From positions 25,113 through 89,112 of the forward strand of contig MCFE01000349.1 of the NCBI GenBank assembly GCA_002104905.1: a stretch of 64,000 nt of DNA. The letters run 5' to 3'. The position numbers were made by a program, and so were the translations under genes. The notes below the pieces were generated by a model. It was not told where the DNA came from, made no database searches, and saw only the letters and a list, made by a program, of their open reading frames with translations. Origin of the DNA: Basidiobolus meristosporus CBS 931.73. Taxonomy: Eukaryota > Fungi > Basidiobolomycota. Of this stretch, positions 1 through 64,000 are shown in pieces (the first letter of the stretch is position 1; the number at the start of each line of letters is the position of its first letter).

Positions 1-1007
1 TGTATATAATGCTTGGAACATGTCCAGATATCTCATATTCAGTGGGAGTTGTCAGCCAACAAAATCAGAACTATAGATCTGATCATATTGCAGCAGTTAA
101 GCGGATTTTCAGATACCTAAAAGGAACTGCTGATATTTGCTAAAGATACACTTATAAGGACTCAGAACAAGATCTTGTGGGATACTCTGATGCAGATTGG
201 GGACGAAATTTAGAAGACAGAAGATCCACAACAGGATACACCTTTCTTTACTGTAAAGGAGCAATTTCATGGAATTCAAGAAAGCAACCAACCGTAGCAC
301 TTTCCACCACAGAGGCAGAGTATATGGCAGCCTGTGAAGCTACAAAAGAAGCAATGTGGTTAAGAAAGCTGTTTACAGATTTAGGCCTATGTCAAAAAAC
401 GCCTATTACTTTATTTCAAGATAATCAAGGATGTATACAATTAGGTAGAAATCCAACTTTTCATGCTAGAACCAAGCACATAGATATTAGGCATCATTTC
501 ATATGTGAAGCTATAGAGAATAACTTAGTTAGCTTAGTTTACTGTCCTACAGATGAAATGATTGCAGACATATTTACCAAACCATTAGCTAGAGACAAGT
601 TTAAATTTCTTAGATCAAAATTAGGACTAGTCAGTATGAGCATTTAGCTAAGTGGGAATATTGTAAAAATTTGTATTTCCACCTAAATATTCACCTAACT
701 TAGTCACTTAGATCATTACCTTCAAATCCTAGAGAATACTGACCAAATTCCTTGTTGGGATTTACTTAGAATATTTTCACCAAAATACCTGATACCCAGA
801 ACATGAAAATTCTCAAAGTTGTCCAAACAGCCCCAAACTTTGCACACATGTTCTTGGGACCTTCCTTAACCTATTCTACGTGCTTGTTATGCCAAGACCA
901 TGTAAAAGTATAAATACTACTTTTACAATCAATAAATCATTAAGTGAAAACCACATAATCTACTTGTTCTCCAAATCACTTCCAATATCTCCAAGACTCT
1001 TACAACA
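1..1007 (+). mobile_element. Ty1/Copia retrotransposon A, 3' part (end of RT, RNase H, PPT, 3' LTR)
   Basis: ORF 177-647 has Copia RNase H motifs ([38 protein letters not shown]). Purine tract AAGTGGGAA at 650-658 is followed by a 349-bp LTR at 659-1007 (TATTGTAAAAA...TCTTACAACA). Confidence 0.95.
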
Positions 1008-1013
1008 CATTAA

Positions 1014-1363
1014 TGTTGTAAAAATTTGTATTTCCACCTAAATATTCACCTAACTTAGTCACTTAGATCATCACCTTCAATTCATAGAGAATACTGACCA
1101 AAACTCCTTGTTGGGATTTACTTAGAATATTCTCACCAAAACACCAGGTACCCAGAACATCAAAATTCTCAAAGTTGTCCAAAAAGCCCCAAACTTTGCA
1201 CACATGGTCTTGGGACCTTCCTCAATCTATTCTACGTGTTTGTTGTGCCAAGACCAGGTAAAAATATAAATGCTACTTTTACATTCAATAAATCATCAAG
1301 TGAAAAACTCACAATCTACTTGTCCTCCCAATCACTTCCAATATCTCCAAGACTCTTACAACA
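1014..1363 (+). mobile_element. Solo Copia LTR with 5-bp TSD ATTAA
   Basis: TGTTG...CAACA termini, 350 bp, same family as 659-1007. ATTAA at 1009-1013 and 1364-1368. Confidence 0.93.
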
Positions 1364-1368
1364 ATTAA

Positions 1369-1658
1369 TTCCAAGCTGCTGGTATTATAACGGTCTCCTG
1401 ACAGCTGATGCAGATTGCATCCACTTGTGGGACCAAGTTATTTTCATAGGGTATAGGATTTGGAATAGTAATAAACTGTGGCACTTTCACCAGAGAGGCA
1501 GAGTATATAGCAGCCTGTAAGGCTGAAAATGAAGCAATGTGATGAAGAAAGCTTTTTAAGACTTGGGATTATCTCATAAAGCCCATACTCTGTTATTTCA
1601 AGATAAACAAGGATGGGCACACTTGGATTAAAATTTGATTTTTAATGATAGAACTAAG
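1369..1658 (+). pseudogene. Degenerate RNase H fragment of older Copia copy B (continues at 6337)
   Basis: Decayed DAD and VALS..EAEY.AAC-like codons. The sequence stops at GATAGAACTAAG (RTK) and resumes at 6337 with CTAAGCACATATAC (KHI). Confidence 0.8.
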
Positions 1659-4600
1659 TGATGTAAGAGCTTGGAGATATTGGAAGCAATTGGGAGGACA
1701 AGTAGATTATCTGGTTTTCACTTGATGAATTATTGAATGCAAATGTAGTATTTATACTTTTACATGGCCTTGGCATTAGAAATGCATAGAATAGGGTAAG
1801 GAAGGTCCCAAGAACATGTGTGCAAAGTTTGGGGCTGTTTGGACAAATTTGAGAGTTTTCATGTTCTAGGTACCTGGTATTTTGGTGAAAATATTTTAAG
1901 TAAATCCCAACAAGGAATTTGGTCAGTATTCTCTAGGATTTGAAGGTAATGATCTAAGTGACTAAGTTAGGTGAATATTTAGGTGGAAATACAAATTTTT
2001 ACAATATTCCCACTTAACTAAATGCTCATACTGACTAGTCCTAATTTTGATCTAAGAAATTTAAACTTGTCTCCAGCTAATGGTTTGGTAAGTATGTCTG
2101 CAATCATTGCATCTGAAGGACAGTAAACTAAGCTGACTAAGTTATTCTCTATAGCTTTACATATGAAATGATTTCTAATATCTATGTGCTTAGTTCAAGC
2201 ATAAAAAGTTGGATTTCTACCTAATTGTATACATCCTTGATTATCCTGAAATAAAGTACAGGTGTTATTTGACATAGGCCTAAATCTGTAAACAGCCTTC
2301 TTAACCACATTGCTTCTTTTGTAGCCTCACAGGCTGCCATATACTCTGCCTCTGTGGTAGAAAGTGCTATGGTTGGTTGCTCTCTTGAATTCCATGAAAT
2401 TGCTCCTTGACAGTCATGAAAAGTTGAACCTGTGGTGGATCTTCTGTCTTCCAAATTTCATCCCCAATCAGAATCAGAGTATCCCAAAAGATCCTGTTCT
2501 GAATCCTTATCAGTGTATCTTAAGCAGATATCAGCAGTTCCTTTTAGGTATCTAAAAATTGCTTAACTGCTGCCGTATGATCAAATCTATAGCTCTGATT
2601 TTGTTGGCTGACAACTCCCACTGAATATGAGATATCTGGACGTGTTCCAAGCCTGATACACATTAGACTGCCAAACATATATTTATAAGGAAAGTCAGGG
2701 CTTTCAGATGGCACCAAGCTCTCTTGATTTGGTTGAGTTTTGACCAAGTTAAGATTTGTCTCCATTGAGGTAGATGCTGGTTCATAGTCTTCCAATTTGT
2801 ACTTCTTTAGTATATCTTGAATATACTTGGATTGGCTTAGGGTAATAGTCTGGGTACTTCTGTCTATAGAGAACTTAATCCATAAGTAGTAACTGAGTTC
2901 TCCTATATTGGACATCTGAACTTCTTACATAGGCTGGATTTAGTCTCTTCCAATGTTTCTACGTTATTGGTGGCTATAGTAAGATCATCCACATATAGAG
3001 CTAATAGAACTGGACTTGCTCTATCTGGCTTATAGTATATACTATAGTCAGCATTACTCCTTTTGAGACTCAAAGATTCCAAATAAGAATCTATCTTGCA
3101 ATCCCAGGCTCTTGGTGATTGTTTAAGACCATATAGTGACTTTTTAAACTTGCAGACCAAATGGGGGCTATCTTGGTCAGCAAACCCATCAGGCTGGTCC
3201 ATATATATGTCCTCACCAAGTTCTTCATTCAAGAATGCAGCTTTTACATCCAGTTGATGATTAAAGAACTTATATTTGGCTGCAATAGTCAATATTAATC
3301 TGACAGATTAAACTTGGCTACTGGTGCAAAGGTCTCAGTATAGTCAAGTCCTTTTGTTTGAGGGTATTCTTTGGCCACAAGTATTGCTTGGTATCTTTCA
3401 ATTGTACCATCAGCCTTGTATTTTATCTTGAAGACCCATCTGCATCCAATTGGTTTTTTGTTGATTGGTAATTTCACTAAGTCCCAAGTTCAATTTTCCA
3501 TCAGGGCCTGATATTCATCAGTCATTGCAGATCTCCAAAACTTTGTCTGAGGGCTATTTAAGGCCTCTTTTACAGTCCGTGGTTCATTGATATGGACTGA
3601 ATAGGCATAGGCTAAGTTTTTACCCTCATTGATATAGTAATTGGGGCTATTTCTTGTCTGGTTGGATCTCTAGGCATTTGATACTGGAATGATCACTCCT
3701 GGGATATTCCTGGGCACTGATTTGGGCTGAACCATGGTTTTAGAGTCTTCTGGAGTGAAAAAGTTCTCATTGTTTTGCTCTGATTCAATTCTGACAATTG
3801 GTGGACTTGAGATCAGATTCTCATCATCATCTGTTGTCATTTTTTGTGAAAATCTGGAATCTTCATCAAAGAACACAGCCCTGGACTTGATTAGCTTCTT
3901 TGCTTTGGTATTACAGATTCTGTATGCTTTACTCTCATTGCAGTAACCAAAAAATATGCATTTTACACTCTTTGGCTCAAGTTTTGGCTGATTTCCAGGC
4001 AGTTTCTTGGCATATGCTGTATACCCAAGTATTCTTAGATGTTCTGCACTTGGTCTGTACCCATACCATGCTTCAAATGGAGTGGAATCATGAAGTATTC
4101 TGTTATAACTCCTATTTTTGAGGTATACAGCAGTGGCAACTGATTCTACCCAAAAATCATAAGATAATTTTCAATCATGGATCATAGATCTTATCATATC
4201 AGTTATTGATCTGTTAGCATGTTCTGCTACTTCATTTTGCTGTGAGGAGTATGGTACAATAGTCTCTTGCTTTATCCCATGAATTTTGCAGAAGTGGATG
4301 AAGAGTGTTGAGTTTTATTCTCCACCATTGTCAGAGCGTATTTGCTTGATTTTCTCACCAGTTTCTCTCTCCACCATGGCTCTGAACTCCCTGAACTTAG
4401 ACAGAGCTTCTTCCTTTCTCTCCATGAATTAACCTACGTGTTTCTTGTATAATCATCAATAAAAGTGACTAAACACTTTATCCTGCCTAAGGATAAATTT
4501 TGCATAGGTCCACACAGATCTGAGTGAATTAGATCTAATTTTTTTGTAGTTTTGATTAACCCAGAGCTCTTGAACAACTGTCTGGCTTATTTCCCATTTA

Positions 4601-6336
4601 TGCAGGCTTCACAGTGCTCCAAATTATCTGGAGGTCAGCTTTTACTCCAGAAATTAGAGGATATTTGATCATTTTCTGCAAAAAATCAAAATTGATGTGT
4701 CCAAATCTTCAGTGCCAAAGCATTGGTGTTTTGTCATTCAAGTTACTCATATTGGCTTCCAAATATGATAGAATATAAGTCAGCTTGTATAGATACTGAT
4801 CTCTGATACCAGAAGCAATATGGGCGCCATTTTGATCAGTGATCCTGCATCCAGAATTGTCAAAGTTGAAATTGAGTCCTTCTCCAGTGGCCTTGCTTAC
4901 AGATAGTAGATTCTTGGCTATTTCTGGTACATAGAGTACTTCTTTAAAAGTCAGTGTATGGCTTCCTTCAATGCTTCCAAGGTTTACTTGGATAGCCCCT
5001 TCTCCCACTGCATCAAGTGTTCTGTTGTCACCAATGAAAACCTTCTTAATTGGAATTTCTTGATATTGGGTAAAATGTACTTTTTAGTGTGTAAAGTGTT
5101 GAGATGCTCCAGAGTCAGTATACCACATCTGAGAATCCTTGCTTGTGGTTATATTTAGTGCTGATATGAATAGTCCATCTTCAGTTGTTGCAGCATTTCC
5201 ATATTCAGGCTTCTTTTGCTGATTATCTTTCTTTTTGAGACACCGGTCTGATGTGTGTCCTTTCCTTTTGCAGTAGTTGCAAAACAGGTTGCTGTTGCCT
5301 TTGTAGGGTCTTGGGTACCTCCTTTGTTGGTTATCATTGCTTATTAAAGCATTTTCTTCTTCCTTCTTATTGGCACTTGATTTTCTTAATTCTTCATCCA
5401 GGAGCCTTCCATATATGTAAATTAAGGTCAAATCTGCAGTTCTGGACTCTAGGGCAGATACAAGGCCCTGAAACTTGTCTGTCAGGCTATTTAGGATGGT
5501 AACTATCACATCCTCATCAGTAGTTGGTACACCCTCAGATTCCATTTCATCCACCAGCAGGTTAGTTCTGTTAATTAGATTTTTCATTTCTTCTCCTGGC
5601 TGCTTCTTTGTAGTAAAGAATTTTTGTCACAGATACATTTTCTTAGTAGCTGAACATGACAGGTAGGTGTCTTCTAATGCCTTCCAGGCATTCTTTGCTG
5701 TTTTTGCTCTTGAGCATTGAATTGGCAGTTTGTGTTTAACATCAAGGCAAATGCAGTTAAAGACACTTTGTTCTTTTTTCTGGTACTTTGAGGCTTCCTC
5801 TCCCACAGTTTTAGGAGGGCATTTTTTTCCCATGACAATATCCCAAAGGCCTCTTTCTTGTAGCACCATCTTCATCTTTACCTTTCACACTTGGTAGTTA
5901 GATCCATCCAACTTTTCAGCAGAGAGAAAAATTTCAGTAATAGGAGTAGTAGACATTGTAGAGAGTGACAGCATGGGGCTCATAACCTGTTGTAAGAGTC
6001 TTGGGGATATTGGAAGTCATTGGGAGGACAAGTAGATTATGTGGCTTTTACTTAATGATTTATTGAATGTAAAAGTAGCATTTATACTTTTACATGGCCT
6101 TGGCATTGCAAAAGCATAGAGTAGATTAAGAAAGGTCCAAAGAACATGTGTGCAAAGTTTGGGGCTGTTTGGACAACTTTGAGAATTTTCATGTTCTGGG
6201 TACCTGGTATTTTGGTCAAAATATTCTAAATAAATCCCAACAAGGAATTTGGTCAGTATTCTCTAGGATTTGAAGGTAATGATCTAAGTGACTAAGCTAT
6301 ATGAATATTTAGGTAAAAAAACAAATTTTTACAACA
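1659..6336 (-). mobile_element. Full-length but decayed Ty1/Copia element C (4678 bp) nested in copy B, TSD CTAAG
   Basis: LTRs at 1659-2006 and 5988-6336, with CTAAG at 1654-1658 and 6337-6341. gag starts near 5956 (EKLDGSNY..KMKMVL..LWDIV). Zinc knuckle CNYCKRKGHTSDRC and protease DSGAS lie in ORF 5084-5587. Integrase, RT (QLDVKAAFLN, KSLYGLKQSPRAW, YVDD) and RNase H follow in Copia order, broken by many stops and frameshifts. Confidence 0.96.
5976..5987 (-). promoter_or_regulatory. Primer-binding site GGTTATGAGCCC (internal tRNA-iMet half-molecule type)
   Basis: Directly abuts the 5' LTR on the minus strand. It matches the PBS type of Ty5/Drosophila copia, which pairs with the tRNA-iMet anticodon arm rather than its 3' CCA end. 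Confidence 0.8.
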
Positions 6337-7222
6337 CTAAGCACATATACATTGAACATCATTTCATATGGGAAGCTGTAGAGAATAACCTGGTTAGCTT
6401 GGCTCACAGTCCTATAGATGAAATGATTGCAGCCTTATTTAGCAAACCATTAGCTAGAGACAAGCTTGAGTATCTCAGAACACAGTTAGGAGTAGTCAAA
6501 ATGAGTATTTAGTCAGGTGGGGGTGTTGTAAATTTTGTTATTCCACCTAGATATTCACCTAACTTGGTCACTTAGATCCTAGTCTACAAATATTAGGGAA
6601 TTCTGGCCAAATTACTTATCAGGGTCTACTTAGAATGATCCCATCAAAATATCATGTACCCAGAGCATGAGAAACTGATTAGTTGCCCAAACAAGCCTAC
6701 ATTGTGCACACCTGCTTTGGAGACCTTTATAAATTTATTGAGCATATTTGCTTTGACCAGATCATGTAAAAGTGTAAGTACTACTTTTACACTCTATATT
6801 GCTGTAAATTCTGTAATCACACCTAAGTACTCACCTAACTTAGTTGCTTAGAGCAGTACCTACAAATCTTAGAGATTCCTGACCAAACTCCCTACAGGGA
6901 TTTACTTGTAATATTTTCACCAAATATCAGATACCCAGAATATGAAATTTCTCAAAGTTGTCCAAATAGCCCCAAACTTTGCACACATGTTTTTGGGATC
7001 TTTCAAACATATCCTACATGTTTATTTTGCCAAGACCATTTGAAATTATAAATACTACTTTTGCATTCAATATATCATTAAGTGAAAACCAAATAGTTGA
7101 CATGTTCTCCCAATTGCTTCCAGTATCTCTAAAACCCTCAAAACAACTATATCATCAAGTGAAAACCACATAATCTATTTGTTCTCCCAGTCACTTCCAA
7201 TATCTCCAAAACTCTCACAACA
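6337..7222 (+). mobile_element. 3' end of older Copia B: RNase H end, PPT and 3' LTR (6524-7222) interrupted by a solo LTR
   Basis: KHIYIEHHF...MIAALFSKPL up to 6512, G-rich PPT about 6515-6523, LTR start TGTTG at 6524, LTR end CACAACA at 7222. Confidence 0.85.
6800..7147 (+). mobile_element. Diverged solo LTR inserted inside the LTR of copy B, TSD TATAT
   Basis: LTR-like sequence TGCTGTAAA...CAAAACAAC flanked by TATAT at 6795-6799 and 7148-7152. Removing it restores the host LTR. Confidence 0.8.
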
Positions 7223-8410
7223 AATGCTGGCCATGCTCTTTGAAACACTTTCCATGCTGTATGCTTGGACCAGGAATCTCCCACAGTACACTCTTTGTAT
7301 TTCTCTTTATACAGTACATGCCAAAGTGTAAATTCCGCCAATGCATTTGACAAATCACAAGATGAGCAACCACGCAGTCCACTGGTACTTTCAATCACTT
7401 TTAATCTCACCAAAAACTGGGACAACACTTAAGGTACAGTCTTACATGAGTGTTGAACTCCAATGCATTTTGATGGGTGGGGTGTGAATATAGCCTGACA
7501 GTGTTCGACTATCTCCTGGATGGTATTTTCCCACTTGAATCATGGGGATCTCAACTGATCTTTGACAGGGTCACCTGCAGAGTCCAGAGAGGGAATAATC
7601 TACCCCTCCACCCAATAGATACGATGTACAGTGTAAGCGCATTGCTACTCAGAGAAGCTGTATATTGGGAGCGGTAACCTGCCGATGGGAAATAAAGCCT
7701 CAATGGAGTCAGAAAAGTGAATAGTAGCTCTATTAACATATTGGATACTACAGCACCGAGTGTTGGCAGAGGGATGGGGGGAGGTAGGAATAGCGGGCGA
7801 AAAAGAAGGCGATCCAGGTAGGAGGGATTTCATTGGGTATGCAGTAGGATCGTTCAGAGATGGAAGCAATGGCTGGGTCCATTCCCACATCTCGGACGAA
7901 GCAATGAATGATCGCCGTCTCTTTATCCGGACGATATGGGTTGGGAACAATCGATCCTTACCAAATGGATGTTCACTAGTCTTCAAGGGATGCATGTCGT
8001 CTTGAACATATCCAGGGCCATGGGATCCCAATATGGTGGATGCGACGCTTGTCTGGGATGTAAATCACACCACCACACATCTCGGTCCAATCAATCTTGC
8101 GACATCAAATGGCAGATTCCGATTACCCATTTGATGGGTCGTGAACGGTGTCGGGATACCACAATAGTTGGCAAGCGGCTTCATTGCGAAGGGGCCTAGG
8201 TTGCGGAGGGGCGGTTCAATCAATGCCTACTCACTGAAGGGTGGGAACACAGATTCATGTAGCGTTAACTGGGGCAGACTCAACGGACAACGCATGGGTG
8301 ATTTGTTTGTTGCCACTGTGGAAGAATCCAAGGAACATGGGAATCGGAATTGGAATCATCACATGCTGGAGCGGACGGGTGCCAATCTCGATTGGTGTGT
8401 AACTCTTATG

Positions 8411-10198
8411 TCAGAGAGAATCAACCTTGGGCTTGAGTAGCCTGTGTAGGTCAGGGAGGGATTCACGGAGGTAATTGGCCACTTTCTGGACCCCATCCTG
8501 ATCCCCATCTCGTTTCAAAAAACTCAACAATGTGGAAACCAACTTGAGATCAGGTCGAATACCGGCCACTTCCATCTCCAAAAGCTGCTCCACCGCCCTC
8601 GATGACTCACCGTTCCTCGCCAGCGCCTCGATGTAGGAGGTGTAATTGTTGCAATTCAAAGGGAACCGTTGTTGCTTGAGCCGATTCCATATCACTTGTG
8701 CGCGATACAAAGCGTCATGCCTGCCGCAAGAATCAAGCAGGATGGAGATGGTTGCATTGTTCGGGGTCAAGCGGCCAGCCTGAATCGAGTCGTATAGCTG
8801 TAGCACTTTGCTGATATCCCCAATCCAATTGTATGCATTCATCAGTGTGTTGTACAGCGCTATATCAGGCTCGATATTGGGGTTCATCCGGATGGCCTCA
8901 TACATCCTATTGACACCCGGGCCATTTCGCGACTGCCCGTAGCCAGCAATCATCACTGAATACGTGTATTCGTTGACGTTTACTCCTCGTCTGTTCATTT
9001 CATCGAACAGCCAACCAGCAGTCTGCATATCTCGGTTCTTGGTGCAAGCGGCCAACATACGCGTATACGTCTCGGTGGCGATCTTATACGAAGGGTTGTA
9101 TGAATACATGTGGGAATACACTCCAATGGCCGACTCGACATCCGCTAGTCTCAGAAACCCGTCAATTAACGCTTGGTAGATCCGCGGCGTCGACTGGAGA
9201 CCACATTTTCTCATGACATGGAAGTAATGCGACGCCTCGGCCATCTGGTTTAATCTACAGTGTTCTAATATCATTGTACTGAGAGTTGGCAATGTGGGTC
9301 GCCGGTGACGCACGAGGCTTTCAAACGTGGAATGCGCCAGGTCGGTATGTCCGAGCTGAAAGCTTGATTGGATGATGCGATGATACAAGTGCTCCTCTGC
9401 AGAGAAGCCGTTGGCCTCCATTTCTTTATACCACGATATGGCTCGGTCGAAATCCTCGGCGAGATACTTGGAAACCAGCACCTGGTATGTTATGGCGTTG
9501 TATTTTATACCCAACCTCTCAAATTCCTGCATGATATTGACCATGTGCGTTAGTTCGGACTTGCGTAAAAGTAGATTAAGGGAATCTACATCAGGGGAGA
9601 CGCCACGTTGGGACATCTCTTGATGTATCTGCAGTGCTATTGCGCCATCCCCGCTGGACTTTAATGCTGACAGTGTTGCATTATAGCCACCAACGGTAAT
9701 AGGTAGATTGAGGCTTTGAACGAATCGGTAGATTTCTAGTGTCGTGTCTCGATGCTGCAAGGTACTGCACTTTCCCAACAGTGTCAACAGGTCCGAGTGT
9801 AAAGACTCGGAAGCAATAAACTCGGGGTTCTTCTTGATCTTACGAAAGGCTTGAATAGCAATTTCAAGCTGGCCCTTGTTCAAAGCACTTTTTAGGGTGC
9901 GTTCAACCAACGCTCCCTCTATGCTAGGTCTGGAATGAAGGGCCCTTCCGAGGATTTTGTGGCATGGGTAGTCCATGGGGCTGTACCCGAGGTCCCTTTG
10001 TACAGAGATCCATCCACTGCGAATCAAAACCTTAGATAGGTTTATTCGTGGGTAAGGAAGTTGGTTAGTGAATAGGGTGGGTAGAAGTCTACGGGCGGTT
10101 GAGAATGGGAACGTCTTCAGAGTTCCACCTTTAATAACGAGATCATGGTTAGCACACCCAGACACAGAGGAGAACGGTTGCGAAGTGAAATACTCTGT
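8411..10198 (-). CDS. Pentatricopeptide-repeat (PPR) protein, probably mitochondrial; true start upstream or unresolved
   Basis: Open frame of about 595 codons with many 35-aa PPR units (e.g. TYTRMLAACTKNRDMQTAGWLFDEMNRRGVNVNEY, LYNTLMNAYNWIGDISKVLQLYDSIQAGRLTPN). No in-frame ATG near the 5' end, so a 5' exon is likely. Confidence 0.9.
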   Translation of the reverse strand, partial: TEYFTSQPFSSVSGCANHDLVIKGGTLKTFPFSTARRLLPTLFTNQLPYPRINLSKVLIRSGWISVQRDLGYSPMDYPCHKILGRALHSRPSIEGALVERTLKSALNKGQLEIAIQAFRKIKKNPEFIASESLHSDLLTLLGKCSTLQHRDTTLEIYRFVQSLNLPITVGGYNATLSALKSSGDGAIALQIHQEMSQRGVSPDVDSLNLLLRKSELTHMVNIMQEFERLGIKYNAITYQVLVSKYLAEDFDRAISWYKEMEANGFSAEEHLYHRIIQSSFQLGHTDLAHSTFESLVRHRRPTLPTLSTMILEHCRLNQMAEASHYFHVMRKCGLQSTPRIYQALIDGFLRLADVESAIGVYSHMYSYNPSYKIATETYTRMLAACTKNRDMQTAGWLFDEMNRRGVNVNEYTYSVMIAGYGQSRNGPGVNRMYEAIRMNPNIEPDIALYNTLMNAYNWIGDISKVLQLYDSIQAGRLTPNNATISILLDSCGRHDALYRAQVIWNRLKQQRFPLNCNNYTSYIEALARNGESSRAVEQLLEMEVAGIRPDLKLVSTLLSFLKRDGDQDGVQKVANYLRESLPDLHRLLKPKVDSL

Positions 10199-10905
10199 CT
10201 AGCTTGAATAGGGAGCATCGGCTATGACGCCTACTTCGCCTCACGACCAACAGAAACAACGAGCCACTGGTAGATCTGGAGAAGCAAAAGATTTTATTGA
10301 CCCCGCATGCGATTGGGCCAACGGTGTTCCTTGGAAAACACATAACACAAGGCGGCCAATGTTTCACCGGCCATCATTGGTTATTAACTAGCAGTTAATA
10401 ATTTCTTGGCAGAAATTATGATTTTAACCATATTTTAGCGCCAACCCAATGAACTCCGGGAACACCCATGATTTGCCTTCCCAGAAGATCAAATGGGATC
10501 GATGGGTTGACATTCAGTGGTATTGAACAATGCAGCATAAGCAGCATTGTTATCATTAGGAGCGAGCAATCGATTGGCCGAGGAGGCCACTCCAAAGCCA
10601 TCCCGTTAATAAATGAATAGGGGGCTACTCTAATCCGGTAGTGAAGCCAAAACATTCTCCGCGCTAATGTGAACGCATCTCAGCTCAGGCTAGATAAGCA
10701 TCGCAGGTGGATCACCCCTTTGGGTAGCCGTTTTCATGGGTTTCACACGGTCACATTCCACCCTCTCCATCCCTATAAAATAGACGGGCCTCGATAATTT
10801 CGAAACCCTGACATCACTTGATTTCTTTGATTCTCTGCTATCTGCCCATCCCACCCTCGATTTCCTTGTTTTCTTTGACTGTAAATATTTGAATTGTTCC
10901 AGCGC

Positions 10906-11849
10906 ATGGGCGATCCACGCGGGATTAGCTTCTTTGGCATCTACGAAGCAACTCGAAGCAATCAGATCATTTACCTGTCGGAAAGTGTGAGTGACGCGTT
11001 GGGATTTGAGCCCGATGAGCTGGTGGGCAAATCCACCTTCGACTATTATCACCCCGATGATCTGACATGCGCATTGAATGTGTTTGACGACTGCATCCGC
11101 AACCAGCGATTGGGCGCCATCATCCATGTACGCGTTCGAGGGAAGTTTGGCTGGGTTGAGATTGAGGTGGTCTGGAGTTTTTGTCACAATATAATCTTTC
11201 ATACGAATCGCCTGATACGAGGCCCCGACCGCTTTGAAGAGAGCAGAATGGGTAACTTGTCCACCGCCACAAGCTTAGCCGGTCACGCTAACCCCCTCTT
11301 GCTTCCCGCCAGGCTCTCCCATGATAGCGGCACAGCCGGGCTCTTCCGAATCGCAGGTAAGTCTCGCAGCAAACGTTCAGGATGCGCGTAGTAGCTGACC
11401 GTTGCCTCCAGAGCACTCAGGCGCAGATGAACCCACCTCTGGAGCTGGCGCATCCTGCCGCGGCGGTCTCCGAGCGCTTGAATTCCTCCACCGCGGAGCC
11501 ACGCGTTGGCTTGGTGCTGAATCGGTTCTCGTACTATTGCTATATCCAATACTGCAGCGAGCTTGTAGGTTACATGTTTGGCATCAGTCAAAAGGAGATC
11601 CTGGGGAATTCGTTTCTGAGCTACATTCACCCGAGTGACCTCGAGAGGGTGGAGGAGCAACTGACCTGCATCAAGTCTCAGAACATCTTCCTACCGATCG
11701 CGTTCACCCTGGTCTCCCCCTATGGGGACATGCCAGTTCAGGGGGTGTTCAGCGCTACCATGGACGGGATCGTTGCCGTCATTCGCCAGGCCACTTCTCA
11801 GTTCCCCTTGGATTGTACTGTACATTATTTCGCAAGCGCCAACCGATAG
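10906..11849 (+). CDS. Tandem PAS-domain protein (about 275 aa, 3 exons)
   Basis: PAS-A: IYLSESVSDALGFEPDELVGKSTFDYYHPDD. PAS-B: EPRVGLVLNR...LGNSFLSYIHPSDL. Introns 11252-11312 (branch GCTAAC) and 11357-11411 (branch GCTGAC) around a 44-nt exon join the two frames correctly. Confidence 0.88.
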
Positions 11850-12466
11850 TCATAGAACACATAACAGAGCAGAAGCAGAAGCAGAAGTAGACGATCATAG
11901 ATTCATCATAACGGCATAGAGCCACTTTATTGGAATTCTATTGATGCATAACGACGGAGCGGCATTCTCGAACTGTACATTCCTCGTAATATTGTTGTAT
12001 GGTCCATGATAGATATCCCCTAGATTAATCGTGTACAGCATTACACTTATTAGTGAAAGCGAAGGAGACAGCCTTCCCTTCTTCTCTTTTGAAATGTAAA
12101 TAAATTCCCTGCCTCAGTCCATACATCTATCACATCGGTCAGCTGCACGCTTATCTCTCGAGGGGCAAGCCATCCCCGTACACAGACGCAGCGAGGGGAA
12201 ATTCTAGACGGGACGCCTCCAGAAGAGAAAATTCGATTTGCAGATGAATTTCCTTTTCACTCATCGTAGCCCCTGCTATGATGTCCCAGCGGTAAGGAAT
12301 TAGGCGAGGGAATGACGGGGCCATCTGTCCCAGAAATTCTCATACAATCAGCGGAGCATCCGATATCCAGCCAACTCCCAATGAAAATCATGTGAAACCA
12401 GGAACCAGCCCAAATAGGAATCCAGTAGAAGCTAATGTGAAAGGATTAGTAACTGTCCCAGCAGGG

Positions 12467-12486
12467 CTAGGGTTAGGGTTAGGGTT
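12467..12486. repeat. Short interstitial telomere-like tract CTAGGG(TTAGGG)2TT
   Basis: Read directly from the sequence, in an apparently non-coding region. Confidence 0.85.
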
Positions 12487-14913
12487 GGCCAGGGCATGAT
12501 TGGTTTAATAACAGGCACTACATTGATGCCAGACTCGCGTGTCGATAGTGTCGGAGTCCCACCGCGATTGGTGGGATTTGGCTGGCCGAACATTTCGATT
12601 ATCAAGCTTTTAAGATCAAGTTAGTTTGGTTTTAATGGGTTGCTGCATTTAGCAGGATTCGCTTAATAATTTAATAATCCACCGATGATTTGGCTGTCTG
12701 GCTGGAATTTCCTAATAACAACAAATCATCGGCGAATGCTGGCAAGGAAAAAAATTGAGTCATGCGTCTGGGCGTCCCAATTTGGAGTGACAATACCAAA
12801 GCGTCTGACATGGAAGTTAATAACCTCGGAGATCGACTTAATAAATGGCCGCGCCCAGGAAACCAATCACCGCCCGAAGGACTCAATGACCCAACTATTC
12901 TTTTCCATCCAACCGACCAATCGCGCCCTCCTTGTGAACCGTAACAAATAACCCTAAATCCAGTGCGGATCCGTATCTTGTGTTGCTGCGTGTTTCGCCA
13001 GATCAGGCTTGTGAAACAGCCGGATTTATTAAGTAATTTCATTTGGTTAGACACGATGTTGACTTAATAATGGCTGATGGAGCCAGAGGTGTGTAATGAG
13101 GGAGGTTTTTACGATTTGCATGGTGTTTGGCAGGGCTTCGGACGGAGGGGACGAGGCGTTGGAATAACCTAGGTGGTGCGGATTCCATAACTGTCAAGAT
13201 ATACCTAGACATCATCGATTGCCCCCAATTGGTGGAGTTCTATTTGAAACCCTGTGCATGCATCAAACCATTGCTGTGGATGTGGCGACTTGTATTATCA
13301 GGACGGTGGGTGAGAGAATGCAAAAGGGGCTCTGCGCACATAATGGATTACTGGAATTGTTGTTGCTATGGCTATGACTCGGTTCACTGTTACTATCAGC
13401 TATTATCAGCTGAAATCTAATGCACCTAGTAGATTAGGCGCTTGGACGTTACAACCGAATGCTTGTTAGTATGTTGATCATGTTATAGGAAAAGGCATTG
13501 GTAGATAAGCAAAAGTAGACATTCTGGCCTCTTTGGGTGAGTGCTAGAATTCTTTTCTATTTGTTGTGTAAATATTGCAATCGTCATCCCCAATGGCCAT
13601 TTTCAACATTGTCCTGTTATCCGACTTGCAACATTACATCACCCGCATGCTACATAGGGCATCTCTTTGTATTATTGATGCAACTGACTCACAGCGATGA
13701 GAACCACCATAAATGACGCTGCAGTGAGGTATTTCTGTGACGAATTGATTGCATTATATGAAAGAAGCGAAGATATTAAGAGTTGAGTTAGTGGAAGTAC
13801 GAGCTGTTGGAGGGAAGTTGTTTAACACCTTTGTTCTTGCGGATCATTGGGGCATTCTCTTTCCCTTGAATTAACAGGGCAGTAGAGTAGAAGCGCGTAG
13901 CCATTCATCCTCTATAGTCTTCCATTGGTCATTTACCGATATGTTACGGCTGAACTTTAAACCTATTAATGTAAATAGTTCCTGAACCACGTATACAATG
14001 TTCACCACGATGAGTCAAATTGATATTCATATAAATTTCACACTTGCAATTTGCTTACTGCGGCAAAGCATCCCCTTTCAAATACACTAAACATACTGAT
14101 CGTGCAAAAAGGTGAACTTTGTTTCTTCGAGCTCTCTGTGTATAGTCAAAACTTTTATTTGTTGTAAACGATTGATTGGTCTCCAAACTGCCCATATACT
14201 ATGATTTAACACTTGGAGATCATAGATCAAATTGAAGCAAAAGCAAGGAAAACAATTGTCAATGTATTCAGAGAACACTTCAACTAATGCTTTAACTTTC
14301 ACTTTACCTGCTGGTGCTAGAAAGTAGCAAGAATTGACTGATTGCTAACGATTTAGAGTTCTCGGAGGTGATCTTTGCCATGAATGATGAGTATAGTATA
14401 ACTATTCATGTATTTCGATAGAGTACTTGTTCTCTATGAGACTAACCAGATCACTAGTTCTTTGGAGTTATGTATATACTAGAAGCAACCATGTGGTACT
14501 AAAAATTGCACTGAGCTTCCTAGAACCTTACCCAGAATATACATGGCGATGATTTTATGAAGCCAACCCATATATTAATCTATACATGCAAGTCACACTC
14601 TGTCCAGTTGCAGTCCCACACTACACTTAACAATATTCACTTAATAGTCTGTTTAGGACCTAGTTACTTAGTATCGTATATGTGGCGCTCTCTTAGCTAT
14701 GATATCAGTTATATTCTTAGTAGTTACAAAGGATATACACCAATTCCAGGAAATGATGAATACACTGGAATTTCTCAAAATTTTCAAACCCCTTGAAAAC
14801 ACCATTGCCTTTTAGCACAACTTCTTGGGGCTTTTTTAAAAGCGCTCCTTACATTTATCAAGTACACCGAACTCGAATACTTTGCTCAATTCAATGAATC
14901 AAAAAGCGGGAAT

Positions 14914-15232
14914 TGTTGAAAATTTCGTAATTGCACCTACGTATTCCATTCACTTCGCCACGTAGATCATAGCCTACAAGTCTTCAAGTATTTTGCCCAA
15001 GTTCCTTGTTGGGATTTACTTGGAATATTTCCCAAAGATATCAGGTACCCAAAGTCCCCCAAACTTTGCACATATGCTCCTGGGACCTTCCTAAACATAT
15101 TCTACATGTTTGTTTTGCCAAGACCATGCAAAAGTAAAAACACTACTTTTACATTCATTAAATCATCAAGTGAAAACCATATAATCTACTTGTTCACCTA
15201 ATCACTTCCAATATCTCCACACTATTACATCA
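14914..15232 (+). mobile_element. Old, internally deleted solo Copia LTR
   Basis: TGTTGAAAATTTC...TTACATCA with clear blocks of the family LTR (TTCCTTGTTGGGATTTACTT, AAATCATCAAGTGAAAACC). No matching TSD. Confidence 0.85.
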
Positions 15233-15795
15233 GATTTCACCCTTCCAAAACTCCAAATCACTTTCAGCAACTAATACAAATCCAGTGGTAACCTTGAACA
15301 GTGCATTGGAAGAGGGATCATTTGGAAAATCCATGAGAGCTTTCAACTCGATCAAACACAAACACTGCGTTGCACACATTTGCACCAGCCCATTCAAGAT
15401 CGCAGTTTGACCGTTAAACATAGTGTGGCAGTGTGGAATGATTGGGGATTAGTGGCTACATCACTGATAAAGAGGGTTGGTTCAAATAGTTGGGGCTCCA
15501 GCAAGAATTGAATGGGATAGAGTACCAGCGGAGACTGCGAGGGGAGAGAAGTGACGGAGATGGCGAGCAGACGATTGTTACACTGCAGCATTGATGCTGA
15601 CCAAAGATTTACTTAACATGAGTCTAGCCTTCCTTACAGAGAATGGCGCTAAGGACATCAGAGAGACTATATATATATACCGTTGTGAATATCATAGAGC
15701 TGGGTAAACCGACAAACTGACTAATAAGAATAGACATGCTGCGCTCCTATTACAGCAGAGATGAGAGGGATCAAGCGGATATCTAGCCAGCTCTA

Positions 15796-16515
15796 TCAGT
15801 GAAGATAGGCGAAATTGGATGGTTTGCCGGGAGAGACTTGCACCACTTCGACACGTTTACGCTCCATAACTCTCCTTAAGGAGTCCATCAGTGGGTTCTC
15901 GAACTGTTGTATTCCCACGAATTCCCGTTGGATCCTTTCGGTCTCCTTGCTCAGACGAAGCTGATTCTTGGGATGGTGAAGGTAATTTGCATCGCCAGCG
16001 AGGAAGTGTTGTCTTTGGAGGAGAAGCTTTTGTTGTGTACGAGTCATGGCCGCTGTCTGGTTTGGGGAGGCGTCGGGGTTGTCTTTGGTACGAGGAAGGG
16101 AGGGGCCTGTGGAGGCGGGGTCTTCTTTGGGGGCGGTGCTTGGATGGTTAGTCGATGGGCTTGTTGGCTGGGTGGCTTTCTTAAATATCGAAAAACTGCT
16201 GTCTTTTGGTGACTGTTCTGGCGACACGCCAGGGGATCTTTCTCTGCGGAACGCCGGTAGCGTTAGAAACTGGGATTTAAAGGGTGCTTGCTGTTGAGTA
16301 CGTCCAGGCTTGGAGGCGACGGTGGCAGCAACCACCACCGCCTCTTTGGCTTTCGTTGGCCGAATGGAATTGCCGACCGCTGTGTGAACAGTAATGCCAG
16401 ACACGGGCTCCGTCAGAGCTACACTTAGACGTTTCAACTTATCCTGGAGAAAGCTCTCAGATGGGGTGCTCTCCTCTATTTCTGAGGCCTCCGGTTTTTC
16501 CTCCAAACTATTCAT
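15796..16515 (-). CDS. Tco89-like TORC1-associated protein (about 239 aa)
   Basis: ATG in CCCACCATG context, S/P-rich body. The C-terminal motif MTRTQQKLLLQRQ...RLSKETERIQREF...NPLMDSLRR resembles the conserved Tco89 segment, recognised from memory. Confidence 0.6.
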   Translation of the reverse strand: MNSLEEKPEASEIEESTPSESFLQDKLKRLSVALTEPVSGITVHTAVGNSIRPTKAKEAVVVAATVASKPGRTQQQAPFKSQFLTLPAFRRERSPGVSPEQSPKDSSFSIFKKATQPTSPSTNHPSTAPKEDPASTGPSLPRTKDNPDASPNQTAAMTRTQQKLLLQRQHFLAGDANYLHHPKNQLRLSKETERIQREFVGIQQFENPLMDSLRRVMERKRVEVVQVSPGKPSNFAYLH

Positions 16516-16869
16516 GGTGGGGATATGGTTGTTTTCGGGTGAGTTCCCTCGATAATCGGTGGGAAACCTAACTCCACTTGGTGAAGAGACTTCAGCACGC
16601 CACCCTCTACAGAGAGTATTCACAGCTCATCTAAACTGGGTGGTACAAGGGAATAATGATGGTATTTCAGTGGATTGCCTATGGCATTGTTTTGTCAGCA
16701 ATTCCAGGTAATGTTACATCTCATGAAGATGGATTCGATGATGTCTATCAACAAGTAACAACAATGGATTTATTTGCATGACTTTGATTAACCTCAGGGA
16801 TGTTTCTCTCCATGCATCCAGCACCCCCCAGACCTGGTGCATGTGGCGATAGACATGGCCGGGAGTAGC

Positions 16870-18201
16870 TCAACTACGGAACACATGCACTAAACGAGTG
16901 ATCGGCTCCCGACACAGCGGACATTCGTTTTTGGTTACCTTGAGCTTCTTGCCGCAGGTCATACATGTGGCCATATGACCACATTCCAGTATGACACAAT
17001 TGATGGTGGCGTCGCAACAGATTCGACAAAGACTTTCAGGGTCGGACTGGGCGTACTCCGCTAATGAGGAGAAGCTCAGTGGTGAACGATGCCTGCACAG
17101 ATGTTGCTGAATACTTACACATTTCTGCCTTGAAGTTCTCCACCAACCGTTGGGCCCGGTTTACCAGCTCCTGCTTCTTCATCCCTCTGGGGAACGCAAC
17201 ACAGTTGTCTGTGAGGATCCCTTGCAAAGTGTCAACGGATAATGTGGCCACGTCGATTTTGTCTCGAATCAAGGATAACACAGACGGGGCTGTTTCTTGC
17301 GGACACGGTCTTAGGGCTACGTAGTCGCTTGCCCCTAGATCGATCTCATCAAAGCCGTAGAGCTGTGCTAGCATATACTCCAGATTGTAGAGATCTCTTT
17401 CGGACAATTCATCGCGCCGGCTTGGTGCATCTCGTGGCACGGGTCGCGGGGATGGCACTGGGATGTTGTTACGGAAATAGATCTCGCGTTCCTCGGAGAT
17501 CGGCTGGTTGTCGTATACAATCGTCACCAGGCTTTCTTTCTCAGTGATATTTTCGGCTGGGAGATCATATGCTTGTATGTACATGTTTAACGCGTTGACC
17601 GACAAACCAGACAAACCATGTTTATCCATGGAAGACACTTGGATTGAAACGGGATCAGCTCGGCGGTTAGCCCATACTGCCTACTGAGTATACGTACTTT
17701 CGATTAACCGTGAGCAGTATCCACACACTTTCACCGGTCTGAAGCTTGAGGATTAGCAAGAGGCCTCGCAGTGTTGAGGAGAAAGTGTCTTACTGGACGT
17801 AGCCAAACTTGGGCAGGGGGAGGGTTTTCCTCGTACAGGCATGGCAGAAAACATTACCTAGCCCAGCCGCGGGTTAATTGGCTGCGCAAGTGGAACTGTG
17901 TAGAACGAGACCACTTACCGCAGTGATGACAATTGTACTAAGTATCCAACAAACGCAAAATACCCCCACAAACATATATCACGTTAATAGGTGGAGCAAA
18001 CAACACACAGATGGGCAGCAGCGTGGGTACCTTCTTTCGAAAAAAAGAAAACACGAGACCACACTGTATGCATGCATAGTATTCCTCTGGCTCCTTCAGC
18101 TTTGGAATAGAATGTACAAGCGGAGCGTGATAATTAAGACCTGGTTGCGGTGACTCTAGAGGTATATCTGCTGCGACCTCAAATTCTATCTCCTCGAACA
18201 T
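16870..18201 (-). CDS. FYVE-like + C3HC4 RING E3 ligase (RNF34/RFFL-like), multi-exon
   Basis: Exons encode [36 protein letters not shown] (FYVE-like), [15 protein letters not shown]...[11 protein letters not shown], and [35 protein letters not shown] (RING). Stop at 16870-16872. Confidence 0.88.
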
Positions 18202-18214
18202 GGATAAAACAGGA

Positions 18215-18316
18215 TCCAAAGCACACACAAAGAATACCTCCAAACCTCCAAATCCAAAGCACACACAAAGAATACCTCCAAACCTCCAAATCCAAAGCAC
18301 GCACAAAAGATACCTC
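18215..18316. repeat. 38-bp tandem repeat, about 2.7 copies
   Basis: Unit TCCAAAGCACACACAAAGAATACCTCCAAACCTCCAAA, starting 14 bp upstream of the RING gene ATG. Confidence 0.9.
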
Positions 18317-18994
18317 TGAATTAGTGGTCAACACTCGAAAGCGCTAAATCGGTGGTCCGCAGCACGAATTGGGAGCTGCAGAGAACAATCAGTACAGAGG
18401 AAGAGCCGAGCAGGATTGGATCTGGCCACATGCATGGCCAATGTCATGTGACGTTGGTTTCAACCAAGGTCTAACACCCAACACCGGCTTGATGGAACGA
18501 CTACCAGCAGCTGCGCTCTGGGCACCTCTATGATGTAGGACAAGGGAAATGCTCTCCTATCGCCCCTCCCCAAAAAACCAAAAGGGAGCTGAATCCATTG
18601 GAAGGCCAGATATTGACTGCCTTTGTACATCATTCATTTAATTGGCTTCTTTATTTGGGAAACATTCACTGAATAGCCCGGTTCAATCTAATGTTCATCC
18701 ATACTGGCCATTCGATCAATGTTTAGCCTGCTGGATGCAATTCTGATCCGAATCACGAATCACGAATATGCGATGCTTAAGAGGTGGGGGTTAGGAGAGT
18801 TGGAGGGGTTAGATGGCATCCAACTCAACTCGATTAAATTAAGCTTTATCCTTTTATACTGTGCCTTAATCCTACCGAGGAATTCTCTTTATTCACCCGA
18901 TATTCAAGTTACTTGCAACTTCTCTTTGGTTTCCTTCTCCTCTTGTGGGGATAAAGAGCAGTCACCTTCAGCCGTCTCCCCATTTGGTTCCCTA

Positions 18995-21845
18995 ATGTAC
19001 AAATTACCTAATTCTTCCAAGGAGAGCACCAAATCTCAAACGCAGGGTCGTTCGTCACTGGACAGTTCCCAAAGAAATGTCCCGTCACAGAGCAGACGCC
19101 CCCTGTCCTGTGCCCAACTTTCCTCCTCCCCCGACTCCCAATTGAGCACTCCCTTCGAGATCGAACGTCAGTTGCGTCGCTCCAAACTACAGGATATTCG
19201 TCATAGACGCACCTCGAATCACATATACTCGTTTATTCGGATAAACGCTCTGGTGGATGACCTGCGTTTTCCGGTCACAAGCGCTCGCACAAGCACCATT
19301 GAGGATCTTGCCAGACAAATCGAGGCTGAGTATGCGTTCAACTATTCTTGCTCCCCTGCTGCGCCTCTGGGGTCGGGTGGTGACTCAGAAGAGGAGTACG
19401 CCAAAATGGACCTATTGGGCCAGTTCGCAGAGTATGAGGAATTGGAGCCCAGTGAAAGCCAGCCGGCACCGCTGATATGCGGGTCGCTGTTTGTGGATCA
19501 GATAGAGCTTCGATTCTCGGATGTAGTTGGCGAGGTGCTGAACATGAACGATACTGTGCGGGTTGTTAACGTCTACGAAGGTAAATTCTACATGGTGGAG
19601 AATTGTGGTTCCATCAGCGGCTAACCCCATCTATGTGCATTGTAGCACCTGTGCAGAGTATTTCTCCAGTGAACAGAAGATCCTCAAGCTTCAGCGACAA
19701 GAAGCGGTGGTCTTTTCCTAGCATCAGACGGTCACTACGTGTCCATAGCCGGGTCCACTCTGCTACGGAATCGGAGATGTCTTACGGCTATGGGTCATCG
19801 ATGGGCAAGAAGGACTGGAAAGACAGCTTCACGGAAGTCCTTGAAGAGCGGTTCCAAGGGATCCTGTTCAACAACACACTCTTGGGATACTTCCAGCAGT
19901 TCTGCCTGCAGCAGTATGCAATCGAGAGTTTGTTATTTTGGATCGAGGTCGAGCTATTTCGCAACACTATGTTGGCCTTGGTCCCAAACGCCGCGCAGTA
20001 CATCTATCAAACGTATATTGCCAAGGACTCGCCACTCCAAGTGAACCTTTGTGATGAAATTCGAAATGAGATTCCGGAAACTTTTGGTTCCGAGGATGAT
20101 TACTTGCCGAACATCACGATCTTTGATGAGGCTCAGGAGTACATCTACGAAATGCTGATGCATCATACGTTTCAGTGTTTCGAGGAGTCGAGCTGCTACG
20201 AACAGATGCTGGATCAGTGTCAAGAGGGTAAGCTGCTATTTTCTAAATTGGGTTTCGCATGTCACACACTAATGCTCTGATGTGTATAGAATTAAATCGC
20301 CGTGCCAAATCAATAGTTCATCAGCCCCTGGACGGTCTCGCCATGAACATTGAGCTCATGGACAGTGTTCTTGCTGACATAAGGACACACCCCGACAAAA
20401 TCCATGAGGGCTGGTTCAAGGAAGACGTATTGGAGCGCGTAATCAAGAACTACTTTCCTGATTGCCCCTTGAATGGTCACAATTACTTCTGCGATGGGAG
20501 AAGACTTACTTTGGCCCAAAAGCGCAGGAAAATGCAGCTGGAGAAGAAGCTCTCCAAATTCTTCGGCCAGCGTCTGACCGAGGAGGAGCTCACGCAGCAG
20601 CAGCTATTTGAGGTGATGAATTCGAGAAGGAATAGCGTCACCTCAATATCGAGTCTCCCGTCATACATCTCTTCCAAGGCCCCAGGAAAAAAGAAAAAGC
20701 TCGGGAAGCTGGAGAAGTTGGAAGGTTTCTTCGGGAAAAGATTGTCAAACACCCAGCTGGAGTATCAGAATCTGATCAGCCGTAAAGAGATGCACTTGCC
20801 CGCAGATTGCACTAATTGCCAAAGCATCCCACCAGAGTCGGCCCTTCCCATTTCAACTTACAACGATTTGTCTTCAGAAGAGCGCAGGGTTCTTACAAAA
20901 CGTTCGAGGAAGCTAAAATGCTTACTCGGGGAGCCTATCGATGAGCAGACCGCTTTCAAATCTCTAACCTACCCAGTGATCAACCACAGATCTAGCGTTG
21001 ATCTCGACGCCTGTTCGTTGACAGACACTGTGGTGAGTGATCCGTTGCCATCCCCAGCACCATTGTATCGACGGACCTCCAAGGAAGTCAAGCGCAAGAA
21101 GCTGGTCAAGTTGTATCAGCTGCTGGGAACCTACCCCTCCGTAGATGACGTCAAAATCAAATCGCTGGAAAGAAAAGAAAGTCTTCTCGATAGGAATGGG
21201 AAGCCACTTGCACCAGAGATCAAGCGTCTGCACCTGAAGAAGGCCAACAAGCTCGAGCGAGTCTTTGGCCAGCATCCGCCAAAGGATTTGATTGTCGATA
21301 AGAGCAATGATGCCACCCCCGAGAAAAGAACATCCGTGCTCTCGTTGTTGGTAGAGAATGATGCCTCTGTCGAGGACTTGGTGGAGTACATTCAAGCCCT
21401 AACGTTGTTGAACGACAGTGATTCCCCTTCCACCGAAGATGAGGAGCTACCGTCATCGCATCAATACTCCAACTCAATCCCCAACCTCCCTACATATCTT
21501 GAAGAATCCGACAGAGAGCAGAAGATACTTGAGGAGCTCTCGGGTAGTAAAGCTACTCGTCAGCGGAAATTGGCCAAGCTTCGCCGATTTTTCGGGAACG
21601 ATCTGGGATTGGAGTCGTTGATCGCCCAAAATATCCTCCTGCGCCATCAGCTGGCTACTGAGGGATTGTATAGTTTACATGAAAGCTTGGAAGATCTTGG
21701 CCACCACAGCCTGGAGGATTTTGATTTAATCAACAACGAGACATTTGTTCGTACTGCCATGAAGAATGACCTTGAAATACTACGTCGGGAGGTAGAGGAG
21801 TTACACCGGCAGGCAAAATCCTCTTCCGCCATCGACGCAGTGTAG
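18995..21845 (+). CDS. RGS-domain protein with N-terminal ubiquitin-like segment and six KLxx(F/L)(F/L)G repeats
   Basis: RGS motifs (YFQQFCLQQYAIESLLFWIEVELF, AQYIYQTYIAKDSPLQVNL, IFDEAQEYIYEML). Three long ORFs are joined by introns near 19580-19644 and 20228-20289. The start codon choice is tentative. Confidence 0.85.
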
Positions 21846-22110
21846 GTGCTCTCAGTAATATATCCCACGCCATGCTTTGTTAAATTAATAATTCACATAC
21901 AAACGATCCACTTCGGTTTTCATTTTGTAATCATCTTCATTCTCGAATTACTGCCGCCATTCGCAGAAGCTACTGTCTATCAACTAGTTGTGTATACTAA
22001 GCACCCACCCTCACTCTCATTCTCACCGCTTGAAATAAACGAATCATCACATTTATCTATTAGTGCTTGGATTGCCTCTATATATTATACTGGATATCGT
22101 GTTTGTTCGA

Positions 22111-23687
22111 CTACGCACCATCATCGGATGCCCTTTGGGTGACCTCATCTAAATCACTATACATGCCAGTGGTTGTCTCGCAACACATCTTCTCGTCACA
22201 CTCCGAGGCGCATCGAAGTAAACAGATCGTCCCAGCCGTATCCTAGAAAGACAACCCACGTTAAACTTCGATGAACGTAAATGTACCAAGAAACTGTCTA
22301 GTTACTTTCTCGGTATCTATAGCCAGACGCTCTTGTGGGAATTCCGGTTGAATGGTGACCGAATGGATCCCATAGGAGTGCAACAAACTCCTCACCTCCA
22401 TGGCAACTTCCATGTAATCCGAGGAATTCGCAACATGGATATGTACCGAGGCTATGGTCTTGTTATCTGAAAGTTGCCAGATATGAAATTCGTGAAGGGA
22501 GACGACATGGGATATCTAAAGTACACTCGAATTCAGTATGGAGGCATAATTCGACGGCTGAGACGCGGCTACCTGGAGGATTTTTCTACGAAGTTCATCC
22601 ACCGGAATGGACCGAGGTGTTCCCTGGAGTAGAATGTAAACAGTCGACTTGACTGAAGGACAAGAGGTGAGTCGGCGCAGACACTCAACACAAAAGCATA
22701 TCATAGTTACCCAAAGGAATGCTGAAGTATAGGATTAGCCCAGTGATCAACAGGCTGCGAGATTGATTAGAATATGTTTCATGGGAGAGTTTGGTTGGTG
22801 CCTACCTGATAATGGGGTCAAACACAAATCTCTCAGGGAACGTGGTTAACCAGATGATCAGTGAGCTAACGATGACGGCAATACTTCCGAGGGCATCGCC
22901 AAGAACATGCAGAAAGACGCCATGCATGTTCAACCGGTCCCGATTCTGTTTAGGTTGACTGTCTATTTTGGATGTGACATCATTTGATATTTCAATTCCC
23001 AGAGCATCGGTCAATCCCTCCGCCATTCGAGGCTCAAGAACAGAATCAGCGTTTTCAATATTCCGTGGCGAAGGCTCGTCATGCGAATGGCCAATGTGGG
23101 AATGCTCTATGTACTCCGTTAAGACCGGTTTTATCCAAATCACAGCCAAACGTGCTTACCATGAAATAGGAAGAGCCCGACTAGGTTCACCAGTAACCCC
23201 AAGCCCCCCACAATTAGCACCCAAAGGGGATTCTTGATTTCTTGAGGGGGAACAAGTATGTGTAAGCCTCCATTCTTGGCACTACAGCCTAAACCGCTCT
23301 TACCTCGAGGTTCAAAAAAGCGCTGGATGGCTTCGATAAATATTGAAAGACAGAGGGCTATTAAAAACACCCCGTTGATCAATGCACCGATCACTTCTGC
23401 CCTTTGCCAACCGTAGGTGTAATGGGACTGGTAGGTTTTCTTCTTGGCAAGCTAGCAGGAGAAATCAGGGTTAAGCTGGTTCCTATAGCAGCTGAGTCAC
23501 ACGAATGGGACCAAACCTTCATGGCGTACAGGGCGACAATGATACTCAACAGATCACTTAGCATATGGAAGGAGTCAGCGACTAGTGCAATCGAACCCAC
23601 CACATAACCGACGACTAATTCGGTTACAAACAAAAGAGTTGTTAGGCCCAAAAGAATCAGAAGCCTCGTGGTTCGCTTCAAGGCCAT
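22111..23687 (-). CDS. ZRC1: Cation diffusion facilitator zinc transporter (Zrc1/Cot1/ZnT1-like), multi-exon
   Basis: ALVADSFHMLSD, YTYGWQRAEVIGALING, His-rich loop HSHIGHSHD, LNMHGVFLHVLGDALG, LLQGTP, VHEFHIWQLS, HSVTIQPEF and a C-terminal CLLRC...C...CC. Confidence 0.93.
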
Positions 23688-24159
23688 AATGTGGTAAAAG
23701 AATTTCCAAGCGGGAAAGGGGCCATCAGCCTTTTAAATACCGTTCGACAGAAGCAGCTTGTATGCACTAAACCCTAACTCCTCCAAAAGCAATTCAAATC
23801 CCACGAATACTCATTCACAACCGCCTATCAAGAGAAAAGCAGGGATCTTCGTTGACTACATGCTTATGCAATCCCGAATTAACACAAACGATCTACCCAC
23901 CACTTGGCCAATAAAATGAGCTCACCTGTGCTTACGGGGCTCGCAAAAATACCAAATAGGTAGCGTCGGGGTTGTTTCACTGGACCAGTCTTCGAGTCCT
24001 TTGAAACTTCGTCAACGTTGCCATGGTTTTAGATATCCATCTGGTCGCTTGCCCAGCTTCATCGGAGATTTCTTAAATCCCTAATCGACATGCAGCCACA
24101 AAACCATATAACCCTGCCAACCCTTCGTCCCTTTTGTTTATTTTGCCTTCATCTATACA

Positions 24160-25085
24160 ATGACAACAACCAAGCCTACCCAAGTCAAACTGGTTCTTCT
24201 GGGTAATTCTACACCTTTCTGCGTACTGCTCATACGGCTTACCTTGATATACGTGTGGTAGGGGAAGCAGCGGTTGGAAAATCCAGCCTGGTTCTTCGTT
24301 TTATCAACAACGACTTTCAAGAGAACAAAGGACCTACGATCGGTGGTAAATAAGTCCCTTCATTTATGACCATATGTCTTCAGTAACACTGAAATGTACA
24401 TGGCACAGCGGCATTTCTGACTCAAAAATACCACCTCGATGACAGAGTGATCAAATTTGAGATATGGGACACGGCAGGCCAGGAACGCTTTCATTCTCTA
24501 GCTCCAATGTATTATCGCAATGCCCAAGCTGCAGTCGTACTCTATGACATCACCAAAGCAGTGAGTTCCTCAATTATAAGTAACTCTCCAAATAGCATCA
24601 TTCACTGTTCTTCTGAACCTCTAGACCTCTTTGGAAAATGCCAAATCCTGGATAAAGGAGCTTCAAAGACAAGCAAGTCCCAATATAGTGGTCGCTCTGG
24701 TTGGCAATAAGATCGACCTGATAGTAGCAGCTGAAGAAGCGGACGAGACGTGCATGATCCGGGGGATATCCACCGAAGAGGTGGAGACATACGCTAGCGA
24801 GAATGGGTTGATTTATTGCGAAACCAGTGCGAAGAACGGGCAAGGTATTAATGAGCTATTCGCTAAGATTGGTAGGTCAGCCTTCGCACCAACTTGTCCT
24901 TTTGGCAAAAAAAGTAACCTGTTCTCGGCTCAAAAGCCAAGGAGATTCCCTTGGAACAAAAGCCAGCTTTCTCTCAAACACATCCTCGCACGCTTGAAAT
25001 TGAGCGGACCCGAATTGATCTTACCGACGGAAATCAAGACAATGGGAACGTCAACACGATGCTCGCCTCCGGCTGTGCTTGCTAA
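24160..25085 (+). CDS. VPS21: Rab5-family GTPase (Vps21/Ypt51-like), 5 exons
   Basis: [60 protein letters not shown] and a C-terminal CAC prenylation motif. Confidence 0.92.
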
Positions 25086-25528
25086 GCGAAATCTATGGAA
25101 GGCCCTGTCTACAAACTCCAGTAACTGTAAATAAAGTATAGGCCGATTCCAGTATGCCATATGTATCTTATCAAAAATCTTTTAGCTTGTGAATAATCAA
25201 GGAACTAGAGGATTAGGATGATATCTTTGAAATAGGGAATCAAACAAATATACATCATTCGGATTGGTCTCGTTTGTATAAACATCAGCACCTCGTCCAT
25301 CCGCCATGATTGGCTAGCCGCCAACTAATATGGAAACACCAAACATTAACCAGAGAATGGCGTTCTTGGTGGGAAGAGTAGTGCCCAAATATAAAGTGGC
25401 GTGTGCGGTTCTCGTTTCGACTTTGGTGACCCCTTCAATTTAGTTTTGTTGATAAGTGAACTGTTCAATATCTTGCATCACTTTGTATTTACTCAGATCC
25501 ACTATTAATTGTCTTATTTTTTCCGAGA

Positions 25529-26324
25529 ATGTCTAGTTGCTTCGGTTCAAAGATTGCTCAGCGCAAGTTACTCATCCTCGGTGACGGTGCCTGCGGGAAA
25601 ACCTCCCTTTTGAACGTATTTACACGTGGTTACTTTCCAGAGGTATTTGATGAAACCGTATCAGAGCCCAGGGTTCCCTGCAAACTAAACCCACGCTTCT
25701 TCGGCTAGACTTACGAGCCCACGGTATTCGAGAACTATGTGCACGAGATCAGTATAGACCGAAAGACCGTGGAATTCTCGCTTTGGGATACTGCCGGTAG
25801 GTAGTTCAGGGGAAGCAACGCTGCCTGGACCTGTATTGACTCATTTGCTTTTATCAAGGTCAAGAGGATTTCGATCGACTCCGCACACTGTCGTACTCTG
25901 ATACACACGTAATCCTCTTGTGCTTCTCCGTTGAAAGCAGGGACTCCTTGGAAAACATTGAGGCCAAGTGGCTTGACGAGATCCTTGAATACGCCCCCGG
26001 GGTTAAGATTGTGCTGGTAGCACTAAAATGCGATCTGAGAAAAGATGAAAAAACCTTGTATAACCTTGCTGAAGTAAAGGACGCCCCGATATCCTACGAC
26101 GAGGTTAGTTTTTCTTAGCATTACCCAGTGCTCTTGGGCGTTTACCGATCCAAATGTCGAAGGGGCTCGCTCTTGCCAGAAGAATCCAGGCTGTCCGATA
26201 CTCCGAATGCTCTGCTAAATGCAACCGCGGAGTCAAAGAGGTTTTTGAGCAAGCTGCTCGTATAGCACTCAATGCTAAAGTGAATGGAGAGAATAGATCG
26301 GGCAGCTCGTGCCTGATATTGTAA
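25529..26324 (+). CDS. RHO3: Rho3 GTPase, 4 exons
   Basis: [33 protein letters not shown] (Rho3 effector loop), [33 protein letters not shown]. Confidence 0.94.
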
Positions 26325-26630
26325 CCCTACCGATACATCTGTTTATACCTGCATCCTGTTCAAATACAATAAATAATGATTAGCCACAGAGTAAAGCGAG
26401 GAATTGCACTCGGAGAAGTGACACCGTATGGACATTCTATTTATTCAAGTTAGAGTTACAAGAGTCACAAAGCTATTAATCCAATGAGGCAAAAATGTCG
26501 ACGTGCAATTAAGTTAGACGGTTAATGAGGTGAAACATTCGAGTTACGTTAGGGGTATTAGATGTGTTAATCCATGATGAACATAAAATACATTATTGAT
26601 ACAATTTTTACAGAATATGATGAGTAATAT

Positions 26631-27556
26631 TTACTGACAGACAAGCTTGACTTGGCTATCAATGGATCCGTTCAGTAGAGAATAGAAGGGACTCCGGTGT
26701 GCGGGGAAATCTATATCTGGATAGAAGGCACGGAGCCATGCATCCTGGTCGAAATCAAGATCACCACCCAGCTCGCTGACAAGGCTTTCTTTCCCAACCA
26801 TCTCGAATAGCTGTTCCTGGTAATCACCACTCAGGAGTTTTACTCGTTTGACCAGCTTGGACTTCATGAAGTTGCTAGACAAAGCCCAGAAGAATCTTAA
26901 CCATGGGGGCGGGTTTATCAGAAACACTGATCCAAGCTTGACTGGGACTTTGTTTTGGATACTTTCGAACATTAACTCGACTAAGCCTTTGTTTCCACTG
27001 GACTGAAGTGACACGTTAGGGCCTGCTAGGGAGCAATGAAATATGTTGGGTACGAACCATGGAATTTTCGAAAATGCTGACTAAGCATATGCCTTGTTCC
27101 TGGTATATAGACAGCTCCATCATATTCTCGAGAAAGTACCAAATGGTTTTCAGAATCTCTGGTTGCTCTAAATGGTTTTCCAGTATCCGGTCGAAAAACA
27201 CGATAACCATTTGCCGGCTTTCCATGTCAGTTGTGCCCGGGATGGATATGAATTTCGAGAGAAGAGGATTTCTTATGTCTTGTGCAGTTAACCTTGGAGG
27301 CGGGTAAGTATGAGAGCAACACGAAATGCGAGTGTAAGCATATATACCTAGTAGTTCCTATCTTTTCGGACCTGAACTGCCAGTAGTTTTGCAGCATTTT
27401 CATGGCCGATTTTACATGGTCGTTTTTATAGCGAAGAAAGGATGTGAGGAAGCTATCTAGGTTGTGCGAAGACTCACAGAAGCTGTGAATCTCTTGAGAA
27501 AAGGGTTTCGTATCCAGTAGTTCTTTAAAGTGGTCTAGTGCAGAGGGTTCAATCAT
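26631..27556 (-). CDS. CRAL-TRIO (Sec14-like) lipid-binding protein, multi-exon
   Basis: CRAL-N-like FLTSFLRYKNDHVKSAMKMLQNYWQFR and C-terminal VPVKLGSVFLINPPPWLRFFWAL...KLVKRV...LVSELGG. Confidence 0.85.
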
Positions 27557-28461
27557 GTTGAAGAATAACAGGCCTATGGAGGCGGACGGGTGGGTGCTAT
27601 TTAAGAATGTCTGGAAACAGGAAAAAAAGGATGTGGAACACAACGGTGGTACCCGTCATGCTCACCATATAAGATAAAGTAATTTGCTCAACCCTGGTCT
27701 TAATACAAACAAAGAGGAAAATTTCAGACATTCGTCACTCTTAATTAATTAATTATTCCATCACCGCTCCTTGGCCGATTCAAACTCAGGCACTGGTCAA
27801 CGTGCGCAGGAAACAGAAAAGCAGGTCTAGAACGAATCATTTACACTATTGACCGGCAACCATTTTCATTGGTTTTAGCCGTGCCTGTATTGGACTAATA
27901 GCTTGAAAGGTAACCATTGTATATCCAAGAATAAGTTTGGGTCTATTGATACACAAAGCGGCTGAAGCACTGATTTTTCAATAACTGATACAGCAAACAG
28001 AGCCTCCCCAGATTTATATAATTGATTGAGTAGTAGATGAGCATCAGTAATGATGTAGCGTGAGATTCAGATTAATAATGATGGGTTGTAAGATTACTGT
28101 CTGCGGATTAGATGCTCTTGGCGACAACTGTTGTTTGACGTGCAATCGGCACGCTGGGCACCTTTTGGCATATATGGGCGGTACCTGGAGAAAGGCAAGC
28201 ATGTATTGTAAGCAAGGGCAACTTCAACAAACTGGACAGCTTGTGCAATGTGTTAGTAGGGAAACGTGGAGAATTGTTAAGTCACAGTTAGGAGTGACAT
28301 CATACTAGCAGGAAATCAAAACAGTGATGACAAGTCACACATTTTGATGCGTGAAACAACAGGTCAGAGATTTACGCCCGTTCCCATATTCATACTACGT
28401 CTCATATTAATACCATATCACATGGTAATTACAAATCACCTCAGGCGCTGGAAAGCTCACC

Positions 28462-28550
28462 CATCCACTGCTAATCGATGGGCCATGCTCATCCACTGCT
28501 AATCAATAGGCCATGCTCATCCACTGCTAATCAATAGGCCATGCTCATCC
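28462..28550. repeat. 28-bp tandem repeat, about 3.2 copies
   Basis: Unit CATCCACTGCTAATCAATAGGCCATGCT, intergenic between the CRAL-TRIO and DDHD genes. Confidence 0.9.
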
Positions 28551-29379
28551 TCAACTAATCAAAACCCTCAAGGGCCTTTCTTACACATGTCTCAACGGCA
28601 GGTTCCGAGGTGCCATTCATCGATCATTCAATCGAATTAATCGATCTCACAGCCCTTGAATTGTCATCCGGATTTCCAGTAACTCCGCAGTATGGAAAAT
28701 TCTTCGGTGACTTGGTTATGCCTGTAAGACTAGCCGTATTCTAAAAAATTTGCCCAAATCATTACATACATTATCGCCAACTGCCAACGAATCTACGGAA
28801 TTGAGAATCCTTTTTTGGTGGACGACCATTCTATTGGACTCCGGTCAATCTGCTCGTGGGCAGTAACATGTGAATATACTGTGGTGGAATGGCAACCTCT
28901 CTGGAAGCCGATATGTTCTCTGAATATACCTCAGCGTATAGGCATGCTACTGTGGATTTGAGTGGATATGGATGATACGTTAGTACCGGGTGTGTAAGAA
29001 TGCTGCTTTGGAATTGAATGATGGCTCCATTAAGTAATGGAACATTCGTCACCCAGCGATCAAGCATCCTCGGGTTAATTGATTATGTAGTTTCCGAAGA
29101 ATAGCAATCTGCTGGTTATGGTTCGTGGTAGGTTTCCTAATTTATACACACTGTATAAGGTGATAACGGGATAACCCAAAAATTTTCTTAAAGGAGTTAT
29201 GAGTTCATATATAACCACCGTCTCGTCGATACATCCAATACATCGCCCCTTGATCTTGACTGTATATACAAATATTATTATTTCTCCATACACTTAATAT
29301 TGCGATGATTGCTCAGGTTAGCCCTACAAATGGTACCGGTTCTTCACATGTACTCTGACTTCTCTTCAAGTTACTTACT

Positions 29380-30732
29380 CCATTGTCGTTTATCAGAGAC
29401 GCATGTAATGTTTGTCGTCCATGGCATAGGCCCCACCTATGAGGGGGAGCACACTTTCACCGAAAATGGTACGTATTCTTTGACTGGGGAAGACCGATAG
29501 GCTCGCTTACTAAGCTTCGTTTTTAGTGACCGGATTTCGAAAGGCCTTCAGAAAAGTCTCCAAGCATGAACGTAGTCTACGTGATGTGAATGTAGAGCTG
29601 ATTCCTATTGGTATGTGCTTAACTATCGGGAATACTTTTAGCCTGTTTTCTAAGCAATCTTCCTGTAGAATGGCATACGTCTCTGCACAAGCTTGTCAAC
29701 AACAATATGGACAACATTACTCCGAAGTATTGTCCACCGAACGTGAAAAACCTTCAGCATGAATACCTAGCTGATATCCTATATTATTTCACTCAAGATC
29801 GCGGCCAGCATATAGTGGACACTGTTGCTAACTCGATGAACGAAGAATACGACAGATACATGAAAGAACACCCAGATTACAATGGAAAATTCTCCCTTAT
29901 CGGATACAGTTTGGGCGGGATCTGTTGTTATGATATCCTCTGTGGTCAAGAGGACGCAGCCAATGCCAAAGGACGAGCCAAATTCAATATCCATGTGCCT
30001 AAATTGAAATTCAAGCCGTCGTTTTTCTTCTCCATGGGTAGCCCAATTGCTGCTGTCATGGTGATGAGAAATCAAACATTCGACCAATACAAGGTCCCTG
30101 ACTACTGCATTCACCACAACATCTTCCATCCATACGACCCTTTTGCCTATCGAATGGAGCCGATGATCGATGAAAAGTACAGGGAACTGACGCCCAACGT
30201 TTTGCCTATATTCTCAAGCCCAAGGTTTAATCTGAACAATCGCTTAAGTTTCGGCTCTTTTCTCCCGCCCAAAGTCAAGTCACCCTCCCTCCCTGTTCCG
30301 CACATCAGTATTGCCGCCACTTTCGCCTCTCTTTTGTCCAGAGTTGGCAGTCAAAATAAGGATTTTGATGACCATATCTCAAGCACTCAGATGGCCCATG
30401 TGGAGGAGCAAGTGAACAATGACTCTTCAACTGACGAGGAGATCATCGCGGATATTCCGCGTAGTGCATCGCCTGAATCCTTCGAGAGCACAGACACCCC
30501 TGAGCATATCATCCACAGTGAAGAGCCATATCTTCCTCCGCTCAAATACCGTATCGATTACTCACTCCACGAGAGAATTCGGATCGACAATGTGGCACAG
30601 CGGTATATGCTCACCCTCAAGGCACACTTCAGCTACTGGGAACACCGCGATGTTGCTCGCCATATCCTGGAAACTGTACACCAGGGCTTTGATGCCGAGC
30701 TCTCTCTTCCAGTGAATCAATCCGTTTGCTGA
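29380..30732 (+). CDS. DDHD-domain phospholipase A1 (5' exons probably extend upstream toward 28.7 kb)
   Basis: VMFVVHGIG, ELIPI/EWH, LADILYY, lipase motif IGYSLGG, FSMGSP, NIFHPYDPFAYRMEP, RIDY, AHFSYW. Confidence 0.9.
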
Positions 30733-30883
30733 TATCACCTGACCTATATATGTCCTTTATTTCGCTACCTAACCTAACAATTACATTCATATGTGTATAA
30801 TATATACGCTCTGTTAACGCATTAGAGTTTCGAGCAATGTACAGAAAATAAATCCCAATTTTCACATGATTATCGGATTAATA

Positions 30884-32240
30884 TTATATTATTATACTTT
30901 TGGTAATTGTGGGCAAGTAATACGGAACCTGTCCCTTCATACGTGATAATATTTGCCTAGAGTCAAACACATACACTAAACCATTCTCTTTCGATTCAGA
31001 AGCGAGGTACTTGAGCCAACAAGGAGGAGGCTTAGGAATAGTAAGCAAAAGCACCTTGCGTATGAGCTTGTTCCTCTCCATTTGAGCGAGGAATCGGTGG
31101 TGTCGATACTTCTTGTCCCTGAGAGATTTTGTACCGAATCTTCCTTAGTCTTAAATAATGCAAAGATAGTGGGTACAAGGCTACTAAAGATATAGAGTTG
31201 TTCTCTCGAATTTTTCTCTGCCTATAATTTCATGAAAGTGTTGGCGTCCGAAGAGCAGCAAATACTTTAGTATTGAGTCCTACACGGCATATCAATGATA
31301 CAACTCTGGTGCGCTTCCAGCGAAAACTTGTCCAACCGAGCTGGGGAGATTTTTCAACGTAGCCGAGGCAAGATACTTCGTAATCAGCTAACCAAATACT
31401 TTGTGGCCTCAGTAATGTACGAGTTATACACCCCACTACAAGGTCCTCAGCCCTTGGGAAAGCGAGGCAGTTGGTCTAGACCGACTTCTCGTTTGATGAT
31501 AACATGTCAAACGGTCCCTTGAAACATGAAGAATGTCGGTGCTTTTTGTTATGGCATTTGAGTGTTCTATTTTAACGCAACGGCCTAGGCTTGTAGATAC
31601 CATAAACATGTTGTTTTTTCTCAAGTCACGAGGTTAGAACAGAGGCATATCTATGACCTCCTGGCTATCTTAAATATAAATACTTGTTGGAATCCTCCGA
31701 AGGAATTAACACTCGACCCAAAACTGACATGTATGTTTTATACCACTTGTATAATCGATACTCAAGGTGGCGAATTGTTGCAATTCTAGGCCGTCGGCCA
31801 TCGTCATATCCAAACACTCTATCCAAAGCTCCTTCTTTGCTGAATAGAGTCCGTAGTGGCAAACCCAATCAACAGTCAATACTGTTGAGCTCATATTTCG
31901 TTCTTTTTAGATTCATGCGGGTCAGAAGCAGTAAATAACCATATTACGTAAGACCATAGAGCAGCCAGAAACCGCTTTCTGCAGGCTGGCATTCACTCTT
32001 GAATTGAGAAGCCTTCGCCTTGTAAGTTGGTGCCAACATAAAACTCGTCTCAGACCTTTCCCCAAGTTGGATAGAACTGGTGCCTATTGGAAGCAATGCC
32101 ATGATTAAGTTGGACTGTACTCTTTCCATAACAGATATCAAGGAGATGTTGAATTCTGCGCTCAAAAAAATCCGCTCTGGGATAAATGAGTCATTGGCCG
32201 TGAAAATGGCCCATTTATGCTTATCATGTGACCCACCCAT
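30884..32240 (-). CDS. Hypothetical multi-exon protein, unidentified
   Basis: A chain of short minus-strand ORFs with protein-like composition fills the gap between the DDHD and Rxt3 genes. No recognisable motif. Confidence 0.35.
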
Positions 32241-32466
32241 TTATTTACCCTTAGTAAACACAGTTACTTTTGGGCCACCAACTACCAGATCAACAACGAT
32301 AGCGTGGGTCATGTGATTTGGGATTCTTTTCAAATAAAAATTGGGTCGTTTACAAGTTGGACATTCCCGTGCCAATTCCACTGACGATTTTCTCTTTTCA
32401 GTGGCAGGATATACTGTTCACTTTCAATCATTACTTCATACTCGGATTTTCTCGTAAGCTTCAGAC

Positions 32467-35400
32467 ATGGAGAATATCCCTCAGAAGCACCGATCCCAAT
32501 CCGTTGAATCGGGTTCGGCCGATCTACCTTCACCCTCAGTAACACATAGAGCACAGCAAATAGTCCACACACCTAATTCGTTTTCTCCTAGTACTGATCG
32601 TACGGAATCTGATTCTCACCCTAATAAAAGAAAAGCCTCCGCCTCATCGGATGGACATCTTCGGTCACCTTCCATTCCAATGAGCGATCCTCACGACCAC
32701 AAACGACTAAAAGGTTTAGAAAATACCTCGCCAATACGTAGCAAATCGCCTGGCTCTGTTAATTCAGGCACTTCAAGTGTAGCTCAAAGTCAAAATTCGC
32801 GGTCAGCCCAAGTGGCAGAGAACCCGGAAGCTCAAGTTCCACGCGATCTTACGCGAGTTTCTTCAGAAGGCGCGTCCTTACCCCGAATCAACTCGGAGTA
32901 CAGCGAAACTGCTGAGCCCGTTACTTCTTCGGAACAAGCACAAGGTAAATCTAGAAGCAATGGCACAAAAGGGCCATTCATTTTTCTCTTACTAAGCTGG
33001 ACGGTTTCTATTTTTCCCCTTTTGTCGCTTGTTTAGGACAAAGAGGGATATTAGATTACGGCCCTGGTTTAAGGAATAGCCCACAGCCTTCTCTCTCGCT
33101 GCCTTCTATTCGCCTTCCTTCAATGTCTAGTAGTTTCCCGTCGCTGCATTCAGGAAATACTTCCCCTCCTTTGCAGGCTTCCGGGGCTTATCCATATTCA
33201 GCAAATAGTGTATCTCCCTCCGGTTCGGCAGGTGGTCCAATACTTGCTTCTACTTATGAAGGACGTAGGTCCTCTTCCCCAAAGCCTTCTTTCCCGCCGA
33301 TCAGAAACATGGCCCCCTACTCCAGGGAAGTGCCCATCCTACCACCTATATCTGCCTCGAACTTGGATTCAGGTAATGCTATCTTTGCATCAAAACCTAT
33401 GTCCGTTTCGTCTATTCTAAGTTCCGGCAACGTACCTGAAGAGTCACAGGTGTTAGGTGGATCTAAAGAATACGAGGAAAGAAAACTGGTCGACTATCAT
33501 CAGCCCTTGGTGCAGTTCTCCTCTTCTATGAAGGCCGAAGAGCAAGGATCAAATGCCTTAGCGCAAATGCATCCTAATGCAGGACATGGTACACAAATGC
33601 AGCCGTCTGAATCGCAATTACGAGCTGGTGACACTGGAAGCATGGAGACAAATATCCCTCAGACTAAATACCCTGAAGCTGAGACGGCTAGCGAAGAGGA
33701 GGAGGAGATTATGGAAACTGGTGGCGTTGTCAATCGAGACCAGTCTGTGGTATCATCCCGTGGGGAAACCCCGTTGAGCTTTGCGGAGCCACCGGAGGAA
33801 GCCTCTCGCCAAAAAGTCAGTAAGAGAGCGATGGATTCTGAAAATGGATTTGGGAGCACACCACAGTTGATCATCAGAAACAATAAGCTTTATGATGTGA
33901 TGAAATCCGAAGATTTCCATCTAGGTAAGCCGGCGACGATCTAGCAACCTCTGTCTAGAAGACGATCTAACGCCGGGCATTTGTTTCTAGGATACACCGT
34001 TTATTCGCCGTTTACCACTCTGCCTATATTGGAGGGGAAAGAGAATGGGTTGCTGGAGGTTAGGGTTCCTGGAATTTATCTCAGCTTTGGCAATTCGAAA
34101 GTCCGAAAGCAGGCCATTTGGGGGACAGATGTGTATACAGATGACTCGGATGTTGTTGCAGGTAATAGGTTTGAGCAGGCGTCCTTCCTAAGCTATAATT
34201 AACCGAGTATCTGTATGTGAAATAGCTTTAATTCACTCCGGATTTTATACTCCACCCATGCCGAACCTAGTCAATGGAGACCTCAAACTGGCAATGAAGA
34301 ATATTGAATCTCTTCCGCATGCCAATCACGATCTGAGTGTGACTATACGGGTAATGCCCAAGCTCATCAAGTACGCATCGACAGTTCGTTATCGTATCAA
34401 AAGTCGTGAATGGGGTGACCATGATGGTGTAAGCTTCAAAATAGAGTCGGTTAAAGTTCTCAAAGTAAGTTGATCCCTGAAGCAAAGCCTTCGAAGTATG
34501 GCTACTAACGGTTGGTCAAGTTTGGAGAGGCACTTAGGAAGGGACGCAAACAAAGAAAAGAATTCATCCGGGCGAACGAACTGACGCGCCAGCGCGTTAT
34601 GAACTGTGTCATGGTAATTGAATAACATGGAATACCGAGCATTTGCGAGCTGCGCTAACCAACTATTTAGACAAACAACCCACACGTCATTTATACTGGA
34701 CTTTACGAGACCTCAGTCACCATTGTTTTCAACCGTAACAATGCCCCATGGTACATCTATTCACTGTTGTTTATCCTGTAACGATATCATCGATCCACTA
34801 ATGCAAAATTGTATCCAGCTACAAGTACCGCCCCAATCTCATACTGGCTCTTAAACAAGAAGATGCGGAGGAGGCCCCCGTATGGAATTTTAATCGATTT
34901 GGACAGGACACATTGTGCCTTGAGAATAATGAGCATAGGTTCGTCAACACTCTTGTTTTGTGATATGCGAACTTGCCTCTAATGGACTGTCGATTGCAAC
35001 AGCTATCACCTCACCAGAGCCCCTAAATCAGAGTCCACTGAAGATGAATCCCCCGAGCATTATCGACTAACGATCCACGCACTCAATGCTATTGATACCA
35101 ATAGTGATGGGGACTTTGTTGATTTGCTGTGGAATGACATTGCTTGGGTTGACCAGGGCATGTTGATCACCTCCAAGTGTGAGCCTCATCAAATTGAATT
35201 GCTGCGGGGGCAAGCTATACCAGAAGGTGTTTTGATTCCAGTTCAGTTTATGTATTGGATCACTCCTGAAATCATTGATCGCGTCAAAGCTGCCCGTCTT
35301 GAGAAAGAATTGGCCCAAAAGGCTACCACGCCTATTGCACAAGTTTCTGAAGACCCCGCACCCCCGGTGGTCGAGCCGGAAGCTGAAATCAAGGCTCCCT

Positions 35401-37625
35401 CGCCTGAAAAGGACTCTACCCCAATGGGTGATTCTCAGGACAATGCCGAAACTGAATCTATTCCTGTAGAAACCAAACCCGAGCCACCTTTAGACCAGGT
35501 TGAAACCACCACACCTACTACTGAGGATCAGAAAGATTCAGAAATGGTTGAAGATACAATCCTGGACGTTGTCATGGCTGACTCTGCGGCTGTCACAGAT
35601 GAGGCGGAGGTCCCAATTATTACACAGGCGGAAGAAGCCACTGATAAATCGGAGGAGAAAGAACCTCTGGTTCAATCAGAGAAGGTTGAGGCTGACCTAC
35701 CTGCTAATCCTCAGAATGATGATGTTCCTATCGCTCCAGAAGCAATGGAAGAGGCGGTTGAAGAAGCTGGTTCTATTGAGAAAGCAAATGAGCCTAAGCC
35801 ACAAGAGGGTGTGGAAGTTGTGATTGAGAAAACGATTGATGCCGTAGCAACTATCACCGATCCTGCACCTACAGTCGAGAGTAACACACCGCATGAAGTA
35901 CATGTAGAGAGCCCTGAACACATGGATATCGCAGAGAATGGTGGACTACCAGAAAGCAGCTCAGAGAAGCCTGAGGAAAACAATCAATCCACAGACACTC
36001 CTGAGATTCAGGCAGATGTAAAGGTTGATCAGCAAGTGGATGTGGAGATGCAAGACGAATCCACCGCGGACAAGCCTGATCGTATAGAATCAGAAGTGGA
36101 GGAGGGTGAAATAGATAGCGAGGTTGGCGAAATCAACGAGGAAAGCCAGAAGAAGGAAGAAACCCCCGAAGTGTTGGAAGCCAAGCCCGAAGATAGTGAA
36201 CAACCCAAGGAGGAGCCAAAGGAAGCCCCAGCTGTAGCAGAGCAACCACCAGAAGATAGCAAGTTAGAGCCACCCACTCAAGCTGAAGAATCGATATCGG
36301 AACCATCGCAATCTGAAGCGCAGCCTGATCTTGAGGTCTCTGGTATTTCTGTGAATGGAGACGAAAAAAGACCCTCGCTCCCGGATGAACTACCAGAAGA
36401 TAAAGGTAGCGAGCAGGCGGTGAAAGAATTTGCTGAAGCACATGAACCCAAAGAGGATGGTTTAGAAACTACGGAGACAAGCAACGATGTAGTCCTTGCG
36501 CCCAATGATAATGATGGTAGTGTGGAAATCGAAAAGGCGGAGGAAGGTGAAATATTGCCATCTGAAGTGGTAAGTGTGACACCAAGCGAACCCGAACCTG
36601 AAACGAGTACAGTCGAGCAAGACGTCCAGGAGGATGCTGGAAAAAAGGAAGAGCCCAAGGACTTCTCCGAGGAGCTCGAGGCTGGAGAGATTTCTCCGGA
36701 AGCCATGGACATTGATCCAGTTGTTTCGTCAAAATCCAACGGAAATAACGATAATGTCGATTTGCCCGTGGACAAGAGCCTTGAGAAGTCTAACCTCAGC
36801 GATGCCAAGCAGGAGCAGGAGCAGGAGCCAAAAGACGAATCGATCGAGGAGAGTGCTAAAGACGGCCAGAAACCGGCAGACTCCCCGATGGATACCGAGC
36901 CCGGGGAGATTGACCAATCCGCTCGCACGGAAAAGGACCGTGGTGAATTGGAGGGAAATGATGGCACAGCCAACAGTCCAAATTCCAAGGAGGACTCTGA
37001 CATGGAAGAAGGAGAGATCGATGACGACGACGATGGCGATGGGGGATTGAGCGATCCGCGTTCTAGCGTTAGATCCACCCAAAGTACATATCGAGGCCCT
37101 GATTTCAAATACAAAAATGACGACTTTAGAAAGGCCGGAGTAAAAGACAAAGGGGATAAACCATACGGGTTCTATGACCGACCTGAAAGATTCAAGGAGA
37201 GGTTCGATTACCGAAGGGATGAACGCAAGTTCGAGCGGGGCCGTGACAGAGCGGAGGAATACAAGCCTTACCGTCGCGAGGACAGACCTCGTGATCGCGC
37301 CAGGTACGAGCGAAGAGACGATATTCCCGGGAGTAGGTCGAGAAACGAACGTTATGACCGGTTTGCCAAGTCTCATGAGAGGTCAACCGAGCCAAAGGAA
37401 CCCAGAAATCGTCCGGACAAGGAGTATCCGGATTCCTCGAAACCCCATGGCTCCGCCTCTTCGGACAACGAAGAAGGTGAATTGACGGATCAGCCAAGCC
37501 CTTCGGCAAATATGAGCAAGTCCAGTGTGGTGAGATCATCCCACGATTCAAGCAGGAGGCCGTCAGAAACCTCGGGAAATGACCGAGAACATGACAAAGA
37601 TGGCCACCACGAATCCAGAGAGTAA
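32467..37625 (+). CDS. RXT3: Rxt3-domain (Rpd3L HDAC complex) protein with long acidic and R/D/E-rich C-terminal extension
   Basis: LLEVRVP...AIWGTDVYTDDSDVVA/ALIHSG and IKSREWGDHDGVSF are typical of Rxt3. Spliced continuation into the 833-codon ORF ending at 37625 is inferred from splice signals (acceptor about 35004). Confidence 0.8.
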
Positions 37626-38222
37626 GCCAACGTCAAGACTCTGTGTTTCGAACCTCACCCAACATCTCTTATTTTGGTTAGTTCTCTACATCTAAAAAGT
37701 TTTGTATAAATGTATATATAAATCATAATAAAATGGTCATGTTTGCGAATCTTGTCTCTACGCTAGGAATCTAGTCAATCAAGCTCTTCCAAAAGCCACT
37801 GCTATGACGCTAAAGGTACACTAATGCCACCTCTCATTGACCATCAATCGTACCTACTATCTTACGTATCTATGAGGTCATGAGATGGGGATTACACATA
37901 GCAAACCCATTGCCATTGGCGTGAGTCCAGCCTATTCAAACTCAATACCAATGATTAAAGCTTGGCCACGAATTAGAATTATGGAGTCAGACATAAATGA
38001 CCAGCACCTGGCCAACACACCAATGGTTATTTTGGTTTAGAGCGATAAGAGCGATCTTAGCTTTGGTTTCAAACTGATTTGGGATGGGTGAGATGGTCCC
38101 TAATGAAGTAACTTTCCGTCCCATTTTTAGCACCGTACTTGTCATGGGAGGTTTTGGCTTGGCGGGGAATATTTAAGCTCGCGGCTGTTCCTGACCCCAT
38201 TATAGTCGTTGTTGTTTCCTTG

Positions 38223-39220
38223 ATGAATTACACATTTCACCCTTGTCGCTGGGAGCAATGTTCACAGGCATTCCCTTCCCTCGAGTGCCTATACCTGCAC
38301 CTCACAAACGATCATGTGGGACGAAAGTCCACCAGCAACCTGTGCCTGCAGTGCCGCTGGGAGGGATGTCAAGTAACCACGCTCAAGAGAGATCATATCA
38401 CTTCACATTTGAAGGTTCACGTACCTCTCAAGCCATTCTCATGTCAGGTAAGATCTGCTGTTACTCCGACATACAAGACAACAAAGTAACCATGTTGGGA
38501 CTAGTACTGCGCCAAAACGTTCAAACGACGCCAGGATATCAGAAAGCATGAAAAGACCCACCAGCATTCCAGGGCCAGGAGGCACTCATTGCACTCTCCA
38601 GACCGAAGTCGACCGGAGCATGGGAAACAGGCCCTCTCACGGTCAAGCTCTATATCCTTGCCAGTGTCACACTGCGATGGTCAGACAGAAGGTAATTTAC
38701 TTATTGGCAACACCATCTATCCGATAGAATGGGCACCAATCTATTGACCAACATTCATCCAGCTTTGTTTAATCCACCTACGCGATACGTGCCCTATTGG
38801 CCATCGCCCGTTCAATCAGGAAAGCCTAGTCATGTAAATCTGGGCATTGCAAATAACCTCCACCTTGGTAGTAAGTAGAGGTTTCATGAGCCATCGAAAG
38901 GCAAGACGCAATATTCACCAGGTATAGGTCACCCCAACATCAACCCACATACAACAGTGGATGGGCCATCCGCACCTCAGTACGAAACGCTCTGGAACGC
39001 AAGCTCAATAGAAGAGGTATACCAGCCAAAGATCCACCTGAAACCCAACATCTCCGACACCAATCCCTTCACGGCCACCTGCGACCCCAGCGACCCGATA
39101 TCAAGCGCCACATCGATTGCTCAGCATCCAGAGGAGATGGCTTCGAACGAATTCTTGCGATGGCTACAATCTCGCTTGGATTCGATTCGAATCGGTAAAC
39201 CGGGAAGACGTGGCCACTGA
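38223..39220 (+). CDS. pacC: PacC/Rim101-family C2H2 zinc-finger transcription factor, short form
   Basis: [24 protein letters not shown]...[39 protein letters not shown] is the PacC three-finger signature. The 3' exons are tentative. Confidence 0.88.
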
Positions 39221-39304
39221 AAATCATGGTGATTCGCCGGCGCCTGGTCCTGGTAACAATCAATATGGTTTCCACAATCATGGTTTCCCTGGATTCCCCT
39301 CTCC

Positions 39305-40588
39305 ATGTCTGCCTTAATCCTTTTGCTCCCCGAGGATTGCTGGGACACCATATTCTCCTATTTAAATCTCGACGATTTACTCAATCTCTCTTTACAGTGC
39401 AAACCCTTGTATGATCTATTGACCTCTCGCCAGGATTCCTTGTGGAGGACGAGGTTGTCCGAGTTCTTCCCCGGTCTCACCAAGGATATCCGGGTGGTGC
39501 CTGAGGTCCCTGACCACCACCACCACTCTTACCCGGAAATAAAGTATTTACGCTTGGGCGTGCCAGGCGCACTCCGCAACACTACCCCTGAATGTCCACT
39601 AGGCTGGAGATACCCGAGTATCCCCCGATTGAACACCGCCAAGAATCTATGTCTGCTGCTACGAAAGATCAGCAACATCCAGGACGCGCTTGTCAACAGT
39701 ATCTTGCAGACCTCGAAGAACACTACGACGGCCTCACCACACCACCAGGCCCGAGCTCGAAGCACGGACTCATTCGCAGGGGAGAAAAGATTTGTACAGG
39801 AGAGAGGGACTCCCAACCGTTTGCTGGAATTGATCGAATTCCAAGAACGCTTCGACCTGACCCTACCAGTTGACTATGTGTATTTCTTGCTTAAACACGC
39901 GCATAAATTCTGGTGGAACCCGGAGTGGTTGAGAATGTCCTCTGTCCCGGGCGACGGAAGCTTCGTCTTTACCGGACCAAGCCCGCAGCACAACGGGAGG
40001 AGCGAGTTCAGAGTGATCCCCAGCGAAAGTCTACTGGACCACCACCCGGAGCCATACCTAGGGGAGCTGGTGGAGTCGCAGTACGACTACTGGAAATACC
40101 TCGCAGGGGAACGCCGGTTTCTTCGGATCACCTCGCCGGTCGGGGAAGAAAGCGAACGATACCTCCTGCTGGAAGTGACCGACCATACGGAGTCGGACTT
40201 CGGCGCTGTTTACTACGTCAACAATGCAGGGGACTCCAGACAGCCGAGGGAGTTTGACGAAGAGGACTACATGCCACGCACTCCGTTATGGAGCCATTTC
40301 ACCTTCACCGATTTCCTGGGCCGCTTCGCCAAAGCCAGCCTGACCGTCAACCTGGTTCCACACCGATTCTTTTACCAAGTTGGGTTCCACGAGGAATTCA
40401 AGAACTTCCTGGAAGAAACGGAGCTTTTCGAGAGGCCGCAGAAAACGTTCACCACCCAGGTGTCCTGCTTGCACGTGACCCGTCTCCCCTTCCCCCTCTC
40501 CGACCAGGAGCTGCTGTTGGAAGAGAACATTGGCGTGCTCAACACCAAGGAGCGAAAGTGCACCTGTACAGATGATTCCGATTGGTGA
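39305..40588 (+). CDS. F-box + SMI1/KNR4-like domain protein (427 aa, single exon)
   Basis: N-terminal F-box LLLLPEDCWDTIFSYLNLDDLLNLSLQCKPL and SMI1-like ELIEFQERFDLTLPVDYVYFL. Confidence 0.8.
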   Translation: MSALILLLPEDCWDTIFSYLNLDDLLNLSLQCKPLYDLLTSRQDSLWRTRLSEFFPGLTKDIRVVPEVPDHHHHSYPEIKYLRLGVPGALRNTTPECPLGWRYPSIPRLNTAKNLCLLLRKISNIQDALVNSILQTSKNTTTASPHHQARARSTDSFAGEKRFVQERGTPNRLLELIEFQERFDLTLPVDYVYFLLKHAHKFWWNPEWLRMSSVPGDGSFVFTGPSPQHNGRSEFRVIPSESLLDHHPEPYLGELVESQYDYWKYLAGERRFLRITSPVGEESERYLLLEVTDHTESDFGAVYYVNNAGDSRQPREFDEEDYMPRTPLWSHFTFTDFLGRFAKASLTVNLVPHRFFYQVGFHEEFKNFLEETELFERPQKTFTTQVSCLHVTRLPFPLSDQELLLEENIGVLNTKERKCTCTDDSDW

Positions 40589-40682
40589 AGGGAAATAAAT
40601 GAACTTTATTATGATGAATGAACTCTCCTCGGGTTTTCTAGATGAAATCAAAAAAGGGGGGAGGTGTTCAGTTGGTATTCAA

Positions 40683-42132
40683 TTAAGCGACTAGTTTACA
40701 TTCATCTTTCTTGGGTGTCTTGGACTCGATGTACTTGAAGAACTGTTCGACAGGGCAGGAGTGCAGATTGCACCACTCCTCCTTGAGGGCAAGGACCTTG
40801 CCGTTGAAGATGATACGGAGGTGGTAGGAGTTGTCCTTGCGCTGCCACAACTCGAAGAGCAGGTTGGAGGCGTAGGGTGGCCATCTCATGTCCTTGGCAT
40901 GGAGCAATCCCAGGACACCGGTCATGGTGTCATCGTGGCCGGAGAATACCTCGAATGGCTTGGCGGACAGCTTGCCACCGTGCTTGGAGACGTTCTGAAG
41001 CTCCTTGACGGCGATCTGCATACGCTCTTTGATGTCCTTCAGGACCCAACCAATGAGCACGCCGTTTACTTCATCGGCGAGCTTGGCATCACGATGAGTG
41101 TAGGTGTATTCGACGTCGATGGCACGGAACAAGGTGTGGGACATGGCTTCGGTGACGCACTTCTTACCCTTGCATGGCAGCTTTTTGTTGTGGCAGGAAC
41201 GAGCGCGGATGGAATCCACGTAACCGACCATGGTGTTCTGGCGATCGGGAATGGATCCGGTATCAAGGATCTCGTCGAGCTGCTTCTTCAGGGGGGCGAC
41301 CTTCTTCCAGTAGTTTTGATAGTATGTGGTGTTGATCATCCGGTCGGAGATCTCTCCGTAGCGGGGGCATCTCACCTTACTGAAGAGGAGGGTTTCCACC
41401 TCGGTAGGCTCGAATACAATCGGGATGGTCCAATGGCTACTGGCTCTGTCTTTGACGGGATAGAGACCGGTGAGCAGGGACTGAACGGACTGCTTGGTAC
41501 GCCTAATCAGCAAGGTTAGTTCGAGGGCTCATCGAAATACACCACTGGTTGAACTCACCAGACATCGCTGCTGCGGATGTAGAATGCTCTGGGGTCCTTC
41601 AACTTCTCTGGGAGATAGCCGAGCTTTCGCACATAGATGTCGCGAAGAGATTTCCCTAACTTCATGTGCTGGAGCATTCCCCTAGCGGTCAACTGGCCAT
41701 TCACGCAGGAACCCTTCCAGAAGTTCTCGGAGAGTGCGTTCACCTGGGGGATGACCACGTCGTATTCGAAGGATCCGCTGTCGAAGTTGACTCCCTGGTA
41801 GCTTCCGTACATGCGAGAATGGTCCCGGATCTGGTCACAATCCCAGGTGACATCGTGTTCGTTGGGGTTGGGATAGACGGGGGAACGATCGCCATGACGG
41901 ATCAAGAGCTGGAGATGGACAAGCTTGGCATTTGGCTGTGAAAATCAACGGTTTAGAAGGTGGAGGAAGCTCGACGGAGCAGCAGGCGGCTTACCATGGG
42001 CTTGTAATCCTTGGAGCTGGGTCTGGGTGCCTGACAGTAGTCATAGGCATCGGAGTAGAGGCCGGGAGCACCGTTGACGGCTACGATCTCCAGGGTTGAC
42101 AACCCAGCAACTAGAGCAAGAAGGAAACGCAT
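40683..42132 (-). CDS. Secreted histidine acid phosphatase, 3 exons
   Basis: Signal peptide MRFLLALVAGLSTLEIVA, RHGDRSP, GQLTARG, and catalytic HD in FSGHDDT, followed by WPPYAS. Confidence 0.93.
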
Positions 42133-43475
42133 GTTCGGAATCTCAGATAGCGAGGAGTAGTGATCGACATGGTATTTATAGGAATGGGTTTAATCTAATG
42201 CTTGGTGGTTGCGAAAGCGTGGCCTGACATTCAGCAACGCAACTGAAAAACATTAGCCAGCAACTTTCTCAGTCCGAACCGGTTTTTCCCATTTGGAGTG
42301 GACAATCCAGAGTTGACACTCGCAGGTGATTTGTTCGTACTGCATGCAATTGTCGGAAACCACACATGATTTGCTCTGAGAGTGGGAGTTCTGTGTATAA
42401 GGTACTTGTGAGGATTTTCTATTAGTTCCCACCACTGGGTTGGCCTCTTTCATATGAAATGACTGGAGTTCATTTACCGAATTTGTCAAGCGGGCATCAT
42501 GTTTCAGCTGAAATGGAATGAGCTTTGAGACTACGCCTGCTGTCCGACAAATGAGGTATGTCACAACAAAAAACTTCCTAACCTAGGCTTTAATCTTGGG
42601 GTAGAGGTGAAGCGGGTTGGATTGTGTCCGACGCCCCAGTTCCACACACCTGGAACTGGAAATGGTCGGCAAAAGGCTAATACATTGGTAGTGGGCCGAG
42701 AATTATCCAACCATCATCATCATGGCTTCAATGGAGTAAACCCGGCATACGCAAACCCATTTATTTGGTTGAATAAATTCAAACAGTTCTTGCAGGGAAA
42801 AGGTGGTTGTTTAATGAGGTGCATGGAATGTCGCGAGTAAACACCTTGGGTGTATGGCAATTGTGGGTGATTGACAGGTCGAAACGAGGGCTTTCTTGGG
42901 GAGGGGAGTGCGAAAATGAACAAATTGCAAGAGAAAATCGAAGATAAATAAAAAAGATCCGAAAATGAACACTGCGAAAGAGAGCTGATCCATGATACGA
43001 AAAAGAAGGGTTATAGAAATCACAAAAGTATCTCAACAAATAATGGGTGGAAAGAAGGGCGATATAGTCATAAATAGGGGACAAAAGAAAGCGAATTCGA
43101 TATATAATTAAGGACAGTGATATTATCATGCGAAACGGGGTTTTGGGCAGCGGAGGATGAAGAAAAAGGGACACGCGAATATAGGAATAGGCAGCCGGCG
43201 TGGATGGTTCACACCAGCCTCTGCGGAGGATCGGTTAACGGAAGGGCGAACATGAAGAAGTGGCAGAAGTGAAGGACGGTGATATAGATGTCGGAGTCAA
43301 TTGAAAGGATCAATCGGGCTTGCTGAAAATGAAGGAATACTTGATGGGGTGGTGGGATTAATATTGATATGAAATAATGCATGAGATTCGATTATGTATA
43401 GCGACATGTTGCCCAAGGAAAAGGTGTGGTGTTTGGCAAGGAAGTGTGGATCATCCACTTCGAGAATGAGTGAAC

Positions 43476-45035
43476 CTAGTAATGCTCAACACCGGTAGGT
43501 CTCCAAACACTCTGCTCCATTGCCAACTGCTCGGCCTCGAGCTTGCGTCTTTCTCTTTCTTGTTCGACCATCTGGATCAATAGATCGACAACACGATCAT
43601 TCTCTTCCTTGGTGCCTCGGATGATAAAACGCCTCTCCCCTATGTCTCCTCTGGGCACCTTCTCAATGCTTATGCGTGAGCTGGACATTCTTCTAATCTC
43701 GGAAATCTTACTTCCGCCTTTGCCAATGATACATCCAACTAGGTCACCAGGGATAGATATTTCTCGAGAGGTGATGTTGGAGCTATTAGGCATGGCTCTT
43801 GGGAAGGGCTCTCTAGAGAGCGAGAGGTTCTCATAGAAATCGTCAATTGGAATTGTGCGGTTGAAATCGGTACCACAGCCAGTTCTGACGATAGCTCTTT
43901 TGGTGAACTCGCGCTCGCGCTCCAGTCTTTCGCGGTCTCGGCTGCCTAACCCTGCTACATTCGCAGGGTGGTATAAAACGGTTCCGGCACCACGTTCCCA
44001 GTCTTCAATCAAGCATTTACCGATCTCTTGAACAGCGATACGAATAGCCTCGATGGATCCCTGAACTTCGATCACTCGCTCAGTGCTCTGCGGGAGCAGC
44101 TCCTTGGAAGCCACCATACGTGCATGCGACAGGTCTTGGATATGCTTGATCTTCACACCTTGTCTGCCGATAACCGTTCCCATTAGATTATGAGATATCA
44201 ATAATCTGATCACACCGGTCTTGCCCTCAGCAGATGCGGGATTAGTGAAGGCAGATTCTTGAGCATCAGGGGAGTTGTCCAAAAGTGCTTGCACGATCAT
44301 AGAATAGGCTTTGGCAACTCCCACGAGTGTGCCAGTAACCGAAAGAACCCTATCTGGAACTCCTTGAACGACTTTGGATACTCCTGCCTTGACCCCGGTC
44401 GAATCACGTAAAGCGGCGACGTTCCGACCTGATTTACCAATAATAATTCCTGCATCTTTAGAAGTCACCAAAGAGCGAAGGATAAAATTATTCAAAGAAG
44501 GTCTAGAATCGTGGATTGCAGGGTCGGAGGAAGAAGAAGAGATGGAGGCGGAGGCGGATCTATTTAGAATAGGAATGCTCTGGTCTAGACCAGTAACGGA
44601 ATCAAGGATAGGACGAACAGAAGGGACATACATATCGAAGTTTGTTTGAGGCGAGAGAATATGGGAAACATGCTGGTGGTCAAGTGACATGCGAGCAAGA
44701 CGTGCCAGCGTGTCCTCTTGAGCATAACTGGAATAGTTGACATCGGAGCGTGCAAGATCCAACCCCATACCCGGAGGTAATTCCCGCTGGTAAGGTGCAT
44801 AAGAGAATAAACTATTCTCACTTGTAACAGGTGGGGCCACTGTTGAGATGGGGTTTACGCGAGAGCTGAAACTTCTTCGCGAGAGTGAGGAGAAATAGTT
44901 CGTTATGTTATTGGTAGGGGAAAGTGGAGGTGGGGAACTGGGTGGAGGCGAATTAAGTGGTAGGGGTTCGTTGTCTGGAAATAGAACGAAACCAGAGTCG
45001 TAAAGAGACAGAACTTTGGGTGTTGAAGGGGGCAT
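43476..45035 (-). CDS. Triple-KH RNA-binding protein (Rnc1/Hek2/hnRNP K-like), intronless
   Basis: Three KH domains with GxxG loops: GIIIGKSG, GTVIGRQG, GCIIGKGG. Confidence 0.92.
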   Translation of the reverse strand: MPPSTPKVLSLYDSGFVLFPDNEPLPLNSPPPSSPPPLSPTNNITNYFSSLSRRSFSSRVNPISTVAPPVTSENSLFSYAPYQRELPPGMGLDLARSDVNYSSYAQEDTLARLARMSLDHQHVSHILSPQTNFDMYVPSVRPILDSVTGLDQSIPILNRSASASISSSSSDPAIHDSRPSLNNFILRSLVTSKDAGIIIGKSGRNVAALRDSTGVKAGVSKVVQGVPDRVLSVTGTLVGVAKAYSMIVQALLDNSPDAQESAFTNPASAEGKTGVIRLLISHNLMGTVIGRQGVKIKHIQDLSHARMVASKELLPQSTERVIEVQGSIEAIRIAVQEIGKCLIEDWERGAGTVLYHPANVAGLGSRDRERLEREREFTKRAIVRTGCGTDFNRTIPIDDFYENLSLSREPFPRAMPNSSNITSREISIPGDLVGCIIGKGGSKISEIRRMSSSRISIEKVPRGDIGERRFIIRGTKEENDRVVDLLIQMVEQERERRKLEAEQLAMEQSVWRPTGVEHY

Positions 45036-47855
45036 CTTGCTTAAGCGATGAAAACCTTCAGTTGAGTCAAACAAACCACCAAATGAAAGAAAATTAAGTA
45101 AGGTAACTAATAATTAGCAACAAAAGGCTTGTTGGACTTCAAACGTCACCGAACTAGAAATAGCGAAATATGGGATAAAGAAGAGAGTTTGCAAAGCCAG
45201 AAAATATTCTGGGAGATTGCGACTTGATAAAGACTACAAAATTTTTCACCCTTACAAAATACGGGGCTTTTTTTCTTTTTTTTTGACAAGGATTGGTGGA
45301 TACATTTTTGCCAGGGTAACTATCTATATCTTATGATCCTTAATTTTTGAATCCAAGAGTATTATAAGGGATAGCCATGATGTGATCCACTACGAAGCTA
45401 TGATTGGCCGCTTTGTGAGGCGCGCTAGATCCTATTGGACATCGCCAATTCTACCAACAATATCATTGGTAGAGCACGGAGGTGAGCGCGGTTAGTATAT
45501 CGTTCATTTTAGCCATGTATAAATACTTCATGTACTACGCCAATTTGGAAAGATTTAGACAAAGCGTGTTAAGCTAGTAAAGTGGGGCGCAAAGTTTGCG
45601 TACTATTCATCCGTAAAAAGGCATTAAAACCTAGTAGCGGGATGGTTATTGGGCATGAGACGGTAGCCTAATGTAATCCTTTTGGCCACGAGAATATCAT
45701 CCATGTCAAGCATCTCATGACACGGTAAAAGTGATGTTTCGTGTTTTTAAGTGCCCAAGGTACCTTGTCCACTGAGAACTTTTAAATAGTTGATAACTTC
45801 CATAGCGTTTCTTATCTTGATCGGATCGGTGCGGATCTAAGGCTGAGACTTTGAGGTATATTACCCAAATGTAATTACCTCCAGTACAAGTAGAGTGCAG
45901 CTCAATTGAGATAAATCTTTCTCCAAATAGAAATCCTTGAAACCCACCTTTGTCACGACCCTAACAACGATAAATATATCGAGAGGACGGATCATGAGGG
46001 ACCAATCACTAGAGGCACTATAGGCTTCGATCCTGTGGAGTTCATGGATTGTATACTGAACAGGGTGCATCCGCAACTGTTACTCTTCAAGCACAATGTC
46101 GATCACCAGCAACTCTTAATGAATATGCTGCTTATCATTGATATAGCTGAATCATTTAGTCCTTGTGAGAGCATGGTGACCTTACCCTGCGAGTGTAAAT
46201 TTACTTCCGTTCTTGTCGTATGAGACTTGGAGTTGGTCTTGGTGAGATACAACAAGGGAAAATTAAGATTGAGTGCCCTCGAGTGGGGTAAGTAGGCTGA
46301 ACGGGGTAGACAAGCGGTCGGCGTATGATTGGATCAATTTTAGAGTAATTCCTGGTTCCGCAATCTGAGCATCATTTAATGATGAAAACTTGGCCAATAA
46401 AGACCGGTGATTATTTTAGACATGATGAATCATATTTTGACGAACCATCCTATTGGGCATGAGGATCAACAATGGTTCTCCTATTCCTTGCAGCACGAGT
46501 TGCAAGGTGTTTTCAGGTGATTTTGCTTGCATAGCCCCTGAGCTATTAGTCAAACCAATACAGCCCAAGAAGCACCTACCAAGTGTGAATATTTACCTTT
46601 ATCTCACGTTCACATTCATGATCACCAGTCTACTCAAAAATGATTGTTGCAGGACTCAAACCCGTTTCAAGTCGATTCATGTGAAAATGACTTGTGAGGA
46701 CCTCTGAATCCTGACAACCAGTCAACAATTTGCAACTTGGCTTATTCCAGCTTCTCTTTTTCTTGATTCATTTGATTTGGAATGGTCTGCTTCGTTACCA
46801 GCCAGTGAGTAATGGTGCTTCGTCTTGTAAATATAGCTAAGCTCAAGCACAGAGGTGTCTACTACTACAGTCTATGTTACGCGAAGGCTATTTATATGAA
46901 CACTCTTCAGATGTCGTCTTAGTTTCTAGTGATAACGGTAATGGTTGGCCGGGATGTTAGATCCGGTGTCCGGCTTCCCTGGGAACGAGTGGAATACTCC
47001 TCGGTTTGGAGTTGGTCATTTTTTCCGTTTGTGCTAGTCATCCAATCAGTTTATGGATCATGTGCACTTGCTTTGCACATTTAGAGGGTTGAAGATCGCG
47101 GGAATGATGTCAACTATACCAGTTTGCTTTCACACATTACAGGACCCTTTAATCTGAAGTCCGTAGCTTATCGGCACTACTGTAATTAGTCGATATCTGC
47201 TTATTCGTTATCAATGCGCATCGAGCATTGAGCTACATTCTACGGCAGTATTTGGTATGGCGTCCAGAAGAGGCCGCTATCACGTGACTCTGTGATTTCC
47301 TCATTCCGTACGACGGCAAGTTCGTGAGAGTTTCTTCGCTCACTTATCGAGCTCGTGATAATGCAAATTCAGATGCTGCCAGTTTGACGTCCACTATGTA
47401 TTGGCTTTTTATATTAGTTACTGGGATGTCGTAAACACGGAGCATAGTCAGTTAACCAAGTGTGCTGTGCTGGCAAAGTAGCGGAATGTTGGTTTTATAG
47501 CTTATGAATGGGGTGTCGGTATTTTACGGATTTTACGGGGGATACAGGAGGGTGTTTTTTTTGCCTATCCCCAGTTGATCAAGGTTTAAATACTAGACGG
47601 AGAATCAATGCCGGTGAAATATTTACACTTCCCTGTCGCTTTATATATCTCTGGTGGTATCCGGGTGTAAAGGAATTATCACTGACTTTGACGCTTGTAC
47701 AACTCGTCCGACTATTGCAAATACCGTAAAAAACATAAACTAAAAGCTCTCTAAACTTGCGACCTGAATTTCTGCTTCAACCAAAGACAGTTCTAGTGAT
47801 AGCTATCTTACTATTTACACCCAGAGACGTTTGGAATAGACCGCCTATATTATCG

Positions 47856-48824
47856 ATGTTACGCTCCTCTTCACTGTTTCGCCGTGCCTACTCAACCGTG
47901 TTCACCAATCCAGAGATAGCGCAGTCTCAGTACGTAAACCACCTAAAAACCCAAAATTCATATGGAGAAGCCAACTTACGCATGCTGTTGATCGGTGCTC
48001 CAGTAAGTTTACAGCCTTTCCGTGGCATATTGGAGCTTCGCTAATTTCTCTGTTTTAGGGTGCTGGGAAAGGAACTCAAGCTTCAAGAATTCAGAATCAA
48101 TTCAACATTCTCCCCATCTCTAGCGGAGATCTGCTGCGTAAGAACATTGTTCAAGGGACAGAGGTTGGCAGAGTGGCCCAAACGGTTATGGCCTCTGGAG
48201 GTAACCAAATCTCCCGTATTACCACTCAATAAGATTCTAATTGGTATTTTGTCTATTGCGAATATAGGCCTGGTCTCTGATGATATCATGGTTGATTTAA
48301 TTGAGAACGAACTGAACGAGCTTCATATTCATGTAAGTTTAGGAAGGGGTTTATGACTGCGCCTATTTTGCATTAATGCTTATCTTCACATTTAGGCACC
48401 AGCCCAAAACTGGCTGTTGGATGGATTTCCTCGCTCGGTTTCCCAAGCCCAAGCGCTGGACAGTATGCTGCAGAAGAAGAATCGCAGGCTCAACCTGGTG
48501 ATCAACCTTCATGTGCCCGAGGAGGTGATTCTCCAGAGAATCATAGATCGTTGGGTACACATCCCAAGCGGGCGTGTGTATAATCTATCTTACAACCCAC
48601 CACAAAGGGCAGGATACGATGACATTACCGGAGAAAAGCTGACCAAACGTCCGGACGACAACCCAGAGATTTTCCAAAGTAGATTGAAGAAGTACCGGGA
48701 AGCAACCGAGCCACTCCTTGATTATTACGATAGCCAAGGTGTGCTTGCGACCATGTCCGGCCGCACATCCGATGAAATCTACCCCAAAATTTCTCAGGAG
48801 CTGAACAAGTGGATCCAGCAGTAA
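47856..48824 (+). CDS. ADK2: Mitochondrial GTP:AMP phosphotransferase (AK3/Adk2), 4 exons
   Basis: Presequence-like MLRSSSLFRRAYS, IGAP/GAGKGTQ, SSGDLLR, LLDGFPR, and AK3-type LID RWVHIPSGRVYN. Confidence 0.93.
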
Positions 48825-49243
48825 CATCCACGCCACCCTCGATTGCATCATTTTGTTTATTCTCCCGAAGTCCTCAAGATGCATCCACCACTTTTATATC
48901 CGTGTTAATGAACAATACATGAAGCCTCTCGTTTTTCCTTGATCATATGTAACAAATACTCCTCTCACTCGTCACTTGACTCGTCACTTGGTTCGAAAGC
49001 TTACCCGTATAAATACTCATCCATACACTTCCGCAGCGATCTTCTTTGCCTTAAATCAGCCGTCAAGACCCTGGACACATAACATGGTCAATGGTTTACC
49101 TTAAACGGCTTTCATGTAATTGAATAAATGGAGGGAAACCCAGAAATACACAACTATCCAACACGTTTATTTTATACATCGCCCAATACATTTAGAATAC
49201 ACTAATATACATACTATCAACAGCCAAGCGTAGTCAGGCATGG

Positions 49244-49477
49244 TTACTTGTTAGTCGAGCACATTGGTTTCAATGCAGGCTTCAGGGGGCATGCGTCTGC
49301 AGAAGGAATGCCATGTTCACCAAGAACCAAAAACTTTGATGGGTGGGCGTCGCTCAAGCCTTGCTTTTGGGCTCTAAGGCTATTCTTGATGGCTTTGTTT
49401 GAAGGAAGGTAGGTGATCGAATTCTTGCTAAGGTCAAAAGAGACCCGGTGAGTATTGCGAGAGGCAAATTGTTGCAT
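49244..49477 (-). CDS. Small protein with RVxF-like motif (may have an upstream exon)
   Basis: 77-aa ORF containing RVSFDLSKNSITYLP and LKPALK, preceded by a branch/acceptor (CCTAAC...CCAG). Confidence 0.45.
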   Translation of the reverse strand: MQQFASRNTHRVSFDLSKNSITYLPSNKAIKNSLRAQKQGLSDAHPSKFLVLGEHGIPSADACPLKPALKPMCSTNK

Positions 49478-49908
49478 TGAGTAGGTTTCTAGTTTGGGTC
49501 TGGTTTGAGCAGGGTTAGGTGAGGTGGTTATCTACTTATACGAAAATCCCCAAAACCTGAATCTCGGGATCGGTCAGATGAGTGCGCTATATTTTCAACA
49601 ATTCGGGTGTTCTCAACATCTACCCAAATCTAGCCTAAAGCTTCTACCTAGTTCTGGTGCCGTTTAGCCTTTGATATTTCTCAATTATTTACCGTAACGG
49701 AATCCAATTTGGCCAGCTAGGCTGAAGATGGGAAATCGTCAAGCCACATGATCCACGCTCCAGGAACTATTATCCGAAGGTGTCGTGATTATTATTCCAG
49801 AGTGAATGGTTTATTCATGATTTCTTTGGATGGTGGATTAGTGATAATGGTTTCCAAAAAGGTGAAGGGATAGGTGTAGAGAAAGCTCGAAGATGCCAGA
49901 GCTTTCAA

Positions 49909-50384
49909 TTAATCCATTCTCCACTAAATATATAGATTCTAGTTAGCACGAAGACAGGTTCAATGAGAACACTAGCCGAGTAATTACCACTAAATTATCG
50001 GGAACCTGTTGAGGTTCGTTTTGGGCCGACGGATTCTTTTGTTGCTCCTTTAACTGTTTACTGAGTTTACCACCTCCCCCTTGTATGCCCCTATTTTCCG
50101 CCTAGTCACAGGGGTGCCAAAATACGTAAGAGAGAGTTTTGTGTGGAAGGGCGTGTTCTAGTATAGTGGTAACTTACTTTTTTGGCGCGTTCTTCTGCTG
50201 CAGCAAGTATGGCTGATCTATCAGCTGGTCCAGCCGATGAGCTGCCATTTCCTCCCGCACTCTGTGAGCCACCAAGCCGCTGGGCCTTAGGGGGGGAAGT
50301 GATGGTTTTTCCTTGATAATTGGGTTGGCCGGATGATACCCGGGCTGTTTCTTCACTTGAACTACTGGAGCAGCAATTACCCAT
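49909..50384 (-). CDS. SVIP-like small acylated protein (111 aa, 3 exons)
   Basis: MGNCC N-terminus and VIM-type RSAILAAAEER. Exons 50384-50178, 50101-49988 and 49923-49909 splice in frame with GT-AG borders and end GGGGKLSKQL...LVWRMD. Confidence 0.8.
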
Positions 50385-50854
50385 TCCTTTTGGTAGATGG
50401 CAGCAATGGTATGGGGAGCGAGGTTTTTCTTATTAGCTACTGTGTGCAACTTTCGTGGGTTTCAAGGACTGTCACTCAGCCTAGGGTTAATCAAAGTTAG
50501 TCTTCACTAAGCCCAATTCTGAACGTGATGGAAAGGCCAATTCGTAGAAGTTCTATTGGCAGATGGGATACCCGTCTAATTGATGGTGATTTATTTGAAT
50601 CAAACATGTATGAATATGTCCATGATTGAATATCTCCGTTAAAGTTGAACTGTACATTTACTTGTGAGACGAAAGTGAATGGTATAGTGACAGTATCCGT
50701 ATAAAGAGTTAACAAAGTAAGAAATACAAATGATTTAAAGATAGATAGGCAGATGTAAGAAAAGAGGCCAGTTTTCTAAGGTACGGTAGTGTGAAGGGTA
50801 GGAAAGAAAGGAACGAGGATAGATAATTTTCAAAATCTATTAGTGTAACTGGGG

Positions 50855-53262
50855 TTAGCAAGAGTCACTTGCCTCTTCATCGCCGTCATGCACTAAGGTT
50901 ACTGAAACAAAGAGGTTACTTGGAGTGGTTACGCCAAAAGGTTGCCAGCAAAACTTACTTGAATTGAAGTTGATAAACGGGTTGTTCCCGTTGTCATCAA
51001 CAACCAGCTCATCGTTCTCCATGTCTAAGGAGGTGCTTTCCATGATTTTTCTGAAGTTCCCGGTGTCTAGGTTTCCGTTGACTCTCGGGATAATCGGAGG
51101 GGTGGTGTGTCGTAGCAATGCCCAGTTAACATTCTTGAAGAAGGGGTGCGCCTTCACATCAGAAGCACCAGCCTTGCTTCCTAGGCGCTTGTTCTCATCT
51201 TTGTTCAAGAGTTTTCTGATCAGGCTTTTACAATCCCTGTGTCGTTTGTGATAAGAATTAGGTTCGAGATGGGCCGAGAAAAAGACTTGCTATGCAAATA
51301 AAAACCTTGACACCTGAGGGGGCAAAGCAAAAATTAGTAACCGTCACTTGATGCCGCCATCACAAATCATACGCACTTGTTGAGAATGGGGATGTTGTGG
51401 GTAGTTGACCTCTTTCTTCAGGATATTGGAAAATGTGGCGTTACGGTTAGGGCCTTTGAAAGGTGTCGTGCCAAACTATAGAGGAGGTTAGATACAGAGA
51501 AGGTCACCTCAGGCTGCAGAAAGTTACCAACCAACATCTCATATAGCAGAATACCAAGGGTCCACCAATCCACTGCACTGGTGTGTCCATTCCCTTGTAT
51601 GACTACATATCATCAAATTACAATCGATTCACCGCCGCTTAACGCTGAGGGAAATTACCTTCAGGTGCAATGTACTCTACAAAACATGATACAGATCAGT
51701 TCCTGCGAGGTGCCCGGGTGCTAACAAAACCACGCCCTACCTTCGGTTCCTACAAATGAGTTGGTTCTCATGTTTCCGATGCAGCTCTTGGTATCAATGC
51801 AGGGCGCCTGGGCATTATTACGCATCTAGCAAAGGCAACGTCAGTAACGAGATGGCATCCGAAAGCAAGAGAACGAGCCCTACCGAAAAGGGTGAATTCG
51901 TGGGTTTAAAGACTCCAGGAAGGGTTGTGATTGCAGATTGCTTTGAAAGATCGAAGTCTAGAGATTCGGTGAGGATATGGAAGCGCGCAATCGGAGGGGG
52001 CAAGGCGTACCTGTAAGCATGATGTGGCCACTGGCATGCAAAAGAATGTCTACAACAATGATGAGCATGGGCAGTCAAGAAAAAGTGCACATTCGGGACT
52101 TACTCTCTGGTTTCAGGTCACGGTAGATAAAGCCCATCAAATGAAGGTACTCGAGAGCTCGATTGAGGGTAAGGCGTCAGTCCCTACTATGGGTTTTCAA
52201 CATACGACCAACTCACCACATGTTACTTCGGCTGCATAAAATTTGGCGTCTTCTTCTGATAGGCATTTCCCGGGTCTGGATTGCAAAGCTGCACCAGCTC
52301 GACCATCAGTAACGACGCAGAGCAAGGAACCATAATACCACCATACCTCTGAAAAACTCTCCACCCACGCAGTATTCCATACAGAAATAAAGGTAATCTT
52401 CGCTTTGAAAAGAATGGTACAGCGTCATGATAAAGGGATGATTGGCGGAGGCTAGAATTTCCTATTGGTTTTCGAAAATGAATACAGGCTCGGCGTTGCG
52501 GGCAGACCCAGGAGATTAGCATACCTGTTCAGCCAGAGCTCGCTTCACTTTCTTTCGCTTGATCATCTCCTTCTTTGAAAGGACTACAAACCAATTAAAA
52601 AACGGCCATCTGAATACACTTCGCTAGAATAACAAACCTTTCATGGCGAATAATTTGTCCGAGTTTTTTTGTCTAACGAGGTATACCTTGCCTACATCTC
52701 CTTTTCCAAGTAGCTTCAATTTGATGAAGCTACTGGGCTCCACCACTACTGATTTTACTTTGATGGAGCTGGAAGAATATGTTCTGCGTACAGTGTTCAT
52801 TTTTGAAGAGACGCTGTTCGTTTTTGGTCGCCCCTGCCTCATGGTTGCTTTGCTTTTGCTACTAAGATCAACAGCTTCCGAACGACAGCGGCGTAAAACC
52901 TTTTCATCTTTGTTACCTCCCTCTATCACGCTTGGTAAAGACATTTGAGGCGACATTGCACCCAAGCTGGATTTGGCAGAGGTACTTGAGGGGGAGGATG
53001 GGGCGGAGTCTGTAGTTGTGCTCTGTTTATCGCTCGAAAAGCTTTTCTTTGAACCAAGTCGTAAAAAGTTTTTAAACTTTGAAGGTAAGGCGGAGGAATA
53101 AGATGGCGTAGGAGTAGCGATGGAGGTAGTTGAAGGGTTTGAAGAAACGGATTTCACCATATCAGATTCCACCGTTAAAGTGGAAGAATTAAGACCGGCC
53201 TGCGTTCGAAAATCTGACAAGGAATGATACGGCTTTAAGCGAGAAGGGGGTTTGAGATCCAT
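50855..53262 (-). CDS. AGC Ser/Thr kinase of the Nrc-2/Kin82/Fpk1 type, multi-exon
   Basis: [12 protein letters not shown]...[71 protein letters not shown]. Confidence 0.93.
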
Positions 53263-53783
53263 ATTATTGAAAGTAGTGATTCTCCTTGGTGGGTAAAAGG
53301 CTTATTCAATACAGGGATGTTAATCAGCTACCCTGAAGTGACTTGTCCTGGTTGTCACGACAAGAAAATAAGGTATATCAAGTGCGGGTTCACCCTTTAG
53401 AGAAGATGGAGATAATTGCTAGTAATGGATAATAAATGGATAATAAATATAAACATCAATTAGAAATTGGAAATTCCAAAGTATAGCTATTCTTGTAGCA
53501 CGTGTGGATTTATGAACGTTTAACAATTATTTACCCGGAGATAAGTGATTTAACCAAACTGCATAGAATTAAGTGCAGAGTTCTAGGTTTGCATGAGCTA
53601 GTCCCACCCATTTCTCCGTATGTTCACCTCTACCTCTGAGCGCTTTTATCAGCAATTGGATGGCCTTGGAGCACAAATTGAAACCATCGATATTGATATA
53701 CTTTATGACTACAAGGCCCCCAAAATTCCAAACTAGTCGAGTGAGTCTTCCCAGATTTCTGGTTAACCGTGATATAAGTGATA

Positions 53784-53842
53784 GAATGAACTCAAATGAC
53801 CATGATATAAATGATGGAATGAACTCAAATGACCATGATAAA
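53784..53842. repeat. 33-bp direct duplication
   Basis: GAATGAACTCAAATGACCATGATA repeated at 53784 and 53817. Confidence 0.85.
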
Positions 53843-54399
53843 AATAATCAAGAAGTAAGCTAAACGACAGTGTTGATCTGGCGCAACAATGGATTTCCTA
53901 CAGTACACGTATTGCGCGTATGTTTGTTTCTTACAATGTTGATGTGCCAAATAGCCAACACTAAACTTGCTGGACGGACTCCGACTAAAGTGCTCTCCAT
54001 TAGGTGCCCTACGTTTGTTTATCACTAACTTTCGCTAATTGGCTGAGGAGTTCGAACTTTGGTCATGGTATTTCCGAACTCAGTTCCAAGCTTTCCTTAT
54101 CTTGTGTTGCTGGCAGCCTCTATCGCCGGAAGAATACTGATTCTGGGGTAAATATTTCATCCGCATGAGCCAATGTCCGCAAACTCTAATTTTTTTATCC
54201 GTGTCAGCCAATATGCATGAGCTCTAATGCTTGGTTGAAAAATGTCCAAGCTACCGGGTGCTTGGTGATGTCATATGGAGCGCGCGCTTATAAAGCAAAC
54301 TGCTGAATTGTAAATTAGCCAACATAAGGTATAATTCCAAAATTTACCTTTGATTACTATTCTGAGCTCACAGATAATTGTGCTGAAGTTCAAATATTC

Positions 54400-54935
54400 A
54401 TCTCAATCAATCATAAGCCACTATCAACACTTACTAAGAAAGGGGTATTCTATAACTATTACTAATGTTTAACTTCGAGGTTGAATCAAAGGTACTGGGG
54501 GGACAGTAAAGTTTGCACACTGGCTTATTGATTCACTGATTTCAGATATTTTGGCATTCCTGTGGAACTTCATATTAAATACAGCAATAAAAATGCTCCT
54601 TGTGATGGGAATCTGATATTTTCTCCTTGGTTAGGGCTGATAGGGAATCTTCTGGCTTTAGAGTGCACTGGCTTAGGAGACTGTGTTGATGGAAGGGCGG
54701 TTGGCTTTGGATGAGCTTGAGGTGCTTGGGAGTAGGTTTGAGTATCAGTAGCAGGAGTTGCTGGTGGCTGATAGTGTTCAGATTGACTTGAAGAAGAGCT
54801 GATTGAGGAGTTGCAAGGTGAGGATGAAGCTGAAAGTGAAATTTGAGATTTCAACATTGAATTTTCAGCTTCAAGAAGAGAAACTCTTTGTTCTAGGTAA
54901 GAAGATTGTAAACTTTCAGAGTTAAGGTAAAGTCA
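54400..54935 (-). pseudogene. Probable relic of a LINE ORF1 N-terminus
   Basis: CpG-poor frame reading LEQRVSLLEAENSMLKSQI (coiled coil), then an S/P/Q-rich linker with TYSQA, then a frameshifted ...AKISEISESI resembling PISNIRKAL of ORF1 at 63.2 kb. Confidence 0.45.
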
Positions 54936-54941
54936 TGGAAG

Positions 54942-55082
54942 TATTGTAAAAATTTGGAATTCCACATAAATATTCACCTAACTTAGTCACTTAGATTATT
55001 ACCTTCATATCCTAGAGAATACTGACCAAATTCCTTGTCAGGATTTACTTAGAATATTTTCACCAAAATACCAGGTACCCAG
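54942..55082 (+). mobile_element. 5' part of a Copia LTR, interrupted by element D
   Basis: TATTGTAAAAATTTGG...CCAGGTACCCAG, cut off at 55082 by an oppositely oriented LTR. Confidence 0.9.
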
Positions 55083-57248
55083 TGTTGTAAGAGTCTTGGA
55101 GATATTGGAAGTGATTGGGAGAACAAGTAGATTATGTGGTTTTCACTTAATGATTTACTGAATGTAAAAGTAATATTTATACTTTTACCTGGTCTTGGCA
55201 TTACAAACACATAGAGTAGGTTAAGGAAGGTCCCAAGAGCATGTGTGCAACGTTTGTAGCTGTTTGGACATCTTTGAGAATTTTCATGTTCTGGGTACCT
55301 GGTATTTTGGTGAAAATATTCTAAGTAAATCCCGACAAGGAATTTGGTCAGTATTCTCTAGGATTTGAAGGTGATGATCTAAGTGACTAAGTTAGGTGAA
55401 TATTTAGGTGGAATTACAAATTTTTACAACACTCCCACTCAGCTAAATGTTCATACTGACTAGTCCTAATTTTGACCTAAGATATTCAAACTTGTCTCTA
55501 GCTAATGGTTTGGTAAATATGTCTGCAATCATTTCATCTGTAGGACAGTAAGCTAGGCTAACTAAGTTATTCTCTATAGCTTCACGTATGAAATGATGTC
55601 TAATATCTAAGTGCTTGGTTCTAGCATGAAAAGTTGGATTTCTACCTAATTGTATACATCCTTGATTATCTTGAAATAAAGTAATAGGCGTTTTTTGACA
55701 TAGGCCTAAATCTGTAAAGAGTTTTCTTAACCACATTGCTTCTTTTGTAGCTTCACAGGCTGCCATATACTCTGCCTCTGTAGTAGAAAGTGCTATGGTT
55801 GGTTGCTTTCTTGAATTCCATGAAATTGCTCCTTTACAGTAAAGAAAGGTGTATCCTGTGGTGGATCTTCTGTCTTCCAAATTTTGTCCCCAATCAGCAT
55901 CAGAGTATCCCACAAGATCCTGTTCTGAATCCTTATAAGTGTATCTAAAGCAGATATCAGCAGTTCCTTTTAGGTATCTAAAAATCTGCTTAAATGCTGC
56001 AATATGATCAGATCCATAGTTCTGATTATGTTAGCTGACAACTCCCACTGAATATGAGATATCTGGACGTGTTCCAAGCATGATATACATCAGACTGCCG
56101 ACCTTAGATTGATAAGGAAAGTCAGGGCTTTCAGATGGCACCAAGCTCTCTTGATTTGGTTGAGTTTTGACCAAGTTAAGGTTTGTCTCCATTGGGGTAG
56201 CTGCCAGTTTACAGTCTTCCATTTGGTACTTCTTTAGTATATCTTGAATATACTTGGATTGGCTTAGGGTAAGAGTCTGGGTACTTTTGTCTATGGAGAA
56301 CTTAATCCCCAAGTAGTAACTAAGTTCTCCTAAATCAGACATCTTGAACTCCTTAGATAGGCTGGATTTAGTTTCTTCCAATGTTTCTAGGTTATTGGCG
56401 GCTATAATAAGATCATCCACATATAGAGCTTATAGAACTGAATTTGCTCTATCTGGCTTATAGTATATACTATAGTCAGCATTACTTTTTTTGAAACTCA
56501 AGGATTCCAAATAAGAATCTATCTTGCAATTCCAGGCTCTTGGTGATTGTTTGAGACCATATAGTGACTTTTTAAGCTTGCAGACCAAATGGGGGTTATC
56601 TTGGTCAACAAACCCATCAGGCTGGTCCATATACATGTCCTCATCAAGTTCTCCATTCAAAAATGCAGTTTTTACATCCATTTGATGAATAAAAAACTTA
56701 TATTTGGCTGCAATAGCCAATATTAATCTGATGGAATTAAACTTGGCTCCCGGTGCAAAGGTCTCAGTATAGTCAAGTCCTTTTGTTTGAGAGTATCCAT
56801 TGGCTACAAGTCTTGCTTTGTATCTTTCAATTGTACCATGAGCCTTGTATTTTGTCTTGAAGACCCATCTGCATCCAATTGATTTTTGGTTGATTGGTAA
56901 TTTGACCAAGTCCCAAGTTTGATTTTCCATCAGTGCCTGATATTCCTCAGTCATTGCAGATCTCCAAAACTTTGTCTGAGGGCTATTTAGGGCCTCTTTT
57001 ACAGTCTGGGGTTCATCAATATGGACTGAATAGGCATAGGCTCAGTTTGTACCCTCATTGATATAGTAATTTGGGCTATTTCTTGTTTGATTTGATCTCC
57101 GGGCATTTGATACTGGAATGATCACTTCTGGGATATTCCTGGGCACTAATTCTGGCTGAACCATGGTTGTAGAGTCCTCTGGAGTGAAAAAATTTTCATT
57201 GTTTTGCTCTGATTCAATCCTGACAATTGGTGGACTTGAGATCAAATT

Positions 57249-57597
57249 TGTTGTAAAAATTTGTATTTCCACCTAAATATTGACCTAACTTAGTCACTTA
57301 GATCATCACCTTCAAATCCTAGAGAATATTGACCAAATTCCTTGTTGGGATTTACTTAGAATATTTTCACCAAAATACCAGGTACCCAGAACATGAAAAT
57401 TCTCAAAGATGTCCAAACAGCCTCAAACTTTGCACACATGTTCTTGGGACCTTCCTTAACCTATTCTACGTGTTTGTAATGCCAAGACCAGGTAAAAGTA
57501 TAAATACTACTTTTACATTCAATAAATCATCAAGTGAAAACCACATAATCTACTTGTTCTCCCCATCATTTCCAATATCTCCAAGACTCTTGCAACA
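57249..57597 (+). mobile_element. Solo LTR in antisense inside element D, TSD AAATT
   Basis: TGTTG...CAACA, with AAATT at 57244-57248 and 57598-57602. Confidence 0.93.
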
Positions 57598-58849
57598 AAA
57601 TTTTTATCATCATCTGATGTCATTTTTATGAGAATTTTGAATTTTCATCAAACAACACATCCCTGCACTTGATAAGCTTCTTTGCTTTGGTATTGTAGAG
57701 TCTGTATGCCTTACTCTCATTGCAGTAGTCCAAAAATATGCATTTTAAACTTTTTGGCTCAAATTTTGACTGATATCCGGGCAGTTTTTTGGCATATGCT
57801 GTACACCCAAATATTCTTAGATGTTCTGCACTTGGTCTGTATCCATACCATGCTTCAAATGGAGTAGAATCACAAAGTATTCTGTTATAACTCCTATTTT
57901 TAAGATATACAGCAGTGGCAACTGATTCCTCCCAAAAATCATAGGATAATTTTTGATCATGGATCATAGATCTTGCCATATCAATTATTGATCTGTTAGC
58001 TTGTTCTGCTACTCCATTTTGCTGTGGGGAGTATGGTGCAGTAGTCTCTTGCTTTATCCCATGAATTTTGCAGAAGTGGATGAAGAGTTTTGAGGTATAT
58101 TCTCCACCATTGTCAGAGTGTATTTTCTTGATTTTTTCACCAGTTTCTCTCTCTACCATGGCTTTAAACTCCCTGAACTTAGACAGAGCTTCTTCCTTTC
58201 TCTCCATAAAGTAGACCCATGTGTATCTTGTATAATCATCAATAAAAGTGATTAAATACTTGATCCTGCCTAAGGATAAATTTTGCATAGGTCCACACAG
58301 ATCTGAGTGAATTAGATCAAATTTTTCTTAGTTTTGATTAACCCAGAGCTCTTGAACGGTTGTCTGGCTTGTTTCCCATATATGCAGGCTTCACAGTGCT
58401 CCAGATTAGCTGGGGGATCAATTTTCACTCCAGAAATTAGCTGATCTTTGATCATTTTGCGCAAATAATCAAAATTGATGTGCCCAAATCTCCTGTGCCA
58501 AAGCATTGGTGTTTCTTCATTTAAGTTACTTATATTGGCTTCCAGATATGATGGAATATAAGTCAACTTATATAGATTCTGATCTCTGATGCCCGAAGCA
58601 ATATGAGCACCATTTGGATCAGTGATCCTGCGTCCAGAATTGTCAAAACTGAAACTGAGTCCTTCTGCTGTGGCCTTGCTTACAGAGAGTAGGTTCTTGG
58701 CTATTTCTGGTACATAGAGTACTTCTTTAAAGGTCAGTGTATGGCTTCCCTCACTGCTTCTAAGGTTTACTTGGATGGTTCCTTCTCCCACTGCATCAAG
58801 TGTTCTATTGTCACCCATGAAAACCTTCTTAATTGGAATTTCTTGATAT

Positions 58850-59198
58850 TGTTGAAAAAATTCGTAATTCCACCTAAATATTCACCTAACTTAGTCACTT
58901 ACATCATCACCTTCAAATCCTAGAGAATACTGACCAAATTCCTTGTTGGGATTTACTTAGAATATTTTCACCAAAATACCAGGTACCCAGAACATGAAAA
59001 TTCTCAAAGATGTCCAAACAGCCACAAACTTTGCACACATGTTCTTGGGACCTTCCTTAACCTACTCTATGTGTTTGTAATGCCAAGACCAGGTAAAAGT
59101 ATAAATACTACTTTTACATTCAGTAAATCATTAAGTGAAAACCACATAATCTACTTGTTCTCCAAATCACTTCCAATATCTCCAAGACTCTTACAACA
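58850..59198 (+). mobile_element. Solo LTR in antisense inside element D, TSD GATAT
   Basis: TGTTG...CAACA, with GATAT at 58845-58849 and 59199-59203. Confidence 0.93.
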
Positions 59199-59447
59199 GA
59201 TATTGGGTAAAAAGTTCTTTTTGGTGTGTAAAGTGTTGAGAAGCTCCAGAGTCAATATACCACGTCTGAGAATCCTTGTTTGTGGTCATATTTAGTGCAG
59301 ATATGAATAGTCTATCTTCAGTTGTTGCAGCATTTCCATATTCAGGCTTCTTTTGCTGATAATCTCTCTTTTTGAGACACCGGTCTGATGTGTGTCCTTT
59401 CCTTTTGCAGTAGTTGCAAAATAGGTTGCTGTTGCCTTTGTAGGGTC

Positions 59448-59979
59448 TTAGGGGGAGGAAAGTCACCAAGTGGTGAAATCTTTATTTACTTATGACAAGT
59501 ATCTAAAGAAGCCAAGTTAATCTGAAGTTATTCCTAGAAAGCTAGGTCTGAGAGATATCTTCCTGGTAAGCCAGGTCTGAGAGTTGAGAAGCTGAGTGGT
59601 ACTATATTTCCTAGTTAGCTAGGTCTGAGAGAGGTTTCCTGGAAAGCCAGGCCTGAGAAGTGAGAATCTGAATATATCTGAGCTAAGTTATACTGGTTTG
59701 CGGTAGCTGAATTGTGGCCGGAATGGCCAGTAGACTGGGGGAACTGAGATGAATTTCTGGGCGATCACTGGCCAAATTTACTAGGCAAATCTGGCCAATT
59801 AGCATTTCAAGGATTTCAGCCAATCAGAGCCTTTACTTTGCCCAATGGTTGATCAAGCCATCTCCCAATGAGCACACATCAATTTATTAATCAAATTTTG
59901 TTGGATCCAGGATTTAAACCCACAACCATGGGTATGGAAGGGTTAGGGATAACCACAAGGCTAAGTGTTCTTGGTTGGG
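59448..59979 (-). mobile_element. tRNA-headed SINE-like unit, copy 1 (about 530 bp)
   Basis: Minus strand has an A-box TAGCCTTGTGG (59963-59953) and a B-box GGTTTAAATCC (59920-59910) at tRNA spacing. No ORF. The 3' end is shared with the adjacent LINE, and a second copy lies at 63304-63831. Confidence 0.75.
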
Positions 59980-60042
59980 TTAGGGGGGAGACAGTCACCA
60001 ACAGGTGAAATCTTTATTTCAGTTGAAACAAAGAAGCCAGCG

Positions 60043-62811
60043 CTACTGTTGTAGCTTTGATATAAGAGTGTGTAGCTGAGGGGAATTTGTAGGTAAGTTA
60101 ATAAGAAGTGATGATAGTTCTTCAGTGCTCAAGACACTGTTCAGTGGGAAGGGGGGTAGCAAGAGAGGTAAGAATGACTTGTGAACAACATTAATGAGGG
60201 GAATGTGATAAGGATTGATATTCATCATAAAGGGAGTGTGCTGCTGCAGATATTGCTGCCAAAGGTCTGTCAAGTACTTCAGGTAGGCCAGTTTGGGTTT
60301 TTCTGACTGCAGAATATAGTGAGCAAACTTCTTGACTTCAGGATCTCCAAGTATAGTTCTCCAGCAGGAGTCAGGTGTAGTGTGGTGTGTTCTCTTCCAG
60401 GCCTTAATCAGTGGGTTGTTGCAGTTGTGAAGTCTGAGGTATAATCTGGTTCTAAGGTAGAGAAGTCTGATCTTATAGGGCATAAACCCAAAAGCACCAA
60501 GAATAGCATGTCTGTAGGGGCATTCAGGCAAATGAGGCACCAAGGAGGTAATGCACTATACTGCAAACTTGTCAAGCTTAGTGCAGTCTCTAGAAGTAAG
60601 AGAGAGAAGTGGTAAGCCAAATTCCAGGACAGGGAAGACAAACTGCTTGAGTAGAAGGAGGCAGCTGGGAGCTGAAGTTGTAGGAGGAGTAACAGCCAGT
60701 AGCTTGTGGAGTGCCTGTCTTGCCAGGATAATTCTCTTCTTCAGGTGTGCTCCAGAGTCTAGTCCAGTAGGAAGGAAAGGAAAGCCAAGATATGTAGCAG
60801 AAACCTGAGCAGGTAGAGTGGAGTTCTCCAAGTTGATGGGAGAGCCCAAAGGTACTGTCTTTGCAATGGAAAGCTGGAGATTATTCTTCTGCAGATACTG
60901 GTGGATGGTCTGGGAGTCTTGTTGCACATTGGAGGAGGATAATCTGATGTCATCAGCAAAGAGAGTAACCAGGCAGTCAGCTGAGAGTCTTGGGAAATCA
61001 TTCAGAAAGATGGCAAACAGTATAGGACCAAGCACAGAGCCTTGAACCACTCCATTAGGAACTGAGAACACAGCTGATTGCTCACTTGAGTGCAGAATGC
61101 TTGCTTGTGGATCCAGAAACAGAGACCTGACAAGGAGGGTGAGAGAGGTACTGGAGAAGCATTGCAACTTGGACCAAAGCAGATTTCTGTCAACTGAATC
61201 AAAGGCCTTAGTAATATCAAACAGAACTGAGGGATACTTGCACTGGAGAGAGTGATCTTGGCTAAGTATGACTGCATATTCCAAGGAGAGGCCAGGAACA
61301 AAGCCAAACTGTGCAGGATGAAACTTGAGGGAGTCAGAGTAGAGCTCCTGAGCAAGCAGAAGCTCAAACACCTTTCTGCAGGTAGGCAGCAGAGATATTG
61401 GCCTGTAGGAGCTAGGATCCAGGTGCTTTCCTTTACCCTTGTACAGTGGCAGAACATTTGCAAAGGACCATTCCTCAGGAGTAGAAAGCTGGGCTGAGCA
61501 TTGCTGAAACAGTGGAAGCAGAAGTGCAGACATGGCCTTGGTACTAGTCTTCAGAAGCTCATAAGAGATTGTGTCCACACCTGGAGCAGTAGAGTTGGGA
61601 AGCCTCTTGAGCACATTATGGATTCTCCTTTGATCAAGTGCAAGTGGGATGGGCAGAGTCTTGAAGTCAGGATGAAAGCCAGGAGTTGAGTACTGCTTTG
61701 TAGAGAAGAAGATGTTAGCCAGCTGTTCTGTTGAAGGTAACTTCCTGGAAGAGGGCCTCATTGCCCTGTAGAGTCTTGATACTGTTCTTGTTATAGAGTT
61801 GGAAGATTGCAGAGGCAAAGAACTCATAATATGATCCCAGAGCTGAGTATGCAGAGTGTGGTGAATTGCCTTGGAGTGGTGTATTGCTGTCAGGAGGAGT
61901 TTCTCTGTTTTTGGGTTAGGGAAGCTCAGGTAGCTTTGTTGCAGGGCTGAAACAATGGATTCCCATTTTCTTGAGGTAACAGCAGTAGTCTTGCATGGCA
62001 GTGAGAGGGAGGCAGACACCAGAATCAGATGCTTCACAAAGAGCCAGGCATAGTTGAGATCATCTGGCAGAGAAAGTAGCAAACTGGCAAGCTTCAAGTA
62101 GTTCCCAAAGTCTTTCTTCTGATTCTTGGTAGCTTTGTGGGTGAGCACAGTAAGTTTTGGCAGCTTCTTCTTCACAACTGGTTGCATAGAAAGGGACCAG
62201 GCTGGGTGGTCAGAGGCTCTCAAGGATCCTAGCTCAGCTCCAGAGAATTGCTTAACTTCATTCACAAAGTAGAGGGCAGCAGCAGAACGGCAGATCCAGT
62301 CAACACATCTTTTCTCAGATTGAGCACCTAGTGCTAGCAGGTGGCTTTCTCTCAGGAAGTTCAGTAGGAATGTAGACCTTGGCTTCATTCTTGCAGTCAG
62401 AGTAGTCTTGTTCTCAGGATGGGGAATGTTGAGATCTCCAAGCAAGATAACAGGTGTTGATATAGATTGTTGGTATTGCTGAACCTTCTGGCATATAACT
62501 TGCACTTCCTGAAGGGCAAGACTTGGAGGCAGATAGCAGAGCACCAGACTGATAGTTGGCAACTGGAGAGCAGCACAGTAAGGGGAGTAAAGAGGAACAC
62601 AGAGCTGAGGAGTATTGATGGTAGAAGAGATGAAGCAGATAGAGGAGGTATTCTTTGTTCTAGGAGTAGAAAAGCAATACAGATTAGTCAAAAGTATAGA
62701 GGGTAGCTGGACATCAATCAAACACAGGAGGGAAAATCTTGATAGAAGTCTCTCTAGAGTTGGTCTTGATGGCTGTATGCTGTTGCAGTTAAGCAACAGA
62801 ACTTCAGGTAG
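60043..62811 (-). CDS. LINE ORF2 (APE endonuclease + reverse transcriptase + C-terminal region), one in-frame TAG at 60556-60558
   Basis: APE: LLLNCN, CYLPP, ILLGDLN, CVDW, SDH. RT: APGVDTI, YRPISLLPTCRKVFE, QFGF, FDITKAFDSVDR, GVVQGSVLGPILF, LFADD, YLG. The 166-aa ORF 60043-60543 is in the same frame after the TAG. Confidence 0.93.
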
Positions 62812-63279
62812 TCAGGCAGAGGTTGTAGCTTCTTCAGAGGCAGCATTGACAATGTGACCTGCAGAGTCCCAGAGCTCTTCAAATGGTGCATCACTTAAGT
62901 CAGCAAGGAGGGAAATGGCATGATTCTTGAGGAAGTATGCCACATCATAGGAGGGGGCTTGTCTCTTGATGACAGCAAAGAAAGACAGAATGGCAACATG
63001 GGCTGGAGGCTTGTTGAACAGTAGAGAGTCAGAGGATTCAGATTCTTCAGGCACTATCTTGAAGTCAGTTTTCAGCCAGTTAAGGTTCTTCTCCACAAAG
63101 GCAACAAATGGGTCAGCAATGTTTTGGTCTAGGATAACCTCCAGAATCTTCCCTTTTCTCCAGGCCAGGTTGACAATTCTTGAGAGCTGAATATTGCATG
63201 CCTTGAGTGCTTTCCTGATGTTGGAAATGGGAGTCCAGGGAACTTGCTTCAAGTACACCACAGTCCAGGTAGAAGCTGG
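62812..63279 (-). CDS. LINE ORF1, C-terminal part only
   Basis: The frame is open from 63279 (PASTWTVVYLKQVPWTPISNIRKAL...KILEVIL) with no ATG, directly preceded by telomere-like repeats. The TGA at 62812-62814 is in frame with ORF2. Confidence 0.75.
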   Translation of the reverse strand, partial: PASTWTVVYLKQVPWTPISNIRKALKACNIQLSRIVNLAWRKGKILEVILDQNIADPFVAFVEKNLNWLKTDFKIVPEESESSDSLLFNKPPAHVAILSFFAVIKRQAPSYDVAYFLKNHAISLLADLSDAPFEELWDSAGHIVNAASEEATTSA

Positions 63280-63309
63280 TTAGGAATAGGGTTAGGGTTA
63301 GGGTTAGGG
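63280..63309 (+). repeat. Telomeric repeats at the LINE 5' truncation: TTAGGA ATAGGG (TTAGGG)3
   Basis: Read directly; the last TTAGGG is also the terminus of SINE copy 2. Confidence 0.92.
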
Positions 63310-63831
63310 GGGAGGAAAGTCACCAAGTGGTGAAATCTTTATTTACTTATGACAAGTATCTAAAGAAGCCAAGTTAATCTGAAGTAATTCCTAGAAAGCT
63401 AGGTCTGAGAGATATCTTCCTGGTAAGCCAGGTCTGAGAGTTGAGAAGCTGAGTGGTACTATATTTCCTAGTTAGCTAGGTCTGAGAGAGGTTTCCTGGA
63501 AAGCCAGGCCTGAGAAGTGAGAATCTGAGTATATCTGAGGTGAGTTGTACTGATTTGCGGTAGCTTGTTTGTGGCCAGAATGGCCAGTAGACTGGGGGAA
63601 CTGAGGGGTATTTCTGGGCGATCACTGGCCAAATTTACTAGGCAAATTTGACCAATTAGCATTTCAAGGATTTCAGCCAATCAGAGCCTTTACTTTGCCC
63701 AATGGTTGATCAAGCCATCTCCCAATGAGCACACATCAATTTATTGATCAAATTTTGTTGGATCCAGGATTTGAACCCACAACCATGGGTATGGAAGGGT
63801 TAGGGATAACCACAAGGCTAAGTGTTCTTGG
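63304..63831 (-). mobile_element. tRNA-headed SINE-like unit, copy 2
   Basis: About 97% identical to 59448-59979 by eye. A-box 63820-63810, B-box GGTTCAAATCC 63777-63767. Confidence 0.8.
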
Positions 63832-63911
63832 TTAGGGGGAGGGAAAGTCACCAAGTTGGTGAAATCTTTATTTGAGGGTTAGGGGGAGGAAAGTCACCAA
63901 GTGGTGAAATC
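63832..63911 (-). repeat. Two very short copies (47 and 33 bp) of the shared 3' terminus
   Basis: TTAGGGGGAG(G)GAAAGTCACCAAGT(T)GGTGAAATC starts again at 63832 and 63879. Confidence 0.9.
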
Positions 63912-64000
63912 TTAGGGGGAGGAAAGTCACCAAGTGATGAAATCTTTATTTACTTATGACAAGTATCTAAAGAAGCCAAGTTAATCTGAAGTTATTCCTA
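63912..64000 (-). mobile_element. 3' end of a third SINE-like copy, running off the window
   Basis: Matches 59448-59536 nearly base for base. Confidence 0.85.

Follow-up and report, generated by a model that had tools for sequence, protein, structure and literature searches.

A one-way array of LINE and SINE copies sharing a 3′ tail at a probable chromosome end of Basidiobolus meristosporus

Architecture of the array

The window analysed here, a 64-kb stretch of B. meristosporus DNA, closes with six minus-strand modules between 59448 and 64000: a SINE, a 5′-truncated LINE, a second SINE, two 3′-tail stubs and a third SINE (Table 1). Direct reading and BLAST against the window agree on this layout, as the first-pass annotation had described it, and on its shared features. 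The plus-strand start of every module is TTAG(5-6)AG (6/6), and neither poly(A) nor target site duplications (TSDs) are present at any of the six. Elsewhere in the 64 kb, BLAST detected no LINE or SINE sequence. Position 64000 is the end of the contig (C645) and the array is still running there; since the contig ends within the array, its own telomere cap is unseen.

The array starts on a broken Copia-type element, whose ORF (59191-59469) includes the zinc knuckle CNYCKRKGH. In intact Copia copies GTAGGGTCTT is followed by GGGTACC, and in the window copy by AGGGGGAGG, leaving a 2-nt TT overlap; this Copia-SINE junction occurs only once in the assembly. The SINE copies are closely related: copies 1 and 2 share 96.8% identity across SINE positions 5-528, copy 1 differs from the 525-bp consensus at 8 positions, and copy 3 is 97.7% identical to positions 5-90. 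The telomere-like tract at 63280-63303 belongs to the longest 5% of 158 measured junctions, and none of 100 shuffled sequences contained (TTAGGG)3. The 47-bp stub carries a third-family tail of a type (GTCACCAAGTTGGTGA) that was found again at other loci.

Table 1. Features of the array and of its inner boundary (window coordinates)
Feature	Position	Strand	Remarks
Copia-type LTR retrotransposon end (gag zinc-knuckle ORF)	59191-59447	-	broken off at 59447-59449; innermost array boundary
SINE copy 1, full length	59448-59974	-	3′ tail at low coordinate, Pol III-promoter-like head at high coordinate
Spacer TTGGG (degenerate telomere unit)	59975-59979	+	separates SINE 5′ end from LINE 3′ end
LINE, 3′ 3,301 bp of 4,567-bp element	59980-63279	-	5′-truncated inside ORF1; dead copy
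LINE 3′ UTR	59980-60042	-	two hairpins, invariant AAAUAAAGAUUUCACC box, terminal C-run + UAA
ORF2, APE endonuclease + reverse transcriptase, 922 codons	60043-62811	-	in-frame TAG at 60556-60558
Reverse transcriptase core (Pfam RVT_1)	60778-61416	-	E = 2.6e-25
APE-type endonuclease domain of ORF2, ~residues 1-215	62167-62811	-	catalytic motifs, AlphaFold model
ORF1 C-terminal 155 codons + UGA stop	62812-63279	-	stop context UGA-CUA, in frame with ORF2
Telomere-like tract TTAGGAATAGGGTTAGGGTTAGGG, 4 units (TTAGGA, ATAGGG, TTAGGG, TTAGGG)	63280-63303	+	interstitial, on truncated LINE 5′ end
SINE copy 2, full length, 528 bp	63304-63831	-	76-bp internal duplication at 63388-63530
47-bp 3′-tail stub of third array family	63832-63878	-	hairpin loop AACUU
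33-bp SINE 3′-tail stub (putative abortive copy)	63879-63911	-	sequence reading, BLAST
SINE copy 3, 3′ 89 bp	63912-64000	-	cut by contig end

The LINE, the SINE and their common tail

A LINE had been recognized here from the start; its end, first placed at 63291, actually lies at 63279, and the copy proves to be truncated, with one nonsense codon. It is 99.5% identical to positions 1-3301 of a full-length copy (L033:1501-6067), in which an in-frame UGA separates ORF1 from an ORF2 encoding an APE endonuclease and a reverse transcriptase (RT). The ORF2 stop is a private TGG>TAG change, intact copies reading TGG, and the 5′ junction of the window LINE is single-copy in the assembly. Although they differ little in sequence (99% identity to each other), LINE copies are truncated at many different points.

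In the endonuclease domain the catalytic N, Y, GDLN, VDW and SDH are all found, while the place of the Mg-binding E is taken by D throughout the family. Across families the domain is 45-55% identical and keeps the catalytic N, Y, D, N, D and DH. The Pfam matches of ORF2 to Exo_endo_phos and Exo_endo_phos_2 are weak. The AlphaFold model of the domain (pLDDT 78) matches TRAS1 EN (top), APE1 and L1 EN at E ~2e-9, with APE1, ExoIII and L1 EN scoring equal to TRAS1 EN. The best solved relative of the RT core is LINE-1 ORF2p (E = 6e-13), and no domain C-terminal to the RT was detected in ORF2. The nearest proteins outside the family, 25-32% identical, are APE+RT proteins of arthropods and unnamed proteins from metagenomes.

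The SINE is non-coding, 525-528 bp long, and co-occurs with the LINE in the same arrays. Its head carries a B box (GGTTCAAATCC) at position 55 and an A-box-like motif (TAGCCTTGTGG) at position 12. The 525-nt sequence contains no T4 run, and neither ARAGORN nor Rfam, even at E<=10, detects a tRNA in it. SINE and LINE share a 41-nt hairpin tail ending in CCCCCUAA, 90% identical over those 41 nt; the LINE 3′ UTR folds at -15.6 kcal/mol (z = -5.9). In at least five families here the stem UCACC/GGUGA is invariant, the loops vary, and a C-run plus UAA follows. All elements end in C(4-11)TAA, joined to telomere repeats or to the neighbouring element without poly(A), PacBio homopolymer error possibly contributing to the lengths of these runs. 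The array RNAs would thus end in the conserved hairpin and then C(4-7)UAA, which is complementary to the G-strand of TTAGGG repeats; this 3′ end is a deduction, as it is read from DNA copies. The same tail and the head-to-tail joints are also displayed by relatives from other public samples (48-63% ORF2 identity), and an ORF1-only element of ~1 kb is a further non-autonomous member of the arrays.

Position of the copies and mode of attachment

The orientation and junction counts given here are drawn from 60 loci, fetched as the best matches. Within them all 342 LINE and SINE BLAST matches are co-oriented and none is reversed. Genome-wide k-mer counts (forward:reverse) are 128:1 for the LINE, 275:13 for the SINE and 6728:68 for (TTAGGG)6, strand co-orientation with the telomere repeats amounting to 96-99%; the reverse copies that could be mapped occupy the leftmost part of contig C479 (positions 230 and 758). 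Of the 23 contig ends reached, 15 terminate in a (TTAGGG)n tract of 131-230 bp, or 21-38 units, placed directly on the 5′ end of a full-length or truncated element, whereas eight, the window's included, stop inside elements. Truncation points are nearly all unique. The genome also encodes a TERT RNA-binding domain (match above the Pfam cut-off).

These observations uphold the initial proposal of an APE-type LINE and a non-autonomous partner added at, or into, the TTAGGG ends of a fungus, with an APE fold and RT in ORF2, a tail-sharing 525-bp unit and co-orientation with the telomere. The mapping of copies against contig ends came out as it anticipated, and the dispersed, TSD-flanked copies without TTAGGG junctions that would speak against it were not seen at the loci covered; the sequence sought beyond 64000 ends with the contig, while terminal (TTAGGG)n tracts are displayed by other contig ends. 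Arrays lie directly beneath the terminal tracts, but the term ‘telomere-building’ is an overstatement because telomerase, whose TERT is present, still caps the ends: the elements extend the subterminal region and do not replace telomerase. The window array is almost certainly a telomere-specific LINE/SINE array, and it is probably the inner part of a chromosome-end array in Basidiobolus.

Extra repeat units were counted at 158 distinct 3′ junctions: 95 have none, 44 have one, 9 have two, 5 have three and 5 have 4-6. Remnants of 0-1 units thus make up 88% and the longest measures 37 bp, while random insertion into a 200-bp tract should yield inner remnants anywhere in the range 0-200 bp. TTA stands before the G-run at 141/158 junctions. 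None of the 73 internal TTAGGG motifs of the elements bears an insertion: the (TTAGGG)2 motifs in LINE 5′ UTRs (16/16) and the GGGTTAGGG motifs in SINEs (57/57) are unoccupied. The interstitial (TTAGGG)3 at window position 12467 is also empty. Elements are attached with 0-2 nt overlap to non-telomeric sequences as well, namely Copia in the window and at L056, a satellite at L052 and another LINE at L003. The sites at L056, L003 and L052 are devoid of telomere-like sequence; the window Copia breakpoint, TAGGGTCTT followed by GGGTA, resembles two degenerate telomere repeats flanking the cut. At L056, a LINE with (TTAGGG)3 gives way to DNA that is not part of the array and to a subtelomeric satellite.

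We lean towards a mechanism in which the elements are primed on eroded chromosome ends, a reading we hold to be somewhat probable. Through the hairpin the LINE RT would be drawn to the RNA of its own element as well as that of the SINE, and the terminal CCCUAA would base-pair with a G-strand 3′ terminus eroded to 0-1 repeats; any exposed 3′ end with 0-2 nt overlap might serve as an alternative primer. Reverse transcription primed by this DNA end would place the 3′ end of the element on the inner side and its 5′ end on the outer one. The 33-47-bp stubs would stem from abortive copies, and the RT may jump straight to the next RNA. Telomerase then re-caps the new end, as shown by the 130-230 bp of TTAGGG found there, and repeated rounds would produce a one-way stack of elements. 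There is a precedent in the endonuclease-lacking Athena/Coprina elements, which attach to G-overhangs via reverse-complement telomere repeats (PMC8557442).

Alternatively, the APE could cut the G-strand of duplex repeats (e.g. at TT^AGGG) in the manner of TRAS/SART, followed by ordinary target-primed reverse transcription into the tract or into inter-element stubs, with orientation dictated by strand-specific cutting. We regard this as possible though rather unlikely. The retained and conserved APE domain, with near-complete catalytic residues and TRAS1 EN as top structural match, argues for its use and against priming on ends, although Drosophila TART keeps an APE domain as well. The window Copia breakpoint with its two flanking degenerate units is also what one would expect if duplex DNA were nicked specifically at the repeats, and the TTA preceding most G-runs fits such a nick. 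The arrays lack a clear age gradient, contrary to end-priming: the outer SINE is nearer the consensus in ~8/13 arrays and in the window it is the inner one, a non-monotonic pattern that insertion at any junction would accommodate. However, random cutting should leave long remnants, and the inner ones hold 0-6 units against 21-38 in terminal tracts. The 1-2.3-unit motifs inside 73 element copies and the interstitial repeat at 12467 are unused, three attachment sites are without telomere-like sequence, and a TRAS/SART-type poly(A) tail is absent. Because only 0-6 units separate elements and internal TTAGGG motifs are unused, we prefer end-priming to duplex nicking; as regards a nick of the repeat at a defined position, the short stubs and unused motifs would speak against it too, if indirectly.

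Recombination between ends (break-induced replication, unequal exchange or segmental duplication) might instead be what mainly spreads and maintains the arrays, retrotransposition at ends being rare and ancient. Similar arrays are indeed present at many ends, L056 has the appearance of an old chromosome end made internal through end capture, and how far the SINEs have diverged does not track their place in the array. We consider this quite improbable: truncation points, nearly all of them unique, together with two single-copy window junctions indicate independent events, LINE copies of near identity are truncated at many points, and short, apparently abortive stubs exist. As for an ordinary dispersed LINE/SINE pair, found at contig ends because assemblies break at young repeats and with TTAGGG as a microsatellite tail, the copies are young (96-100% identical) and the window contig is among the eight that stop in elements. 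This explanation, which barely deserves credence, is already contradicted by the strand bias, the missing TSDs and the 15 contig ends that pass from element 5′ ends into terminal TTAGGG; the absence of any copy from the remaining 59 kb of the window is likewise at odds with it.

Relation to known telomeric elements and significance

Drosophila HeT-A, TART and TAHRE likewise form head-to-tail arrays at extreme ends with their 5′ ends outward, and are a community of autonomous and non-autonomous elements; the non-autonomous members in Basidiobolus are the SINE and the ORF1-only element. Drosophila has no telomerase repeats and its elements end in oligo(A), unlike those described here, where TERT is present and TTAGGG caps 15/23 contig ends reached. 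HeT-A is a Pol II gag-coding element, the Basidiobolus partner a putative Pol III-type SINE. TRAS1 and SART1 of Bombyx mori (R1 clade) share with the Basidiobolus LINE an APE and RT, restriction to telomeric repeats, a single orientation and coexistence with telomerase-type repeats. They are insect elements that end in poly(A) and lie within long (TTAGG)n tracts, while the fungal ones end in the telomere complement with 0-6 units between them. We know of no SINE partner of TRAS/SART.

In eels, UnaSINE1 joins a Pol III-type head to the 3′ stem-loop of the LINE UnaL2 and ends in a short terminal repeat rather than poly(A). Tail sharing of such stringent pairs recurs in Basidiobolus, yet those pairs are dispersed with TSDs, whereas copies here end in a telomere repeat and are confined to chromosome ends. 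MoTeR1 and MoTeR2 of Pyricularia (Magnaporthe) oryzae also combine a fungal telomeric non-LTR element with a non-autonomous partner. MoTeRs have a restriction-like endonuclease, located C-terminal to the RT, in contrast to the N-terminal APE type of the Basidiobolus LINE; MoTeR2 is an internally deleted derivative and not a SINE, and the host is an ascomycete instead of an early-diverging fungus. Athena/Coprina elements of rotifers, fungi and others resemble those of Basidiobolus in the reverse-complement telomere repeat at the RNA 3′ end and in the short telomere stretches between elements (PMC8557442), but they combine a Penelope-like RT with hammerhead ribozymes and no endonuclease, as opposed to a LINE-type RT with a conserved APE domain. 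TRAS/SART are named among telomeric elements (PMC10088271), and MoTeR1 is the sole fungal telomeric non-LTR element named in a 2023 review.

Our literature search found no published description of a telomere-specialised LINE/SINE pair in fungi, in line with the first-pass annotation, which knew of none. The Basidiobolus LINE would be the first APE-type telomeric LINE from a fungus and its SINE, going by the literature found, the first one confined to telomeres; three partner element classes share one RNA tag. Since the copies are young (99% identical), the elements may still be active, and the role of the APE, hence end-priming versus endonuclease nicking, is directly testable in a culturable fungus. 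Such arrays also flag true chromosome ends in a fragmented assembly, which is useful for annotation.

Telomere-specialised retrotransposons inform the relation between telomerase and retroelements and how Drosophila could lose telomerase; here they occur in an organism that is telomerase-positive and has a great many chromosome ends. Tentatively, and with rather less confidence than in end-priming itself, we propose that in Basidiobolus, with telomerase kept, hundreds of chromosome ends might be routinely healed and lengthened by a guild of retroelements made up of APE LINEs from several families, the ORF1-only element and a Pol III SINE, whose RNAs, bearing the shared hairpin and a telomere C-strand repeat, would be reverse-transcribed directly from eroded G-strand ends. 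If true, this guild would include the first telomere-specialised SINE, and the system would represent a present-day halfway stage between telomeres that depend on telomerase alone and the retrotransposon telomere of Drosophila.

A telomeric family of LINE and SINE copies

At window positions 59448-64000, a LINE copy and SINE copies (consensus 525 bp) are stacked head to tail (Table). Direct reading bears out the order of modules proposed in the first-pass annotation, all on the minus strand, and no module carries poly(A) or a target-site duplication, as had also been claimed. On the plus strand every module starts with TTAG(5-6)AG, followed by a common hairpin-forming sequence; (TTAGGG)3 was absent from 100 of 100 shuffles of the sequence. 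By BLAST, both strands of the rest of the 64-kb window are free of LINE or SINE sequence. Nested or tandem Copia-type LTR pieces, with LTR-like 350-bp units 75-97% identical, lie on both sides of the gene-bearing part (600-7200 and 54900-59447). Among named proteins, a KH-domain gene of the window hits Basidiobolus ranarum best (70% identity); it has paralogues in B. meristosporus CBS 931.73. Since position 64000 is the end of the contig, the assembly breaks off within the array, and a cap is not visible here. Among Logan contigs of the source sample no piece bridged this end, the repeats leading to thousands of ambiguous pieces. A search for TTAGGG no more than 14 nt away from where Copia would continue returned only point variants of intact Copia, a weak negative for the rest of this element beyond an array.

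Coordinates of the array modules in the window and of related elements in other loci (L061-L067 come from other public samples)
Feature	Position	Strand	Remark
Copia-type element, broken end	window 59447-59449		inner boundary of array; direct sequence reading
SINE copy 1	window 59448-59974	minus	then TTGGG spacer
LINE	window 59980-63279	minus	
Telomere-type tract	window 63280-63303		four units
SINE copy 2	window 63304-63831	minus	
47-bp stub	window 63832-63878	minus	third family, different hairpin loop
33-bp stub	window 63879-63911	minus	abortive SINE copy
SINE copy 3	window, up to 64000	minus	first 89 bp on plus
Further LINE families	L002:2-1441, L003:3-1277, L008:2-943, L033:551-1450, L040:603-1481		
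ORF1-type members, ~0.96 kb	L007:2025-2990 and 2986-3524		also L011, L024, L026, L035, L041, L053
LINE relatives	L061-L067		Logan ERR14042384, ERR14127404, ERR14042393, ERR14656578, ERR14042375; ENA ERZ27274739

The family is telomeric, as established by its orientation in individual loci and genome-wide, its position at contig ends and the independence of the insertion events. In 60 loci, picked as best matches, all 342 LINE or SINE matches point one way. Throughout the assembly, a LINE 30-mer has 128 forward occurrences and one reverse, and a SINE 30-mer 275 and 13, respectively; the placeable reverse SINE copies lie at the left end of one contig that carries forward copies at its right end. 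For (TTAGGG)6 the counts are 6728 on plus and 68 on minus, so that nearly all telomere-bearing contigs must have been deposited with the telomere on the right, which is odd for an assembler. Going by the lengths of the tracts, the capped ends probably number a few hundred. Mapping of the copies relative to 23 distinct contig ends agrees with the proposed location of a LINE and its partner at TTAGGG ends: the elements are co-oriented with the repeats, and 15 ends terminate with 131-230 bp of (TTAGGG)n starting directly on the 5' end of the outermost element, full-length or truncated, while the other eight, the window included, stop inside the array zone. Array junctions almost all differ between loci, both junctions of the window array occur once in the assembly, and LINE copies, for all their 99% mutual identity, show many distinct truncation points.

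One locus (L056:1501-6044, contig C733) looks like a former chromosome end turned internal: after a truncated LINE with (TTAGGG)3 come some 0.7 kb of unassigned sequence and then a 155-bp satellite, which in another locus (L052) is proximal to an array.

Organization of the LINE and of its SINE partner

The first-pass annotation had the LINE of the window right in start and strand but ran it to 63291 instead of 63279. This copy, 5'-truncated within ORF1, is only the 3' 3,301 bp of a 4,567-bp element (full-length in L033:1501-6067, minus strand), and other copies run about 1.27 kb beyond its stopping point. A private in-frame TGG>TAG change in ORF2 (60556-60558) makes it a dead copy. The 5' UTR, with terminus ...TTTAAAGAGG and internal TTAGGGTTAGGG, contains tandem monomers of about 100 bp, their number ranging from one to at least three (L033:5911-6067; L035, L045 and L054, ~5960-6300), resembling a promoter-monomer array. 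In ORF1 (523 codons), a Cys-rich N-terminus and a coiled coil precede a conserved C-terminal domain, for which the structural model displays a ferredoxin/RRM-like beta-alpha-beta-beta-alpha fold plus helices; comparison of this model with the PDB gave nothing below E = 0.05. ORF2 (922 codons), behind which the 3' UTR measures about 63 nt, lacks its own AUG in this family and lies downstream in the same frame as ORF1, which ends in UGA-CUA (window 62806-62817; L033:4327-4338; L062:2109-2120) or, in L063 (~2668-2680), in the variant UGA-CUC. Because this UGA context is conserved in three families and ORF2 is in frame, readthrough of the stop codon, giving an ORF1-ORF2 fusion, is suggested.

ORF2 matches RVT_1 (E = 2.6e-25) and, weakly, two endonuclease/exonuclease/phosphatase families in profile searches. 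When aligned with four close relatives and five distant APE+RT proteins, it keeps the catalytic Asn, Tyr, GD-N, the probable VDW Asp and SDH, while across the LINE family Asp stands in place of the Glu that binds Mg in APE-type nucleases (residue ~31 of the L033 ORF2, LIDVQL; likewise in the relatives P0001 and P0003). An AlphaFold model of residues 1-270 (pLDDT 78) matches TRAS1 EN, APE1, ExoIII and L1 EN with E of about 2e-9, TRAS1 EN ranking first by a margin that is not meaningful. As the catalytic residues align and the model matches APE-fold endonucleases, the predicted endonuclease can be assigned to the APE type, and the earlier designation as an APE-type LINE is upheld. Neither an RNase H nor a zinc-knuckle domain was detected in ORF2 downstream of the RT. 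The best solved relative of the RT is L1 ORF2p. Outside the family, identity to the nearest proteins is only 25-32%. Pfam, PDB and Atlas classify the element as 'APE+RT LINE', nothing finer.

The SINE consensus is non-coding and 525 bp long. Position 12 bears an A-box-like motif and position 55 the B box GGTTCAAATCC; the element also has an internal 76-bp duplication, and a T4 run is absent. A Pol III-type head is plausible. Over the 41-nt 3' tail, the SINE shares 90% identity with the LINE. No tRNA was recognised by ARAGORN or Rfam in the head, and the name 'tRNA-derived' is thus unproven.

A shared tail and its relatives

In RNA sense, the tail of array members consists of an invariant box AAAUAAAGAUUUCACC, a variable loop, GGUGA closing the hairpin stem, a short spacer, 4-11 C and UAA. 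At least five array families have an identical stem, and in the LINE tail the predicted fold consists of two hairpins (-15.6 kcal/mol, z = -5.9). At least three more LINE families (ORF2 35-57% identical to that of the window LINE) share the arrays and the orientation. Members of about 0.96 kb carry this tail and a single ORF (at least 289 aa) with a coiled coil and the ORF1 C-terminal domain (29-36% identity); they have the look of a non-autonomous partner that kept ORF1 only, and in this they recall HeT-A. The common hairpin followed by CCCCCTAACCCTAA, as well as head-to-tail joints, are also found in LINE relatives (48-63% ORF2 identity) from independent public samples; JGI metagenome contigs gave no match to the tail pattern.

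Telomere-associated retrotransposons listed in a 2023 review are TRAS/SART, GilM/GilT, Zepp, MoTeR1, Tx1-1_ACar and Athena, MoTeR being the only fungal non-LTR element among them (PMC10088271). Unlike the present LINE, MoTeR uses an endonuclease of a type other than APE. Our literature search retrieved no paper linking Basidiobolus with telomeric retrotransposons and no description of a telomere-specific or telomere-confined SINE.

Attachment to chromosome ends

The polarity of the elements would be the same whether reverse transcription is primed from a free G-strand end or the APE domain nicks duplex telomere repeats, as in TRAS/SART. We lean towards the free end, from which HeT-A/TART, of identical polarity, and EN-minus Penelope-like elements (PMC8557442) are primed; duplex nicking appears possible but rather unlikely. 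Random cuts in the terminal tract would leave long inner remnants, whereas at 158 distinct 3' junctions we counted 0 (95), 1 (44), 2 (9), 3 (5) or 4-6 (5) extra repeat units, G-run lengths being possibly slightly wrong in this PacBio-era assembly. Such stubs of at most 37 bp, compared with terminal tracts of 21-38 units, favour the free end. Internal telomere motifs equal in length to the usual stubs are moreover unoccupied: (TTAGGG)2 in LINE 5' UTRs (16 of 16), GGGTTAGGG in SINEs (57 of 57) and an interstitial, element-free CTAGGGTTAGGGTTAGGGTT in plus orientation, 47 kb inside the contig in gene-rich DNA (window 12467-12487). At several sites of attachment the DNA does not resemble telomere repeats and has only 0-2 nt in common with the RNA end. 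On the side of duplex nicking stand the conservation of the APE domain and the Copia breakpoint of the window, GTAGGGTCTT|GGGTAC, which resembles two degenerate repeats flanking a cut; there, a 2-nt TT overlap precedes new DNA beginning with A. The lack of a clear age gradient along arrays also speaks against the free end: by SINE divergence, which probably reflects many source copies, only 8 of 13 arrays show one.

With priming from a free G-strand end, the RNA, as predicted from the DNA copies, would finish in ...CCCCCUAA or (CCCUAA)n without poly(A). In 29 cases a full-length SINE 5' end is joined immediately to the next tail; these direct joins may reflect RT jumping between templates.

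The array had at first been called telomere-building. This holds in that arrays extend the subterminal zone, but telomerase repeats still cap the ends, and the genome encodes a TERT RNA-binding domain; the elements thus add to the subterminal zone rather than replace telomerase.
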